A DNA stretch of 64,000 bases from Candidatus Latescibacterota bacterium (GTDB lineage Bacteria > Latescibacterota > UBA2968 > GCA-2709665): positions 1,600,001-1,664,000 of the forward strand of contig OZ244744.1 of NCBI GenBank assembly GCA_965219455.1, in the 5' to 3' direction. Under the pieces are notes generated by a model that was given only the letters and a program-made list of their open reading frames with translations, was not told the DNA's origin and did no database searches. Both the position numbers and the translations under genes were made by a program. This document shows positions 1-64,000 of the stretch, one piece after another. Position 1 is the stretch's first letter. Every line of letters starts with the position of its first letter.

Positions 1-887
1 GTGAGGATATCGGCCTGGTGGCGATCCTGCTGCCGCATTCGGAGTGCCCGGAGGCGGTGGAACGGGCGGCGGCGGCCGGTAAGCACGTGATTGTCGAGAA
101 GCCGATGGCGGATACGTCCGAGGGCATCCGGCGCATGATCTCGGCCACGGGAGAGGCGGGCGTCGCGCTGTCTTCACCCTACTGCTGGCGCGCGCATCCG
201 GCCTCCAGGAAGATCAAGGAACTCGTCGATGGGGGCCTGCTGGGGCAGATTGTCGCGCTCGAGGGGCGATGCGCGGCGGGTTCACCCCTGCGTTACCTGG
301 AAAACGGGATTTCACCCTGGCTGAATCAAAGGGGGGTTGCGGGCGGCGGCCCGATGCACAATCTGGGTACGCACTGGATCGATCTGTTTCGGTGGATCTT
401 GCAAGACGAGGTCCGGCTGGCGACCGGCATGGTGAGCCACCTGCAACATCACCTGGATATCGAAGACAACAGTTTCGGTATTGTAAGATTCAGGAGCGGC
501 GCGACGGCGACGCTGGATATCAGTTACTCCGTACCGAAGGCCTATCCCGCCGGCAGAGATCTTTTCATTGGCCTTCGTGGAACTCTGGGTTCGGCGTCGT
601 GGAGTCCGGCCTGGGGAGGAACAGCGGACGAAGTCTTTGTGGTGAGCGACCATCCCGATTTCTCGGGTGGACCACAGACGACGCTGCGGATCGCTTCTCA
701 GGCGACAGACGGTTACGGCGGTGTTTCGGGCCGGGTGTACTTGAACGAGACGGTCGACGCCATACTTGACGGGAGAACTCCCGGAATCACGGGAATGGAC
801 GGGCTGAGGGCGGTAGAGGTGGTCGAAGCGATTTATGCCTCTGCGGAAACGGGTAGGATCGTAACCGTGGGAGATTGCGGCGCTTGA
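1..887 (+). CDS. Gfo/Idh/MocA family oxidoreductase (5'-truncated by window edge)
   Basis: GKHVIVEKPMA motif, GGGPMHNLGTHWIDL motif, C-terminal 'GLRAVEVVEAIYASA'; frame open to the window start. Confidence 0.9.
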   Translation, partial: EDIGLVAILLPHSECPEAVERAAAAGKHVIVEKPMADTSEGIRRMISATGEAGVALSSPYCWRAHPASRKIKELVDGGLLGQIVALEGRCAAGSPLRYLENGISPWLNQRGVAGGGPMHNLGTHWIDLFRWILQDEVRLATGMVSHLQHHLDIEDNSFGIVRFRSGATATLDISYSVPKAYPAGRDLFIGLRGTLGSASWSPAWGGTADEVFVVSDHPDFSGGPQTTLRIASQATDGYGGVSGRVYLNETVDAILDGRTPGITGMDGLRAVEVVEAIYASAETGRIVTVGDCGA

Positions 888-1032
888 AGACGCCGGACAT
901 CAGGCAAAACAATAAGGAACAGCTGGCATTCGATCCACAACCGGCTGTTCCTTTTGTAACGTGCACAACGATTTCCGCGCCCGACCGGATGCCGCCTGGC
1001 CGAGATCCGCGGTGTTCTCAAAAGACTGGCGT

Positions 1033-2100
1033 CTACCACGCGTCCATTACGATTTCCCGCCCGGACAGGGAGGATTCGTAGATGGCCAGGATCAGGTCTA
1101 CGGACTTCCGGGCGGACTCGCCCGGGATATAGGGGTCGCGGTCGTCCAATACGGCGCGGGTGATGTCGTTCACGAGCCAGCCGTGTCCGGGCGCGACGGC
1201 GCTGGCGGCGCCCACGTTGCCGGCCGCAGCGATCTGCCGTGGGGGAAATGCGTCGACGGCGCGTCCGTCTTCCTCGGTGGTGGTGGCCCAGCGGGTGATC
1301 CGGGTGCCGCTCATGTTGATGGTCCCGGACTCACCGTGAAGTTCAATCCGGGACGCCTCGCCGGGGTTGCAGGACGTGGTGCCGATGAGCGTTCCGAACG
1401 CCCCGCTCTTGTATTTGATGGTGGCGACCGCGGTGTCTTCCACTTCGATGTCGCGCACCTTGTGCTCGGCGCGCGCGAACACGGATTCGACCTCGTCGTC
1501 TATCAGCCACAGCAGAAGGTCCACGCCGTGCACCCCCTGGTTCATCAGCGCGCCGCCGCCGTCGTCCTGCCACGTGCCTCGCCAGCCGGCGCTGTTATAG
1601 TACGCCTGAGAGCGGTGGTTCTTCATCAGGGCGTCGGCCAGCACCAGTTTTCCTAAATCGCCGTCTTTGATGGCGTTCCGCACTCTGATGGCTTCATCGC
1701 TGGTTCGACTTTGAAAAATGCAGCCGAGTTTGACGCCGACATCCCGGCATGCATCGATCATCCGGTTCATTTTCTCGCGCGTGACGTCCAGTGGTTTCTC
1801 ACACAGGGAATGCACACCGGCCCTTGCGGCCGCGATAACGTTGTCGGCGTGCATGCCGGAGGGAGTGCAGATACCGGCGATGTGCACGTCCGGATCGGCG
1901 ACCATATCCTGATAGTTCTTATAATATCTGATGCCGCCGGACTCGGCCGCGAATTGCTTTCCCTTATCTTCGTTGTAATTGCAGGCGGCAACCAGTTCCG
2001 CGTCGGGGCAGGCTTCGATTCCCGATCGGAAATGACCTGCAATCATGCCGGCGCCAATGATGCCCCAGCCGAGTTTGCTGTTTTTAGCCATTGTGTGCAT
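1033..2100 (-). CDS. Gfo/Idh/MocA family oxidoreductase
   Basis: GIIGAGMIA Rossmann motif, CTPSGMH, LCEKPL, GGGALMNQGVHGVDL. Confidence 0.92.
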   Translation of the reverse strand: MHTMAKNSKLGWGIIGAGMIAGHFRSGIEACPDAELVAACNYNEDKGKQFAAESGGIRYYKNYQDMVADPDVHIAGICTPSGMHADNVIAAARAGVHSLCEKPLDVTREKMNRMIDACRDVGVKLGCIFQSRTSDEAIRVRNAIKDGDLGKLVLADALMKNHRSQAYYNSAGWRGTWQDDGGGALMNQGVHGVDLLLWLIDDEVESVFARAEHKVRDIEVEDTAVATIKYKSGAFGTLIGTTSCNPGEASRIELHGESGTINMSGTRITRWATTTEEDGRAVDAFPPRQIAAAGNVGAASAVAPGHGWLVNDITRAVLDDRDPYIPGESARKSVDLILAIYESSLSGREIVMDAW

Positions 2101-2151
2101 CGTTCCTCTTGGGAGTTAAAGCGCGGCATACCGCGCGAGGACCGGATGGGT

Positions 2152-3225
2152 TCAGCCGGCGTGCCGGACCTCGACTTCCATGCCCGATCGGGCGGATTCG
2201 TAGATCGCCAGAATGAGGTCTACGGCGCCCCGTGCGGATTCACCGGTAACGTAGGGATCGCGGTCGTCCTGTATTGCCCGGATAAGGTCATCCACCAGGA
2301 AGACGTGGCTGGCAGATCCGATGGCCTTGGGATCGGCCACCGCCCCCTGAATTTCGATTTCTCTCGGCGGCTCGCTGTCTTCGGCGCGGCCGTCTTCTTC
2401 GAGGGTGTTCGCCCAGCGGGAGATCGAACTGCCGCTTACCGTGATGGTGCCGCGATTTCCGTGCAACTCGATGCGGCGGGCCTCGCCGGGGTTGCACGAG
2501 GTGGTGCCGATGAGCGCGCCGAACGCGCCGTTCTTGAATTTCAGATTGGCCACGGCTGTGTCTTCCACTTCGATGTCGCGCACTTTATGTTCGGCCCGCG
2601 CGAATACGGATTCGACGGGGCTGCCCATAAGCCAGAGGAGAAGGTCCACGCCATGTACGCCCTGGTTCATGAGGGCGCCGCCGCCGTCCAACGCCCAGGT
2701 GCCCCGCCAGCCCGCGCTCCTGTAATAGGCCTGGGAACGGTAATCCTTGAGGTAGGCGTCGGCCAGTACCATCTGACCCAGCAGGCCGTCCTGAATGGCT
2801 TTGCGTGCTCTGATCATGTCCGGACTGGTGCGGCTCTGGAAGACGCAGCCGAGTTTCACCCCGGCTTCGCGACATGCCACTGTCATTTCGGTCATGCGGC
2901 CGGCATCGATCTCGAGGGGCTTCTCGCACAGTACGTGCTTGCCGGCCCCTGCGGCCGCGGTCACGCCTTCGTGGTGCAAACCGGAGGGCGTGCAGACGCT
3001 GACGATGTCTACGCTTCCGTCTTGCACCAGTTCTTTATAGTCTGAATAAATACGGATGTTCGCAACGCCACTATCCATACCGGCAAGAAATGACCTGATC
3101 TGAGTCTCGTCGGTGTCGCAGACCGCCACCAGTTCGGCCTCGTCGCATGCGTCAATGGCCAGGCGATGGGTCGGCGCGATCACGCCGCAGCCAATGATGC
3201 CGAAACCGAATTTCCCGTTTTTCAT
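2152..3225 (-). CDS. Gfo/Idh/MocA family oxidoreductase (tandem paralog of 1033-2100)
   Basis: GIIGCGVIA, CTPSGLH, GKHVLCEKPL, GGGALMNQGVHGVDL; RBS GGAGG upstream. Confidence 0.92.
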   Translation of the reverse strand: MKNGKFGFGIIGCGVIAPTHRLAIDACDEAELVAVCDTDETQIRSFLAGMDSGVANIRIYSDYKELVQDGSVDIVSVCTPSGLHHEGVTAAAGAGKHVLCEKPLEIDAGRMTEMTVACREAGVKLGCVFQSRTSPDMIRARKAIQDGLLGQMVLADAYLKDYRSQAYYRSAGWRGTWALDGGGALMNQGVHGVDLLLWLMGSPVESVFARAEHKVRDIEVEDTAVANLKFKNGAFGALIGTTSCNPGEARRIELHGNRGTITVSGSSISRWANTLEEDGRAEDSEPPREIEIQGAVADPKAIGSASHVFLVDDLIRAIQDDRDPYVTGESARGAVDLILAIYESARSGMEVEVRHAG

Positions 3226-3312
3226 TCACTGCCTCCGTGTTCGCGCAACCCCGGCGGACGCAACGGTTATTGTGACACCGGACCGCGAGAAAAAAGAATT
3301 CGAGTCGGGTGA

Positions 3313-3341
3313 AATGTAGGATATGGCCGGCAGGTTGTCAA
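3313..3341 (-). promoter_or_regulatory. sigma70-like promoter for the Gfo/Idh/MocA pair
   Basis: Minus strand TTGACA-N17-TACATT. Confidence 0.55.
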
Positions 3342-3421
3342 TGAGCATTTTACGCTTTTCCGAAGGCGGGGCGGGCATATCTTAAGTGGTTGGCGAATCG
3401 CAGATAATCGGAGGTGCGGAC

Positions 3422-3879
3422 ATGGACATGAGGGAACCATCCGGCACGAGGATGCAAAGAATCGGACTGATCGCGGGACCCGTTCTTGCGATCCTTCTAC
3501 TCTTGTTCTTTGATCTGGAACCGGGGCGGCCGGCCGTGACCAGGACGGCTGCCGTGGCCCTAATGATGATGGTGCCGATCGTGCTGGCGGTGGTGTTGAA
3601 GCTGGAGGAAGCAACGGCGCGGGGACGTCTTGCTACGGGTCTGTTTCTCGGTGTGGCTTACAGCGCATCCATCGGCGGCGCGGCAACGCTGGTGGGCACG
3701 CCACCGAATCTCTCGTTCGCATCGTGTTCGGAACGGACCGCGTTCGGATGACGGATATGGCCCGTGTGGGGTTGATTTTGAATCTGATAGGGGTCGCGAT
3801 CGTCGCGGGCGCCATTTATACGCTGGGCGGGTCGGCTTTGGGAATCGAGTTAACGGGGTTACCGGACTGGGCGAAGTAA
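3422..3879 (+). pseudogene. SLC13/DASS-family anion symporter remnant with two large internal deletions
   Basis: N-terminus, then 'MMVPIVLAV...YSASIGGAATLVGTPPNLSFA', then out of frame 'IVFGTDRVRMTDMARVGLILNL...LPDWAK*'; about 150 codons versus about 450-500 typical for the family. Confidence 0.8.
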
Positions 3880-3895
3880 TCCGACGAGGAATGCT

Positions 3896-4894
3896 ATGTA
3901 CGAAGCTATTGACACGATCAGGCTCAAGTCGGGCGAAGCGGTGGAAGTGGGGGTTGTGAAAGGGCCGGACCCGGTCTGGGCAGAACGGATTGAGGCGCTG
4001 CTGGAGCACAAAGCCGAGATCTGGCGCTGGGGAAACACGATGGTGCTTCGGGAGCGACTGGAGGTCGAGGCGTACTTTTATATTCTGCATCGGGACGGGA
4101 TTCCGTTTGCCAATATGACCACGGTCGAAACGCGGGGGGTGGGGATTTTCGGGCACGTATATACAAAACCGGAGGACAGGCGAAAGCGGGCGGCGATGAA
4201 ACTGATGCGCTTGATGATGGATCATTTCAGAACGCGGGGCGGGCAGGCGCTCTACCTCGGGACAGGTTACGACTCGCACCCCTTTCACATCTATCGGGCG
4301 CACGGATTTGAAGGCCTCGAACCGCACAGCGGCTATATGGATTACTATACGACTTCAAAGGAAGCGTTCGAGACGGATTTTTTCTCGAAAGGACCGGCAG
4401 ATGTGGCGGGGCTGGACTGGCGGGACTGGCCTGCGTCGACGGCCCTGTTTTCGGGCGATTTTCCGGGTGTGACGCGGTGTGCGGGCATGCGAATATTCGG
4501 GCGGCGGTCTACCGAAAGCCCGCTGTTGCCGTTCATTCGGGACGCCGTGGCGCGACGGGCGGATGGCAAGCCGGCGCGCGTGAAGGTGTTGCGGCAGCGG
4601 GAGACGACGGCCGTGGCGGGCCTGGCGATGTGGTCGTTCGACCGTCTATGGCCCGGTAGCTGTGTGGTGGACGTGTATTGCCATCCGAATTTCTGGGACC
4701 GCTCCCGCGACCTGTTGGGTGCGTTGCCGCTACCTGAAGCGGACCGGTACCTGGCCTATTGCGACGCGGGGTTCGAACCGAAAGCAAAGGCGCTTTCGCA
4801 GGTTGGATTCCACCCGGCTGCCATCTACAAACAGCGAGCCGCCCGCGACAGAGCCGGAACGGCATACGTGGACGTGACGGTGTGGGAGAAATGA
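3896..4894 (+). CDS. GNAT family N-acetyltransferase
   Basis: Acetyl-CoA motif 'GHVYTKPEDRRKRAA' and 'HIYRAHGF'. Confidence 0.75.
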   Translation: MYEAIDTIRLKSGEAVEVGVVKGPDPVWAERIEALLEHKAEIWRWGNTMVLRERLEVEAYFYILHRDGIPFANMTTVETRGVGIFGHVYTKPEDRRKRAAMKLMRLMMDHFRTRGGQALYLGTGYDSHPFHIYRAHGFEGLEPHSGYMDYYTTSKEAFETDFFSKGPADVAGLDWRDWPASTALFSGDFPGVTRCAGMRIFGRRSTESPLLPFIRDAVARRADGKPARVKVLRQRETTAVAGLAMWSFDRLWPGSCVVDVYCHPNFWDRSRDLLGALPLPEADRYLAYCDAGFEPKAKALSQVGFHPAAIYKQRAARDRAGTAYVDVTVWEK

Positions 4895-4978
4895 GTGCGA
4901 ACCGGTGACCGGCGGCGACCGGAGGGAGGTTATACCGCGGCCAAAACACGGGGCGATCCGATGGATTGCCCCGTGTTT

Positions 4979-6742
4979 TCAATCGGCGGCGTTTTCCCGG
5001 GCCCGGGGAATACGCCACCCACTGGAGATCTCCTGCATGCGCACCATGCGTGCATAAAGGCCATCCTGGTCCATCAGATTCGCGTGGGCGCCGGATTCGA
5101 CAATACGTCCGCCGTTGCAAACGAGAATCTTGTCCGCATTGCGCACGGTGGAAAGCCGGTGGGCGATCACAATCGTGGTGCGATGGCGCGTAAGGCGGGC
5201 GATGGCTTCCTGGATGAGGATTTCGGTCTCGGCGTCCACCGATGAGGTGGCTTCGTCCAGGATGAGAACAGGGGCGTCTTTCAGCACGGCACGGGCGATG
5301 GAGAGCCGCTGCTTCTGGCCGCCGGAAAGCCGGACTCCGCGCTCCCCGACGAGCGTGTCGTACCCTTCCGGCAGATCCAGGATGAAGTCTTCCGCGTTGG
5401 CCGCCCTGGCCGCGTCACGGACCTGTCGATCCGTAGCGTCGGGACGGCCGAAGAGCAGGTTCTCGCGCACGGTGGCGTGAAAGAGGAAAACATCCTGGAA
5501 CACGGTAGCGACCTGCGAGCGCAGATAGGCCAGCGGAAGGGTACGGACGTCGTGCCCGCCAATGAATACGCCGCCTCGCTGCGGATCGTAAAAACGGGGG
5601 ATCAGATTGGCAACGGTGGTCTTGCCGGCGCCGGTGGGGCCTACAAGGGCGATAATTTCGCCGGCGTCGGCATCAAAGTCGACGCCGTGAAGCACGGGAT
5701 TCTTGTGATCGTATCCGAAGGTGACATTCTGAAAACGGATGTTCCAGGTCATGGCTTGCGGCGTTCGGGCTTCGGGGGCGTCATTGATGTCCGATTCGAC
5801 GTCAAGAAGCTCGAAAACACGGTCGGTGCTTGCCGCGGCCTTCTGCAGAATGTCGTTAATCGAGGCGAGTTGGAGAAAAGGCTGGTAAATGTGCCCCATG
5901 TAGACGATAAAAACGAAGAGGTCCGCAACGGAAATTACACCTTCCAGTGCCATTTTGCCGCCGCTCCAGATCACCAGGACGATGCCTATTCCCCCCGCGG
6001 CCTCGATGATGCCGGCCGGTAGAATGGAGATGCGGTTGGCTGTTACGCTGCCGTCTCTGAATTTAAGGCTCTGGGCTTCGATAAGGCGGGCGCGCCGGTG
6101 TTCCTGAGCGAAGGACTTGATTACCGGGATGCCGGAGAAGCTGTCCTGGACCAGCGCGATCAGGTCCGACAGGTGCGCGCGCACGGCGGCCCAAAGGGCG
6201 CGGACTTTGGAGACGTAACGGTATACCAGCAGGGCCGTCAGCGGAATCGGGATCAGGGTGATGAGCGCGAGTTCGGGGTTCAGGCTGAACAGCACAACGA
6301 TCATTGAAACGGGTATGATCGCGGCCAGCGCGGTCTCCGGGATGCCGTGGGCGACAAAGTCTTCAAGGGCTTCGACGTCGTTGACTGAACGTGCGATAAG
6401 GTTGCCGGTCCGCTGCTTGTTGAAAAAGCGATGGGGCAGGTTCTGAAGGTGTCGATATATCTTCACCATCAGGTCGTGCATCAGACGATAGGCGGCAATA
6501 TGAGAAAAGAAACCGTAACCGTATCTGGCCGCGCCCCGAAAGAGGTAGACTCCTATCAGCAGCAGGCTGGTCCGAGTCAGATCGGCGGAATCGGCGCCTT
6601 CCGTCAGCCAGCGGATGAGTTCTCGGATGAGCAACGGGGGTAAAAGGTTGGCGGCGGCAAACAGCAGCCCACATGCGACGGTGAGGGCGATGAGACGTCG
6701 TTTACCCTCCAGAATACGGTAGAATTGGACGAGAAAGTACAT
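4979..6742 (-). CDS. ABC exporter, fused permease/ATP-binding (MsbA-like)
   Basis: N-terminal TM domain; Walker A GPTGAGKTT, LSGGQKQR, LILDEATS. Confidence 0.95.
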   Translation of the reverse strand: MYFLVQFYRILEGKRRLIALTVACGLLFAAANLLPPLLIRELIRWLTEGADSADLTRTSLLLIGVYLFRGAARYGYGFFSHIAAYRLMHDLMVKIYRHLQNLPHRFFNKQRTGNLIARSVNDVEALEDFVAHGIPETALAAIIPVSMIVVLFSLNPELALITLIPIPLTALLVYRYVSKVRALWAAVRAHLSDLIALVQDSFSGIPVIKSFAQEHRRARLIEAQSLKFRDGSVTANRISILPAGIIEAAGGIGIVLVIWSGGKMALEGVISVADLFVFIVYMGHIYQPFLQLASINDILQKAAASTDRVFELLDVESDINDAPEARTPQAMTWNIRFQNVTFGYDHKNPVLHGVDFDADAGEIIALVGPTGAGKTTVANLIPRFYDPQRGGVFIGGHDVRTLPLAYLRSQVATVFQDVFLFHATVRENLLFGRPDATDRQVRDAARAANAEDFILDLPEGYDTLVGERGVRLSGGQKQRLSIARAVLKDAPVLILDEATSSVDAETEILIQEAIARLTRHRTTIVIAHRLSTVRNADKILVCNGGRIVESGAHANLMDQDGLYARMVRMQEISSGWRIPRARENAAD

Positions 6743-6842
6743 GGTTGAAATACAGTTCCCGCGGGAAAGAGTGATCTTGTGTTAACCCCCGGGCCCGAGG
6801 CCGGGTTTTTCGGGTACGCCGCAATTGACGTATCGGACCTTA

Positions 6843-6871
6843 AACGTAGGTTTCTGCGGGAGTAAAGTCAA
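6843..6871 (-). promoter_or_regulatory. sigma70-like promoter for the ABC exporter
   Basis: Minus strand TTGACT-N17-TACGTT. Confidence 0.4.
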
Positions 6872-7174
6872 CTCTTTTGACCCGCGAAGCCTGTGCACTC
6901 GAATTTTCGGTTGTGTAAGAAGGACTTACGCTCTATATTGTAGTCTGGTGTACAAAAATTTAGCTATCTTAATACCAGAATGCACTAAATTAAAATATCT
7001 ACTTATGTAATTCCGGCCGTCGAAGACAAAGGATTTCGTATCGAAGGAATGGGTGCAGCGGCTTCCGTCGGCTAACATCTTCGGCGGCAAAATGCCTCGA
7101 TCGCGCCGGTGGCCAATCGACGAGCGGGTCGGGGTGCGTGCGTGTGTCCACCCAGTGAGGGAGCGTCGAACGAG

Positions 7175-8200
7175 ATGTCGAAGTTTACCATTGATCCAAT
7201 CGAGAACGAAACTGCGCTGGTCGATCAGATGACTGAACCGATTCCAGAGGTCGCGGATGCGGTATCCGGAATCGACGGCGAGGTGATGATACTGGGCATC
7301 GCCGGAAAAATGGGACTGACACTGGGCGAACTTCTGGTGCGTTCCGGCGCAAGGGGCGTCATCGGGGTCTCGCGGTTTTCCAATCCGGGTGACCGGGACT
7401 ACCTGGAATCCAGGGGGATAAGGACCGAACGGTGCGACCTGATCGACGACGATTCGTTGCGCAGTCTGCCGGACGTGGGCCACATTATCCTGCTGGCCGG
7501 CCACAAATTCGGTTCAACCGGGAATGAGCCCCTCACCTGGGCAATGAACGCGCTGCTTCCCGGAAAGGTGATGCAGCGGTTTCCCGATTCCCGAATCGTT
7601 TATGTGTCCTCGGGGAACGTCTACCGGTTTGTCTCTCCGGAATCGGGCGGCTCGGTGGAGTCGTCGCCGTTGGACCCGGTCGGGGAATATGCGCAGTCCC
7701 GCCTGGGGGGCGAGCGGCTGGCGGCATACTACGCGGAGCGGAACGGCACGCCGCTCGCGATTATCCGGTTGTTCTACGCAACGGAGTTGCGCTACGGCGT
7801 GTTTCTGGATATCGCCCAGCGAGTGTGGAGCGGGCAACCGATCGATCTGACCATGGGATATGTTAACCAGATCTGGCAGGGCGATGCGAATGCCTATCTT
7901 GCGCGTAGCTTTCCGCTCTGTGAAAGCCCCCCGCGGGTGCTCAACCTCACCGGGTGCGATCTGCTGGAAGTCCGAGACGTTGCGCTGAAGCTCGGCGAAC
8001 TGATGGGGCGGGCGCCTGTTTTCGAGGGCGAGGAGAGTCAGACGGCCCTGTTGGGCAATGCGGGGGCGTTATTCGACCTTATGGGACTGCCCCGGGTCTC
8101 GTCCGGGGGAATGATGGAATGGGTGGCCGCGTGGGTGATGCACGGGGGACCGACCCTGGGCAAGCCGACAAAGTACGAAGCACGGAACGGCAAATTTTAG
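7175..8200 (+). CDS. NAD-dependent epimerase/dehydratase
   Basis: ILGIAGKMG, SSGNVY, 'EYAQSRLGGER'; start placed at ATG 7175. Confidence 0.85.
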   Translation: MSKFTIDPIENETALVDQMTEPIPEVADAVSGIDGEVMILGIAGKMGLTLGELLVRSGARGVIGVSRFSNPGDRDYLESRGIRTERCDLIDDDSLRSLPDVGHIILLAGHKFGSTGNEPLTWAMNALLPGKVMQRFPDSRIVYVSSGNVYRFVSPESGGSVESSPLDPVGEYAQSRLGGERLAAYYAERNGTPLAIIRLFYATELRYGVFLDIAQRVWSGQPIDLTMGYVNQIWQGDANAYLARSFPLCESPPRVLNLTGCDLLEVRDVALKLGELMGRAPVFEGEESQTALLGNAGALFDLMGLPRVSSGGMMEWVAAWVMHGGPTLGKPTKYEARNGKF

Positions 8201-8262
8201 GTTGAGAAAAAGCCAGACCACCGCTGGATGGGCGGTCTGCATTATCGGGTTGGGAGATTCCG

Positions 8263-9582
8263 GTGACGGACGAACTGAAGGCCGGCGTTGCCGAGGTCAA
8301 TATTACGCCGCCAATCGGCGTTTCGCTGTGTGGATTCGGTAACCGGAAGGGGCCTGCCGAAACGGTTTTCGACGATCTGTTCGCGCGCGCTTTGGTACTT
8401 GAAGACGGCCAGACGCGGCTGGCGATCGTAACGTCGGATCTCATCTCATTTGCGCCCGACCTCGTGGAGCGTATACGGGATCTGGTTGAACACGCGGCGG
8501 GCATACCGGGCGCATGCCTGTTGTTGAACGGTTCCCACTCTCATTCCGGTCCCACAGTGATGTCGTTTCGCAGCATGGGCCAGCGGGACGGAGCATACGA
8601 GGACGTGCTTTGCCGGCAGGTCGCGGGCGCCGTCCGGATGGCGGCGGACCGGCTGGAGGCCGTTTCGCTTCGCGCGGGCCGCGCGCCTGTCAGGATTGCC
8701 CATAACCGGCGCGCCCGTCGTAACGGACGGATGACGATCGGACACAACCCGGAGGGCCCCGAAGCCCCCTGGGTGGACGTGCTTGGCATCGACCGTCGTT
8801 CGGGTTCCACGTTGGGGCTTCTTTATGTAACGGCGGCCCACCCCGTCAACCTGGGGGGCCTGGCGTTCAGTGCGGAATTTCCGGGATATGCGGCACGGTC
8901 TATCCGGCGCGAGTTAGACGGTGTGCTGCCGATGTTTGCGCAGGGCTGTTGCGGCGACATCAACTGTACGCCGATGGACGGCACGTTGCAGACAACGATA
9001 AGTCACGGTGAATTGCTGGGCAACGCGGCTGTGACTGCTGCCCGGCACGCTGAGCCATTGCGGTCGCATCGCCTGGGGGTGGCGCGCCAGGTGATCCATC
9101 TGCCCACCAGAATCCCTTCGGTGGATGAGGCGGAACGCGGGCTCGAAGAGCAGAAAACCCGAGTGAGGCAGGCAGAGCAGGACCCCGAGGCGACCGACTA
9201 CCTGATTCGTCAGTACCGGGGGCAGATCGAATGGGCGGAAGACTATCTGCGGGCCGCACGGAGCCGCCACCCCAGGCCGGAGGCGTTCGAGATTCAGGCG
9301 ATGCGCATTGGCGAGACGGCCCTGGTGGCCTACCCGGGCGAGATGTTCGTGGATTATCAACTGGAAATGGATCGGGCGTCGCCATTCAAGAAGACGTTCA
9401 CGCTGGGGTATAGCAACGGATGCATCGGATATGTGCCGACGGCGGAGGCATTTCCGGAGGGCGGGTACGAGGTCGACCACGCGTTCCGATACTATGGTAC
9501 GCTGATGATTACGTCGACCTGTGAACGAATGATCAAATCTGCTACGCTGGAAATGCTGCACGGGTTGAATCGCAACGAATGA
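8263..9582 (+). CDS. neutral/alkaline ceramidase-like hydrolase
   Basis: GVAEVNITPP, DDLFARALVL, SHSHSGP, QGCCGDIN, PGEMF, GYVPT...GGYE. Confidence 0.85.
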   Translation: MTDELKAGVAEVNITPPIGVSLCGFGNRKGPAETVFDDLFARALVLEDGQTRLAIVTSDLISFAPDLVERIRDLVEHAAGIPGACLLLNGSHSHSGPTVMSFRSMGQRDGAYEDVLCRQVAGAVRMAADRLEAVSLRAGRAPVRIAHNRRARRNGRMTIGHNPEGPEAPWVDVLGIDRRSGSTLGLLYVTAAHPVNLGGLAFSAEFPGYAARSIRRELDGVLPMFAQGCCGDINCTPMDGTLQTTISHGELLGNAAVTAARHAEPLRSHRLGVARQVIHLPTRIPSVDEAERGLEEQKTRVRQAEQDPEATDYLIRQYRGQIEWAEDYLRAARSRHPRPEAFEIQAMRIGETALVAYPGEMFVDYQLEMDRASPFKKTFTLGYSNGCIGYVPTAEAFPEGGYEVDHAFRYYGTLMITSTCERMIKSATLEMLHGLNRNE

Positions 9583-10562
9583 AACGTGAGGCGTGTGTGC
9601 GCTTTTTGCTTTTGTGCGGGCTATTGTGCATCGGGGCGACGCCATCCGGGGGCGGGGAGATAAAGAAAGAGTCTTTCGCCAAAGGGACGAATTCGGCGGC
9701 GGCGGCCTTTGCACGGTATCGCCCGAAACGGATAGGTCTCATCGTATTGGCGTCGGACAGGGACCCGGATATCGGACTCCGGTACGCCGGGCGGGTTTTG
9801 CTGGGCTTCAGCCGTCAACTGGAGGGGGACCCATTTCGGATGCTGCCCAGGTACGAACTCCGTCTGTACGAAGCGATCCGCACGGCACTTCAAGACAGGG
9901 GATACGAGGTAAAATACCAGGGCGGCTGGAGCGGATTGCGGCTGGGAGAGGTGATTGAACGGGCGCCGGACGTGGACGCCGTGTGTGTGGCACATTACTA
10001 TATAAAGCGCAACCACAGGATCGGCAACTTCGACGGCTTCAGCTGGTCGTCCCCTTTCGAGGGTATGCATCTGAATCTCCGGGCGGAGTTCTTCCACGCC
10101 GATAGTAAGGAATCGCTTTACCGGCTGGAAGCAACGTCGGTAGGTACAGAGGAACTTTACGCCAAACTCGGAAAAATGGTGACCGAGGAACCGCTTTATC
10201 CCGACGGTTACGACGAGCATGGGAGTCCCAATGCCTACAGGATTGCAGTATACCAGACCTCACTTCGAGACTTGAAACTGGCCGAGCATCCGGTCCCGAT
10301 TATTCGCACGGCGGAGGGATCACTCGATATCACGTACGACGGTGGATGGGTCCGTAAAGGAACGGTACGATTAAGAAACGTGATGGGACGACTCAATATT
10401 CCCATCCCGGAGGAAGTTGCCAAACGGAACAGCGTATTGGCCAGGATGCTCGAATACGTACCATTTCGCCCCAGAGACGACGATCGAGAATATTTCGATC
10501 TTCTGGGTGTCGCTCAAATCGCCCGTTTGCTTCAACAGAGAATTCCCGAACGAGGTCCGTAG
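9579..10562 (+). CDS. hypothetical exported protein
   Basis: ATGA overlap with upstream gene; N-terminal signal-like hydrophobic segment. Confidence 0.65.
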   Translation: MKREACVRFLLLCGLLCIGATPSGGGEIKKESFAKGTNSAAAAFARYRPKRIGLIVLASDRDPDIGLRYAGRVLLGFSRQLEGDPFRMLPRYELRLYEAIRTALQDRGYEVKYQGGWSGLRLGEVIERAPDVDAVCVAHYYIKRNHRIGNFDGFSWSSPFEGMHLNLRAEFFHADSKESLYRLEATSVGTEELYAKLGKMVTEEPLYPDGYDEHGSPNAYRIAVYQTSLRDLKLAEHPVPIIRTAEGSLDITYDGGWVRKGTVRLRNVMGRLNIPIPEEVAKRNSVLARMLEYVPFRPRDDDREYFDLLGVAQIARLLQQRIPERGP

Positions 10563-10667
10563 GAGGATTCGTGGAACGGTACTGCTGCGCAATACGTCAG
10601 CATAGAGCGTTCGCGAGCATAATGTCCGGCCGTTCGGTCCTTATTCAGAAGAAAAGGATACGAATAC

Positions 10668-11663
10668 ATGGCTAAATTAAAGCTGGAAGAGGTGAGTCTG
10701 ACGCCGGAAATCTCGGCAATAAAGCTGGACACCGATTTTTTCTCCCTCGTTGTCGTGCCCGAACTGGGCGGGAAGATAACCTCTCTTGTCAATAAGTCGA
10801 CCGGCCGCGAATGTCTTTCGCGCACCAATATACCGTACAGAAGCCGGACCTATGGGGATCGCTTCGAGAATTACGAACGCGACGGGGCCGACGAGTGTTT
10901 TCCCACCGTCGAAGCGTGTCCGTATCCGGTCTTTCCCTGGGAAGGGGTGCAGGTTCCGGACCATGGAGAGGTCTGGACGCTTCCATGGCAGTACGAAGTC
11001 AAACAGGAACGCCTGCAGATGTGGGTCAGAAGCGTGCGGTTTCCGTATGTGTTTAAACGTGACATCCGCTTCGAGACATTGGCGCGCGGCAAAAAACCCT
11101 ATATCCGGTTTTCCTACACAGTCGAGAATGAGAGCCCGTTTGACATGCCGTTCGTCTATGCGTTCCACCCACTTTTCAAGGCGGAAACCCGCGCACGTAT
11201 CCTGATGCCTTCCGGCACGGATGTGGTTTCGTACCTGAGTACAGAAGACCGTCTGGGGCCGCCAATGACACGGCATGTCTGGCCCAAAGTTACGGATCTG
11301 ACCCTGGACAAGGCCTATAACCGTTCTTCGATTCGATCCAGCCGTACCAAAGAGGCCGAGAAGCTTTTTTCCACGCCTCTGGAGCAGGGCCGCTGCGCGC
11401 TGGTCTACCCCAGCGGGGAGTTTATCGGTTTTCTGTTTCCGGCCAAAAAACTTCCGCATCTGGGCTTGTGGATAAATGAGGGCGGCTGGAACAACCTCCA
11501 CCACGTGGCTCTGGAGCCCTCTACGTCGCAGGTCGACCGCCTGGATACGGCGTGGGGGCTGAAAGCTTGTGGGATGGTGCCGGCAAACGGCCAAGCCGAA
11601 TGGGATATCAGCCTGATTCTGGGCGAAGGCGACGAACGTCAGGAATTGCTCGGGGAATTTTGA
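10668..11663 (+). CDS. galactose mutarotase-like / aldose 1-epimerase family protein
   Basis: PELGGKITSL, GADECFPT, PDHGEVW, AFHPLF, VALEPST. Confidence 0.8.
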   Translation: MAKLKLEEVSLTPEISAIKLDTDFFSLVVVPELGGKITSLVNKSTGRECLSRTNIPYRSRTYGDRFENYERDGADECFPTVEACPYPVFPWEGVQVPDHGEVWTLPWQYEVKQERLQMWVRSVRFPYVFKRDIRFETLARGKKPYIRFSYTVENESPFDMPFVYAFHPLFKAETRARILMPSGTDVVSYLSTEDRLGPPMTRHVWPKVTDLTLDKAYNRSSIRSSRTKEAEKLFSTPLEQGRCALVYPSGEFIGFLFPAKKLPHLGLWINEGGWNNLHHVALEPSTSQVDRLDTAWGLKACGMVPANGQAEWDISLILGEGDERQELLGEF

Positions 11664-11667
11664 GGTG

Positions 11668-11835
11668 CGACTGTTCTGTCCCGGAAATAGATTGCCGAAA
11701 TTCGGCCGTCGAGTCGCCCGGCTGGCAACGCGCCTGTGCGTGGCGACCTGGGCAAGGTCGGCCAGCGATGGCAACGCATCGAGACGGGATGAATCGGCGG
11801 GAGAATGGTGACATATTTTTGGAACAGGGCAGTAC
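11668..11835 (+). mobile_element. 168-bp MITE-like repeat, copy A (variant ends)
   Basis: Colinear with the reverse complement of 42027-42194; imperfect terminal inverted repeats ACTGTTCTGTCCCGGAAATA...TATTTTTGGAACAGGGCAGT. Confidence 0.8.
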
Positions 11836-13199
11836 GTCTCGCGATAGCAATTTCGATTGGATTCATCCCGGCAGCGATTCCTGCTCAGTCGCGGGGAGAA
11901 GAAATGGTTTTGGTGCAGACCGGGCAGAAACGGTTTTACATGAGCAGGCACGAGGTGACGGTCGAACAGATGAAGGCATTCGATCCGGACTATCACCCGG
12001 CGTACACCTATTTCAGTGATGCGAAAATGCCTGCCACCGCAATCCCGTTCACACAGGCGAAAGCGTTCTGCGAAGCGCAGAGCAAACGGCTGCCTACATT
12101 CGAAGAATGGGTCGTGGCCTGCGGCGGTCTGGAGGGATCGGCGTACTCCTACGGAAACAATTACGACCCCAATCTGGCACGGGCGGGACGGAGAAACTGG
12201 ACCGACGGACCCAAAGCGGTAATGAGTTTCGAGAAAAACGGGGTAGGGCTGTACGACATGTCTGGAAATGTGTGGGAGTGGGTGGACGACGGCGACGGCG
12301 AGATGCAGAAGGTGTACGGCGGTTCGTGGACGGATGGTCCCAGGTCGACACGGTGCGTTTCCGCGAGGCGGGCGAAAGTCGACCTGAAATCGATCAATTA
12401 CGGATTTCGGTGCGCCCGATCGCTGACGGACGCCGATCGGATTCGATTGGCAGAGGCGGAGGCAGAGGCACGGCGCAGAGTTCAGGCGCGCGTACGCAGG
12501 GAAGCCGCCCGCCGCAAGGCCGCGACTAAGGCCGTAGAGGCAGCCCGGATGGCCAAGATTGAAGCAAAGGCAAAAACTGCGCGGGATGCCGAACTTGCGG
12601 AAGAACAGGCCCGGGCGGCCGAGGCGGAGCGGAAAGCAGCTGCTTTTGCTGAAAAGGTCAAAGGCATGCTGAAAATCGAGACCTCTGCTTTCCAGACTTT
12701 CTATATAGATCCGCACGAAGTCAGCGTCGAGGCGTATCGGGCGTTCGGTGCGTCTTACAGGCCGGATGAATTTTCGGACGCGCCGAGAATGCCGGCCACG
12801 GGACTAACGTACGAACAGGCGCAGGCCTACTGCGGCTCACTCGGGAAGAGGCTGCCTACGTCGGAAGAATGGGTCGCGGCCTGTGTGGGAGAGACGGGGA
12901 ATATCTATTCCTACGGCAAGCGTTACGATTCCTCCAAGGGCCGGACCGGTCTGGCCTGGGACGCGGGGGCCGCGGAAGTGGCAAAAGGAGCCCCCAACGA
13001 TTATGGCGTTCAGGATATGGTGGGAAATGTGTGGGAGTGGGTGGACGGATGGTACGGCAAAAACAGAGAACTCCGTGCCATATACGGCGGATCGTGGCTG
13101 GACGACGAAAAACGGGCGAAATGTACCGGCGCGGGTTGGGCCGAACCCGATGAAAAACGGTCCGATGTCGGGTTTCGCTGTGCCGCGGGAGCTGAATAG
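11805..13199 (+). CDS. secreted protein with two FGE-sulfatase (SUMF1/EgtB/PvdO-like) domains joined by an Ala/Glu/Lys/Arg-rich coiled coil
   Basis: Two copies of KRLPTxEEW, DMxGNVWEWV and GFRCA; charged helical linker. Confidence 0.88.
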   Translation: MVTYFWNRAVRLAIAISIGFIPAAIPAQSRGEEMVLVQTGQKRFYMSRHEVTVEQMKAFDPDYHPAYTYFSDAKMPATAIPFTQAKAFCEAQSKRLPTFEEWVVACGGLEGSAYSYGNNYDPNLARAGRRNWTDGPKAVMSFEKNGVGLYDMSGNVWEWVDDGDGEMQKVYGGSWTDGPRSTRCVSARRAKVDLKSINYGFRCARSLTDADRIRLAEAEAEARRRVQARVRREAARRKAATKAVEAARMAKIEAKAKTARDAELAEEQARAAEAERKAAAFAEKVKGMLKIETSAFQTFYIDPHEVSVEAYRAFGASYRPDEFSDAPRMPATGLTYEQAQAYCGSLGKRLPTSEEWVAACVGETGNIYSYGKRYDSSKGRTGLAWDAGAAEVAKGAPNDYGVQDMVGNVWEWVDGWYGKNRELRAIYGGSWLDDEKRAKCTGAGWAEPDEKRSDVGFRCAAGAE

Positions 13200-13201
13200 G
13201 G

Positions 13202-14683
13202 ATGTGTATGCCTATGCACGGGAGCGTGCGGCCGGGTTCGCGATGTGTGTGGATGCTTCTGTTCTGCGTTGCGGCGTGGAGTTGCGGCGTTAGCCGGCAG
13301 GACGTGGATCTGGCCGAAAACGACGCGTTAAACACATTGCGCGGTCTTGTTCACAACGGTGAACTGGACGGCGCCCTCGTTGCGGAAGCGGTAACGGTGC
13401 TGGGGGGATTGGACGGCGCGGACGTGGGAGCGGCATTTACCGGCCTGTTGAACCATCCGGATGAGATCGTGGTCCTGCGAGCGGTCGAGGCGATGGGTAA
13501 GCGGCACGTTCCGGAGGCCGTTGACGCTCTCCAGGGACTGTTCGAAAGAACCGGGAGCGCTTTCGTGAAAGTGGAGGCAGCGGCGGCGCTTGAACGCCTG
13601 AATCCCGGGACAATGATTCCGTGGCTGTCCGAGAAGCTCCGGAATGGCGAATTTAGCATGGCCCGTTCCAATGCCGCCGCCGCGCTCGGTAAACTGGGCA
13701 ACGGGGAGAACGCCCCGGTGCTTCGAGTGGCTTTTGGAGACGATAAGGACCCGGTTGTGCGGTCCGCAGCGGCTTTGGCGCTTGCAGGACTGTCAGACGT
13801 GCAAAGCCTGCCCGCAATTTCGGATACATTGATAGCGACGAAACAGCTCTCAACGGCACTGGTCATGGTGGAGGCTCTGGAGACGTTCGGGACGGCGGAA
13901 GCGAGGGCCCACCTGGAGGCGGTGGCGAAACAGAGCACCTGGCAACAGTCCCTGCGTATCCGCTGTTTCGAAGCGCTGGGGGGACGGTCCGCCAGGTCGA
14001 TTGGCGCCTATCTCAAGGAACGGTTGCTGGAGGAGGGAGACGCACTCGACCGGGCGCTGGCTGCGGAGGGATTGGGATGGATTCAGGATTCAACGGCCGT
14101 GGACCTCCTGCGGTCCGCATTTTACAGCCCCGAGAATCAACCGTTCCGGCTCAGCGCGGCGTGGTCCCTGGCGAGGCTCGGCCACGGGGCCGAGATTTCA
14201 GAGGAACTGGAAGACGATTTACAGAGTGTGTACCATTCGGTTCGACGGCGGGCGGCTGAGATCCTGGGAATCATCGGTGATGCAAGGCGGATCCCAGCCC
14301 TGAAAAATGCGTTCTCCCAGAACAAGGAATTTTCCGTTCGGCGGGCGATTGTGCAGGCTCTGGGCAAAATCAACGATGCGGAGTCGGTTGCAGCACTGAC
14401 GTGGGCGTTTCATCAGGACGTGACTCTGGAAATCAGAGAAACCATCGTTGAAGCGTTTGGACAGATAACGCTCAGGGTGGCGTCCAGGGCGCTGAAGGAG
14501 GTCCTTGAACAAAGCGAAGAAGCGATCCTTCAGGCAGCGGCTTTGAGAGGCTTGGTCCAGTCGCGGGATTTGAAACAGGTGGAGACGCTTCGATCGTACC
14601 TTAAGAACGCAGAACCGGGCATACGCCTTGAAGCCGCCAGGGGAATCTTTGAACTCGCCCGAACGGGAGACCAACCCGGTTGA
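13202..14683 (+). CDS. HEAT-repeat protein, possible lipoprotein (start uncertain)
   Basis: Many 'VRxxAAxALGxLG' repeats; LLFCVAAWSC lipobox-like segment. Confidence 0.85.
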   Translation: MCMPMHGSVRPGSRCVWMLLFCVAAWSCGVSRQDVDLAENDALNTLRGLVHNGELDGALVAEAVTVLGGLDGADVGAAFTGLLNHPDEIVVLRAVEAMGKRHVPEAVDALQGLFERTGSAFVKVEAAAALERLNPGTMIPWLSEKLRNGEFSMARSNAAAALGKLGNGENAPVLRVAFGDDKDPVVRSAAALALAGLSDVQSLPAISDTLIATKQLSTALVMVEALETFGTAEARAHLEAVAKQSTWQQSLRIRCFEALGGRSARSIGAYLKERLLEEGDALDRALAAEGLGWIQDSTAVDLLRSAFYSPENQPFRLSAAWSLARLGHGAEISEELEDDLQSVYHSVRRRAAEILGIIGDARRIPALKNAFSQNKEFSVRRAIVQALGKINDAESVAALTWAFHQDVTLEIRETIVEAFGQITLRVASRALKEVLEQSEEAILQAAALRGLVQSRDLKQVETLRSYLKNAEPGIRLEAARGIFELARTGDQPG

Positions 14684-14735
14684 TTCCGGAGTCGCTTAAT
14701 CCACGTATCGTGCGGTTTTCGAATGTGAACGACAG

Positions 14736-15926
14736 ATGCGTATCCGTTTAAAATTACTGTCCTGGGTGTTCTCGGTCGGTGTTCTGATATCGACCGCATT
14801 GGCGCAGTCCGTTCCCGATATCGATTTCGACGATAACGACGTGATCGACTTCGGGGACTTTGTCCTCCTGGCGCAGGCGTTCGGCACAGGGGATACACGG
14901 TTTGATCTCAACGGTGACGGCTCCGTCGATCTGCAGGATTTCCTGATCTTCGCGCGCCTGTACGACAAAGCCCAACATACGGTGATACATTCTCAGGTAG
15001 ATGGGGAACTCGCTGTAGGGTCCGTGGATGTCTATTCGGTGCCAACGCCGGGAAGCCAGCCCCAGGATATCGTCGTGGACGTCATGGGCCGCGTCTGGTT
15101 CACGCAGATGGGCGCAAACCAGATCGGCCGGCTCGATCCTGCAACCGAATCATTCGCTGAATATCCGTTGCCGACCCCCGGCGGCCAGCCGGCCCGCCTT
15201 GCCGTTGACGGCCGCGGGATCGTCTGGTTCACGGATATCGCCGCGAACGCAATCGGGCGCCTCGATCCGATTTCGGAAGAGATCCGGACATATACCGTAC
15301 CCACGCCGGGAAGCCGCCCAAGCGGTCTCGTCTTCGACCGCAAGGGGTATCTCTGGTTCACACAGGAATCCGGCAACCAGATTGGCCGTTTCGATCCCTA
15401 TCGCGGTACTTTCGATGAGTATACTGTTTTCAGCCCCTCAGCAGGTCTGGACGAGATTCTTATCGATGGTGACGGCGTGCTGGTATTCGTGGAACGCACC
15501 GCCGGGAAATTCGGCCGTATGAATCCGGAAACGCAGGAGATCGTGGAGATTGCGGTACCCGTCCAGGATTTGACCATAAGACGGTTCGTATTGGATGCCG
15601 GGGGACAGATGTGGTTTTCTGCGAATTCCTATCAGCTGCACGTGTGGGACCTCCAGGCGACCGGGAATTTCGCAAGCTATATCCTGCCTGAAGATGGACC
15701 CGATCCACTCTTCCTGGCCGTCGACCTGAACGGACGCATCTGGTATGCCAGTGATGAGTCCAGATATGTCGCGCGATTCGATCCCGAGTCGTCCAGCGTC
15801 CGGATTCTTGAGTTGCCGTCTTCGGTCTCAGGCGTCGGACGGCTGACAGTTGATCGGCTCGGACGGATCTGGTTTACCGATCCTTCCGGAAACAGGATCG
15901 GAAGAGTGGAGGATATCGGCCCCTGA
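14736..15926 (+). CDS. secreted Vgb (virginiamycin B lyase)-like beta-propeller with N-terminal EF-hand/dockerin-like domain
   Basis: Signal peptide; DFDDNDVIDFGDF and DLNGDGSVDLQDF; repeats 'PTPGSQP...GRVWFT...NQIGRLDP'. Confidence 0.85.
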   Translation: MRIRLKLLSWVFSVGVLISTALAQSVPDIDFDDNDVIDFGDFVLLAQAFGTGDTRFDLNGDGSVDLQDFLIFARLYDKAQHTVIHSQVDGELAVGSVDVYSVPTPGSQPQDIVVDVMGRVWFTQMGANQIGRLDPATESFAEYPLPTPGGQPARLAVDGRGIVWFTDIAANAIGRLDPISEEIRTYTVPTPGSRPSGLVFDRKGYLWFTQESGNQIGRFDPYRGTFDEYTVFSPSAGLDEILIDGDGVLVFVERTAGKFGRMNPETQEIVEIAVPVQDLTIRRFVLDAGGQMWFSANSYQLHVWDLQATGNFASYILPEDGPDPLFLAVDLNGRIWYASDESRYVARFDPESSSVRILELPSSVSGVGRLTVDRLGRIWFTDPSGNRIGRVEDIGP

Positions 15927-16021
15927 ATCGTCTTCCTCATTGTCGGGCGCACGCGTCTCAGTCCTGCGGATTGGGACGTTTTTTTTTGGTGTGCGCAAAA
16001 CCGGAAGACGATAAAAAGAAA

Positions 16022-16050
16022 TTGACAAGGATGGGGGGCTTCGGTACCAT
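16022..16050 (+). promoter_or_regulatory. sigma70-like promoter for the ABC importer operon
   Basis: TTGACA-N17-TACCAT. Confidence 0.6.
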
Positions 16051-16092
16051 TCCGACCGGTGTTGGAGAAAAGAAATAAACATCTGAATCGAT

Positions 16093-17673
16093 ATGCGTGG
16101 ACCAGCCGTGAAGTTCCGAATTCTACCCTTGATTTGCCTATGCGCCCTCAATCCCGTCTCTACTCCTGCGGTGACGGATCGGCTGGTGTTAATCTCGCCG
16201 CATCCGGACGGTGTACAGAATGAATTTGAGACGGCCTTCAAATCTCACTATTCCCGGCTGACCGGTCGGGAGATCGTCCTGGAATGGCTCGACGTCGGGG
16301 GCGGCACCAGCTCGATTCTGAGATATATCAAATCCGAGTTCAATCGCGCGCCGGGTGGAATCGGTATCGATATTTTCTTCGGCGGAGGCATGGATCCGTT
16401 TATGGAACTTGCCGATATGGGCCTCTGCTCGGCTCATCGCCTTCCGGACGATCTACTGGATCGATTACCACAAAAGATCGGCGGCGTACCGCTATACGAT
16501 CCCGATTGCCGCTGGTACGGCGCTACCCTGGCGGGTTTCGGCATTGTGTACAACCGGGCCGTACTCAAGCTTGTGAATCTGCCGGTACCGCGAACCTGGG
16601 CCGATCTGGGAGATCCGAGGTTGTTTTCGTGGGTGGGGTCGGGAGATCCCAGAAGCAGCGGTAGTGTGCATATGGCCTATGAGTTGATGCTGCAGGCATA
16701 CGGTTGGGAGCGAGGCTGGGAGGTCATCACGACACTGGGGGCCAATGTGCGCAACTTCGCCTCCGGCGGCTCCCAGGCGCCCAAGGATGTTGCTGCTGGC
16801 GAGGTTGCCTACGGTCTTTCTATCGACTTCTATGCCTGGGCCCAGGTCAGCCAGGTCGGAGAAGAATACATCGGATTCACGATGCCCGACAATCTGACCA
16901 TCGTCAATCCTGACGGGGTGGCCATCCTTAAGGGCGCGCCCAATCTGAAGGCGGCGCGAAAATTCGTCGAATTTGTCATGTCGAATGCGGGCCAGAAAAT
17001 CTGGTTTCTGAAAAAAGGCGTTTCGGGCGGCCCCGTGGAAACCGCGTTGAACCGGTTTACGGTATTGCCCGATCTCTATCGTCGGTATAGCAATGAAGCC
17101 GCCGTTTCGTTGAACCCGTTTGAGTGGACATCGGATCTCGTCTATGACTCGGAAAAGGCGTCTGCCCGGTGGCGCGTATTAAACGATCTGATCGGAGTTA
17201 TGTTGATCGATTCCCACCTACAGCTTCAAAACGCCTGGAAAATGGCGATTCGAGAAGGAATTACGCCCGAGCGTGTTCGACGGCTCTCTGCTGTACCCGT
17301 CAGCGAGGAAGCCTGCGCCCGCCTGGGTGCCCGTTGGCGAGACTCGGAACTGCGCAACAAGACCCTGGCGTCCTGGACGGATTTCGCCCGCAACAAATAC
17401 GGCCATACGCACTCTCCGTTTCAAACGCGTCTCCTGGACTGGCTGACGCTCCTGTTTCCGTTGGGCCTTGCAGGCGCGATAGTACTCTACCTCGGGAAGA
17501 TCTCGCCTCGAACGGTTCGTCGGTGCATCATCCCGACGGTATTCGGCGTCGTAATTCTACTGATGGCCCTTGACATCTTTAGCGTTCCAACACCGATTCT
17601 GGTGCTGTTAATCATTTCGTGCGCATCTGTCATGTATTGGTGGGAGTTCCGTTGCCGATCCTCCGGTTCCTGA
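16093..17673 (+). CDS. ABC transporter substrate-binding protein (Fe3+/polyamine/phosphonate class) with C-terminal TM extension
   Basis: LISPH, GIDIFFGGG, DPRSSGS, PDGVAILKGAPN; hydrophobic C-terminal helices. Confidence 0.85.
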   Translation: MRGPAVKFRILPLICLCALNPVSTPAVTDRLVLISPHPDGVQNEFETAFKSHYSRLTGREIVLEWLDVGGGTSSILRYIKSEFNRAPGGIGIDIFFGGGMDPFMELADMGLCSAHRLPDDLLDRLPQKIGGVPLYDPDCRWYGATLAGFGIVYNRAVLKLVNLPVPRTWADLGDPRLFSWVGSGDPRSSGSVHMAYELMLQAYGWERGWEVITTLGANVRNFASGGSQAPKDVAAGEVAYGLSIDFYAWAQVSQVGEEYIGFTMPDNLTIVNPDGVAILKGAPNLKAARKFVEFVMSNAGQKIWFLKKGVSGGPVETALNRFTVLPDLYRRYSNEAAVSLNPFEWTSDLVYDSEKASARWRVLNDLIGVMLIDSHLQLQNAWKMAIREGITPERVRRLSAVPVSEEACARLGARWRDSELRNKTLASWTDFARNKYGHTHSPFQTRLLDWLTLLFPLGLAGAIVLYLGKISPRTVRRCIIPTVFGVVILLMALDIFSVPTPILVLLIISCASVMYWWEFRCRSSGS

Positions 17674-17749
17674 GAAAGACGGATTTCGGCCCGCCGGCAA
17701 CAGTCCGCCAATGGAGGGACTCCGGCAATTCCGGACTTGAGGGCAAACC

Positions 17750-18841
17750 ATGGTTCGTGTTCGTCTGAAGGATGTCTCCAAACAATTCGGCAGTGTCGTC
17801 GCCGTGGAACGCGTCGATCTGGAAATCGAAAAAGGCGAGTTTTTCTTTCTGCTGGGACCCTCCGGTTGCGGAAAAACCACGTTGCTGAGATTGATCGCCG
17901 GGTTCTACAGACCGGAACCTGGCCGCGTGTGTTTTGACGACCGGGACGTTACCAACGTACCGCCCGAAAAGCGGAACACGGGAATGGTCTTCCAGAACTA
18001 CGCGCTATGGCCGCACATGACGGTCTGGCAGAACGTGGAATACGGCCTTTCCATGCGCAACATTGCCCCCCAAAAACGCGCCGAACGGGTCGGGTGCGCG
18101 TTACAAATGGTACAAATGGAAGCCTACAGGGATCGGTCCCCCAACCAATTGTCGGGCGGACAGCAACAGCGGGTCGCGCTGGCGCGGGCCCTGGTGATCG
18201 AACCCGACGTGGTGCTGTTGGACGAACCGCTTTCCAATCTCGATGCCCGTTTGCGACTGGAGATGCGCGAACAGATTCAGGCACTCCATCGAAGCCTCGG
18301 CGTCACCATGATTTATGTGACGCACGATCAGAAGGAAGCGCTTGCGATGGCAAACCGTGTCGCCGTGATGAAGGCGGGGCGGGTGGTGCAAACGGGTGCT
18401 CCAAGGACGTTGTATTCGCGGCCGGCCAACCGATTTGTGGCGGATTTCATCGGTGAAATCAATCTGCTTTCGGGCAAGGTGGTCCGATTGGGGGAAAAAA
18501 TCGGGGTAGAGACGCCAGTGGGGATTCTGTATGGCCGGCCGGGCTGTGACGGCATCAGGAAAGACGACCGCGTGTTATGCGCCATTCGGCCTGAAGCCAT
18601 GGAATTCCTCGCGGGGCGGCCAGGCGAAACAGATCACGTCGTATCCGGGACGATCCGCAACACAATCTATTTGGGCGAGATGGAACAGTATATTGTGGAC
18701 CTGCCAGACGGGACGCAGGTGAAACTGGTGGAAAGCCATCCGCTTGTTCAGAAAGCGTTCCCGGGCGATCGGGTAAACATCCGGTTCGCTCAGGACGCGA
18801 TTTCCATACTACAGGACGAAGGTGAAAACAGCACTGCTTGA
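17750..18841 (+). CDS. ABC transporter ATP-binding protein (PotA/FbpC-like)
   Basis: [41 protein letters not shown]-terminal TOBE-like region. Confidence 0.95.
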
Positions 18842-20519
18842 TCGATACGATTTGAACTCGTCCAGGATCCTATTTCTGGCCGGATTGTTTGCCTTTTTTG
18901 TTTGTTTTCTGTTCTATCCGCTCTGGTATGCTTTTGTGCAAGCCCTGTGGGTGAACGGAGAAATCTCGCTCGTGTATTTTGAGCTGATGGCAGGCAATCC
19001 GGTCTATCGGGAGATGATCCTGAACAGTTTCCGCCTGGGCATGTTCACCACGATTGCAACGACACTCCTGAGCCTGCCCATCGCATTATTGCTGGTACGG
19101 TACGACTTCAGAGGAAAAAACATCCTCAATGGTCTGATCCTTGTGCCCATGGTCCTCCCGCCGTTCGTGGGCGCGATCGGGATGAAACAGATGTTCGCCC
19201 GATTCGGATCCATCAACCTGTTGTTGCTCAAACTGGGAATCGTCGATCAGCCGATCGATTGGTTCGGTAGCGGGTTTACGGGTGTGGTCATTCTGCAGGT
19301 ATTGCACCTCTATCCCATCATGTTCCTTAACGTGGCGGCGGCCCTGTCGAATGTCGATCCGAGCCTCGAAGAGGCTGGCCGCAATATGGGCGCCAGCGGT
19401 TTCAGGCTGTTTCGAACCGTAACCTTTCCGCTGATGTTACCAGGCTATTTTGCCGGCGCGACTATTGTCTTTATCTGGGCGTTTACCGACCTGGGAACAC
19501 CGCTGATTTTCAACTATCGGCAGGTGGTCATGGTCGAGATATTCAACGCCATTTCAGACATAAACGAAAATCCCATGGCATACGCGCTCGTGGTTTTCCT
19601 GTTATTGCTGACTATGCTGTTTTTCTACCTGTCCAAAATGCTGCTGGGCAAGAAACGGTACGAAATGGTGGCGCGGGGACACGTGGGATCCACAACGCGT
19701 CGCGCTTCGACCAGGACGACCGCACTAATCTACACGATTATGATTTCGTTGACGGCCATCGCGCTGATCCCTCACATGAGCGTTTTTCTGACCTCGATTT
19801 CCGAGCGCTGGTTCATGTCGATTTGGCCCCAGGAAATCACAGGCAAGTACTATCCGCTGGTATATCGGCACCCGATCGCCGGCCCCAGTATTACAATGAG
19901 CCTGATGTTGAGTACGTTAAGCACGATTTGCGATGTGACACTTGGCATCGCCATTGCCTATCTGCTTGCCCGCACCCATGTCCCCTTCAGGGGCGCGCTG
20001 GATGCGGTTGCGATGTTGCCGCTGGCACTGCCGGGTCCGGTGCTGGCCTTCGGATATCTGGCGGGATTTTCGGGCACCTTCCTGGATGCAAGACACAATC
20101 CCGTGCCACTGCTTGTGATCGCATACGCGGTGAGACGGCTGCCATATATGGTTAGATCGGCCTACGCCGGGTTCCAGCAAACCAGTGTCGCCCTCGAGGA
20201 AGCCGCCCGGAATATGGGCGCTTCACCCTTTCGGACGACCTTACAGATTACCTTTCCGCTCATTCTGGCCAATCTGGTCGCTGGGGCCATTCTCTGTTTT
20301 TCTTTCGCCATGCTGGAGGTCAGCGATAGCCTGATACTTGCGTTGAAGGCGCAATATTACCCCATCACAAAAGCAATCTACGCGCTGATGGGCAGGATCG
20401 CGGATGGTCCATATATTGCCAGCGCAATGGGCATGCTGGGAATGCTGCTTCTTATGCTCAGCCTTTTTTTGGCCGGACGGTTCCTGGGCCGGCGAATGGG
20501 AGAGCTTTTCCGCGCTTAG
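18822..20519 (+). CDS. ABC transporter permease (FbpB-like, two TM modules)
   Basis: Two EAA motifs (LEEAGRNMGAS, LEEAARNMGAS); many TM helices. Confidence 0.93.
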   Translation: MKTALLDRYDLNSSRILFLAGLFAFFVCFLFYPLWYAFVQALWVNGEISLVYFELMAGNPVYREMILNSFRLGMFTTIATTLLSLPIALLLVRYDFRGKNILNGLILVPMVLPPFVGAIGMKQMFARFGSINLLLLKLGIVDQPIDWFGSGFTGVVILQVLHLYPIMFLNVAAALSNVDPSLEEAGRNMGASGFRLFRTVTFPLMLPGYFAGATIVFIWAFTDLGTPLIFNYRQVVMVEIFNAISDINENPMAYALVVFLLLLTMLFFYLSKMLLGKKRYEMVARGHVGSTTRRASTRTTALIYTIMISLTAIALIPHMSVFLTSISERWFMSIWPQEITGKYYPLVYRHPIAGPSITMSLMLSTLSTICDVTLGIAIAYLLARTHVPFRGALDAVAMLPLALPGPVLAFGYLAGFSGTFLDARHNPVPLLVIAYAVRRLPYMVRSAYAGFQQTSVALEEAARNMGASPFRTTLQITFPLILANLVAGAILCFSFAMLEVSDSLILALKAQYYPITKAIYALMGRIADGPYIASAMGMLGMLLLMLSLFLAGRFLGRRMGELFRA

Positions 20520-20538
20520 GAAAAGGAGATTGCCGAAG

Positions 20539-21474
20539 ATGGTCTATGTCGTTTTGATTGTTCTCTTGATTCTCGTGGTTATTTTCCGTCTGACGCGTGG
20601 AAAGGGTTTGAGAAGCGAGGTACATCCTGAGGGCGACGAAGCACTGGCGGCAGAAGTGGCAGATATGGTGATCGATGGGCGGCAGGAATACCTGCCCGCC
20701 GCAAGCCATCCTATATTGGGTGGCGTGCTACGCGAATTGCTTGGCCGCCTCGGGACAGACGCGGAACAGGTACTGGTCAGACGGGGATTTACACACGACG
20801 CCGGGGCAATGCGCACCAATGAAGAAAAATCCCGGAATCTGAGAGTGTTTGATCCGGCGGAAAACATGATGCAGATTGTCGAGCGGGCGTTGCTGGTGGG
20901 AATTCAGGTGGCGCGTGTGGACGACGACTACGCCGGTGTGGGCGATGACCACCTGGACCTGGAGGCACTGGCACGCAAAGCCGAAGCCATTGAATTGGAT
21001 CTGTTCGGAGAGGGGAAGCGCGATCGTTACGGTTTTTACGGCAAGGCTGCGCTGGTGCTCCAGGATATGCTTCAAGATGAAAAAGAAGCATCTCGCAGGG
21101 AGGTCCTTCGAGGGATGCTGGAGATGGTCGACGACCGGATCGATGCCTTCCAGACGGAACTGGACAGGTCGATGGCGTACATCCCCGAGCCGGATACGTT
21201 GAGGTGGGGAGACAAGAGAGATCGGCAGTTATATTACTTCAAGATGGGCGTAACGAATTCGCTGCGACGAAGCGGACAGTTGGACAGCCTGGGCCATCTC
21301 TATCGGTACAGGGGGGTAAATTACGATGTCCTGGAAGCATACGATCTGGCTGCCCAGGAATGTCCGCAACTCTTCGCGGCCGATGTGATTGGGATCGACG
21401 GGTTGCTTCAGATGGGGTCCGGTGAGGTCCGGACGCTGGCCCGGCAGGCCCTGCCGGAGGGCGGGAGAACCTAG
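20539..21474 (+). CDS. hypothetical membrane-anchored protein
   Basis: RBS AAGGAG; N-terminal TM MVYVVLIVLLILVVIF; stop TAG lies inside the CTAG of repeat copy B. Confidence 0.7.
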   Translation: MVYVVLIVLLILVVIFRLTRGKGLRSEVHPEGDEALAAEVADMVIDGRQEYLPAASHPILGGVLRELLGRLGTDAEQVLVRRGFTHDAGAMRTNEEKSRNLRVFDPAENMMQIVERALLVGIQVARVDDDYAGVGDDHLDLEALARKAEAIELDLFGEGKRDRYGFYGKAALVLQDMLQDEKEASRREVLRGMLEMVDDRIDAFQTELDRSMAYIPEPDTLRWGDKRDRQLYYFKMGVTNSLRRSGQLDSLGHLYRYRGVNYDVLEAYDLAAQECPQLFAADVIGIDGLLQMGSGEVRTLARQALPEGGRT

Positions 21475-21538
21475 TGTTCCGACCCGGAAACAGATTGCCC
21501 GATTTCGGACGCCGGGTCGCCCGGCTCGCAAGGCGCCT
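21471..21538 (+). mobile_element. partial copy B of the 168-bp MITE-like repeat
   Basis: CTAGTGTTCCGACCCGGAAACAGATTGCC...GTCGCCCGGCT...GCGCCTG matches the first ~70 bp of copies A and C. Confidence 0.7.
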
Positions 21539-21646
21539 GATGAAGGACGGAGTGGATAAAATGTCACGGTTGTCGATTGAGCCCGGGGAGATCGAATGCG
21601 AGGTTCTGTTTGACAGGATCTGACGACCGGCAACGGGGGGCCGAAT

Positions 21647-21681
21647 TCGAGGGGACGTAAATCGAGGGGACGTAAATCGAG
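21647..21681. repeat. 15-bp tandem repeat (2.3 copies)
   Basis: TCGAGGGGACGTAAA x2 followed by TCGAG. Confidence 0.8.
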
Positions 21682-21720
21682 AGATGGGAGATGAAGGCTT
21701 CTCTTGCAGACTAACGAGCG

Positions 21721-21750
21721 AAGCCGCCACGCAGCGCGTGGCGGCTTTTG
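21721..21750. terminator. intrinsic terminator hairpin between convergent genes
   Basis: AAGCCGCCACGC-AGC-GCGTGGCGGCTT followed by T residues on the plus strand. Confidence 0.75.
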
Positions 21751-21755
21751 TATTC

Positions 21756-22034
21756 CTATTTCCCCCCTCGGGACTTTTCGAAATAGGGGCGGACGCGTAC
21801 GATGACGTCCTCATCCAGTTTGCATTGTGACACGATTTGCGTGAACTTTTCCGCCGGCAAGCCGAGTTCCTCCAGGAACTTCCGGTCGGCGGGTCAGGGG
21901 TAGATATAGTCGCCGATGTTGTTCCGCAGCATCGCCCGGGCTTTGTCCGTAATCCGCGGCAGCCAGGGGATACCGCCCATGGCAAGCGTTCGCCCGCGGG
22001 GACGGAATTCAATGGACTCGTTCATGGCATCCAT
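21756..22034 (-). CDS. DUF5069-like small protein with in-frame UGA (codon 47); candidate selenoprotein, 92 aa
   Basis: RBS AAGGAG 8 nt before ATG; MDAMNESIEFRPRGRTLAMGGIPWLPRITDKARAMLRNNIGDYIYP[TGA]PADRKFLEELGLPAEKFTQIVSQCKLDEDVIVRVRPYFEKSRGGK*; family-like sequence continues past the TGA; absent from the ORF track because each half is under 60 aa. Confidence 0.8.
21851..21893 (-). promoter_or_regulatory. putative bacterial SECIS element immediately 3' of the UGA
   Basis: C-CCGCCG-A-CCG-GA-AGUUCC-[UGGA]-GGAACU-CGG-CUUGC-CGGCGG; 19 nt between UGA and apical loop, G at loop position 2. Confidence 0.7.
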
Positions 22035-22121
22035 CTGGTCGGCTCCTTTCCGTATAGGGGTTGAATGTCAAAAAATACACTTAACAGCGTACGAAAGCAA
22101 ATGGATATTGCGATCAGAAGC

Positions 22122-22703
22122 TTAATCGCCTCGGCCCACGTTCTGGTAAATGGATAACGAATTGCCTCCGTAGGTCTTCCGTATGCGCAACGAAAGGTGC
22201 CGGGTGGCGGCGGGTAACTCCAGGTCTGCGAAGTGTTGAATGAGGATATGGCCCGACGGAGCAACGAGCGCGGATCCGCTCAGACGGGTGAGCATCGCGA
22301 GGGCGAACGGAACGTCGTCCAGTTGAAGTTGGTATGGCGGATCCACGTATATGACGTCAAAAAGCCGTTGTTCCGCCTCCAGCAGCGGCAGGAGTCTTTC
22401 GGCGGGCTGATTCAGCAGGCGGATCTGTTTTTCCGCCCCCCAGTCCTTCAGCAGCATTGAAATAAAGCGGTGCCTGCGACGATTCGGTTCGTTCAGCAAC
22501 ACCCGGGCGCCCCGGCTGTACGCCTCGAGACCGATCTGACCTGAACAGGAAAAGAGGTCGAGAAAGTGGAGATGGTCGAGTCTGGTACCCAGAATCGTAA
22601 ATGCGGACTCTTTGATCCTTCCCGGCGTTACGCGGGCGTTGCCGTGTTTTCTGACGTCAAAGGGAATGGTCCTGCCTTTGAGTTTGCCCGTGATGATACG
22701 CAT
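22122..22703 (-). CDS. rsmD: 16S rRNA m2G966 methyltransferase RsmD family
   Basis: MRIITGKLKGR, FLDLFSCSGQIGLEAYSRGA, DVIYVDPPY, KTYG. Confidence 0.88.
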   Translation of the reverse strand: MRIITGKLKGRTIPFDVRKHGNARVTPGRIKESAFTILGTRLDHLHFLDLFSCSGQIGLEAYSRGARVLLNEPNRRRHRFISMLLKDWGAEKQIRLLNQPAERLLPLLEAEQRLFDVIYVDPPYQLQLDDVPFALAMLTRLSGSALVAPSGHILIQHFADLELPAATRHLSLRIRKTYGGNSLSIYQNVGRGD

Positions 22704-22850
22704 GAGAACAAAAGGAGAAGTTAAAGAGCCGTTCGGCGTTGGCGCCCCGGCGACTGAATGACGCGGCACGGCGGACGCGATCGAATTCAGGACGAGGCTG
22801 AAGAAATTCAGGAGCGAATCAATCGGACGAATGCGCAGCCTGTTTCCGCG

Positions 22851-25847
22851 TCAATACCCCTCCAGCCGGCTCAGGTCGGCAATGCCGTCCGCAAGTGAGG
22901 CGATACGCTGAACCAGAGCAAGACGGGCCCCGCGAAGCACAGGATCTTCGTCCATTACCAGGACCTCCTCGAAGAAGCTGTTAATGGGGCCGCGCAGGTC
23001 GGCCAGCACATTTTCCAGGGTATCGATCTTATCTTCGGAACGGTCCATCGTGCAGCGGGCGTCCCTCCAATTCTGATGTAATCTACGTGAGGAAGGGGTT
23101 GGATCCGCGTCCGGATTCAATGGATGGATTTCATCGAGGTTCCGTACAATACGCTTGCACCGCGCGTATGCATGAAGCCTTTCCGTCCAGTTTTCCGAAC
23201 GAACCATCTGATCGAGGCCTTCCACAATGGTGCGGAGCCCGAATGGGTCGTCGCATCCACCGGCAAGGGCGGCCTCGACCACGTCGTGGCGAAAACCCTC
23301 CTCTTTCAGTTGTACGCCCAGACGGCGCAGGATGAACGTATAAGCGTCGATCAATCGATCGGCATCGATTCGGATAGGCAGCTCCGTTGCCGCGGCCTCC
23401 AGGCCTTTCTTCAGGGAGAAGTGACAGCGTTTCCCGATAAGCAGTGCCAGAAGGCCCAGCGCGTCTCGACGCAGCCCATAGGGGTCGGCGGTCGACCGGG
23501 GCTTGATTCCAGCGCAGAACAGCCCGGCCAGGCTGTCCAGCCGGTCGGCTACCGAGACCGCAAATCCGGATTCGCTTGCCGGCAGCATATCGCCGGGAAA
23601 CCGGGGAAGGTAGTGTTCCTGGATGGCCATAGCCACTGCGTCGGTCTCCTTGGACATCAAGGCGTAGTAGCGGCCCATCACGCCCTGAAGGGTCGTCATC
23701 TCGACGACCATACCGGTGGCCAGATCCGCTTTGCTAAGCCGGGCCGCTCTTTTCGCTGTTTTCGTACCGCCTTCCGTCAAACCCAGATCGGGGGCGACCA
23801 CGGTGAGCAGTCGCTCGATTCGCTCGCTCTTGTCCCTAACGGATCCCAGTTCGTCCTGGTAGGTGAGCGTATCCAACCTCGGCAGGTAGGCTTCCAGGGG
23901 CTTTCGGCCATCTTCCCGGTAGAAGAAGGCGGCGTCTGCATATCTGGCGCGAACGACATTCTCGTTCCCGCGAATGACGGGGCCTGGATCGGCCGGCCGG
24001 CCATTGGAAACGGCCACGAAATAGGGCAGCAGCAGGCCTGTCTGCGGGTGTACTACGGGGAAGTAGCGCTGGTATTTCTTGAGTACGGTGACCAGAACTT
24101 CCTGCGGTAGTTCAAGATGGACTTCATCGAAACCGCCGCGCAACGCGAAGGGCGCTTCGACCAGATCGGTAACTTCGTCCAGCAGATCCGGATCTTCCTG
24201 TACGCTACCGCCCACCACCCGAGCCTGTTCGAGAACCTGTTTCCAGATGGTTTCTCTTCGCCGATCGCGGTTGACGATCAGACCGCGTTCCTCCATTTGT
24301 AGATGATAGGTGTCGGCGGATTCCAGCTGGACGGGCGGAGCACCCTCGGGCCTCGATCCATGGCTGGTACGTCCACTCCGGATCCGGGCGAAGGGGAACG
24401 GGATAATCTGGTTTCCAAAAAGGGCGACAATCCAGCGGAGAGGACGGGGATACGCGAAACCGTCGGAGTCCCAGCGCATGGTTTTCGGGAAGTTCAAGCC
24501 CGCGATCAGTTCGGGAAGGAGTTTCGTCAGGATTTCCTGTGTTTCGAGTCCGGACTCGTGGCGCCGGGCGTAGACGTATTCAATGCCCTTGTCGTCTTTC
24601 CTGTGTTCCACTGAACCTGGAGAGACGCCCTGACCGCGACAGAATCCTTCAAGGGCGCGTGTGGGTTTTCCCTCGCCGTCGTAGGCGGCCTTGACGGCCG
24701 GTCCGCGCACTTCGCGTTCCCGGTCCGTCTGCCGGCCCTCGAGGTTCCGGACGCTGGCGACAAGCCGTCTGGGTGTACCCGTTATTTCGACGCCGTCATA
24801 TCCGAGCCTCTGCTCTCGAAGAAGCTCGGGCAGGCGACTCTCGAGCTGTTCGATGCCCGACCGCACGTCGTGGGGCGGAAGTTCTTCGGATCCGATCTCC
24901 AGAAGGAGGTCGGCCCGATCGCAGGATTTAAAGTCCCGTCCAGGTTCCGGGGCAGCTGCGTCCCCGGTTTTCCTGATCAGGGGGTGGCCGGACGCCTCAC
25001 GCTGTCTGACAAAGCGTTCGGCGACCTGTCTGGCGAGATCGCGGATCTGCGCGAAGTACCGCGCACGTTCGGTAACGCCTATGGCCCCCCGTGTGTCCAG
25101 CAGGTTGAAGGTGTGGGAGCACCGCAACACGTAGTCATGGGCGGGAATAACGAGATCGCGGTCTATGGCGGCTCCGGCTTCTTCGAGAAAGAGATTGAAC
25201 ATGGTCTGCAGGCGCTTGACGTTTGCGTAGTAAAACTCGTAATTGCAATACTCCACTTCCTGCTGCCTGAGAATGTCGCCGTAGGTGACCTGCTCATTCC
25301 AGCGTAGCTGCCAGACTTCGCGCACATCCTGAACATACATGGCAATTCGTTCCATGCCGTAGGTGATTTCCACGGGAACGGGGTCGAGCGGCAGGCCTCC
25401 AGCCTGCTGGAAGTAGGTGAACTGGGTGATTTCCAGGCCATCGAGCCAGACCTCCCAGCCCAGGCCCCACGCGCCCAGCGCGGGCGATTCCCAGTTGTCT
25501 TCCACGAAACGGATGTCGTGCTGCCGGCGATTCAGACCCAACGCTTCCAGGCTGTCCAGGTAGAGTTCCTGGGGGTTGCCCGGCTCGGGTTTGAGAACAA
25601 CCTGGTACTGCGTGTGCATTTGCATCCGGTTCGGGTTCTCGCCGAACCGGCCGTCGTCGGGGCGGAAGCTGGGTTCAACGTAGGCTACGTTCCAGGGCTC
25701 GGGTCCCAGCACGCGAAGCGCGGTGCTCGGGTTCAGCGTACCCGCGCCCACCTTTTCGCTAAGCGGCTGCCAGATGATACACCCGTTATCCGCCCAGAAT
25801 CGTTCAAGACGAAGAATGAGTTCCTGGAAGGTAGATGTGGCGTTCAC
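22851..25847 (-). CDS. glyQS: glycine--tRNA ligase, fused alpha/beta subunits
   Basis: Alpha motifs ([45 protein letters not shown]) continue in frame into beta motifs ([25 protein letters not shown]). Confidence 0.96.
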
Positions 25848-25954
25848 GAACGGTATCCTTTCGTTGTTTACGGCAGACGAACTGCCGTGACCCTCGGCAG
25901 GGGCGGCAAACCCGTATCCTGAACCGGTTTTTCGGACGCCGTTATCCGGCCACC

Positions 25955-27157
25955 TTAGCCGGCATCGGAAAGCCTCTTGATGGGCGTCCGGGAAACTCTG
26001 GATTTTACGTTCTTTTGAATCTGCTTGATAGACCGTTCCACGTTCCGGACCTTTTTTCTGCTGTCGTGGACGGCAACCGTAAGGTCCATTCGGCGGGTCT
26101 GGCCGGGGTCGAGCCTGGCCACGCGGCCCTGTTTGCGCTCGAACGGCTTGGGGTTGGGGTAGTTGGTAGCGGGTTCCAGGCCGGTGACGTATCCGTCTTC
26201 GGTTGCCGCCGTGTTTTTCCAGAGCGTAAAACAGGGCAACTGGTTGAGCGAACAGTGCAAGCTGGACCCCAGGTTTCCTTTGGCGTTCTTGAGCAGGACC
26301 GCCGTTTGCCCGCTTCCCCTCTTTCCGGCCAGTTCGTAAAAAAAGACCTGTTCCACAAAACCGGGTTCCGGCGCCTCGAATCTGTTATGGGCTTCCGCAC
26401 CCTCCTGCGCGCGGGTATCCCTGGGTGAAACGGATTTGAAGGGTGCAACCAGAGTGCTGCCACCTTCCAGAAACGGAGAGCCATAGTTGCAGTGATATAG
26501 CAGCTGCATTTCCGCGGGCTTTTGATTGAGGTTGCTAACACGATCCGAAATATTGAAGCTGTTGGCGCCGGGTTCCGTGGAGATAAAGGTGGTCAATCGC
26601 AGCGCGGGTCCGAACATCATGGTTTCGTCGACAACTCCCATCACGGTGATGCGATGCGGTGGCGCGAGGTCGATGCGGACTTCGACATGCCTCGCGGGAA
26701 TATTGGCGATCTTTCCATGAAGCGGGAGAAAAACCGCGGCCTCATTGCCGTTGTTGTCGATCACCACGTCGTTCGTCGGCGCGCCATTGCTCTCCAGACC
26801 GCAGCGAACGATCCATTCGTTGAAGCCCTTAAGCCAGCCGAGCCCACCCCGATCGTTGGCGTCTACATACGCCGGATGAACCAGGTCGCGGACCGGCGAT
26901 TCCCAGCCGACCGGAATATCCCCGTAGACGCCTTTCCAGATCCCCATGCCGCGGGTCGGCACAATGGAGAAGGAGAAGGCGCCGTTGTCCACTTCAATGA
27001 GGTCGATGCCCGCCTGGAGGCCGCCCTGAAGGGTTTTCTTTTTCACGCTCCACCCACGTCCGGTCCCCAGGGTCAGGGTTTCCTCATCTACACGCCAGGA
27101 TTCGGCCCAGAGCGCCCGTTCCACGTCGGTGAGCACGTGACGAAACATGCCGCCCAT
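25955..27157 (-). CDS. DUF4432 / aldose 1-epimerase family protein
   Basis: [49 protein letters not shown]; RBS AAGGAG before ATG 27157. Confidence 0.88.
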
Positions 27158-27218
27158 GTAGAACTCCTTGTATAATAGGAGGTTGTAATACGAAATTTGC
27201 TTCAGAATAAGAAGCGGA

Positions 27219-27247
27219 AATATACTGTACACCCGGCAGCGTGTCAA
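27219..27247 (-). promoter_or_regulatory. sigma70-like promoter for the DUF4432 gene
   Basis: Minus strand TTGACA-N17-TATATT. Confidence 0.65.
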
Positions 27248-27495
27248 TGGAAGAAGCCCCACGATTCCCATGAAGGAACTGCCGGCAGAAGCGCTTTCCG
27301 TTTTGACGCGCACACCACTCCGCGTTCCGCGTATAAGAACGCCGGGCAGGCGCGGTCTCTGCTTTGCGGAAGATATCGTCGACAGGTCTCGATGAATCTG
27401 TTCGGCAGCCCGGGTGGTCCGCGGGTTCCCGGCTGGCCGCAGTACGACTGTGGTCGATCTTCGGCTCGCCGATGTCCGTCGATTTTCTTGTACGC

Positions 27496-27524
27496 TTGAC
27501 AATCCGAGCATTGGTCTTTAGTAT
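27496..27524 (+). promoter_or_regulatory. sigma70-like promoter for the Mur ligase/LD-carboxypeptidase genes
   Basis: TTGACA-N17-TAGTAT. Confidence 0.65.
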
Positions 27525-27566
27525 GGAGTCCGTGTGCATTGTGGTTGAACGGAGAAAGGAGCGGAC

Positions 27567-28931
27567 GTGGCGGCCGGGAAGACGGTCTTTTTCTGCGGGA
27601 TCGGCGGGAGCGGTATGAGCGCGCTGGCGCACGTGTTGCGGCATCACGGGCATGCGGTGCGCGGTTCCGACCGCAGCTGGGACCACGGACAGAACCGCAG
27701 GCTTTTCGAGCAGTTCCAGGCGCGGGGCATCTCGCTGTTTCGGCAGGATGGTTCGGGCGTGGACGACAGTGTGGACGAACTGGTCGTGTCGGCAGCGGTG
27801 GAGGAACACATCCCGGATGTGCGCGCCGCGTTGCGTCGGCAGATTCCCGTACGGAAGCGCGCGGAGGTGCTGGCGGAGCTATTCAACCGTGCGGAGGGAG
27901 TTGCGGTTGGGGGTACGAGCGGCAAGACCACGGTGGCAGGCATGATCGGTCACATCCTGAAGATGACGGGCAGAGACCCTACCGTAATCCTGGGAGGCGC
28001 GCTCCTGAATGAGTCGCCATCGCTTACGGGCAACGCAATCTGTGGCGATCCGAACCTCCCCGTGATCGAGGCGGATGAGAGCGACGGCACGATTGTCTTG
28101 TACGAGCCTTCAATTTCGGTGTTGACCAATATCTCGCAGGACCACAAGCCGCTTGAGGTCCTGTGCGGAATGTTCCGGGAATTTGTGCAAAAAGCCCGGC
28201 AGGCGGCTGTAATCAACGTGGACTGCGAGTCGTCCGTGGCCCTGGGCGTGGGTGGCATTGGCTTTGGAGTCGAAAATAACCGGGCGCAGATCTGCGCCGA
28301 GAAAATTCAACCGCTGGCAGACGGTGTGGCGTTTGAAGTCAACCGGGTCGGGTTTCGCCTGATGGTTCCGGGCCGGCACAATGTTTCCAACGCCGCCGCG
28401 GCCGTGGCCGCCTGCTCGTTGTCAGGCGTCACGGTCGGGCAATCGGCGGATGCGCTGGCTGATTTTGCGGGTATCCGGCGGCGCCTGCAGGTTCTGGGTA
28501 CAGCCGGCGGCGTGACGGTGATCGATGACTTCGCCCACAATCCCGACAAGATTTCGGCGTCTCTCGCGACACTCAAGGAACAGCCGGGGCGGTTGCTGGT
28601 GATGTTTCAGCCAACCGGATTCGCTCCAACGCGGTTTCTCAAGGACGGGCTGATTGCCGCTTTTGCGGATGGACTGGAGATACGGGACGTGCTTGCGATG
28701 CCTGAGATTTATTACGCGGGCGGATCAGCGGTGCGCGATATTTCCTCTCGAAATTTGATCGAAGCGATTTCCGGGCGGGGTATTCAGACAGCGTTTTTCA
28801 ACCAGCGCGAAGACATCTCGCGTTGGTTTTCCGAAACGGCGCGACCCGGCGACCGGGTGGTGATCATGGGAGCGCGTGACGACACGTTGACCGATTTCGC
28901 AACCGGGATATTGGAGTCGTTCGCGTCCTGA
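27567..28931 (+). CDS. Mur ligase, MurC/Mpl-like
   Basis: CGIGGSGMSALA, GSD, GTSGKTT, EADESDG, PGRHNVSNA, DDFAHNP. Confidence 0.9.
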   Translation: MAAGKTVFFCGIGGSGMSALAHVLRHHGHAVRGSDRSWDHGQNRRLFEQFQARGISLFRQDGSGVDDSVDELVVSAAVEEHIPDVRAALRRQIPVRKRAEVLAELFNRAEGVAVGGTSGKTTVAGMIGHILKMTGRDPTVILGGALLNESPSLTGNAICGDPNLPVIEADESDGTIVLYEPSISVLTNISQDHKPLEVLCGMFREFVQKARQAAVINVDCESSVALGVGGIGFGVENNRAQICAEKIQPLADGVAFEVNRVGFRLMVPGRHNVSNAAAAVAACSLSGVTVGQSADALADFAGIRRRLQVLGTAGGVTVIDDFAHNPDKISASLATLKEQPGRLLVMFQPTGFAPTRFLKDGLIAAFADGLEIRDVLAMPEIYYAGGSAVRDISSRNLIEAISGRGIQTAFFNQREDISRWFSETARPGDRVVIMGARDDTLTDFATGILESFAS

Positions 28932-28988
28932 CGACCGACGCCGGTTGTCCGCCAGCGTAGTCGCGAGATTTGGAGATGGGAAAGTCTA

Positions 28989-29894
28989 TTGGTTGTTCCA
29001 CCGTACATTCGACGTGGCGATCTGATCGGGATCGTGTCGCCTTCGGGATCGTTTGAACCGGAACGATTGCGTCCGGGCCTGGCGTACCTGCGGGATCGGG
29101 GCTACCGCGTGCGGGTCGGGTCGGCGGTTTACGATCGGAATCGGTACCTGGCGGGACAGGATCCCGCCAGGGCGGCGGATTTGAACGCTATGTTCGCCGA
29201 CCCCGAGGTCCGGGCTGTCTTTGCGACCCGCGGTGGTTTCGGGGCCGCGCGTGTATTGGAATTTCTGGACTACGGTTCCATCCGGAAATATCCGAAGCCC
29301 CTTGTGGGGTTCAGCGATACGACCGCGCTGCAACTGGGGATTTACGGTCGTACCGGGATGGTGAGTTATTCGGGCGTGACGCTGTCCGGAGACGTTACGG
29401 TGTCCGGTATGCCGGAAACAACGGAAACATCTCTGTGGAACGCGCTCACCTCGGGGCGTTTTGACGCGATTGGCGGTATCATGGCGCTGCGGGGACGAAC
29501 CGCGGAAGGGAGGCTGTTGGGCGGTTGCCTTTCTGTGATCTCGTCGCTCTCGGGTACTGGATATTTGCCGGATACCGGGGGTGCTTTGCTGTTTCTTGAA
29601 GACGTGAACGAAGCCCCCTACCGGGTGGACCGCATGCTGACCCAACTCCGAATGGCGGGTGTGTTCGACCGCGTCGCCGGTGTTGTATTCGGGCAGTTCG
29701 AGGGCTGCGAGCCGGAAAGGGAGGAGGAGGGCACCGTGGACGACGTTCTCCGTGATTTTTCGACTTCAGTTGCCGCTCCGGTATTCTGTGGACTTCCGTA
29801 TGGGCACGGAGCGGGACGGCAGGTGCTGCCGATCGGACTTCCGGCTACCGTGAACGGAAGCCGGGGCACGCTGCAAATCGAGACCGGCGGGTAG
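28989..29894 (+). CDS. LD-carboxypeptidase (peptidase S66, LdcA-like)
   Basis: IVSPSG, TRGGFG, GFSDTT nucleophile, LEDVNE, PYGHG. Confidence 0.92.
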   Translation: MVVPPYIRRGDLIGIVSPSGSFEPERLRPGLAYLRDRGYRVRVGSAVYDRNRYLAGQDPARAADLNAMFADPEVRAVFATRGGFGAARVLEFLDYGSIRKYPKPLVGFSDTTALQLGIYGRTGMVSYSGVTLSGDVTVSGMPETTETSLWNALTSGRFDAIGGIMALRGRTAEGRLLGGCLSVISSLSGTGYLPDTGGALLFLEDVNEAPYRVDRMLTQLRMAGVFDRVAGVVFGQFEGCEPEREEEGTVDDVLRDFSTSVAAPVFCGLPYGHGAGRQVLPIGLPATVNGSRGTLQIETGG

Positions 29895-30057
29895 CGGTCC
29901 GTCTCACGTGGAATTGGTGAGGGCGCCCTTCAGTGGGTAACGACCGGTATCAGGCGTTGGTCTGGTAGTACCATTAATATGCAGTGCGAAGCGTTACTGG
30001 CTGGCTCGTTCGGATTCAGGTAACAGCCAGCCGGCAGTCGGACCGTAGTGAGAGGCT

Positions 30058-30930
30058 ATGCTGGCGATGTCGAAAATGTCTGACTTGCGTGGGTTGATAA
30101 CTGTCTGCCTGGCAGGATCAATTGTGTCCTGCGCGGCGGTGAGCCAGTTCAATATATTGAGTACGGAGCAGGAAGTCGAAATCGGCCGGGAGGCGGCGCG
30201 TGAAGTTGAGCGGGAACTCAGACTCTATAACGACCCCGCCGTCGCGGCGTACATCAACAGCCTGGGCCAGACCCTCGCACGGCATTCACGGCGATCGGAC
30301 CTGACCTATTATTTCAGAGTGGTGGATACGGATGAAGTAAACGCATTTGCGCTGCCGGGCGGCTGGCTTTACGTCAACCGTGGGCTGATAACAACTGCGG
30401 AGAACGAGTCGCAACTGGCAGCGGTCATCGGTCATGAAATCGGGCACGTGGATGGCAAACACGGCGCGGAGGCAATCAGCAGGCAGCTTGGCGCCGCCTT
30501 TGTTCTGGAGATGACTCTGGGAGGAAAGGACGCTACCTCGCGCCGCCGGACTGGAAGGCAGATCGCCGCTTTCTTCATCGGGATGAAACAGTTGAGTTAT
30601 GGTCGGGATGCCGAGCGGGAAGCAGACCGGTTTGCCGTGGAAGCAACATACGCGGCGGGGATCGATCCGGAAGGTACGGCCACCTTTTTCGAAAAGCTGA
30701 TGGCGATGCAGAAGAAAGAACCTGGACGGCTGGAGGTCCTGTTTTCCACCCATCCCCCCAGTCGGGAGCGGGTCAACAACGCGCGCGGGCAGATAGGTGG
30801 ATTGCCCCCCAAAACGGGCTTGACAATGGATTCCCGCCGGTTTCGCGAGGTAAAGAAAAGAATTCTGGAACGGGAGCGGGCGCGACGAGGAAAAAAAGCC
30901 ACAGGGGAGGGAAGACGGCGGAGACGATAA
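30058..30930 (+). CDS. M48 family metallopeptidase, lipoprotein
   Basis: VNAFALPGG, HEIGH, EREAD, STHP; lipobox IVSC. Confidence 0.92.
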   Translation: MLAMSKMSDLRGLITVCLAGSIVSCAAVSQFNILSTEQEVEIGREAAREVERELRLYNDPAVAAYINSLGQTLARHSRRSDLTYYFRVVDTDEVNAFALPGGWLYVNRGLITTAENESQLAAVIGHEIGHVDGKHGAEAISRQLGAAFVLEMTLGGKDATSRRRTGRQIAAFFIGMKQLSYGRDAEREADRFAVEATYAAGIDPEGTATFFEKLMAMQKKEPGRLEVLFSTHPPSRERVNNARGQIGGLPPKTGLTMDSRRFREVKKRILERERARRGKKATGEGRRRRR

Positions 30931-30956
30931 AAGCCGATTCGACCTGTGCGCCGGTT

Positions 30957-32237
30957 CTATCTCTGCAACGCGTCCAGGCACTGAAAGTACGAGGGAAAGG
31001 TTTTGTTAACGCAGGCCGGATCCCGTATTGCGATACCCGGCGCTTTCAGGCCGATCAACGCCATGCTCATGGCCATGCGGTGATCGTCGTACGTATCGAG
31101 TTCGGCCGGGCGGAAGCGCGCGGCGGGATGAACCGTCAGTGCGTCGGGCCGGGCGTCAACGCGTACCCCCAGTTTGGTCAGTTCAGCCGTGACCGCGGCG
31201 ATGCGGTCGGTCTCCTTGATGCGCAGGTTGGCGATATTTCGCATGGTGACCGGCTCCGAGGCGAACGGGGCAAGTGCACAGAGGGTCTGAACCACGTCCG
31301 GCATTGTGTTCATATCGACATCGACGCCGGAGAGCCGTTCAGGGCCGCGGACCTCGATACCGTCCGACCGGATGCGCACGGCGCAACCCATACGTTCCAG
31401 GACGTCCACGAAACGAACGTCACCCTGCGCGGAATCCGCAGAAAGGTCTCGGACCTTGATCCGACCGCCTGTAAGCGCCGCTGCTGCAAAAAAATACGAG
31501 GCGTTGGATGCGTCCGGTTCGATAGCGTATTCGGCAGGCGTGTAGCGTTGCCCTGCTTTTACCATGAAGACGTTACCGTCTACTACGGCGACGTTGACGC
31601 CAAAATCGTGCATGATGCGAACGGTCATGTCGATGTAGGGCCTGGAAACCAGGTCGCCGGTAACGCGGATCTCGACGTCCTTTCGCGCATAAGGCGCAAC
31701 CAGGAGGAGAGCCGTGAGATACTGGCTGCTTCGGTCTCCCGGAATGTGCGTGCGCCCGCCTTCAAGGCCGGACGCGTCGACGACAACCGGAGGACAGCCG
31801 TTGCCCTCCACGCTGCGGGCGTGAACCCCGAGGGGACGAAGGCTGTCGATCAGATCCTGGATCGGGCGTTCTCTCATTCGAGGGACGCCGTCCAGCGTGT
31901 AGGTGCCGTTGCCCAGGCCGAAATAAGCGGTGAGGAACCGGCATGTGGTACCTGAGTTGCCCACGAAGAGTTTGGCGTTCGAGACGGGTATACGGCCTCC
32001 TGCGCCGTCGATGCTGAAGATGCTTTCGCATTCGACCCGGATATCGACGCCGAGCGCTGAAAGCGCGCCGGCCATATACCGGGTGTCATCGCTTTCGAGG
32101 GCGCCGGCAAGGCGGCTCCGGCCGTTGGCCAGCGCCGCGATCAACAGCGCCCGGTTGGTGTAGGACTTGGACCCGGGTACGGACACGTCGGCGTCGACGG
32201 GATGGCGGAGCGGGCGGATTTCCAGATTTTCGGACAT
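30957..32237 (-). CDS. aroA: 3-phosphoshikimate 1-carboxyvinyltransferase (EPSP synthase)
   Basis: PGSKSYTNRAL, GNSGTTCRF, SSQYLT, LRIKETDRI, DDHRMAMS. Confidence 0.96.
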   Translation of the reverse strand: MSENLEIRPLRHPVDADVSVPGSKSYTNRALLIAALANGRSRLAGALESDDTRYMAGALSALGVDIRVECESIFSIDGAGGRIPVSNAKLFVGNSGTTCRFLTAYFGLGNGTYTLDGVPRMRERPIQDLIDSLRPLGVHARSVEGNGCPPVVVDASGLEGGRTHIPGDRSSQYLTALLLVAPYARKDVEIRVTGDLVSRPYIDMTVRIMHDFGVNVAVVDGNVFMVKAGQRYTPAEYAIEPDASNASYFFAAAALTGGRIKVRDLSADSAQGDVRFVDVLERMGCAVRIRSDGIEVRGPERLSGVDVDMNTMPDVVQTLCALAPFASEPVTMRNIANLRIKETDRIAAVTAELTKLGVRVDARPDALTVHPAARFRPAELDTYDDHRMAMSMALIGLKAPGIAIRDPACVNKTFPSYFQCLDALQR

Positions 32238-32524
32238 GATCAGGACTCTTGAATCAGTGACGGGAGTCGTGGCGACTTCATTCCGGCTTGAAATAAGGTA
32301 CCGCAATAGCGAGGGAAGTTCAATTGAAAAACGCTCCCCGGAAACGGGACCGCCGCGCCGGGGAGTCCGTATAGTTCGCGGCGATCCTCGCTATCAAGTG
32401 CTGCGAGAGATCCTGGTTCCCGGCTTTCGCCGGTCCATTTTCCTGACACCGTTGCCTTTCGTGCCCGTCGTTCCCGTAGTCTGTTCCAGGCGGTCTTCGG
32501 CACGCCAACCTGTCAATCCGTCGC

Positions 32525-32553
32525 TTGACTTTTTGTTGAGCCGGAAGTAAGAT
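32525..32553 (+). promoter_or_regulatory. sigma70-like promoter for dnaE
   Basis: TTGACT-N17-TAAGAT. Confidence 0.6.
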
Positions 32554-32707
32554 TATACCACTCTGAGATTTCCGTACCCGCCGCGCCACTGGCGCCCGCG
32601 CGTATCGAGTTTTTCCCCTCCGCCTCCGGATGTTCCCCGCTTTCCCCAGGCGGCGTTTACTTTCCTGAATAAGACCTGTCCAACCGTCACACTCGGAGAA
32701 CCTTACG

Positions 32708-35700
32708 GTGGCCGAATTCGTGCATCTCCATAGCCACAGCATGTACAGCCTCCTGGACGGCGCCTGCAAAATTGACAAGCTGGCGACAAGGGCCGCCGAG
32801 TGGGGTATGCCCGCGGCGGCCATTACCGACCACGGCAATCTCTTTGGAGCCGTGGATTTTTACCGGGCAATGAAAGAGGTGGACGTCAAGCCCATTATCG
32901 GATGCGAAGTGTATTGTGCGATCGGAAGCCGGTTCGAGAAAAAGCCGGCCCGAGGCGTCCCCAGCGGATCAAACCATCTGGTGCTTCTGGCAAAGAACAC
33001 ACGCGGGTACTACAACCTGGTAAAGCTGGTCTCGGCCGGCTACATGGAAGGGTTTTACTATCATCCCAGAATCGACAAGGAACTGTTGCGGGAACACTCG
33101 GAGGGTCTGGTCTGTCTGTCGGGATGCCTGAGCGGTGAGGTCCCTCATCTCATCGAGCGCGAGGGCGTGCCCGCCGCGATGTCCGCAGTGGAAGAATTTC
33201 TCGACATCTTCGGCGAAGACTATTACCTGGAAATCCAGCGCCATGGCATCGATAGAGAGCCCAGAATCAACGACGGACTGATTCGGCTTCACCGTGAAAT
33301 GGGGGTGCCGCTCGTAGCAACGAACGACTCCCATTTCCTGGGAGCGGACGATCACGAAGCACACGCCGTTCTCGTGGCTCTACAGACCGGGAAGACCCTC
33401 AACGATCCCGGCAGGATGTGTTATCCGACAGACGTCTACTTCAAGTCCGCGGATGAGATGCACACGCTCTTTTCGGATATACCCCATGCCGTGGAGCGGA
33501 CACTGGAGATAGCCGAAAAAAGCAATATAGAACTCGCGTTCGGAGACTACCTTGCGCCCGAGTTTCCATTGCCCGCAGAGTTCAAGTCGGCCGACGAATA
33601 CCTCAAACATCTCGCCCGGGAGGGTCTGGAAAGACGATTCGATTCAATTTCGCCGGACTTGCACAAGCGGCTGGAATTCGAACTGGACCTGATTGTAAGC
33701 AAGGGACTCGCGGGATATTTCCTCATCGTCTGGGATTACGTCAATTATGCAAAGGGGCACGGAATCTCGGTGGGGCCGGGCCGGGGCTCCTGCGCCGGAA
33801 GCCTGGCGGCGTATGCGCTGCGGATAACCGACCTGGATCCGATAAAGTACAATCTGCTGTTCGAGCGGTTTCTCAACCCCGAACGCGTGAGCCTGCCCGA
33901 CATCGATATCGATTTTTCCGACAAAAAACGTGACCACGTGATTAAATACGTATCCGAAAAGTACGGCGAGCGCAATGTCTGCCAGATTATCACGTTTGGG
34001 ACCATGAAGGCGAAGGCGGCGATCAGGGACGTGGGCCGCGTACATGATATGTCATTCGGCGAGGTCGACCGGATTGCCAAGCTGGTGCCCAACGACTTGA
34101 AGATGACGCTGGACAAGGCAATTCAACAGGTTCCGGAATTGAAAAAGATGGCCGACGGCGGCGGCCCCGAAGCGCATTTGATCCGGCATGCCCGGGCCCT
34201 GGAGGGGCTGGCGCGGCACGCGTCGGTGCATGCCGCAGCGGTGATTATCGCACCGGACGATTTGACGAATTTCGTGCCGCTCTACAAAGCCCCGAAAGAC
34301 GGCAAAGTGACCACCCAGTTCGACGGGCCGACCTGTGAGGATATCGGGCTTCTGAAAATGGACTTCCTGGGCCTCAAGGAACTTTCACTTGCCGACGAGA
34401 CTGTGGATCTGATTAAGAAAAAGGATCCGGCGTTTGACCTGACAAAAATCCCTGAAGACGACAAAAAGACCCTGGATCTGTTCGGACGCGGCGAGACCGT
34501 GGGCGTATTCCAGTTTGAAAGCCCCGGAATGCGGGAATATCTGGTGCAGCTGAAGCCCGATTGCATCGAAGACATCATCGCGATGAACGCCCTCTACCGC
34601 CCGGGGCCGATGCAGTATATCCCGAACTTTGTTGCACGCAAGCATGGAAATGAAGAGGTGGTCTACGACCATCCGAAAATGGAGCCCATCCTGAAGGATA
34701 CGTACGGGATCATGGTGTACCAGGAGCAGGTGATGCAGATTGTGCAGGTCCTGGCCGGGTTCAGCCTCGGCCAGGCCGATATCCTTCGCGACGCAATGGG
34801 TAAGAAAAAGCCCGAAGAAATGGCGCTGCAGAAGGACGCGTTTATCGGCGGGTGCAAAACGCACGGTGTGGATCTGAATCTCGCCCAGAAGATTTTCGCC
34901 GATATCCAAGTGTTCGCAGGATACGCGTTTCCGAAAGCGCACGCGGCGGCATACGCGGTTGTCGCATACCGAAACGCCTACCTCAAGGCGAATTATTCTC
35001 AGGAATATATGGCCGCCAGCCTGAACGGCGAGATCGGCAATATTGAGAGAATGGTGGTTGTGATCGAAGAATGCCGGCGAATGAAGCTGGAGGTCCTGCC
35101 ACCCGACGTGAATACGTCCTACGTGGATTTCGTGGCTTCAGAAACGGCAATTCTGATGGGAATGGCGGCGGTACGAAACGTGGGTCGTGGCGCCGTCGAA
35201 GCCATTGTGACTGCAAGGGAAACTGACGGACCGTTCAGTTCGCTGTTCGAGTTCTGCGAACGCGTGGATTTGCGTGCGGTAAACCGGCGGGCCATCGAGA
35301 GCCTTACCTGCGCCGGAGCTATGGATCGCCTGGTCGGGCATCGGTCACAGCTTCTGCAAGGCCTCGACCGTGCTCTCGACGCGGGGCAGTCCGCGCAGGC
35401 GGCCCGGCAGCGACGTCAGATTTCGCTTTTCGACATAGAAGCCCTTGCAGACCAGACGGCGGTTATCAACAACCACGTGCTTCCAGACGAGCCGGAGTGG
35501 ACGGAACGTGAACGGCTGGCACACGAAAAGGACATGCTTGGGTTTTATCTCTCCGGACATCCGCTGGAAAGGTACCGGGCGGATCTGGTCGGGCTGGGCA
35601 TTCGTTCGTCGCAGGATGTGGGTACGTTGCCGGATGGCGCGGACGTCAAACTTGGTGGGCTGATTTCCGAAACAAGGTCGCATACCGACCGAAACGGACG

Positions 35701-36142
35701 GCCGATGGCGTTCGGCACCATAGAGGATCTGGATGGCGCCGTGGATCTGGTCGTGTTTCCCGATACGTTCGAAAGAGTCAAGGCTGTGTTTGTGACCGAC
35801 GCGATGGTGGTGATCCAGGGTCGGCTCTCCGGACGCAACGGTCGACAATCGCTGCGGGTGGAGAAGGTTCTGTCGATGGAGCACGCGAGAGAGGCGCTTG
35901 CAGACGCACTGAATGTAAAGCTTCCCGAGGAGATGCTGGATCCGGAGCCAATGGAACAACTGAAAGCGATACTGGAGGGTCACAGGGGCGGGTGTACACT
36001 CTATTTGCATCTCGAACTGGGCGATGGAAAAACGGAGGTCATTCGTTCCCGGGCACTTACTGTGGCGCCCTCTGACGCGTTGATATCGGAAATCGGCGCG
36101 TTTCTGGGAGAAAGACGCGCCTGGGTATCCCAGAAATCCTGA
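32708..36142 (+). CDS. dnaE: DNA polymerase III alpha subunit
   Basis: FVHLHSHSMYSLLDG PHP domain, GPGRGS, PDIDIDF, LLKMDFLGL, C-terminal OB fold. Confidence 0.98.
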   Translation: MAEFVHLHSHSMYSLLDGACKIDKLATRAAEWGMPAAAITDHGNLFGAVDFYRAMKEVDVKPIIGCEVYCAIGSRFEKKPARGVPSGSNHLVLLAKNTRGYYNLVKLVSAGYMEGFYYHPRIDKELLREHSEGLVCLSGCLSGEVPHLIEREGVPAAMSAVEEFLDIFGEDYYLEIQRHGIDREPRINDGLIRLHREMGVPLVATNDSHFLGADDHEAHAVLVALQTGKTLNDPGRMCYPTDVYFKSADEMHTLFSDIPHAVERTLEIAEKSNIELAFGDYLAPEFPLPAEFKSADEYLKHLAREGLERRFDSISPDLHKRLEFELDLIVSKGLAGYFLIVWDYVNYAKGHGISVGPGRGSCAGSLAAYALRITDLDPIKYNLLFERFLNPERVSLPDIDIDFSDKKRDHVIKYVSEKYGERNVCQIITFGTMKAKAAIRDVGRVHDMSFGEVDRIAKLVPNDLKMTLDKAIQQVPELKKMADGGGPEAHLIRHARALEGLARHASVHAAAVIIAPDDLTNFVPLYKAPKDGKVTTQFDGPTCEDIGLLKMDFLGLKELSLADETVDLIKKKDPAFDLTKIPEDDKKTLDLFGRGETVGVFQFESPGMREYLVQLKPDCIEDIIAMNALYRPGPMQYIPNFVARKHGNEEVVYDHPKMEPILKDTYGIMVYQEQVMQIVQVLAGFSLGQADILRDAMGKKKPEEMALQKDAFIGGCKTHGVDLNLAQKIFADIQVFAGYAFPKAHAAAYAVVAYRNAYLKANYSQEYMAASLNGEIGNIERMVVVIEECRRMKLEVLPPDVNTSYVDFVASETAILMGMAAVRNVGRGAVEAIVTARETDGPFSSLFEFCERVDLRAVNRRAIESLTCAGAMDRLVGHRSQLLQGLDRALDAGQSAQAARQRRQISLFDIEALADQTAVINNHVLPDEPEWTERERLAHEKDMLGFYLSGHPLERYRADLVGLGIRSSQDVGTLPDGADVKLGGLISETRSHTDRNGRPMAFGTIEDLDGAVDLVVFPDTFERVKAVFVTDAMVVIQGRLSGRNGRQSLRVEKVLSMEHAREALADALNVKLPEEMLDPEPMEQLKAILEGHRGGCTLYLHLELGDGKTEVIRSRALTVAPSDALISEIGAFLGERRAWVSQKS

Positions 36143-36234
36143 GAGCGTAGCATCCCGACGGTCCGGCTTCAGGTCGGCATTTGGGGTAGTCTGTAGATAT
36201 TATAGACGTGCTTGGCCGCGTAGGAGGAAAACTC

Positions 36235-36261
36235 AAAAGGCGACCGTAGGGTCGCCTTTTT
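36235..36261. terminator. bidirectional intrinsic terminator between dnaE and rodA
   Basis: AAAAGGCGACC-GTAG-GGTCGCCTTTTT. Confidence 0.85.
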
Positions 36262-36291
36262 CACGTACAAAATATGTCTTCCGGACGTCTT

Positions 36292-37512
36292 CTAGTAATA
36301 TTCATGCCGGTAAGCATAAATGTTGAGCAGCAGGCCAGCGAGTATCAGATTGACCACGAGTTGCGAGCCCCCGTAGCTGAAATACGGTAGCGGCAGGCCG
36401 GTAACCGGCACCACGCCGACGGTCATGCCTATATTGACAAAAACGTGGAAGATCAGCATGGAAGCCAGACCGATGGCAACCAGACTGGAAAAACGGCTCT
36501 TGACAAGACCGGCGATATGGACGGCGCGCCAAATGATCAGAAAAAATATGGCGAGCACGAGTAAGGCGCCTGCGAAACCGAACTCCTCACCTATAACGGA
36601 AAAAACAAAATCGGTATGTTGTTCGGGAAGGAAGGAGAGTTTGGTCTGGGTACCCTGCAGGTATCCTTTTCCGTTGAGGCCCCCCGAGCCAATTGCCACC
36701 TTGGATTGCATGACCTGGTAGCCCGCGCCGAGCTTGTCCATGTCCGGATTCAAGAAGGTCAGAATCCGCCGGCGCTGGTAATCGTGCAGTTTGTTTTCCC
36801 AGAGATAAGGCGCGCCGACCGCGACTGCGAGATTGACCACGACAATGGCAGTCGTCATCAATCGACCTGGTCGTACCAGAAAAACAACGCCCGCGATCAT
36901 CAGAACAAGGATAACAAGCGCCACGTAGTGGAAGGCGCAGATCACGCTCAAAAAAGGTGAAATCAGGATAAACAGAACAATGGGTCTCATGCCGGCCCAG
37001 TAGAACATAGGCAGAAGTACGGAGACGAAAACCAGCGCCGTGCCCAGGTCGGGCTGCCTAAATACCAGAACCGCCGGAATCAATACCAGAAGAAACGGCA
37101 TGACCAGTGCGCGGGGCCGGTCCAGATTCAGGTTGCGCGCGGAGAGGTATCTTGCCAGAGCCAGAATGGTTGCGATTTTGGCCAATTCCGACGGCTGCAT
37201 ATGTAACGGACCCAGATCGAACCAGCGTTGTTCCCCGAAAAACAGAACCAGCACGAGCAGACAGATTGAGACACCATACAGAACATAGGCAAAGGCATAA
37301 TAATACCTGGGTGGGACGAACAGGGTAAGCAGAAGGGCGCCGAGGGCAAACGCGCTCCAGATGATCTGCCTCTCGTAGATCCTACCGGCAGTGCCCTGTT
37401 CCCAGTTGTACGTGGCGCTGTAAATCGCACCAATCCCGAACAGTGTGGCAAGAACAACCGAAAGCAGCAGCGGCAGATCAAGTTCTTGTTTTAGAAAACG
37501 GGAAAAAACCAC
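36292..37512 (-). CDS. rodA: rod shape-determining SEDS glycosyltransferase RodA
   Basis: QPSELAK, QPDLGTA, QSKVAIGSGG, LPEQHTDF, PVTGLPLPYFSYGGS; follows mrdA. Confidence 0.95.
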   Translation of the reverse strand: MVFSRFLKQELDLPLLLSVVLATLFGIGAIYSATYNWEQGTAGRIYERQIIWSAFALGALLLTLFVPPRYYYAFAYVLYGVSICLLVLVLFFGEQRWFDLGPLHMQPSELAKIATILALARYLSARNLNLDRPRALVMPFLLVLIPAVLVFRQPDLGTALVFVSVLLPMFYWAGMRPIVLFILISPFLSVICAFHYVALVILVLMIAGVVFLVRPGRLMTTAIVVVNLAVAVGAPYLWENKLHDYQRRRILTFLNPDMDKLGAGYQVMQSKVAIGSGGLNGKGYLQGTQTKLSFLPEQHTDFVFSVIGEEFGFAGALLVLAIFFLIIWRAVHIAGLVKSRFSSLVAIGLASMLIFHVFVNIGMTVGVVPVTGLPLPYFSYGGSQLVVNLILAGLLLNIYAYRHEYY

Positions 37513-37601
37513 ACGGAGATTCCTTTGATACGTGAGCTGGGAAATGGATTTCCAGGCTTGAGTCGGTCGAATGGACCTGGTGTCCCGTCCCAGAACACTG
37601 G

Positions 37602-39494
37602 CTATCGCAGGACGACAGCGGGGGTTGTATTGCCCGCTGGCGCGGGCTTGGAGTCGTTAGCTGCCGGAGATGTTTCGGAGTCAAACTGCGCGGCTACGAT
37701 GATGTCGGATTTCTGTTTCGGCCTCGCCAGGTCAAAATACGTTTCCAGAACACGTCCCGCGATCGGGGCGGCCACCGCGCCGCCATGGCCTGCGTTTTCG
37801 ACCACGACGGCGACCACGATTTCAGGATGATGGGCCGGAGCGAGGGCGGTGAACCAAGCGTGGTCTTCGCCGTGGGAGTTCTGCGCTGTACCGGTTTTGC
37901 CGGCCACACGCACGCCTTCCACCCGGGCGCGTTTTCCGGTACCGTACGGATCCTCGACAACATCCAGCATGATGCTTCGTATCGTCTTCAGAGTCTGGGC
38001 GGATATCTGAACCGGCGTGGACTCGGGCGCTGTGTTTTTCAGAACATGGGGTCGGGGTAGCTTACCGACGGCGAGGGCGCTGACGTAACGGGCAATCTGG
38101 ACGGGCGTCACGGAGGTCTCGCCCTGTCCGATTGTCAGATTCAGCATGTACCCCTCCGCCCAGTGTCCATATCGTTCCTTATAGTACGAACGGTCGGTAA
38201 CCAGGCCGGCGGCCTCGCCGTCGCCACCGGCAGCGATGTCGATCCCAGTGGGTTGACCGAATCCAAGCATCCTGGTGTAGCGACTCCAGTTGGTAATGCC
38301 CACCTTGCGCCCCAACTGGTAAAAGTAGACGTCGCAGGACCGGATGAGCGCCCCTCGCAGCGAAAGCCGTCCACACCCTGTGGCTTTATGGCACCGGAAT
38401 ACTCGGTCTCCGAACTTCAATCTGCCCCTGCAGGACCTGTAACGCGCCGTTTCCGAATCGATCAGGCCCGTTTCGAGGCCGGCAATCGCCGTGATCATCT
38501 TGAACACCGAGGCAGGCGGGTATTCGCCCTGGATGCTTCGGTTCAGCAGGGGATTTGACGTGTCGCCCTGAAGGGTCCGCCATTGGCGCAAGTTGCGGAT
38601 AGACCGCGGATGAAACCCGGGTTTGCTGACTATAGCGAGGATCTCTCCATTGTTCGGATCCATCGCTACCAGGCTGCCTCTCAACGAATCGGCAAACGCA
38701 AGCTCCGCCGCCTGCTGCAATCGCCAGTCCAGGGTCAGCAGAATGTCATTGCCCCGAATGGGCGGAATTGTCTTTTCGGGAAAGCTGCCGACCTCCCTGC
38801 CGAAGGCGTTGACCTCGATGAATTTTATGCCTTCCCGGCCCCTCAGCACCGCCTCGCACAGGCGCTCGACGCCCCGTTTGCCGATCTGGTCGTCCAAACG
38901 GTACCCCATCTCCCGCTTCCGCTGATAGGTCTCCGCGTCAATCAGGCCGACATATCCGACAATATGAGGCGCCAGGGGGAGGCCGCCATTGAAGCTCAGA
39001 TATCCTCTCCGTGCTTCATACTGTATTTCCACACCGGGCAAATCGTGGCGTTCTTCTTCCACGACAGACACGATGTTGAATCCAACGTCTCGTGTGAGTC
39101 TTACCGGCTCGTGGAATCGACGGCTTCGGTTCGCGAGTTTTCGGTTGATGCGTTGAACCGGCAATCCCGCAACCTGGCTGAGGCGGTTGACCACGTACTC
39201 CCGAACCGTCGGATCGGTATTTCGTCGCAGTCGCTGTGGCAGCACCGAGATGGTGTACGAGGGGCGATTGTCTACGAGCACGACGCCATTGCGATCCCGT
39301 ATAAGACCGCGGCCGGCTTCGATGGGCACGACCTGCATCGTATTTTTCTTGGATTGGATGCGGTAGCGTTCGCTGTCTGCAATCTGCAGCCGAAACACCC
39401 CTACAAACAGAACGGCGAACAGAACGATCACCACCGACATCATCCATCGCGCACGGGCTTTCCGAAAGCCATTATCCATAAAGTCGTCGTGCAT
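37602..39494 (-). CDS. mrdA: penicillin-binding protein 2
   Basis: RGLIRDRNG, PPASVFK (SxxK), SCDVYFY, GKTGTAQ. Confidence 0.95.
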   Translation of the reverse strand: MHDDFMDNGFRKARARWMMSVVIVLFAVLFVGVFRLQIADSERYRIQSKKNTMQVVPIEAGRGLIRDRNGVVLVDNRPSYTISVLPQRLRRNTDPTVREYVVNRLSQVAGLPVQRINRKLANRSRRFHEPVRLTRDVGFNIVSVVEEERHDLPGVEIQYEARRGYLSFNGGLPLAPHIVGYVGLIDAETYQRKREMGYRLDDQIGKRGVERLCEAVLRGREGIKFIEVNAFGREVGSFPEKTIPPIRGNDILLTLDWRLQQAAELAFADSLRGSLVAMDPNNGEILAIVSKPGFHPRSIRNLRQWRTLQGDTSNPLLNRSIQGEYPPASVFKMITAIAGLETGLIDSETARYRSCRGRLKFGDRVFRCHKATGCGRLSLRGALIRSCDVYFYQLGRKVGITNWSRYTRMLGFGQPTGIDIAAGGDGEAAGLVTDRSYYKERYGHWAEGYMLNLTIGQGETSVTPVQIARYVSALAVGKLPRPHVLKNTAPESTPVQISAQTLKTIRSIMLDVVEDPYGTGKRARVEGVRVAGKTGTAQNSHGEDHAWFTALAPAHHPEIVVAVVVENAGHGGAVAAPIAGRVLETYFDLARPKQKSDIIVAAQFDSETSPAANDSKPAPAGNTTPAVVLR

Positions 39495-39981
39495 CGAGGT
39501 AAATTCCCTTGTTGAAGCGAATGGACAATACCAACGAAATGCCGACTCCAACGACTGCCGTGTAAAATGCCGTCCCGATCCCGAACCGGACGATTAAACC
39601 GAAGATCGCGTCCGGATTCGAGAAGACGTTAGCGAACAGAAAATAGATCAGATCGTGAAGCAGAACCGCCAGGAACAGGATTAGGGCCTGCACGCGGAAA
39701 TCTTCGGCACTGACGCCCGTCCGGAATTGACCGACGGAGAACCCAACAACGCTGTTTGCCAGTGCGTTGATGCCCATCGTCTCGGGACTGTAGACATCCA
39801 GCAGGAAGCCGGATGCGAATCCGTACAGGGTGCCTTCAATCTGCCCGCCGCTTATGCCCAGGTAAACCAGCACGATGATGACAATATCGGGGCCGATACC
39901 CAGAATTCGGACCGAATGCGCCCAGGAGGTCTGAATAAGCAGCGCCAGGGCGATGAGCAGAAGGTCTCGAACGATTTTCAT
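39472..39981 (-). CDS. mreD: rod shape-determining protein MreD
   Basis: Hydrophobic 169 aa, 'GPDIVII...GFASGFLLDV'; directly upstream of mrdA. Confidence 0.88.
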   Translation of the reverse strand: MKIVRDLLLIALALLIQTSWAHSVRILGIGPDIVIIVLVYLGISGGQIEGTLYGFASGFLLDVYSPETMGINALANSVVGFSVGQFRTGVSAEDFRVQALILFLAVLLHDLIYFLFANVFSNPDAIFGLIVRFGIGTAFYTAVVGVGISLVLSIRFNKGIYLDARRLYG

Positions 39982-40026
39982 GGGCGACGGATGGGGCGCA
40001 TGCTCCCTTTAATCTTGGCTGTTGAC

Positions 40027-41886
40027 TCAGTCGACCGCCTGGAAACCGGATGGGCGAATCAGAAGCCGGACGCCCACCCTCAGGCTTCCGGGTTTCCGGA
40101 TACGGTTCCATTTCTTGAGGTCGTTGACGCGGATGCGAAAACTGCGGGCGATGTCCCAAAGCGTATCCCCGCGCCGCACAACGTAGAAGTCGCCGCGACG
40201 CAGGTCCGAACGATCGGCCAGGACAACCTGGGGCGTCTGCGGCCTCCAGATTTCCAGACGGTCGCCGGGCGTTATATGCTTTTTTAGCCTGTTCCACGCC
40301 CGGATCTGATTCGGGGTGACCCCATACCGCCGTCCGATTCCCCACAGGGTGTCCCCCTTCCTTACCCGGTACGCGACTTTCCGGTGCGTGTCCGGATCGG
40401 GCGTCGACGCGACGCGCGCAAGGTTTCTTGCCGCACGCCTGGATTTGCCATTCGGAAAGATCGGGATCTTCAGCAGCGTGCCCACGCGTACGCGCCTGGG
40501 ATTCGATATATTGTTGGCCTCGAGCACCGTGCGAGTTGAAACACCGTAGTCTTTTGCTATGGCGGATGGCGTATCTCCGTAGCGCACCCGGTATTCAACC
40601 ATTCCACCCTTCCGGTCGGCGGGAATTCGGGCATAGTTGACTTTGAACCTGTCGGCGGTTCCAGTCGGAATTCTAAGTTCATAGGGTCCGCGCAACGAAG
40701 GCGGCGTGTAACCTGACCGGAGTTCGGGATTGAGACTGCGCATTCGCTCGTAAGTCGTTCCTGCGCATTCGGCGGCTACCCGAAGGGACACACATTCCGA
40801 AATGGATACGACGTCGAATTTTCGCGGCACCTGATAGACCACGTCGTGGAAACCGAACCACTCAGGATCTCTGGAGATGATCAGGGCCGCCATGAATCGC
40901 GGTACATGTCGCCGCGTTTCCCTGGGCAAGCCCCTCAGTTTCCAGAAATCGTTCGTTCCGGAGCGCTGAATAATGCGTTGGAGACGACCCTGCCCGCAGT
41001 TGTACGCGGCAATCACAAGGCGCCAGTCGTCGAACAACTCGTAGAGGTGATGGATATGCCGGATTGCCGCACGCGTCGATTTTTCCGGATCCCGGCGTTC
41101 ATCGATCCAGCTGTTGTTCTTGAGACTGTAAAGCCGCGCCGTGCCTCTCACGAACTGCCAGATTCCAGCGGCCCTGGCCCGCGAAAAGGCTCTCGGGTTG
41201 AAGCCACTTTCGATCATCGCCTTATAAACCAGATCCTCCGGCAGACCCGCTTCACGCAGGGCCTTTCGAATCATAGGGACATAGAGAGGTGAACGTGAAA
41301 GCCAGGCCTTGAACGCCTTCCGGGCCGTAGTCTGGAAATAACGGATTGTCTTGACGACCTCGGAATTGTAGTCCACGGGAACATCGGCGGAGCCTGCCAG
41401 CTTGCGCACATATAGTTCTCTGTAGTGAACGTCATCGCGCAAGCGTGAAAGGAGACTGTCGGGGATGGTTTCGAGCAGCCGCGACATAACGGAGTTTGGC
41501 CGTACGAGCGCGGACGGCGGTAGCATTTCCCGATAGCGCTTGAGGGTCGCGCGAAGCAATTCAAGGTGACGCCCCGGCGGAAGGGTTCTGGTTACGGTGG
41601 AATCGGTGAGCAGAATGCACACGCGTTCCACGGAAAACGCCGCGTTATCGAGCCGGGCTTTTTCCAGTTCCTCTACGGACCGCCGGAGCCGATCGCCGTT
41701 CGGCGGCGGGCGGTCCGTCTTGACCGCCGTGGAATCCTCGATAGTCTTCGGCGCCTTCCCGGACAGGACCGGTGCTTCCGCTTCGGGAAATGTCGCAACC
41801 TGTGTCGTGGTTGAACATCCCGGGAGCAGAAACAGAAGGAGCAGGCTGCAAAACGCGATGCTCAGGGACAGCGGGCTAACTTTCAT
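40027..41886 (-). CDS. MltD-like lytic transglycosylase with three LysM domains, lipoprotein
   Basis: Lipobox LPGC; MIESGFNPRAFSRARAAGIWQF, AAYNCG; three 'YxVxxGDT' LysM repeats; start placed at MKVSPL (41886). Confidence 0.92.
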   Translation of the reverse strand: MKVSPLSLSIAFCSLLLLFLLPGCSTTTQVATFPEAEAPVLSGKAPKTIEDSTAVKTDRPPPNGDRLRRSVEELEKARLDNAAFSVERVCILLTDSTVTRTLPPGRHLELLRATLKRYREMLPPSALVRPNSVMSRLLETIPDSLLSRLRDDVHYRELYVRKLAGSADVPVDYNSEVVKTIRYFQTTARKAFKAWLSRSPLYVPMIRKALREAGLPEDLVYKAMIESGFNPRAFSRARAAGIWQFVRGTARLYSLKNNSWIDERRDPEKSTRAAIRHIHHLYELFDDWRLVIAAYNCGQGRLQRIIQRSGTNDFWKLRGLPRETRRHVPRFMAALIISRDPEWFGFHDVVYQVPRKFDVVSISECVSLRVAAECAGTTYERMRSLNPELRSGYTPPSLRGPYELRIPTGTADRFKVNYARIPADRKGGMVEYRVRYGDTPSAIAKDYGVSTRTVLEANNISNPRRVRVGTLLKIPIFPNGKSRRAARNLARVASTPDPDTHRKVAYRVRKGDTLWGIGRRYGVTPNQIRAWNRLKKHITPGDRLEIWRPQTPQVVLADRSDLRRGDFYVVRRGDTLWDIARSFRIRVNDLKKWNRIRKPGSLRVGVRLLIRPSGFQAVD

Positions 41887-42026
41887 CGGCACTATCAGTC
41901 CGTTGAAAAAGTCGCTCTGCAGGCGAGGCCGAGCCGAATCCTGGGATTCGGGGAGGGAGCGCAACGCAGGCCTACCTTCACGGCGGTCAATGCAACAGAA
42001 CCGCTCGCGGTCAACGCCGTACGCGT

Positions 42027-42194
42027 CTAGTGTCCTGTCCCAAAAATATCTCACCATTCTCCCGCCGATTCATCCCGTCTCGCTGCGTTGCTTCGCTCGC
42101 CGACCTTACGCAGGTCGCCTGCGCACGGGCGCCTTGCGACTCAGGCGACTCGTCGGCCGAATTTAGCCAACCTATTTCCGGGACAGAACACTAG
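42027..42194 (-). mobile_element. 168-bp MITE-like repeat, copy C (intact ends)
   Basis: CTAGTGTCCTGTCCCAAAAATA...TATTTCCGGGACAGAACACTAG terminal inverted repeats, CTAG at both ends, no coding capacity. Confidence 0.85.
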
Positions 42195-44078
42195 TCCTTA
42201 AACAAGCGTGACTGGTGAGATTTTTCTGGTCCAAGAGACCGGAAAGGCCTACCGTTGTTGGAGATAGATGGATTGCGCTAGAAATCATCACTCCAACGCA
42301 GGAGACCTTTCCGGTGAAAAGAATATCGGTTGATGACAGCCGCAGGAACAGTGCTCGTCGCAAACGCAAAGTGTCCGCCCGCCACGGTCGAGCGGGGCAT
42401 TGGCAGGCGCAGCCCCGACCCATGTTCAGCCCTGGCAAAGTGCACTACGAGGTGGGCGCCTACACCGACGCGATGAGTTACGGAGGCATCGGCGCCGTGC
42501 ATCGCCTGGTCACCAAGCTGGGACTGCCCAAGCGCATCGACGCGTCACTGTCCCTGTTGAAAGTGCATCTGCCCTATCATGAGTCGGACCACGTGCTCAA
42601 CATCGCTTACAACGTGTTGTGCGGCGGCACGCGCCTGGAGGATATCGAGCGTTTGCGACATGACGGGGCCTACATGAATGCCCTGGGTGCTCAGTTGATT
42701 CCCGATCCGACCACGGCGGGTGACTTTTGCCGGCGCTTCTCGGAACGGGACATCGTCGAACTGATGGCGTGCATCAACGCGGTGCGATCCTCCTTGTGGG
42801 CATCGCGTGGCCGCAAATTGCTTTGTGACATCACCTATATCGACGTGGACGGCACAAACGTGCCCACGTACGGCAAGCGCAAGAGGGGTATGGACATCTC
42901 TTACCAGGGCATCTGGGGCTACCATCCGCTGGTGATCTCACTGGCCAACACGAAGGAAGTGCTCTTCCTGGTCAACCGACCGGGGAATGTGCCCAGCCAC
43001 ACCGGTGCGGCACCCTGGATCGACGACGCCTTGGCGCTGGTGCAGCCCCACGCCAAGCGCATCTGTGTGCGTGGCGACACCGACTTTTCCTTGACCCGAC
43101 ATTTTGATCGCTGGGCCAAAAGCGTCGACTTCATCTTCGGGATGGATGCCAACGCGGCGATGCGTTCCCGTGCTGAAGCCCTCGACGAGGCACAATGGCA
43201 GACCCAGCAACGCAAACCCCGTTATCACACCGTGACCGACCAGAAGCGGAAGCGCAACCAGCCCCACGAGAAACAGCGCATCGTCCACAAGCGGGCCTAC
43301 GCCAACCTGGTCCTCAACCACGAACACGTGGCCGAGTTCAACTACCAACCCACGCGCTGTAAACGTGTGTATCGCGTCGTGGTCCTGCGCAAGAACATCA
43401 GCAAAATGAAGGGCGACCTTGTCCTGTTCGACGAATGCCGTTATTACTTCTATATCACCACGCGCACGGACGTGACCCCCCAAGAAATCGTCGCCTGCGC
43501 CAACCAACGCTGCGATCAGGAGAACGTCATCGAGCAACTCAAAAACGGCGTCAACGCCTTGCGCGTGCCCCTGTATGATCTGGTCAGCAACTGGGCCTAC
43601 ATGGTCATCGCCGCGCTGGCCTGGAACCTCAAATCCTGGTTTGCCATGATGATGCACCGACACCTGGACCGACAGCAGTACGTCCGCATGGAATTCCGGC
43701 GCTTCATCCACAGCATTATCTTGATTCCCTGCCACGTCATCCAACGCGCGCGCACCACCACGTTACGGCTCATCGGCTATCAACCCACCCTCGATCGCCT
43801 CTTCAGCACCTGGCGTATCATTGAACGCACCGGATTTGGATAACACCAATGCAGCACCACCGATGACACACAAACGCGGCGCCATCCCCACACCCCTCAA
43901 CGGACCGGTGTGTACACCACGCGTCTCAACGCCACTTCGGATACTCAATTCACGATAGCGACCACGACAAACACGGCCCTAAAAACCATCCAAAACGCCA
44001 ATTCCATATAAATCGACACCAACGCCTCAACACAAACACAAATCACTGTGGCGCACACGATACTCGCTTATTTTAGGT
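42195..44078 (+). mobile_element. IS1380-family insertion sequence, type 1 copy 1 (1884 bp)
   Basis: Imperfect TIRs CCTTAAACAAGCGTG / CCTAAAATAAGCGAG; CTAG on both flanks (42191-42194, 44079-44082); second copy at 57377-59260. Confidence 0.93.
42215..43843 (+). CDS. IS1380-family DDE transposase (start uncertain)
   Basis: IDVDGT, GYHPL, VRGDTDF, QRCDQENVIEQLK. Confidence 0.92.
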   Translation: MRFFWSKRPERPTVVGDRWIALEIITPTQETFPVKRISVDDSRRNSARRKRKVSARHGRAGHWQAQPRPMFSPGKVHYEVGAYTDAMSYGGIGAVHRLVTKLGLPKRIDASLSLLKVHLPYHESDHVLNIAYNVLCGGTRLEDIERLRHDGAYMNALGAQLIPDPTTAGDFCRRFSERDIVELMACINAVRSSLWASRGRKLLCDITYIDVDGTNVPTYGKRKRGMDISYQGIWGYHPLVISLANTKEVLFLVNRPGNVPSHTGAAPWIDDALALVQPHAKRICVRGDTDFSLTRHFDRWAKSVDFIFGMDANAAMRSRAEALDEAQWQTQQRKPRYHTVTDQKRKRNQPHEKQRIVHKRAYANLVLNHEHVAEFNYQPTRCKRVYRVVVLRKNISKMKGDLVLFDECRYYFYITTRTDVTPQEIVACANQRCDQENVIEQLKNGVNALRVPLYDLVSNWAYMVIAALAWNLKSWFAMMMHRHLDRQQYVRMEFRRFIHSIILIPCHVIQRARTTTLRLIGYQPTLDRLFSTWRIIERTGFG

Positions 44079-44861
44079 CTAGTTGTCGGTTGTTTTTTCC
44101 GTGGATGTATCGATCTGTGTCCGAACCACAAAGGGTGTATCGTATCCGTATGACTTAAGCCTTTCCATGAGCCCTTCAGCGGCCTCCCGCGTTCGGAAGT
44201 TTCCGACCCGGACCTTGAAGTACGGCGGCTCGGATTCTATGTAAACGTCGTCCTGTCCGAGGGTGTCCCGGACGTTGGCCATCTCGCTTTCGGCCGCCGC
44301 CCGGTTCGATGCCGCAAAAATCTGAACGCGGAAACCGACCATTGGATCCGGACCGTGAACCGCTGTGCGAGAGATTTCTATCTTGGCACGTACAATAAAG
44401 GCTTCCGTGTACCCCGCGCTCTTGGCCTCGTGACGCAGGGATTCGACCTCGGTCGCGGTCCGGCCGTTTCCCACCTGGATTTTATGCAGACCTGTGTCCG
44501 GGTCGCGGTAGATATGTACCGGAACGCCTAATTTCGTTTCAGCTTCATTCTTGAGGCTCTCTGCCCGTTCAAGACCCGATACCACCGCGATCTGGACGCG
44601 AAATCCGTCGATTTGAAAGACGGGAGGCACTGCCGCGGCAGTTTGATCGACCGGGGCTGTTGCTGCCCCGGCAGGCGGTTTCAGAACGAAGTCATCGTCG
44701 TTGAGGCTTTGCGGATCGAAATCCTCCTCGGCAGCCGTTACCGGGGGAGCGATTCTCCGGCTGGGAGTCGCGCACGCCACCAGTGAAACCAGCAACCCTC
44801 CCCAGAAGAGATATCCGAATTTTTGTGAGATCATAAGAAACACGGCCAGCCGTCCCAACAT
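44079..44861 (-). CDS. SPOR-domain lipoprotein (two SPOR domains)
   Basis: LVAC lipobox; GFRVQIA and GFRVQIFA...PYFKVRVGNF; the stop TAG is part of the IS target CTAG. Confidence 0.88.
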   Translation of the reverse strand: MLGRLAVFLMISQKFGYLFWGGLLVSLVACATPSRRIAPPVTAAEEDFDPQSLNDDDFVLKPPAGAATAPVDQTAAAVPPVFQIDGFRVQIAVVSGLERAESLKNEAETKLGVPVHIYRDPDTGLHKIQVGNGRTATEVESLRHEAKSAGYTEAFIVRAKIEISRTAVHGPDPMVGFRVQIFAASNRAAAESEMANVRDTLGQDDVYIESEPPYFKVRVGNFRTREAAEGLMERLKSYGYDTPFVVRTQIDTSTEKTTDN

Positions 44862-44891
44862 CTTGTTATCATGGGTAAGAAGCTATACCAT

Positions 44892-44920
44892 ATATTACGC
44901 CACGATATCGTGTTTGTCAA
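44892..44920 (-). promoter_or_regulatory. sigma70-like promoter for the SPOR gene
   Basis: Minus strand TTGACA-N17-TAATAT. Confidence 0.6.
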
Positions 44921-45121
44921 TAGGCTATTTGAGGTTATTGACGGGAAATCAGACGTCTGGCGCTGATTTCCCGGCTCTCGAAACGGATGGCGGTTTGCGC
45001 CGGTCTTCAGCCCCCGCGAGTGCCATCATGCCATTGGTTAACCCCGTTAGGAATATGGCCGGATATCCCGGCGGCAAGAGTCGCGAAAAACGCGGAAAAG
45101 TCGGGTATAGTGCCGGGTTCA

Positions 45122-46129
45122 TCAGCCCGGAAACGCCAGGATCAGGACCCACATGGATTGTTTGCCGACGGTGTAGGTCTTCAGGGGACGCAACCGGCCG
45201 GTCTGCGCGTCAATCCGGTATGATGCCAGCATGCCGGACTCCTGGCCGCCGGCATAGAGAAAACTGCCAGTGGGGTCGATCCCGAAGGCCCTGGGTACGG
45301 GTTCCGTGGGTTGAATGCCGATACCCGTGAGGCGGCCGGTCCGGTCAACCGAAAAACCCGCGATGCTGTCGTGGCCACGGTTGGAAACGTAGAGGAATCT
45401 GCCCGAGGGGTGGATGTGGATCTGCGCGCAGGTGTTTTCGCCGTTGAAACCCTCAGGCAGGGTGGAATGGGTCTGCACGGGTTCGAGAACGCCGGAACTG
45501 GTGTCGCACGTATACGCGGTTACGCTGCTGCCCTGTTCGTTTGAGACGTAGACCATTTCCAGGTTTGGGTGAAAAACGAGGTGGCGGGGACCGACATCCG
45601 GTTCGTGGGAAGTCCGCGACACCTCCCGGAGGGTGCCCGCGGTTTCGTGGAAACGGAATCCGATAATGGTGTTGGATTCTCCGACGTGGGGTAAATATGC
45701 CACGCGATTCGACGGGTCCGTGAGAATAAAGTGGGCCTTTGGCAGCGTCTTGATTGTCTGGACGGGTGAATCGCTCAACGTCCCGTCTTTCCGGATAGCG
45801 TGGACGGCCGCCACTCCCCCACCGTAGGAGGCCGAAAGCAAAAACCGCCCGCTTCGGTCCGTGCTTAGATAACAGGCGTCGGCTTCCACGGAAACCGCAC
45901 CCAGCAAGGACAGCCCGCCGCTGCCGGGGTCGATGGAATAGGCCGAGATTTCACGGGCGCCACGCCTGCTCAGATAGAGATATTCTTGTTGGGGGTCGAC
46001 GGCAAGCGGGCCCGGACCGCCCTCGGCGCGGATGCTGTGCTCGAAAACGAGATCGCCCGTGTCCGGATCCATCCGGTATTTCAGGATCCTGTCATCGCTG
46101 GAAACGGTTATGTACGCGTGGTAGTTCAC
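45122..46129 (-). CDS. lactonase family beta-propeller (6-phosphogluconolactonase-like)
   Basis: GPRHLVFHP, GRFLYVSNRGHDSI, PRAFGIDP; GTG start 46129 (alternative ATG 46159). Confidence 0.9.
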   Translation of the reverse strand: MNYHAYITVSSDDRILKYRMDPDTGDLVFEHSIRAEGGPGPLAVDPQQEYLYLSRRGAREISAYSIDPGSGGLSLLGAVSVEADACYLSTDRSGRFLLSASYGGGVAAVHAIRKDGTLSDSPVQTIKTLPKAHFILTDPSNRVAYLPHVGESNTIIGFRFHETAGTLREVSRTSHEPDVGPRHLVFHPNLEMVYVSNEQGSSVTAYTCDTSSGVLEPVQTHSTLPEGFNGENTCAQIHIHPSGRFLYVSNRGHDSIAGFSVDRTGRLTGIGIQPTEPVPRAFGIDPTGSFLYAGGQESGMLASYRIDAQTGRLRPLKTYTVGKQSMWVLILAFPG

Positions 46130-46453
46130 GGTCCAACCTTTCAACGAGAGACTCGCCATGGCTTGCGTTTCTTCCACCGCCAACCCGGGGCGATGGGTAT
46201 GTTCGCATCTGCCGGTTGTTCCTCCCGGGCGTCTCCTCCATTTGATTCTCAGCAATTATAATACGCCTCTCACAGGCGCGCAAGTGTTTTCCGGCGTGGC
46301 ATTTAGAGCGAATCCCGATGGCCCGCCGCCGTGTCCGGGCGCCGTACGTCGCGGGTGTCGACGTACGTCTGCAGATCCTGCGGGACGGCTCGCGAAGAAT
46401 CGAAACGGCGTATACGGACATAAAGGCCTTCAATGTTCCCGGATAAATTTACC

Positions 46454-46482
46454 TTGACTGCGCTTCCCCGCCGTGTTATATT
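46454..46482 (+). promoter_or_regulatory. sigma70-like promoter with extended -10
   Basis: TTGACT-N17-TATATT with TG just upstream of the -10. Confidence 0.55.
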
Positions 46483-46659
46483 CCGCCGTGTTGCCAAACC
46501 GACATAAACAAATGCCCGAATCATGTGAGATTTTAACTATAAGTCCTTGAAAATAATTAACATAAAAACTTATATCCGTGCCTCCCGCGAAAGACCGAAG
46601 TGCCCTGGAGGTTAAACATACGGCGGCCTTTCGAAGGCCAGGCCCGGTTGTCGGCTATC

Positions 46660-46700
46660 GCCCGTTGTCGAGGTTATCTCGATGACGGGCTTTTTGTTTG
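46660..46700 (+). terminator. leader terminator/attenuator upstream of the ABC ATPase pseudogene
   Basis: GCCCGTTGTCGAG-GTTAT-CTCGATGACGGGC followed by TTTTTGTTT, about 45 nt before the ATG. Confidence 0.7.
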
Positions 46701-46744
46701 TCTGCGTCGCCTACCCTGGCAATCGCCCACCGAGGAGATCAAGA

Positions 46745-47190
46745 ATGCCCCACATCTTCGTTGAGAATCTGGTGAAGACCTTCCGCATCGCGGAACGGAA
46801 GCCCGGCATGTGGGGCGCCCTGCAGGGCGTCGTCCACCGCCGCTACCGCACCGTAAGCGCACTGGACGGAATCTCCCTCCATCCAGCCGGGCGAACTCGT
46901 CGGCTACATCGGCCCCAACGGCGCGGGCAAGTCCACCACCGTCAAGGTCCTTTCCGGCATCCTCGTACCCGATTCGGGCCGCTGTGAAATTCTGGGCCGC
47001 GTCCCCTGGAAGGAGCGCATCGCCCACGTCAGGGACATCGGCGTCGTCTTCGGACAGCGCACCCAGCTTTGGTGGGATCTGCCCGTCATCGAATCCTTCG
47101 ACTTACTCCGCGACATCTACCGCGTCCCCCGGCGGGACTATAAACCCACCCGCGACGAACTCATCGCCCTACTCGACCTGGACCCGCAGT
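46745..47190 (+). pseudogene. ABC-2 exporter ATP-binding subunit, frameshifted and 3'-truncated
   Basis: MPHIFVENLVKTF...ALDGIS, frameshift near 46877, then [16 protein letters not shown]...[14 protein letters not shown]; similarity ends before the signature and Walker B motifs. Confidence 0.85.
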
Positions 47191-47292
47191 TTGAGTTGAA
47201 ATCCCCCCCCGTTTTCGCTAATTTTCATATTGTAAGATCAGCGATCGGCAAAGAGCCAATCGATTGACGTCAGCGCCTGGTACTGCGTCTAT

Positions 47293-47317
47293 GTAGGGGC
47301 AACCCTTGTGGTTGCCC
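47293..47317 (+). repeat. GTAG-type REP-like palindrome
   Basis: GTAGGGGCAACCCTTGTGGTTGCCC, identical at 52691 and 52892. Confidence 0.8.
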
Positions 47318-47446
47318 ACGTTGCATAACTTCAACCTGGTGTACGATCGTAACGAGAACTGTCAGTTCGCGCGCCCAAAGCGCAACCCAACGTTCACCTT
47401 ATCTTAAATTGCCCCCTTCCTCCGGCAGGTTACAGGTAAGTCCGAT

Positions 47447-49570
47447 ATGATGCATCTCTCCTTATATGATACTGTCTGGCTGGTCGGGGCGGCGGTTGCC
47501 GCCGGGCTGCTCTGGGGCATATTTGTCTCCGCGATCAAGCGCAAGGGGACGCCGGTTCCGTTGCTGTTGTTGATCTCGGCGGGGGCTTTGTGGTATACGG
47601 GCGACGCGCTGCGGCTTCTTATTGAACAGGCGACGCCAGGGGCACCCGCGGCAGGCTATGCCGCCCATGTCGCGCGTTTCGGGTTGTGCTTTTTGCCGTC
47701 GGCGCTGCTGGCAACGGTGCTGGTTTCCGCGAATGAACTTAAGACGCGGGTTCCGGCCGGGTTGCGCCGGAACCTCGTCCCACTCGCTCTTGTCCCCGGG
47801 TTGATCGTATTCCTTATCGGTATGTGGGAGACCCCGCTGAAACGCGTGGGGTTCAGCCTGTACACCATTGTGGCGCTGTTGTATTCGGCCTGGCTGTGCC
47901 GGGGGTTTGCAAGGCAATGGGTCACCGAGGTACAGAGGTCGTTCTACCGGCTGACGGCCCTGGCTCTCGTCGCCATCTCCGCCCTGGCCGGTTTCGCCTA
48001 TCCGATCGGGGGAATCAGACTAAGCATCGTTGGACCGGGGCTGGACCTGGCGCTATTCCTTTCCCCGATCCTGCCGGCGTATATTCTGGGCTATTACATC
48101 TATCGGTACAGCTTTTTCCGGATCGTGGTGAATCCGGCTTTGCTCTATTCCGCGCTTACGGGCATCGTCCTGACCGTTTACCTGCTTGTGATCCGTCGCG
48201 TTGCCGAGGAGTTTGGACGCCTGAGCGGCGGGTTCCGGGTGGAAGTCGTTGAGGCGGTACTGATTTCCCTGTTGATCTTCCTCTTTCAGCCGGTCAAGAA
48301 TCGGTTGCAGGGGGCAATCAACCGCCTGTTCTTTAAAACGCGCTACGACTATCAGCACCTGCTGGGCACGCTGAGCCAGACGTTGAACGTGCCGGACGCG
48401 CTCGAGAGTCGGCTGAAGGTGGTGGTGGACGCCGTGGGAACGGTGCTCAAGGTGCACCTTGTCTCGCTGGTATTGTTCGAGTACGAGGAGGGCCGCGTCG
48501 GTGACGTGCGGGTGATATCGGGAAGAGGTCTGACCGGGTTCGATCCTCCCGCGGCGCCCTTCAATCGAAGGGACCGGAATCAGACACAGATTCAACAGGT
48601 AGCGGATTGGATGTTGTCCCACCGACGAGCGCTGGACGTGGGCGAACTGCATCGTCCGGCCCTCGCCGCGGTCCTTACCGAGCAGGGGGTCCGGCTGTGC
48701 ATACCGGTGTTGCAGGAGGAGAAAATCGCCGGGTTTCTGTGCCTTGGAGAGAAAAAACGGGGTGTGCCTTTTTCCTCGGAGGAGTGGGATCTGCTCGGCA
48801 CGCTCTGCAATCAGATCGCGCTGGCCGTCGAAAATACGCGCCTGGTGGAACGCCGGTTGCAACTGGAACGGCGCATGTACGAGGCAGAGCGGCTGTCGGC
48901 GCTGGGGCTGCTTTCGGCAAGCATCGCGCACGAAGTGAAAAATCCCTTAAGTTCGATCAAGGCGATAACCACCGTGCTGCGGGAAGACCTGGAGAACGAC
49001 CCCGCCAAGTCCGGTGATCTCACAGTTGTGTTGAACGAAATTGACCGTTTGGGCCGCGTGGTGGACCGGCTCCTCAGGTTTGCGCAGCCGAAACAGGGCG
49101 ATACGTTTCAGCCGGTCGACATTAAAGCCGTTCTAGAAGACGTCGTGTTGATCCTGTCGCACGAAGCGGAACGGCGGAACGTGGATATCAGGGCCGAGGT
49201 TTCGGAGGGCCTTGTCGTTGCGGGTGATCCTGAAGATCTGAAAGAGGTGTTTTTCAATCTGATCCTGAACGGCATCCAGGCAATGGACGAAGCGGAGCGA
49301 ACGACGGAGCGGCGGTTGACGGTGAGGGCGGATCGTTCGGACGGGCGGGTGTCGGTGTGGGTGTCGGATACCGGGCCGGGGATATCCGAGGAGGCCCTTT
49401 CCCACGTTTTCGAACCGTTCTTTACCACAAAGGCTTCGGGGACAGGCCTGGGGCTCGCTATTGTAAAGCGCGACGTGGAGCGCATGGGTGGAGCGATTGC
49501 GGTGGCGAACGAGAACCCGGAGGGAGCCGTGTTCGAGGTTCAACTTCCTGGAGCGAATGATGCGGCATAA
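47447..49570 (+). CDS. multi-TM sensor histidine kinase with GAF domain
   Basis: N-terminal TM helices, GAF-like region, IAHEVKNPL H-box, NLILNGIQA, DTGPGI, PFFTTK, GTGLGL. Confidence 0.95.
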   Translation: MMHLSLYDTVWLVGAAVAAGLLWGIFVSAIKRKGTPVPLLLLISAGALWYTGDALRLLIEQATPGAPAAGYAAHVARFGLCFLPSALLATVLVSANELKTRVPAGLRRNLVPLALVPGLIVFLIGMWETPLKRVGFSLYTIVALLYSAWLCRGFARQWVTEVQRSFYRLTALALVAISALAGFAYPIGGIRLSIVGPGLDLALFLSPILPAYILGYYIYRYSFFRIVVNPALLYSALTGIVLTVYLLVIRRVAEEFGRLSGGFRVEVVEAVLISLLIFLFQPVKNRLQGAINRLFFKTRYDYQHLLGTLSQTLNVPDALESRLKVVVDAVGTVLKVHLVSLVLFEYEEGRVGDVRVISGRGLTGFDPPAAPFNRRDRNQTQIQQVADWMLSHRRALDVGELHRPALAAVLTEQGVRLCIPVLQEEKIAGFLCLGEKKRGVPFSSEEWDLLGTLCNQIALAVENTRLVERRLQLERRMYEAERLSALGLLSASIAHEVKNPLSSIKAITTVLREDLENDPAKSGDLTVVLNEIDRLGRVVDRLLRFAQPKQGDTFQPVDIKAVLEDVVLILSHEAERRNVDIRAEVSEGLVVAGDPEDLKEVFFNLILNGIQAMDEAERTTERRLTVRADRSDGRVSVWVSDTGPGISEEALSHVFEPFFTTKASGTGLGLAIVKRDVERMGGAIAVANENPEGAVFEVQLPGANDAA

Positions 49571-50957
49571 GATTCTGGTTGTAGACGATGATCCGGCCGC
49601 ACGGCACGGGCTGAAGCGTGCACTGGCGGCGCTGTCCTGCGAGGTTGTGGAAGCCGGAGATGGAATGGCGGCACTCGAGCAAATCGCGCGCAGCGGTCCC
49701 GATCTGTTGATCTGCGATATCCAGATGCCGAAGATGGATGGCTTGACGCTGGTCAAACGGCTGGGCGAGCACGGAAGCGCGCCTCCGGTGATCATGATGA
49801 CCGCGTTCGGATCGGAGCGGATCGCCGTGGAGGCAATGAAGGCCGGGGCGTACGACTACGTGAGCAAGCCTTACGACGTAGACGAACTGCGCTGCCTGGT
49901 CCAGAATGCGCTGGAGACGGTGCGGCTGCGGAGGGAGAACGAATCGTTGCGGAACGAGATTCGCCGGCAATCCGGGTTTGGGATGCTCATTGGCCGGAGC
50001 CGGTCCATGGAGGGGGTCTACGACCTGATCGGCAAGGTGGCTGGAACGGATGCCGCCGTGCTGGTTCACGGTGAGAGCGGGACCGGCAAGGAACTCGTGG
50101 CGCGGGCGATTCACGATCAGAGCGGGCGGAAGGAACGCCCGTTTGTTGCTGTAAATGCCGCGGCGCTCCCCACCGAGTTGATCGAAAGCGAACTGTTCGG
50201 CCACGAGAAGGGCGCTTTTACAGGAGCCGCGTCCAGGCGGCTGGGGAAATTCGAGCTTGCGGACGGTGGAACACTCTTTCTGGACGAGATCGGGGACATG
50301 CACGTCGAGACCCAGGCAAAGCTGCTGCGGGTGCTCCAGGAGCAACGATTCGAGCGGTTGGGCGGCACGGATACGGTGGCGGTGGACGTTCGGATGATCA
50401 GCGCCACCAATCGAGACCTTTCCGATGAGATTGCGCGAGGGCGGTTCCGGGAGGACCTCTATTATCGACTGAAAGTCGTGGATATCTTCCTGCCGGCGCT
50501 GCGCGAAAGGGGTGAGGATATTCCCTTGCTTGTGCAGTATTTCCTGGAACGATTCAATCGTCGACATGGAAAGGACCTGACGGAACTGCCGGCCGATGCG
50601 ATGAAGCTGCTGGTGGCCTATGCCTGGCCGGGCAATATTCGCGAACTGATGCACGCGGTCGAGCGTGCGGTGATTTTTGCGGAGGGTACCGTCCTGAGCA
50701 GAGATCTGCTTCCGGAGGAAATCCGGACGGGAGGTGCGGAATCCTCCGGTGCGGATGCGCCCGCGTGGCGGGATGGCGTTCTCTTTCAGGACGCCAAACA
50801 GGAACTTGTGCAGGACTTCGAAGCCGCGTTTATTCGATCGGCGCTGGAACACCACAAGGGCAATATGAGCCGCGCTGCGCCGGCCATCGGCATGAAGCGC
50901 CAGGCGCTCCAGCAGAAAGTCAGGGAACTCGGGATCGATCCCGGGATCTACAGATAG
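49557..50957 (+). CDS. sigma54-dependent response regulator (NtrC family)
   Basis: REC domain (ILVVDDD, DIQMP), GESGTGKE, GAFTGA, LFLDEIG, WPGNIREL, C-terminal Fis HTH. Confidence 0.96.
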   Translation: MMRHKILVVDDDPAARHGLKRALAALSCEVVEAGDGMAALEQIARSGPDLLICDIQMPKMDGLTLVKRLGEHGSAPPVIMMTAFGSERIAVEAMKAGAYDYVSKPYDVDELRCLVQNALETVRLRRENESLRNEIRRQSGFGMLIGRSRSMEGVYDLIGKVAGTDAAVLVHGESGTGKELVARAIHDQSGRKERPFVAVNAAALPTELIESELFGHEKGAFTGAASRRLGKFELADGGTLFLDEIGDMHVETQAKLLRVLQEQRFERLGGTDTVAVDVRMISATNRDLSDEIARGRFREDLYYRLKVVDIFLPALRERGEDIPLLVQYFLERFNRRHGKDLTELPADAMKLLVAYAWPGNIRELMHAVERAVIFAEGTVLSRDLLPEEIRTGGAESSGADAPAWRDGVLFQDAKQELVQDFEAAFIRSALEHHKGNMSRAAPAIGMKRQALQQKVRELGIDPGIYR

Positions 50958-51085
50958 CCAACAGCAAAAACAGCTATCAGCAGTCAGCCTTCAGCAGTCA
51001 GCAACGATCAAGAACCAAGACCAGATTCAAAACCCACATCTCCTCAGATTCCCTGCCTCCGGCGAGAACAGCGGTCAGCTATTAG

Positions 51086-52638
51086 CCTCAATGCGAAAAT
51101 AATGTTGATGAATTTCGGGGTATTGAAGACTAAGCGAGAATGCGAATAAGTCTATATTTTTCAATAGGAAAAGGCCTTCCATTTTGGTATATTGGGAAGC
51201 GACAAACGACCCATTTAACCCAAAACGAAAGGCCACGTACAGTGAGACGAAAGAAAGCGGATTTGCACGCGCGTGTCAACGACAATTTGAAGATGGAATT
51301 CACCGGTGAAGGCCTCACCTCGTATGCGGGTTTGGAACTGTTGATGCGATATTTGCGAAACGTGGATTGGAACAGGCAGTTGCGCCGTCACCTGGGCAGT
51401 GTGGGCTTTGGCGGCGATTTCGGTGTGGTGAGCCTGTGCCGTGTTCTGTTGGGTTTGCTGTGGGTAGGCGGCCGTCGGTTGCGGCATCTGGATTTCTTGA
51501 AAGGAGATCCCCTGCTGCAGCGGTTTTGCGGTCTGACGGATCTACCGACCCCCCGCAGCGTGAGTACGTTTCTGAGACGGTTTTCCGACAAGGGTCTCAA
51601 CGCCCTGAAAGCCCTCAACGCCGACGTGGTTGCCCATAAGATCAACCTGTTGCGCGCCCGAAAATTGACGATCGACGTGGACGGCACCGTCTTGTGCACC
51701 GGAAAACGCGTCGGCGGTGCCCGCCGCGGGTATAATCCGCATCATCGCAAAGTCCCCAGTTACTATCCGATCACCGCCTACCTGGCCGACAGTGGTCATT
51801 TTCTGGGCGTGCACAACCGGGCAGGCAACGTCAATGATGGCAGCGCCTCCATCCTGTTTCTAAAGGACGTGTTTTCCCAGATCAAAGAGACCTTGGGACA
51901 CGCCTACACTCTGCGATTCCGCATGGATGGCGCCTTTTTCAAAGAGGATGTGGTGAACACGCTCATCAAGAACAAGGCCTCGTATGCCATCAAGGTACCC
52001 TTCTGGAAAGGCCTGGACTTACAGCACAAAATCCGTCAATGCAGCAACTGGCAGCGCATCGAGAAGGGCGTCGACGGCTTCACGTCAACGCTGACGGTCA
52101 AAAAATGGAAACGCACCCTCAACATTGCCATCTTTCGAAAACGCGTGATGCATCAAACCCGAAAGAACTACCAGTTGGACCTGTTCGATCCCGATGATGG
52201 CACCTTCGAATACAGTGCGGTGGCTACCAATCTACCCTTCAAGTTGCGCGCGCTCTGGCGCTTCATGGCAGGCCGTGGTGCCCACGAAAAAGCCATTGGC
52301 GAACTCAAGACCGGACTTAGCTTCGATACCATCCCCACGCACCATTACCACGCCAATAGTGCCTGGCAACAGTTCGTCATTCTCGCGCACAACCTCCTGG
52401 TCAACTTCCAAATCGAAACCGGACTCACAAAACGCAATCGCACCTTGAAAAATACCAACCGATGGCCGCTCAAATCCATACGTACTCTCCGGTTCGAGCT
52501 CATCAACCGAGCCGGACACCTCGTGCGACCCGAAGGGCGTCTAACCCTGCGCCTCCAACGCAACAAGCACACCGAAAAACAATACCGTAAAATCTGCAAC
52601 GCGCTCCAGAAAGCCGCCTGATTTATTTCACATTGAGG
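51086..52638 (+). mobile_element. IS1380-family insertion sequence, type 2 (1553 bp)
   Basis: TIRs CCTCAATGCGAAAATAA / CCTCAATGTGAAATAA; TTAG duplicated (51082-51085, 52639-52642); empty site preserved in the next repeat unit. Confidence 0.93.
51140..52621 (+). CDS. IS1380-family DDE transposase (start possibly GTG 51242)
   Basis: LTSYAGL, IDVDGT, GYNPH...SYYPI, FRMDGAF, GRGAHEKAIGELK. Confidence 0.92.
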   Translation: MRISLYFSIGKGLPFWYIGKRQTTHLTQNERPRTVRRKKADLHARVNDNLKMEFTGEGLTSYAGLELLMRYLRNVDWNRQLRRHLGSVGFGGDFGVVSLCRVLLGLLWVGGRRLRHLDFLKGDPLLQRFCGLTDLPTPRSVSTFLRRFSDKGLNALKALNADVVAHKINLLRARKLTIDVDGTVLCTGKRVGGARRGYNPHHRKVPSYYPITAYLADSGHFLGVHNRAGNVNDGSASILFLKDVFSQIKETLGHAYTLRFRMDGAFFKEDVVNTLIKNKASYAIKVPFWKGLDLQHKIRQCSNWQRIEKGVDGFTSTLTVKKWKRTLNIAIFRKRVMHQTRKNYQLDLFDPDDGTFEYSAVATNLPFKLRALWRFMAGRGAHEKAIGELKTGLSFDTIPTHHYHANSAWQQFVILAHNLLVNFQIETGLTKRNRTLKNTNRWPLKSIRTLRFELINRAGHLVRPEGRLTLRLQRNKHTEKQYRKICNALQKAA

Positions 52639-53022
52639 TTAGCATACAGTAAAAAGCCAAACAACCGACGTCCGCGTCCATTGTGCATTCGTAGGGGCAA
52701 CCCTTGTGGTTGCCCACAGGGGGGGGAACAGCTGTCAGCAGTCAGCCTTCAGCAGTCATCAACGATCAAGAACCAAGACCAGATTCAAAACCCACATCTC
52801 CTCAGATTCCCTGCCTCCGGCGAGAACAGCGGTCAGCTATTAGCATACAGTAAAAAGCCAAACAACCGACGTCCGCGCCCATTGTGCATTCGTAGGGGCA
52901 ACCCTTGTGGTTGCCCACAGGGGGGAAACAGCTGTCAGCAGTCAGCCTCCAGCAGTCAGCAACGATCAAGAACCAAGACCGAATTCAAAACCCACATCTC
53001 CTCAGATTCCCTGCCTCCGGCG

Positions 53023-53398
53023 GGTTCCTTTTGAAGCGACCAAAAGGAACCAAAAGTCGCCGCTAGGCGCGGGGCCGTACATCTGCACAGCGCGAATTGC
53101 ATCAGTGGTCGCACATGACCTGCTGCCCTGCAATCCACGGTGAACATCGGTATCCAATGCCGGACGGAACCACGCGCTCTGCTCTGGCAGTGCTCTGGAA
53201 AGGCATCGCGTTAGTCAGCCGTGTGGCTACCTGAGTGCGAGCGGAAATCAGTGGTCTGCGTACAGCAGTTAGCTTACGGCATAAAGACCATCGCGGCAAA
53301 ACCAGCTCCGCGCCGAGCGGCCTGCCTGCGCCGAGCCGTGCTCGGCAGGCAGGCGCCGTTCTTTTTGGTCCTTTTTCTTGGCGTACAAGAAAAAGGAC
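53023..53398. repeat. structured intergenic element bounded by two related, oppositely oriented hairpins
   Basis: GGTTCCTTTTG-AAGCGAC-CAAAAGGAACC and GTCCTTTTTCTTG-GCGTA-CAAGAAAAAGGAC; internal GCCTGCCTGC...GCAGGCAGGC hairpin. Confidence 0.55.
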
Positions 53399-53507
53399 GT
53401 AAAAAAAAGTAAAATAATAGTTTAGCTCTTTTTCCGGCTTTCCAATCCGAGTCCGAGGACACATGTAGTGTCTTCGGGTTTTTTTGTACCCTTATCGGCG
53501 CGTTGCC

Positions 53508-53545
53508 TGCAAGACCGGGATTGCAGGTGCAAGTTAAACATTGCA
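53508..53545. promoter_or_regulatory. two tandem palindromic enhancer-like sites (TGCAA-N8-TTGCA)
   Basis: TGCAAGACCGGGATTGCA (53508-53525) and TGCAAGTTAAACATTGCA (53528-53545), 20-bp period. Confidence 0.7.
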
Positions 53546-53609
53546 CAGCTTGGGCGTCTTTCGGGGCCAAAACTCGTCGAATCGGCCTGATTTCCACCCC
53601 AAACGGCCG

Positions 53610-53624
53610 TGGCACGGGGTTTGC
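53610..53624 (+). promoter_or_regulatory. sigma54 (-24/-12) promoter
   Basis: TGGCAC-GGGGT-TTGC matches TGGCAC-N5-TTGC; RBS AAGGAGG and ATG follow. Confidence 0.85.
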
Positions 53625-53654
53625 GAAAGGTGTAGGGCAAGAAAGGAGGACGAG

Positions 53655-54302
53655 ATGTCGACACACACATTGACGTTTGCAGCCACCCTTCAGCGCCACG
53701 TTGCCAACCTGATTACCGCCTCCCGGGTCGTCTGCCTGTTTCTGGCGGCGGCCTTTGCGGTCACTGGAAGTACCGTGCTGGTTTGGGTTGCGGTACCCCT
53801 GGCGTTCGCCGCGCTGTTGATGGACTGGCTGGATGGGTACGCCGCGCGCCGGTTGGGATGCGAGAGCAAGGTCGGCGGCTTGCTCGACATTGTGGGGGAT
53901 AGAATTGCGGAGAACGTGTGGTGGATGGTGTTCGCGTGGCTGCATCTGATCCCCCTCTGGGTTCCGCTGATGGTCCTCAGCAGGGGTTTCGTGACGGACG
54001 CGATTCGGAGTTGTGCGCTTTCGCAGGGCGAAACCGCATTCGGGGAGACGACGATGATGCGTTCGCGCATCGGATACGGCCTGGTTGCCTCGCGGGCGAG
54101 CAGGGCGACGTACGGCGTTGCGAAGGTGATCGCGTTCGTGGCGTTATTCGTCCTGAACGCGGCGCAGCACTCATCCAACCTGGCGGCCGGGGTCGGATCG
54201 GGGGTAGAGATGGTCGCCCTGGCGGCGACCTACCTGACCGTTGCCCTGTGCGCGATAAGAGGGATTCCCGTAATCACCGCAGCCAAAAGGGTTGTCATTT
54301 AA
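53655..54302 (+). CDS. CDP-alcohol phosphatidyltransferase family protein
   Basis: ANLITASR; DWLDGYAARR...GGLLDIVGDR signature; strong RBS before ATG 53655. Confidence 0.92.
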   Translation: MSTHTLTFAATLQRHVANLITASRVVCLFLAAAFAVTGSTVLVWVAVPLAFAALLMDWLDGYAARRLGCESKVGGLLDIVGDRIAENVWWMVFAWLHLIPLWVPLMVLSRGFVTDAIRSCALSQGETAFGETTMMRSRIGYGLVASRASRATYGVAKVIAFVALFVLNAAQHSSNLAAGVGSGVEMVALAATYLTVALCAIRGIPVITAAKRVVI

Positions 54303-54327
54303 CAGCTAAGTATTCCAGGAGAATGTG

Positions 54328-55359
54328 ATGAAACAGGAAACGTATATACTGCTCTGGCTGCTGGGCCTCGCCTGCCTCGGCGTGCTGCTTCATCAGCTTG
54401 GCGAACCTGAGGTGTGGCACCACGTGGTGATGATGGGCTGGGGATATATCCCGGTGATCGGAATTACCCTGGTGGCCTATGCGAACAACGTCTGGGTCTG
54501 GCGCAGGTGCTTTGATGGAGGGGCCAAGAGGCCCGGGTTGAGACCGTTGCTCTGGGTGAAACTGGTTGGCGAGGCGCTGGGGAACGTGATGCCGGCTTCG
54601 CAGATCGGCAAAGAGGTGGCCAAAGTGATGATGCTGCGAGAGAGAATGGGCGTGACCGCCGGCGTGTCCTCGCTCGTCCTCAACAAAACGGGCGAGATGG
54701 TCAGCGGCGTCATTTTTGTCCTGGGCGGCGTTATAGCGGGTCTCAATCGGTACGCGTTTTCGGAGGAGATCCGATGGACGCTCTTCGCCATGCTGACGCT
54801 GGCCGTAGCAGGTGTCGTTCTGACCGTCGTCAGACAGTGCCGCAATCCGTTCACCGGGCTCGTGAATCTGTTGACTCGGATGCGGATCACGTTTGTGGAA
54901 AGGCACCTCGACCGGGCGGCCGAAATCGATCGGAACCTGGCCGCGTTTTACCGGCTGAACCCATGGAGGCTGGCGGGCCTGCTGGGACTGCATCTGCTGA
55001 CGTGGGGCCTCGGAACGCTGGAGATTTACGTGATTCTCCAGGTGCTGGGTGAACCGCTGCCGTTCGTTTCGGTCTACCTGTTCCATTCACTGATGATGGT
55101 GATCAACGTGGTATTCGGTTTCGTCCCCTACGGCATGGGGGTCTTCGAGGGCGGGCACGTGTTCCTCTTTCATATGATGGGACTGGAACCGGGTACCGGA
55201 TTGGCCGTGGGAATTATCCGTCGAATCCGAAAGATCTTCTGGATGCTGCTGGGCCTGCTGCTGCTCCTTCTCGGATCGCGCACGATCCGGTTCGGGGCGC
55301 CTAAGGAGAACGACGGTCTCGAGCGAATGGAAACCGCGGCGCCGTTGCACCATGGATAA
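54328..55359 (+). CDS. lysylphosphatidylglycerol-synthase TM / flippase-like membrane protein (UPF0104-like)
   Basis: GEALGNVMPASQIGKE, FVPYGMGVFEGG, GIIRRIRKIFW; about 8 TM helices. Confidence 0.85.
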   Translation: MKQETYILLWLLGLACLGVLLHQLGEPEVWHHVVMMGWGYIPVIGITLVAYANNVWVWRRCFDGGAKRPGLRPLLWVKLVGEALGNVMPASQIGKEVAKVMMLRERMGVTAGVSSLVLNKTGEMVSGVIFVLGGVIAGLNRYAFSEEIRWTLFAMLTLAVAGVVLTVVRQCRNPFTGLVNLLTRMRITFVERHLDRAAEIDRNLAAFYRLNPWRLAGLLGLHLLTWGLGTLEIYVILQVLGEPLPFVSVYLFHSLMMVINVVFGFVPYGMGVFEGGHVFLFHMMGLEPGTGLAVGIIRRIRKIFWMLLGLLLLLLGSRTIRFGAPKENDGLERMETAAPLHHG

Positions 55360-55421
55360 GCATCGGGAGAACGTCTCTAACGCTGCAGAAATTGCCATGT
55401 AAGAGCCTGTGGAGGGTAATC

Positions 55422-56570
55422 ATGAAATCTATCGCACTCATCTTGACCGCGACCCTGATGTCAAACGCGATTGCACCCGCCCTTGCGCACGCGGCCACAC
55501 AACTTCGAGGCACGCAGCAGGCGGATCCGGCTATTGAAGCGGCCATTCAGAGGCTCCATGCGAAGGCGGTTACGGTCATGCCCGGTAAGGAACTTGATCT
55601 GAAAAAGCTTTCGCCCGGATTGTATGCGTACGTGGCGTTCAATTCGAACGAGGTTGAAAACGCGGCGATGGGCCGAATCGTTAGCTACGATTCGAATCGA
55701 GTCGTCATCGCGGCGGGTGAAGGGAAAGGATGGGAGATCGCGCGTCGCGATATTGTGGTCCTCGCGTTTTCCGACAACCCGGGAGGCATCGAATTGTGGC
55801 GAATGTCAAGACGGGCGATGCTTCAGGTTCAGAAGTCGGCGATGACGGTGTTGTCCGACGAAGACCTCGACCTCGGGAAGCTGAGATTCGGATGGCACGT
55901 ACACGTTGATTATAGATCCTCAGGTGTCAGGCGCTCCACTACGGGTGTGATTATCCGTAGAGATGCGAATCATATCGTAATCAAACCCGGGAAGAAATCC
56001 GGAGTCCGTTGGACAATCCGGTCGGACGATATCGAGCGCATCATCGTCGCCCGCAATCGCAGAGACATGGATCGCTGGCAGAGAACGCAGAGGGCGATGC
56101 GTGAACTCCAGGGACCCAGGGTCCGGTTAAAGGCGCCCTCGATATCGCCGGAATGGGTGACCGGGAGGTTTATTGGTTCCGTCCAGGACACACTTGAGAT
56201 CCTGTCCGAACGCGGCGCCGAACGGATCCCCCGCACTTTAGTCAAAGATCTGGAAGTAAGCATGGGTCGTCATCGAAGCACGATCAAGGGTATAGGGATC
56301 GGGTTTCTTTCCGGACTTGGCGCGGCATTTCTGATATATCCTCATGATGTATCTGACAACGATAGAAGAGAGAAAGTTGGAGAATGGGAGGGCAACGATC
56401 GATTCTTCTACGCGGTACTGGCTGTGCCTCTCGCGACACTGTGTGGAACCCTGGTCGGTGTTAGATCCTTTACCGAAAAATGGGTCGAAGTCTCCCCTTC
56501 ACGGATCAATCTAAATATCGCGCCCACAGGAGACAGAGGTCTGCGAGCCGCGATGTCGTTTGAATTCTAA
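55422..56570 (+). CDS. secreted repeat-module protein, paralog 1 (intact)
   Basis: Signal peptide ending AHA; two ~85-aa beta-rich repeats; Gly-rich hydrophobic segments; C-terminus GLRAAMSFEF. Confidence 0.8.
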   Translation: MKSIALILTATLMSNAIAPALAHAATQLRGTQQADPAIEAAIQRLHAKAVTVMPGKELDLKKLSPGLYAYVAFNSNEVENAAMGRIVSYDSNRVVIAAGEGKGWEIARRDIVVLAFSDNPGGIELWRMSRRAMLQVQKSAMTVLSDEDLDLGKLRFGWHVHVDYRSSGVRRSTTGVIIRRDANHIVIKPGKKSGVRWTIRSDDIERIIVARNRRDMDRWQRTQRAMRELQGPRVRLKAPSISPEWVTGRFIGSVQDTLEILSERGAERIPRTLVKDLEVSMGRHRSTIKGIGIGFLSGLGAAFLIYPHDVSDNDRREKVGEWEGNDRFFYAVLAVPLATLCGTLVGVRSFTEKWVEVSPSRINLNIAPTGDRGLRAAMSFEF

Positions 56571-56721
56571 AAGGCGGGAAGAGGTGAGACGGGAAACGGT
56601 AGAAAAACCGCAAACGACGGGGAGAAGTAAGAGGGGAGGAAAATGCGAGATGCGGGGAGACGGGAGACGCACGAAGGAAGAACGAAGAAGGAAGAAGGAA
56701 GAAAAATCAAAAACGGAAGAC

Positions 56722-56794
56722 GGGAGAATGAGTCAGAAGCGAAAGGCACGATAGGGATTTTGCCGATCTGGCGCCTTAGGGAAACCGCTTTTCC
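56722..56794 (+). repeat. conserved ~73-bp element upstream of paralog 2
   Basis: GGGAGAATGAGTCAGAAGC...GATCTGGCGCCT...GGGAAACCGC, near-identical to 60114-60187. Confidence 0.85.
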
Positions 56795-57376
56795 CTCCAT
56801 TCTCTCTCGCGTAACCTTCTTCAGCAAAAATAGCAAGTAGCGTATTTCAACGAGGTATATCCATGAAAGCGACCGCTCTATTTCTTGCAGTAAGCCTGCT
56901 GTTCGAGATCCTAACGCCGTACATTACCTTACTCGCGCAAGAACTGCCAGAAAAACAGACCGAACAGATCGTCCAAGCGAACGCGGAAAGCCGCAGCTGG
57001 CGGAAGCAGGTGTCCAGTAGAGGTCCCGCCCTGGCGGTTGCTGAACGGGCAATCAGGTTGTTCTATCAGATGGACGTCGCGCTGATGTCGCGGCCAAATA
57101 TGAAATTATCGCTGTTAGAGAAGCGATTGTACGCGTATGCAATCTACACTTCATCGGGTACGAAGAGCACCTTTACCGGCCAGATCAGCGGGAAATATCC
57201 GGAGGGCATCTGGATAAAATCCGCCGGCATAATCCGGAGAAAAACACATATAAGGTACGCCGAAATTGACACGCTCGTTGTCGCCAGGGATCCACAGGCG
57301 CTGGAGAGGTGGCAAAGGCGGATGGAGGGCCGTCTTGTGGTTATGTCGCGGAGTACGCTTGAACCTTCAAAGCTAG

Positions 57377-59260
57377 ACCTAAAATAAGCGAGTATCGTGT
57401 GCGCCACAGTGATTTGTGTTTGTGTTGAGGCGTTGGTGTCGATTTATATGGAATTGGCGTTTTGGATGGTTTTTAGGGCCGTGTTTGTCGTGGTCGCTAT
57501 GGTAAATTGAGTATCCGAAGTGGCGTTGAGACGCGTGGTGGACACACCGGTCCGTTGAGGGGTGTGGGGATGGCGCCGCGTTTGTGTGTCATCGGTGGTG
57601 CTGCATTGGTGTTATCCAAATCCGGTGCGTTCAATGATACGCCAGGTGCTGAAGAGGCGATCGAGGGTGGGTTGATAGCCGATGAGCCGTAACGTGGTGG
57701 TGCGCGCGCGTTGGATGACGTGGCAGGGAATCAAGATAATGCTGTGGATGAAGCGCCGGAATTCCATGCAGACGTACTGCTGTCGATCACGGTGTCTGTG
57801 CATCATCATGGCAAACCAGGATTTGAGGTTCCAGGCCAGGGCGGCGATGACCATATAGGCCCAGTTGCTGACCAGGTCATACAGGGGCACGCGCAAGGCG
57901 TTGACGCCGTTTTTGAGTTGCTCGATGACGTTCTCCTGATCGCAGCGTTGGTTGGCGCAGGCGACGATCTCTTGGGGGGTCACGTCCGTGCGTGTCGTGA
58001 TATAGAAGAAATAACGGCATTCGTCGAACAGGACAAGGTCGCCCTTCATTTTGCTGATGTTCTTGCGCAGGACCACGACGCGATACCCACGTTTACAGCG
58101 CGTGGGTTGGTAGTTGAACTCGGCCACGTGTTCGTGGTTCAGCACCAGGTTGGCGTAGGCCCGCTTGTGGACGATGCGCTGTTTCTCGTGGGGCTGATTG
58201 CGCTTCCGCTTCTGGTCGGTCACGGTGTGATAACGGGGTTTGCGTTGCAGGGGCTGCCATTGTGCCTCGTCGAGGGCCTCGGCACGGGAACGCATCGCCG
58301 CGTTGGCGTCCATCCCGAAGATGAAGTCGACGCTTTTGGCCCAGCGATCAAGATGTCGAGTCAAGAAAAAGTCGGTGTCGCCACGCACACAGATGCGCTT
58401 GGCGTGGGGCTGCACCAGGTCGATGGCCGCGTCGATCCACTGTGCCGCACCGGTGTGGCTGGGCACATTCCCCGGTCGGTTGACCAGGAAGAGCACTTCC
58501 TTCGTGTTGGAAAGTGAGATCACCAGCGGATGGTAGCCCCAGATGCCCTGGTAAGAGATGTCCATACCCCTCTTGCGCTTGCCATACGTGGGCACGTTTG
58601 TGCCGTCCACATCGATATAGGTGATGTCACCAAGCAATTTGCGGCCACGCGATGCCCACAAGGAGGATCGCACCGCGTTGATGCACGCCATCAGTTCGAC
58701 GATGTCCCGTTCCGAGAAGCGTCGGCAAAAGTCACCCGCCGTGGTCGGATCGGGAATCAACTTGGCGCCCAGGGCATTCATGTAGGCCCCGTCACTTCGC
58801 AAACGCTCGATATCCTCCAAGCGCGTGCCGCCGCATAACACGTTGTATGTGATGTTTAGTACGTGGTCCGACTCATGATAGGGCAGATGCACCTTCAACA
58901 AGGACAGTGACGCGTCGATGCGCTTGGGCAGACCCAGCTTGGTGACCAGGCGATGCACGGCGCCGATGCCTCCGTAACTCATCGCGTCGGTGTAGGCGCC
59001 TACCTCGTAGTGCACTTTGCCAGGACTGAACATGGGCCGGCGCTGGGCCTGCCAATGCCCCGCTCGACCGTGGCGGGCGGCCACTTTGCGTTTGCGACGA
59101 GCACGGTTCCTGCGGCTGTCATCAACCGATATTCTTTTCACCGGAAAGGTCTCCTGCGTTGGAGTGATGATTTCTAGCACAATCCATCTATCTCCAACAA
59201 CGGTAGGCCTTTCCGGTCTCTTGGACCAGAAAAATTTCACTGGTCACGCTTGTTTAAGGG
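57377..59260 (-). mobile_element. IS1380-family insertion sequence, type 1 copy 2 (1884 bp)
   Basis: Same length and TIRs as 42195-44078, inverted; CTAG duplicated (57373-57376, 59261-59264). Confidence 0.95.
57612..59240 (-). CDS. IS1380-family DDE transposase
   Basis: 542 aa, highly similar to but not identical with 42215-43843. Confidence 0.92.
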   Translation of the reverse strand: MKFFWSKRPERPTVVGDRWIVLEIITPTQETFPVKRISVDDSRRNRARRKRKVAARHGRAGHWQAQRRPMFSPGKVHYEVGAYTDAMSYGGIGAVHRLVTKLGLPKRIDASLSLLKVHLPYHESDHVLNITYNVLCGGTRLEDIERLRSDGAYMNALGAKLIPDPTTAGDFCRRFSERDIVELMACINAVRSSLWASRGRKLLGDITYIDVDGTNVPTYGKRKRGMDISYQGIWGYHPLVISLSNTKEVLFLVNRPGNVPSHTGAAQWIDAAIDLVQPHAKRICVRGDTDFFLTRHLDRWAKSVDFIFGMDANAAMRSRAEALDEAQWQPLQRKPRYHTVTDQKRKRNQPHEKQRIVHKRAYANLVLNHEHVAEFNYQPTRCKRGYRVVVLRKNISKMKGDLVLFDECRYFFYITTRTDVTPQEIVACANQRCDQENVIEQLKNGVNALRVPLYDLVSNWAYMVIAALAWNLKSWFAMMMHRHRDRQQYVCMEFRRFIHSIILIPCHVIQRARTTTLRLIGYQPTLDRLFSTWRIIERTGFG

Positions 59261-60113
59261 CTAGAGGACGGTTGGTACGCGTATGTTGTTCACAATTACG
59301 AGACCGACAAGAGAGCCGAACTTGCGGAAATCGTCGAAATTAACGAACGACACTTTGTTGTTAATTCCAGTTACGGTTCCTGGGGGAGTTCAGGCACATT
59401 GAAAAAAATCCGTTACTACGACATCCACTTCATAGTCGGCGCAGAAAATCGTGGCGACATTGAGAGCTGGAGAAACGCGAGGCAAGTCATCAAACGTCTG
59501 ACAGAGGATCCCGAAATACGTTTCAAGGCGCCTTCGATCATTGATAAATTGTCAGAAAGGAGATGGACGCCAGGCAGGCTTGTCGATGTAAACCAGGATA
59601 CGTTCAGGATTGCCGTTGGCCCGTCCAGGCGGGATGTCTATCCAGTACCCGCTTCTGCGGTCACTGAACTGGAGTTTTATAGTGGGCGTCGCAGAAACAC
59701 GGTCAAGGGGTTGCTGTTTGGTCTGGCCGCAGGGACGGCGACCGCGCTCGTAATTACCGCCAATGAAGAAAAAGAAAAATCGCAAGGGAACAAATGGAAC
59801 AGTCCCGATACCGGGTATGAAGTCCGTCAATTGGTTCCCGGGTTCCTTGTACCAGTTATTGTCTTTACTGCAATAGGCGCTCTGATTCAGACCGACCGAT
59901 GGGTCGACGCGCCAATTAACCGCCTCAAATTGAGCGTCGCGCCGGCCCCAAAAAGAGGTGTGGGAGCCGCGCTCTGGTTTAAGTTTTAGGCGTTTGCCAG
60001 GGCGAGCGGATGTCGCGATTACTATGTTGGAAGGTCAATATCCCAAATGGCGAGACGCTATAAACGGGGAGGTAAGACATGAGAGGTGAGAAAAACCGGA
60101 AAGGCGGGGAGAA

Positions 60114-60187
60114 GGGAGAATGAGTCAGAAGCCAAAGGCACGATAGGGATTTTACCGATCTGGCGCCTCAGGGAAACCGCCTTTTCC
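60114..60187 (+). repeat. conserved ~73-bp element upstream of paralog 3
   Basis: Near-identical to 56722-56794. Confidence 0.85.
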
Positions 60188-60268
60188 TCTTCCGTCTTCC
60201 TTCTTCCTTTTTACTTCTTACCATCTTCGATAGGGACAGTACGAAGCCTATTTCAACGAGGTGAATCC

Positions 60269-61631
60269 ATGAAGCCAAACACTCTTGCGCTCATCGCAAC
60301 CATCCTGATGTCCATTGCCGCGCCGTCCGGTTCGCACGCCGCCCAACGGTCCACAGAGATGAACATCACCGTGATGACGCGTGGAGAAGTAGACCCTTCG
60401 ACGATCGGGGCCGGAACGTACGCGTACGTCGCCTATAAATCGGATGGAATCAAAGGGGCAACGTGGGGCCTCATCAAACAAATCGACTCCGATGGTATCG
60501 TCATTGAATCCGAGTCCACGCCATCCGAAACGCGAAAAATAGCGATTGGCCACATTGACATTCTCGCTGTCGCTGAAGATCGACTCACCCTGGAAACGTG
60601 GCAAGAGGCAAGACTGGCCGCGGCGAAAATCACTGTCTTGACCCGTAAAGATCTCGACCTTTCGAAGCTCGCGACCGGATCGTATGCGCACGTTGTCTAC
60701 ACGTGGCGGGGCCTTAAGAGGACGGCATCCGGAAAGGTTCTGGAGATAGAATCGGGTGGCATTTTGATCGAGTCCGGGACCGAACCCCCCGAAACGTGGC
60801 CAATAGCGACTGCGGATATTGACACACTCGCTTTCTCTAAGACTTCACAGGCCCTGGAAAGGTGGCAGAGGTGGGCCGGAAAGCGGCATCGTCAGAATGT
60901 CGCGCTGGGACATAAATCCGTCGATGCTGGAGGAAGGGCTATACGTTCACGTCGTCTACACTTCCCGCGGCGAGCAGAGAACGGCAACCGGAAAGGTCGT
61001 TGACAGTTATGCCGATAGGATCGTGATTCAGTACTGGGTCGGAGGAAAGGCCACATGGGCACACCCGGAAAATCTGAAAGTCGCCTATAGCGACGTCGAG
61101 ACTGTCATTGTTGCCAGGGATCGACGAGACCTCCAGACTTTGGGACGGGCGAGGACCTACTTCGGATACTCCAAAGAGCACAAGGTTGAGGGACGGCCCC
61201 GCATTGCCCTGAAGTTAATTTTCGGGACGGTATTTGGCGCCATTACGGCCGCACCCGTGGCCCTGAGTCACTTTCCCGAGGTTTATCGTGATGATCCCGG
61301 CCCTCCGTTAGAGGTTATTCCTGCCGCCATTCTTCACGCCGCCGCAACGGCCTGGGTCGTCAGCAAGGTGGATCCCCCCGCCCGATACGGACCTACATTT
61401 GCAGGGAGCCTGCTCGGGTGCGCTGTTGTTTCCTCTGCTGTTCTGCTAAGCGATCTGGATGGGTACCAGGGTCCCGCGGTGGCGTGGCTTGGGTACATTT
61501 CCGCAACGACTCTTGCAGCAACAATCGCGTCCGAGTTTTCCCGAGGGCCGCCCGATGCACCCGGTTTCACTATCGGCCTCGCGCCGCGGAGAGACGGTAG
61601 CCTATCCGCTGTCGCGGTGTATCGATTCTGA
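60269..61631 (+). pseudogene. secreted repeat-module protein, paralog 3, with one +1 frameshift near 60878
   Basis: Signal peptide and two repeats in one frame; third repeat and C-terminus (...SLSAVAVYRF) in the next frame; span is 3n+1. Confidence 0.8.
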
Positions 61632-61725
61632 CAGGCCTACGAAAGAGCGATTGGCACGCAATCCAGTCCGCAACCCTTGTAACGCGACGAGGTCATCGCG
61701 ATTCAGACAGGACAAGGAGAACGTC

Positions 61726-62628
61726 GTGAGCGAACACTGTTACTTCATGTCAGCCGGAGAGTTGCGGGCGATTGTGGGAGACGATACGGACCATGGCGGA
61801 GGAAGAGACGAGCACAGCGGCGTCTGGTTTCTGACGTCAACAAAGGACCGGCATACGGCGGTGTCTCAGGGAAACGGAATTCTGTTGTTCGGACACCACA
61901 GGGGCACGCGGCCTTCGGTGCGGCGGGGGAACGACGTCTCGGTCGAACTTTTCAAAGAGGCGTGTGAGGCCAACAACCACGTGGAGACGCGGGGGACCTA
62001 CCGCCTCGTCGCGCCGCACTACATCGACTACGAGATGACGGCCACCGCCCGGTCCGGGCACCGGTCGCAGGACCGCACGTCATTCAGCTGGTGCTGTTAT
62101 GTAAATTCACCAACAGACAAGGGAATCCATTTTATAGAGAAGGGGCTGTGGACGTACTACTTCAATCCGGTTCACGGGCAGGGCGCAATGGTCTTTCCAA
62201 CCGATCTGGACGTGGTTGAACGGGAGCCCTGGGGACAGGAGCCGGCTACGAAGTTTCTGGAAGGAGAGCGAAACTTCAGCCATTCCGATTCCGGACGTAC
62301 GTTCGATTATCCGTTCTATTTCGGGATGATCCGAGGGATGATGTTCCAGATTATGGCGGACGATTACCCCGGCTTCCGGTTCTTCATCTCTCCATCGGGC
62401 GCGGGGCAATCGATCCTGCCCGGGCAGAACAGCCCGGCGTGGGATTTCGCGTGGGAGACGGGTGGACTCAGGGTGGATGAACCTGTAACGCTTCACGTCC
62501 GGGTGGTTTACAAGCGCCCCGAAAGAACCGAGGCGGTTCCCAACGGGTACGCGGCGGACCATGCATGGATGGAATTTCAGAGGTTCAGTGAGACGTTTCC
62601 GGTGCGCGGGATGGAGGAAAGGCGGTGA
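61726..62628 (+). CDS. hypothetical protein (aromatic/beta-rich)
   Basis: RBS AAGGAG before GTG 61726; long ORF with protein-like composition (ISPSGAG...PAWDF). Confidence 0.7.
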   Translation: MSEHCYFMSAGELRAIVGDDTDHGGGRDEHSGVWFLTSTKDRHTAVSQGNGILLFGHHRGTRPSVRRGNDVSVELFKEACEANNHVETRGTYRLVAPHYIDYEMTATARSGHRSQDRTSFSWCCYVNSPTDKGIHFIEKGLWTYYFNPVHGQGAMVFPTDLDVVEREPWGQEPATKFLEGERNFSHSDSGRTFDYPFYFGMIRGMMFQIMADDYPGFRFFISPSGAGQSILPGQNSPAWDFAWETGGLRVDEPVTLHVRVVYKRPERTEAVPNGYAADHAWMEFQRFSETFPVRGMEERR

Positions 62629-62791
62629 GAGGGGAGAAGGAAGAAGGAAGAGGGAAGAAGGCAGAAAAACCGTAAAGACGGGGAGAGGGGAGAGGGGAGA
62701 AAACAGGAAAGGTGGGGAGACGGGAGACGGGAGACGAAAGAGGGTAGAGAAAACCAGAGCGGAGATGTGAATCCAAGCACATCCGTTCCTT

Positions 62792-63091
62792 CTAAGCCGT
62801 GTGCACACGTACCTCCGGATCCAGCCTGCCAGACAGGGTATCGCGGGCAGCTTCAAGGTCGTACCGGGTTTGCAGATTCATCCAGAACTGGGCTTCCATT
62901 GAAAAGAATCGTCCCAGTCTCAAGGCCGTATCTGCAGTGATGCGCCGCTTCCCGTTTATGATTTCATTGATGCGACGTGGCGGCACATTGATTTCCTTTG
63001 CCAGGTGATATTGACTCATCTGCATTGGCTTGAGGAAATCCTCGAACAGGATCTCGCCGGGATGGATCGGCGGAAAGTCGCGCGTCGTCAT
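62792..63091 (-). CDS. higA: HigA family addiction-module antitoxin
   Basis: PPIHPGEIL, RRINEIINGKRRITADTALRL, FWMNLQTRYDL. Confidence 0.93.
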   Translation of the reverse strand: MTTRDFPPIHPGEILFEDFLKPMQMSQYHLAKEINVPPRRINEIINGKRRITADTALRLGRFFSMEAQFWMNLQTRYDLEAARDTLSGRLDPEVRVHTA

Positions 63092-63206
63092 CGATTCTCC
63101 CAAATGATAGTCGACGATCTCGACGTCGTAGGTATTCTGGTCACGCCACTCGAAACACACACGCCACTGATCGTTAATGCGAATGCTGCGCTGCCCTTGT
63201 CGTCCG
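63092..63206 (-). pseudogene. HigB toxin C-terminal remnant
   Basis: GRQGQRSIRINDQWRVCFEWRDQNTYDVEIVDYH; N-terminal part missing, in-frame TAA upstream, expected stop reads TTG. Confidence 0.85.
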
Positions 63207-63324
63207 GGCGGGCGGCTGTAGAAGTTGGGACGATGCCTCGCTTCGACCTCACGCTGATCACCTTAATCTGGCAAGAGCGCGGCGACTCGTCTATAGTGGA
63301 CGATGAAATCACCGTGCGAAATGG

Positions 63325-63609
63325 TCAGTCGGGGATCAGCTCAATGTTGAGCCGGCAGCCGACGGCTTCAGCATATTTTCGCAGCGTCTCGATTTTGGGG
63401 GAATGCCGGCGGCTGGCGGACTCCAGGCGCGTGATCGCGGTTGCTTTCGTGCCCATCTTCTCTGCGACCTGCCCTTGCGTCAGACCAGCGCGTTTTCGCG
63501 CTTCCAATAGCTTGTCCAGCAATTCGAACTCTGGCCTTTGAGCCTCATACTCGGCGTTTGTTTCGGGATTTTCGAGTGCCTTTCTCTTGAGTTCTTCGTG
63601 ACTGAGCAT
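63325..63609 (-). CDS. XRE-family HTH antitoxin
   Basis: ARKRAGLTQGQVAEKMGT...ITRLES...TLRKYAEAVG; directly downstream of a RelE-like toxin. Confidence 0.9.
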   Translation of the reverse strand: MLSHEELKRKALENPETNAEYEAQRPEFELLDKLLEARKRAGLTQGQVAEKMGTKATAITRLESASRRHSPKIETLRKYAEAVGCRLNIELIPD

Positions 63610-63671
63610 GGGTTCCCTCTCTTCTTTCGTGCTCTCAGCACAGGTTGGCCTTTGGATTTATCGGGATTGTT

Positions 63672-64000
63672 TTAAAAATCCCTCAATTCAGACAGCCGCT
63701 TTCTTGCCGTATCGCGTTCTTGCCTGGGTGTCCTTCGCGCTTTTTTCACAAAACTGTGAAGTATCACGATCTTTCTGTTGATGCTGGTGTCTTGCACACG
63801 GTCAGTCTTCGTACAAAAGAACACGCGACCGATCCCCTCTTTCGCCTTCATTCGGAGTTCAAACAAACCGTCCCCAAGAGCGCGCGTGTGTGGCATCCCA
63901 AGATGAGGACCGAATTTTTGCATCCTGTCGGTCAAGTTAAAATAACGCGCCTGAATGACTGGAGGAAAGCGCAGGATGTTTTGTTGCACTTTTTCGTTGT
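63672..64000 (-). CDS. RelE/ParE-family (Gp49-like) toxin, 5'-truncated by window edge
   Basis: LGMPHTRALGDGLFELR, GIGRVFF, ILHSFVKK...TP. Confidence 0.88.
   Translation of the reverse strand, partial: NEKVQQNILRFPPVIQARYFNLTDRMQKFGPHLGMPHTRALGDGLFELRMKAKEGIGRVFFCTKTDRVQDTSINRKIVILHSFVKKARRTPRQERDTARKRLSELRDF

What the first reader, a model, noticed from the sequence alone, without database searches (positions are those of the whole stretch)
21756..22034. Hidden candidate selenoprotein: DUF5069-like gene with in-frame UGA at the expected Cys and an adjacent SECIS-like hairpin
Seen in sequence: this apparent intergenic gap has an RBS (AAGGAG), ATG 22034, 46 codons, TGA at 21894-21896, 45 more sense codons to TAG 21756-21758, then a hairpin. 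Product: MDAMNESIEFRPRGRTLAMGGIPWLPRITDKARAMLRNNIGDYIYP-U-PADRKFLEELGLPAEKFTQIVSQCKLDEDVIVRVRPYFEKSRGGK. Right after the UGA the mRNA can fold CCGCCG/CGGCGG, CCG/CGG and AGUUCC/GGAACU with a UGGA loop 19 nt downstream. Established: the bacterial SECIS consensus has the apical loop 16-37 nt from the UGA with a G in the first two loop positions, which this fits. From memory of the family, DUF5069 proteins read roughly 'PR...GG..WLPR..DKARA...G.Y.Y.CP.D..FL..LG', so the UGA would replace that Cys. Inference: a Sec-containing member of an uncharacterised family, implying a redox or metal-binding role for the site. I do not know of this family being described as a selenoprotein, but cannot check the literature.
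Basis: partly seen in the sequence, partly recalled or inferred. Interest (0 to 1): 0.92.

Follow-up and report, generated by a model that had tools for sequence, protein, structure and literature searches.

The report
Unannotated selenoprotein of the DUF5069 family
A small gene that looks cut short by a stop codon almost certainly encodes a 92-residue selenocysteine protein of an uncharacterised family, which marks that one residue as the family's functional centre.

Summary
Minus-strand ORF 22034..21756 has an in-frame TGA at 21894-21896. Read through, the product passes the Pfam DUF5069 cutoff (53.3 bits against 27).

- **Machinery:** the genome has selA, selB and tRNA-Sec in one cluster, plus a TGA-containing selD.
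- **Conservation:** the TGA sits at the same column in 81 of 96 scored orthologs from one Latescibacterota class; the other 15 have Cys. In a metagenome sample it is 67 TGA and 11 Cys of 79 loci. Every full-length database homolog has Cys there.
- **SECIS:** a 6-bp hairpin with a UGGA loop 19 nt after the UGA is present in 81 of 81 Sec forms and intact in 0 of 15 Cys forms. It shows compensatory changes: pair 18-31 is GC in 37 rows and CG in 36.
- **Translation:** codons after the TGA evolve as coding sequence. TGA is otherwise the commonest stop.
- **RNA:** RNA-library contigs span the TGA.

Public gene calls stop at 46 aa. The family is absent from a May 2026 table of 119 prokaryotic selenoprotein families. 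Function is unknown. The fold is not thioredoxin-like and matches only PDB 3omd. This is a new selenoprotein family using the ordinary bacterial mechanism.

The parts
21756..22034 (-). Complete coding sequence of a 92-residue DUF5069-family selenoprotein (ATG 22034-22032, Sec codon 47, TAG 21758-21756).
   Evidence: Searches give the sequence and translation. Pfam PF16798 at 53.3 bits against a cutoff of 27; the third codon position is the most variable downstream of the TGA, and the ORF continues 42-49 codons in 81 of 81 Sec forms.
22043..22048 (-). Shine-Dalgarno-like AAGGAG, 8 nt upstream of the ATG.
   Evidence: Read directly.
21894..21896 (-). In-frame UGA read as selenocysteine (residue 47), in the motif D-Y-I-Y-P-U-P-A-D.
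   Evidence: Same column is TGA in 81 and Cys in 15 of 96 orthologous loci. In metagenome loci it is 67 TGA and 11 Cys of 79. It is an invariant Cys in 20 of 20 full-length database homologs.
21865..21880 (-). Conserved apical SECIS hairpin: 6-bp helix (nt 17-22 with 27-32, counting the U of UGA as 1) and a UGGA loop (21871-21874) that starts 19 nt after the UGA.
   Evidence: UGGA loop in 81 of 81 Sec forms and five core pairs in 80 of 81; no Cys form (0 of 15) has both; pair 18-31 is GC in 37 rows and CG in 36; pair 17-32 is AU 37, GU 26, GC 10; 0 of 500 shuffles reach the covariation score. One search gives the published bSECIS constraints.
21851..21892 (-). Extended SECIS stem in this genome (lower helices CCGCCG/CGGCGG and CCG/CGG). 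It is lineage-specific.
   Evidence: MFE of nt 5-46 is -19.1 kcal/mol; the lower helix is only 66% paired across 73 distinct orthologs.
21723..21745 (-). Terminator-like 10-bp G+C-rich hairpin with a 3-nt loop, 10 nt after the TAG stop. The T tract is weak.
   Evidence: Read. The consensus terminator scan did not report it.
22122..22769 (-). rsmD-like methyltransferase gene, the conserved upstream neighbour on the same strand. This is context only; no functional link is shown.
   Evidence: Cons_hypoth95 at 107.6 bits. TIGR00095 at 101.6 bits, below its 117.5 cutoff; found next to the DUF5069 gene in 58 of 70 related loci, at 42-83% identity.

Best explanation
The 279-base gap holds a real, expressed gene for a 92-residue selenoprotein of the DUF5069 family.

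**How the UGA is decoded.** The hairpin that begins 14 nt after the UGA is a 6-bp helix capped by a UGGA loop 19 nt downstream. It acts as a bacterial SECIS element. SelB carrying Sec-tRNA(Sec) binds it and inserts selenocysteine at codon 47 instead of terminating. The hairpin lies inside the reading frame, in the codons for K-F-L-E-E-L, so it also constrains the protein sequence. This part is supported by comparative evidence but has not been shown biochemically.

**What the protein does.** This part is inferred, at roughly 0.5. Sec47 sits at the N-terminal cap of a helix in the invariant motif Y-x-Y-P-U-P-A-D. No second conserved Cys lies nearby. It most likely acts as a single reactive selenolate nucleophile in a redox or sulfur/selenium-transfer reaction and is recycled by an external thiol. 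The fold is small, mostly helical and not thioredoxin-like.

**History.** Cys versions are the common state across the wider family. Within this bacterial class Sec is the dominant state and has been replaced by Cys several times, and the hairpin then decays.
For: - **Family:** PF16798 at 53.3 bits against a cutoff of 27. The solved homolog 3omd has E 1.4e-11, with Cys aligned to the UGA.
- **Machinery:** selA 562 bits, selB 366.6 bits and tRNA-Sec 73.6 bits lie adjacent at C1:4374106-4377628. selD scores 359.8 bits and has one in-frame TGA. An FdhA-like gene has TGA in the motif CSRA-U-HAP.
- **TGA conservation:** 35 of 37 full-length orthologs in 41 related genomes carry the TGA. So do 104 of 120 best matches in 168 genomes of the phylum, down to 37% identity. 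Of 97 loci examined as DNA, 96 were scored: 81 TGA and 15 Cys at one column. In the independent metagenome scan, 67 of 79 loci have TGA, 11 have Cys and 1 is cut short.
- **Sec/Cys pair:** Cys is invariant in 20 of 20 full-length database homologs. It fills 114 of 169 domains of the 150 best representatives.
- **SECIS:** the UGGA loop is in 81 of 81 Sec forms and the core pairs in 80 of 81, against 0 of 15 Cys forms with both. Compensatory changes and both controls support it: 93.2% of cells pair against 21-64% when the partner is slid, and 0 of 500 shuffles reach the covariation score. It meets the published constraints of a 3-9 nt loop, a 4-16 bp stem, G in loop position 1-2, 16-37 nt spacing and MFE <= -7.5.
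- **Same design at other Sec sites:** selD and the FdhA-like gene of this genome have a CC/GG-closed stem and a GG-containing loop 17-18 nt after their UGA.
- **Translation past the UGA:** entropy per codon position is 0.97/0.76/1.58. Within the genus, synonymous against nonsynonymous codon differences are 713/392 downstream. They are 1/0 in the six hairpin codons, against 542/50 in the 25 codons upstream.
- **No reassignment:** TGA ends 17 of 38 long ORFs in the window.
- **RNA:** one contig in each of 4 metatranscriptome runs of one study covers 21766-22037 across the unchanged TGA.
- **Structure:** the AF2 model has pLDDT 85.5, with residue 47 directly before helix 48-57.
Against: - No biochemical evidence exists: no selenium labelling and no peptide.
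- The hairpin's folding energy alone is not exceptional (z -0.91). The apical helix alone scores only -6.5 kcal/mol, so flanking pairs are needed to reach -7.5.
- The G-C to C-G flip coincides with one deep split between families, so it may be a single event.
- The hairpin lies in conserved codons, so part of its conservation could reflect protein constraint. The near-absence of synonymous change argues against that being the whole story.
- Two TGA-bearing metagenome loci (L241, L244) have a different loop and fewer pairs.
- The RNA evidence comes from assembled contigs of one study. It shows neither strand, nor ends, nor translation, and such libraries can contain DNA.
- For the function: the Cys is replaced by Ser or other residues in 43 of 169 domains. 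It is absent from two of the three repeats of this genome's own triple-domain paralog. The family's core activity may therefore not need it.
- No CxxU/UxxC motif is present, and no fold relative of known function was found.
Confidence: 0.92

Rival explanations
1. The UGA is recoded, but not to selenocysteine. The hairpin would stimulate near-cognate read-through (Trp, Cys or Arg) or some other recoding event, giving a full-length protein without selenium.
For: Only sequence-level evidence is available, and none of it identifies the inserted residue. Two database gene calls already show W at this position (P0009, P0033). I read these as TGA=W translation-table artefacts.
Against: The complete Sec machinery is present, and selD and an FdhA-like gene carry TGA at their canonical Sec positions. 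The column alternates only between TGA and TGC/TGT in 96 genomes, never TGG or CGA. That is the signature of Sec/Cys exchange. The hairpin matches the SelB-type SECIS geometry, and the geometry is shared with selD and FdhA in the same genome.
Confidence: 0.04
2. The UGA is an ordinary stop. The gene would encode only a 46-residue peptide, as public annotation has it, and the downstream 45 codons would be untranslated.
For: Gene callers produce 46-aa products in several public genomes (P0027-P0031). Some termination at UGA is expected whenever selenium is limiting.
Against: The downstream frame stays open for 42-49 codons in 81 of 81 genomes. It shows the codon-position pattern of coding sequence and aligns residue by residue with the C-terminal half of Cys-containing homologs. 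The Pfam match spans residues 12-82 across the UGA. No conserved restart codon follows the TGA.
Confidence: 0.03
3. The TGA is a sequencing or assembly error, or a recent inactivating mutation (a pseudogene).
For: None beyond the bare presence of a stop codon in a single sequence.
Against: The same TGA is present in 81 independently assembled genomes and in 67 metagenome contigs. It is also present in RNA-library contigs of 4 runs. Purifying selection acts on both halves.
Confidence: 0.005
4. A rival for function only: Sec47 is a metal or metalloid ligand, for example in a site formed between two subunits, rather than a redox nucleophile.
For: Several of the 119 listed selenoprotein families are metal-binding (Table 1 of PMC13188914). 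A single conserved Cys/Sec with invariant Asp, Tyr and Arg/Lys residues nearby in sequence could build a binding site. The PDB entry 3omd holds two chains.
Against: There is no second conserved Cys or His in the alignment. No metal-binding family or fold match was found. Nothing was tested directly.
Confidence: 0.2

Closest known systems
Pfam DUF5069 (PF16798), including the solved but uncharacterised protein PDB 3omd from Leptospirillum rubarum
   Same: The sequence matches above the curated cutoff. The predicted fold superposes on 3omd (TM 0.77 on the query, rmsd 1.6 A over 78 columns). The motif Y-x-Y-x-C-P-x-D is shared.
   Different: This protein has Sec where the others have Cys. It is a short form covering only profile positions 4-74 of 133 and lacks the C-terminal part present in 3omd (145 aa). 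No function is known for any member.
Bacterial SECIS elements (consensus model of bSECISearch; E. coli fdhF is the classical case, recalled)
   Same: It sits immediately downstream of the UGA inside the coding region. It has a small apical loop with G in position 2, a 6-7 bp upper stem and 19-nt spacing, all within the published ranges. The design matches the selD and FdhA-like SECIS of the same genome.
   Different: The loop is UGGA rather than the GGUC or GGUCU seen in this genome's selD and FdhA-like genes. The apical helix is nearly invariant in sequence across a whole class, because it overlaps the conserved codons F-L-E-E.
Other computationally predicted small DUF-type selenoproteins (DUF1858, DUF166, DUF523, DUF3179, DUF1573 in Table 1 of PMC13188914)
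   Same: The evidence is of the same kind: a Sec/Cys pair, TGA-containing orthologs, a bSECIS and unknown function.
   Different: The family is different (PF16798 is not in that table). There is no CxxU/UxxC-type motif; the Sec-related motif is Y-P-U-[PGA]-A-D. The support here is unusually broad: 81 genomes and 67 metagenome contigs.
Thioredoxin-fold selenoproteins (Trx, Grx, Prx, GPx, SelW-like)
   Same: In those proteins a reactive Sec/Cys sits at the N-terminus of a helix (recalled). The model places residue 47 in that position here.
   Different: The fold is not thioredoxin-like: Foldseek against the PDB finds only 3omd at E < 1. There is no resolving Cys two or three residues away.

Membership tests
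Pfam DUF5069 (PF16798) | HMM score above the curated gathering cutoff | tested here: met
   53.3 bits against 27, E 4.1e-14. The six-frame genome search gave 48.3 bits across the TGA.
Pfam DUF5069 (PF16798) | Full-length coverage of the 133-position domain model | tested here: not met
   Only profile positions 4-74 are matched. This is a short form, as are the 86-124 aa homologs.
Pfam DUF5069 (PF16798) | Same three-dimensional fold as a solved member | tested here: met
   The AF2 model has pLDDT 85.5. Foldseek hits 3omd_A with E 3.7e-4, TM 0.77 and rmsd 1.6 A.
Bacterial selenoprotein gene | In-frame TGA aligned with a conserved Cys in homologs (Sec/Cys pair) | tested here: met
   Invariant Cys in 20 of 20 full-length homologs. 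Of 96 orthologous loci, 15 have TGC/TGT and 81 have TGA at the same column.
Bacterial selenoprotein gene | TGA-containing orthologs in other Sec-using organisms | tested here: met
   104 of 120 best matches in 168 genomes of the phylum. 67 of 79 metagenome loci.
Bacterial selenoprotein gene | Sequence conservation and coding signature downstream of the TGA | tested here: met
   Codon-position entropy is 0.97/0.76/1.58. The ORF continues 42-49 codons in 81 of 81.
Bacterial selenoprotein gene | Sec machinery (selA, selB, selC, selD) in the same genome | tested here: met
   All four score above their curated cutoffs.
Bacterial selenoprotein gene | TGA is not generally a sense codon in this organism | tested here: met
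   TGA ends 17 of 38 non-overlapping ORFs of 200 aa or more in the window.
Bacterial selenoprotein gene | Selenium physically incorporated at the UGA position | not testable with these tools
   This needs 75Se labelling or mass spectrometry.
Bacterial SECIS element (bSECISearch model, as given in PMC13188914 Fig. 2 legend) | Apical loop of 3-9 nt with at least one G in its first two positions | tested here: met
   The loop is UGGA, with G at positions 2 and 3, in 81 of 81 Sec forms and in 58 of 60 metagenome Sec forms.
Bacterial SECIS element (bSECISearch model, as given in PMC13188914 Fig. 2 legend) | Upper stem of 4-16 bp | tested here: met
   Six pairs (17-32 to 22-27) are essentially always formed, and a seventh (16-33) forms in 39 of 73 rows.
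Bacterial SECIS element (bSECISearch model, as given in PMC13188914 Fig. 2 legend) | 16-37 nt between the UGA and the apical loop | tested here: met
   19 nt, with no length variation in the 76 aligned sequences.
Bacterial SECIS element (bSECISearch model, as given in PMC13188914 Fig. 2 legend) | MFE of -7.5 kcal/mol or lower | tested here: met
   nt 12-35 gives -8.7 and nt 5-46 gives -19.1 in this genome. The bare 18-nt hairpin alone gives -6.5, with a range of -6.2 to -9.9 over the 81 Sec forms.
Bacterial SECIS element (bSECISearch model, as given in PMC13188914 Fig. 2 legend) | Structure maintained by compensatory substitutions | tested here: met
   Pair 18-31 is GC in 37 rows and CG in 36. 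Pair 17-32 is AU 37, GU 26, GC 10. 0 of 500 shuffles reach the covariation score, and the slid controls pair in 21-64% of cells against 93.2%.
Bacterial SECIS element (bSECISearch model, as given in PMC13188914 Fig. 2 legend) | Binding by SelB and dependence of read-through on the element | not testable with these tools
   This needs a reporter assay or a binding assay.
Thioredoxin-fold redox selenoproteins | CxxU / UxxC (or TxxU) redox motif | tested here: not met
   The motif is Y-P-U-P-A-D, with no conserved Cys, Ser or Thr at +/-3.
Thioredoxin-fold redox selenoproteins | Thioredoxin-like fold | tested here: not met
   The model has a beta-hairpin and four helices. Foldseek against the PDB finds only 3omd at E < 1.
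Already curated NCBI selenoprotein families (NF-numbered models) | Match to any NCBIfam model | tested here: not met
   0 families at E <= 1 in NCBIfam release 20.0.

The most novel reading that the evidence does not exclude
DUF5069 short forms would be a previously unrecognised class of single-selenol protein with its own non-thioredoxin fold. In this reading the protein is not a general antioxidant. It is a dedicated selenium- or sulfur-transfer or redox-switch partner of specific proteins. The leads are two lineage-specific, conserved same-strand gene pairings: an rsmD-like rRNA methyltransferase in families f1/f2, and an unknown, possibly kinase-like protein in family f4. Sec would be the ancestral state of the whole Latescibacterota class. 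A second, taxonomically unplaced marine-type subgroup (M-x-L-D-W-K-P-R...) would carry the same SECIS, implying either an old origin or horizontal spread of the Sec form together with its hairpin.
Probability: 0.12. Interest if true: 0.8.

Novelty: new member of a known kind. Interest (0 to 1): 0.58.

Why it matters
- **Annotation.** The gene is currently called as a 46-residue stub or missed altogether in dozens of public genomes. Correct annotation restores a conserved 92-residue protein.
- **A new family.** It adds a family to the prokaryotic selenoproteome that is absent from the most recent compilation of 119 families. It also shows that Latescibacterota, an uncultured phylum, use selenocysteine in at least three proteins.
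- **A handle on function.** Sec/Cys exchange is one of the few sequence-only signals that single out a functional residue. Here it marks the Cys in Y-x-Y-P-C-P-x-D as the likely active site of a domain of unknown function with 867 representative clusters. That domain already has a crystal structure (3omd), so its function is now directly testable.
- **RNA constraining protein.** This is a clean example of an RNA element shaping protein sequence. F-L-E-E is nearly fixed in Sec forms and drifts in Cys forms.

Tried and rejected
- **Folding energy as evidence.** The z-score of -0.91 is not informative, so I replaced it with comparative analysis.
- **Lower SECIS helix.** Only 66% of cells pair across orthologs, so I do not claim it as conserved.
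- **Rfam scan of 21700-22100.** Only sub-threshold chance hits appeared and no SECIS family matched. I do not know whether Rfam holds a model for this kind of element.
- **Terminator scan.** It did not flag the hairpin after the TAG.
- **Fold search for function.** It found nothing except 3omd. The protein atlas, queried with the natural Cys homolog P0002, returned only DUF5069 clusters scoring 0.87-0.89, below the tool's 0.9 line.
- **Gene context as a clue to function.**
  - The rsmD-like neighbour is conserved in families f1/f2.
  - Family f4 has a different partner, which has no Pfam or NCBIfam family.
  - That partner's homolog in this genome lies elsewhere.
  - No consistent functional partner emerged, and I ran no complex prediction.
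- **The convergent 356-aa ORF** is not homologous to the f4 partner.
- **RNA coverage.** The laid RNA contigs cover only 21766-22037 of the 21600-22800 stretch. Absence of cover over the flanks is not evidence of anything.
- **Literature.**
  - 'DUF5069' gave 0 papers and 'PF16798' gave 0.
  - 'Latescibacter' with 'selenocysteine' gave 4 papers, 3 of them listed. The one I opened, as passages only, merely lists a Latescibacteria MAG.
  - 'new selenoprotein families' with 'bacteria' gave 8 papers.
  - A four-term search for the groundwater-MAG study mentioned in the review found only the review itself.
  - Of PMC13188914 I read section 7 parts 1-2, which include the whole of Table 1, plus passages. 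Of PMC12013277 I read passages only.
Full report
**1. The observation**

On the minus strand an AAGGAG (22043-22048) precedes an ATG at 22034. After 46 sense codons comes TGA (21896-21894), then 45 further sense codons, then TAG (21758-21756). A perfect 10-bp G+C-rich hairpin follows.

That energy is not unusual for this composition: z = -0.91, and 36 of 200 shuffles fold at least as well. So the single sequence is suggestive but not decisive.

**2. Family**

With Cys in place of Sec, the read-through product scores 53.3 bits against Pfam DUF5069 (cutoff 27). The match runs over residues 12-82, across the UGA. It covers only positions 4-74 of the 133-position model, so this is a short form. 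No NCBIfam model matches.

One solved structure belongs to the family. It is 3omd, an uncharacterised protein of Leptospirillum rubarum, with E 1.4e-11 by sequence and 3.2e-18 by profile. It has Cys aligned to the UGA, in the motif Y-x-Y-N-C-P-L-D.

**3. Sec machinery and genetic code**

The window lies in a 5.84-Mb single-contig genome.
- selA (562 bits), selB (366.6 bits) and tRNA-Sec (73.6 bits) lie side by side at C1:4374106-4377628.
- selD (359.8 bits) itself carries one in-frame TGA.
- An FdhA-like molybdopterin enzyme carries TGA in the canonical C-S-R-A-U-H-A-P context.
- TGA is also the commonest ordinary stop: it ends 17 of 38 ORFs of 200 aa or more in the window, including the adjacent GlyQS gene.

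The organism therefore uses the standard code plus selenocysteine.

**4. Conservation of the TGA, and the Sec/Cys pair**

| Sample | Loci or matches | TGA | Cys or no stop |
|---|---|---|---|
| Full-length orthologs in 41 related genomes (two families, nine genera) | 37 | 35 | 2 |
| Best matches in 168 genomes of the phylum | 120 | 104 | 16 |
| Loci examined as DNA (97 fetched; one long-form Cys locus, L135, dropped by my motif filter) | 96 | 81 | 15 (10 TGC, 5 TGT) |
| Metagenome contigs (one further locus is cut before the column) | 79 | 67 | 11 |

- In the phylum-wide search, identity falls as low as 37%. The hits are confined to four families of one class, and the ten other families gave 0 of 36.
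- In the DNA set, no other codon occurs at the column.
- Record titles of close relatives name them Candidatus Latescibacterota, with a few labelled Gemmatimonadota.
- All 20 full-length homologs from the protein database have Cys in the invariant motif Y-x-Y-P-C-P-A-D.
- Other database entries stop exactly at ...Y-[IV]-Y-P, or carry W. These are the expected artefacts of calling TGA as stop or as Trp.
- The metagenome sample includes a distinct subgroup, M-x-L-D-W-K-P-R..., that is absent from the genomes searched.

**5. The wider family**

A profile search of 1.84 billion representatives finds 867 proteins at E <= 1e-3. In the 169 domains of the 150 best hits, the column holds:

| State at the column | Domains |
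|---|---|
| Cys | 114 |
| Ser | 28 |
| Other residues | 14 |
| Trp | 1 |
| Protein ends there | 11 |
| Internal gap | 1 |

Among single-domain proteins, 108 of 123 have Cys. The genome's own 431-residue paralog has three DUF5069 repeats. It keeps the Cys only in the middle repeat, and the other two read Y-G-[DE]-D-S-G. The Cys is therefore characteristic of a large subfamily but is not universal.

**6. The SECIS element**

I count the U of UGA as nucleotide 1.
- All 81 Sec forms have a UGGA loop at nt 23-26.
- 80 of 81 have all five core pairs, 18-31 to 22-27. The exception is L104.
- None of the 15 Cys forms has both. L128 keeps the stem but has a UACA loop. L047, L048 and L129 keep UGGA but have broken pairs.

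On the 76 unique Sec sequences (73 distinct rows), the helix 16-22/27-33 pairs in 93.2% of cells, against 21-64% when the 3' partner is slid. Pair 18-31 is G-C in 37 rows and C-G in 36. Pair 17-32 is A-U in 37, G-U in 26 and G-C in 10. None of 500 shuffles reaches the covariation score.

The G-C to C-G flip follows the split between families f1-f3 and f4, so it may be one event. The 17-32 variation recurs within f4, and again as U-A in the metagenome subgroup.

The element meets the published bacterial SECIS constraints, which I read in the Fig. 2 legend of PMC13188914:

| Constraint | Published range | Here |
|---|---|---|
| Apical loop length | 3-9 nt | 4 nt |
| G in the first two loop positions | at least one | G at position 2 |
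| Upper stem | 4-16 bp | 6-7 bp |
| UGA-to-loop spacing | 16-37 nt | 19 nt |
| MFE | <= -7.5 kcal/mol | -8.7 for nt 12-35 and -19.1 for nt 5-46 (-6.5 for the bare hairpin) |

The two other Sec sites of this genome have the same design. selD has ...UCC-GGUC-GGA... with the loop from nt 21. The FdhA-like gene has ...GCC-GGUCU-GGC... with the loop from nt 22.

In the metagenome sample, 58 of 60 scored Sec loci have the UGGA loop and 0 of 11 Cys loci do. Two Sec loci, L241 and L244, are atypical.

**7. Translation continues past the UGA**

- Downstream codons +11 to +36 show entropy of 0.97, 0.76 and 1.58 bits at codon positions 1, 2 and 3.
- The frame stays open for 42-49 codons in all 81 Sec forms.
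- Within the window's genus there are 713 synonymous and 392 nonsynonymous codon differences downstream.
- In the six hairpin codons there is 1 synonymous and 0 nonsynonymous difference. The 25 upstream codons have 542 synonymous differences. That points to an RNA-level constraint on top of the protein-level one.
- Accordingly F-L-E-E is nearly fixed in Sec forms but varies in Cys forms, for example to F-L-Q-K, F-L-R-E and F-L-D-E.
- No conserved restart codon follows the TGA.

**8. Evolution**

A maximum-likelihood tree of 93 non-identical rows needs at least 4 Sec/Cys switches (4-5 in bootstrap trees; well-supported branches force 2). Two Cys forms are nested inside an otherwise all-Sec genus and still carry a one-mismatch relic of the hairpin. 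This is a recent Sec-to-Cys replacement. The root is arbitrary, so the direction of the deeper switches is not established.

**9. Expression**

Four metatranscriptome runs of one study each hold a single 250-271-nt contig lying on 21766-22037. These contigs have 0-1 differences and keep the TGA unchanged. One variant, at 21883, changes CGG to CAG, the state seen in sister species. These are assembled contigs from RNA libraries. They show that both halves sit on one molecule in those libraries, and they show nothing about translation.

**10. Structure and function**

The AlphaFold2 model has pLDDT 85.5 and pTM 0.75. It shows a short beta-hairpin (18-23) and four helices, with residue 47 immediately before helix 48-57. 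Foldseek against the PDB finds only 3omd (E 3.7e-4), so the fold is not thioredoxin-like. No second Cys is conserved.

From this I infer a single reactive selenolate at a helix N-cap that acts as a nucleophile in a redox or sulfur/selenium-transfer reaction. This rests on general knowledge that Sec replaces Cys almost only at catalytic redox sites. It is not a test. A metal-ligand role is the main alternative.

Gene context gives no consistent clue.
- An rsmD-like gene precedes the selenoprotein gene in 58 of 70 related loci of families f1/f2.
- In family f4, 12 of 16 loci instead have an unknown 336-524-residue protein ending at the start codon. It has no Pfam or NCBIfam family.

**11. Novelty**

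- No paper in the searchable library contains 'DUF5069' or 'PF16798'.
- Table 1 of the May 2026 review PMC13188914 lists 119 prokaryotic selenoprotein families and subfamilies with their domain identifiers. I read it in full. It has no PF16798 entry and no Y-P-U-P-type motif.
- The nine families newly reported by deep-Sep do not include it (passages of PMC12013277).
- The NCBIfam scan found nothing.
- Public gene calls truncate the protein.

Three caveats apply. A groundwater-MAG survey cited in the review is not in the library.

**12. Verdict**

This is a genuine, previously unannotated selenoprotein gene, and by the searches above the first evidence that DUF5069 has Sec-containing members. 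The insertion mechanism is the ordinary bacterial one, so the novelty lies in the family and not in the mechanism.

Noticed in passing
L162:2884-3990 and homologs in L164-L169, L171, L173, L174, L176, L177; own-genome homolog at G000 C1:1183126-1184130 (L178:1135-2565): In family f4, 12 of 16 loci have a homologous unknown 336-524-aa protein ending at the DUF5069 start codon on the same strand, in Sec and Cys forms alike. It has no Pfam or NCBIfam family. Its motif D-Y-[HN]-A-R-N-I-V-x-N resembles a kinase-like catalytic loop (recalled, untested). In the window's genome the homolog lies between a DUF362 protein and an AIR-synthase-related (PurM/SelD superfamily) protein.
   Followed up: partly
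G000 C1:2958476-2959714 (L058:1060-2355): A 431-aa protein made of three tandem DUF5069 domains. Only the middle repeat keeps the Y-N-C-P-I-D motif, and the other two read Y-G-[DE]-D-S-G. Similar 430-480-aa frames occur in the related genomes.
   Followed up: partly
G000 C1:3407174-3408097 (selD, L015) and C1:5416997-5417731 (FdhA-like, L179): Two further selenoprotein genes in the same genome, each with an in-frame TGA followed by a CC/GG-closed hairpin with a GGUC or GGUCU loop. The full selenoproteome of this uncultured lineage was not surveyed.
   Followed up: partly
window 22851-25847 (-): The glycyl-tRNA synthetase alpha and beta subunits are fused into one 998-aa protein (PF02091 plus PF02092). 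In the window's genus it lies directly upstream of the rsmD-like gene and the selenoprotein gene.
   Followed up: no
window 21651-21680 (read on the - strand): A 15-nt unit occurs twice in tandem, followed by a partial third copy. It lies in the intergenic space between the selenoprotein gene's terminator-like hairpin and the convergent 356-aa ORF.
   Followed up: no
window 20404-21474 (+): The convergent 356-aa ORF has no Pfam or NCBIfam family. It is conserved at 69-88% identity next to the selenoprotein gene throughout the window's genus.
   Followed up: partly
L241 and L244 (metagenome contigs): Two TGA-bearing homologs lack the UGGA loop. Their loops are UCGA and UUGA, with 3 and 4 of 6 pairs. 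They may use a different SECIS register or may be decaying genes.
   Followed up: no
L184, L186-L200, L204, L206, L221, L222, L258 (metagenome contigs): A separate, more A+T-rich subgroup (N-terminus M-x-L-D-W-K-P-R) also carries the TGA and the same GUUCC-UGGA-GGAAC hairpin. It was not found in the 168 Latescibacterota genomes searched, and its taxonomy is unknown.
   Followed up: partly
P0009 and P0033: These public protein entries for orthologs show W at the Sec position. Some pipelines evidently translated these contigs with a TGA=Trp table.
   Followed up: no
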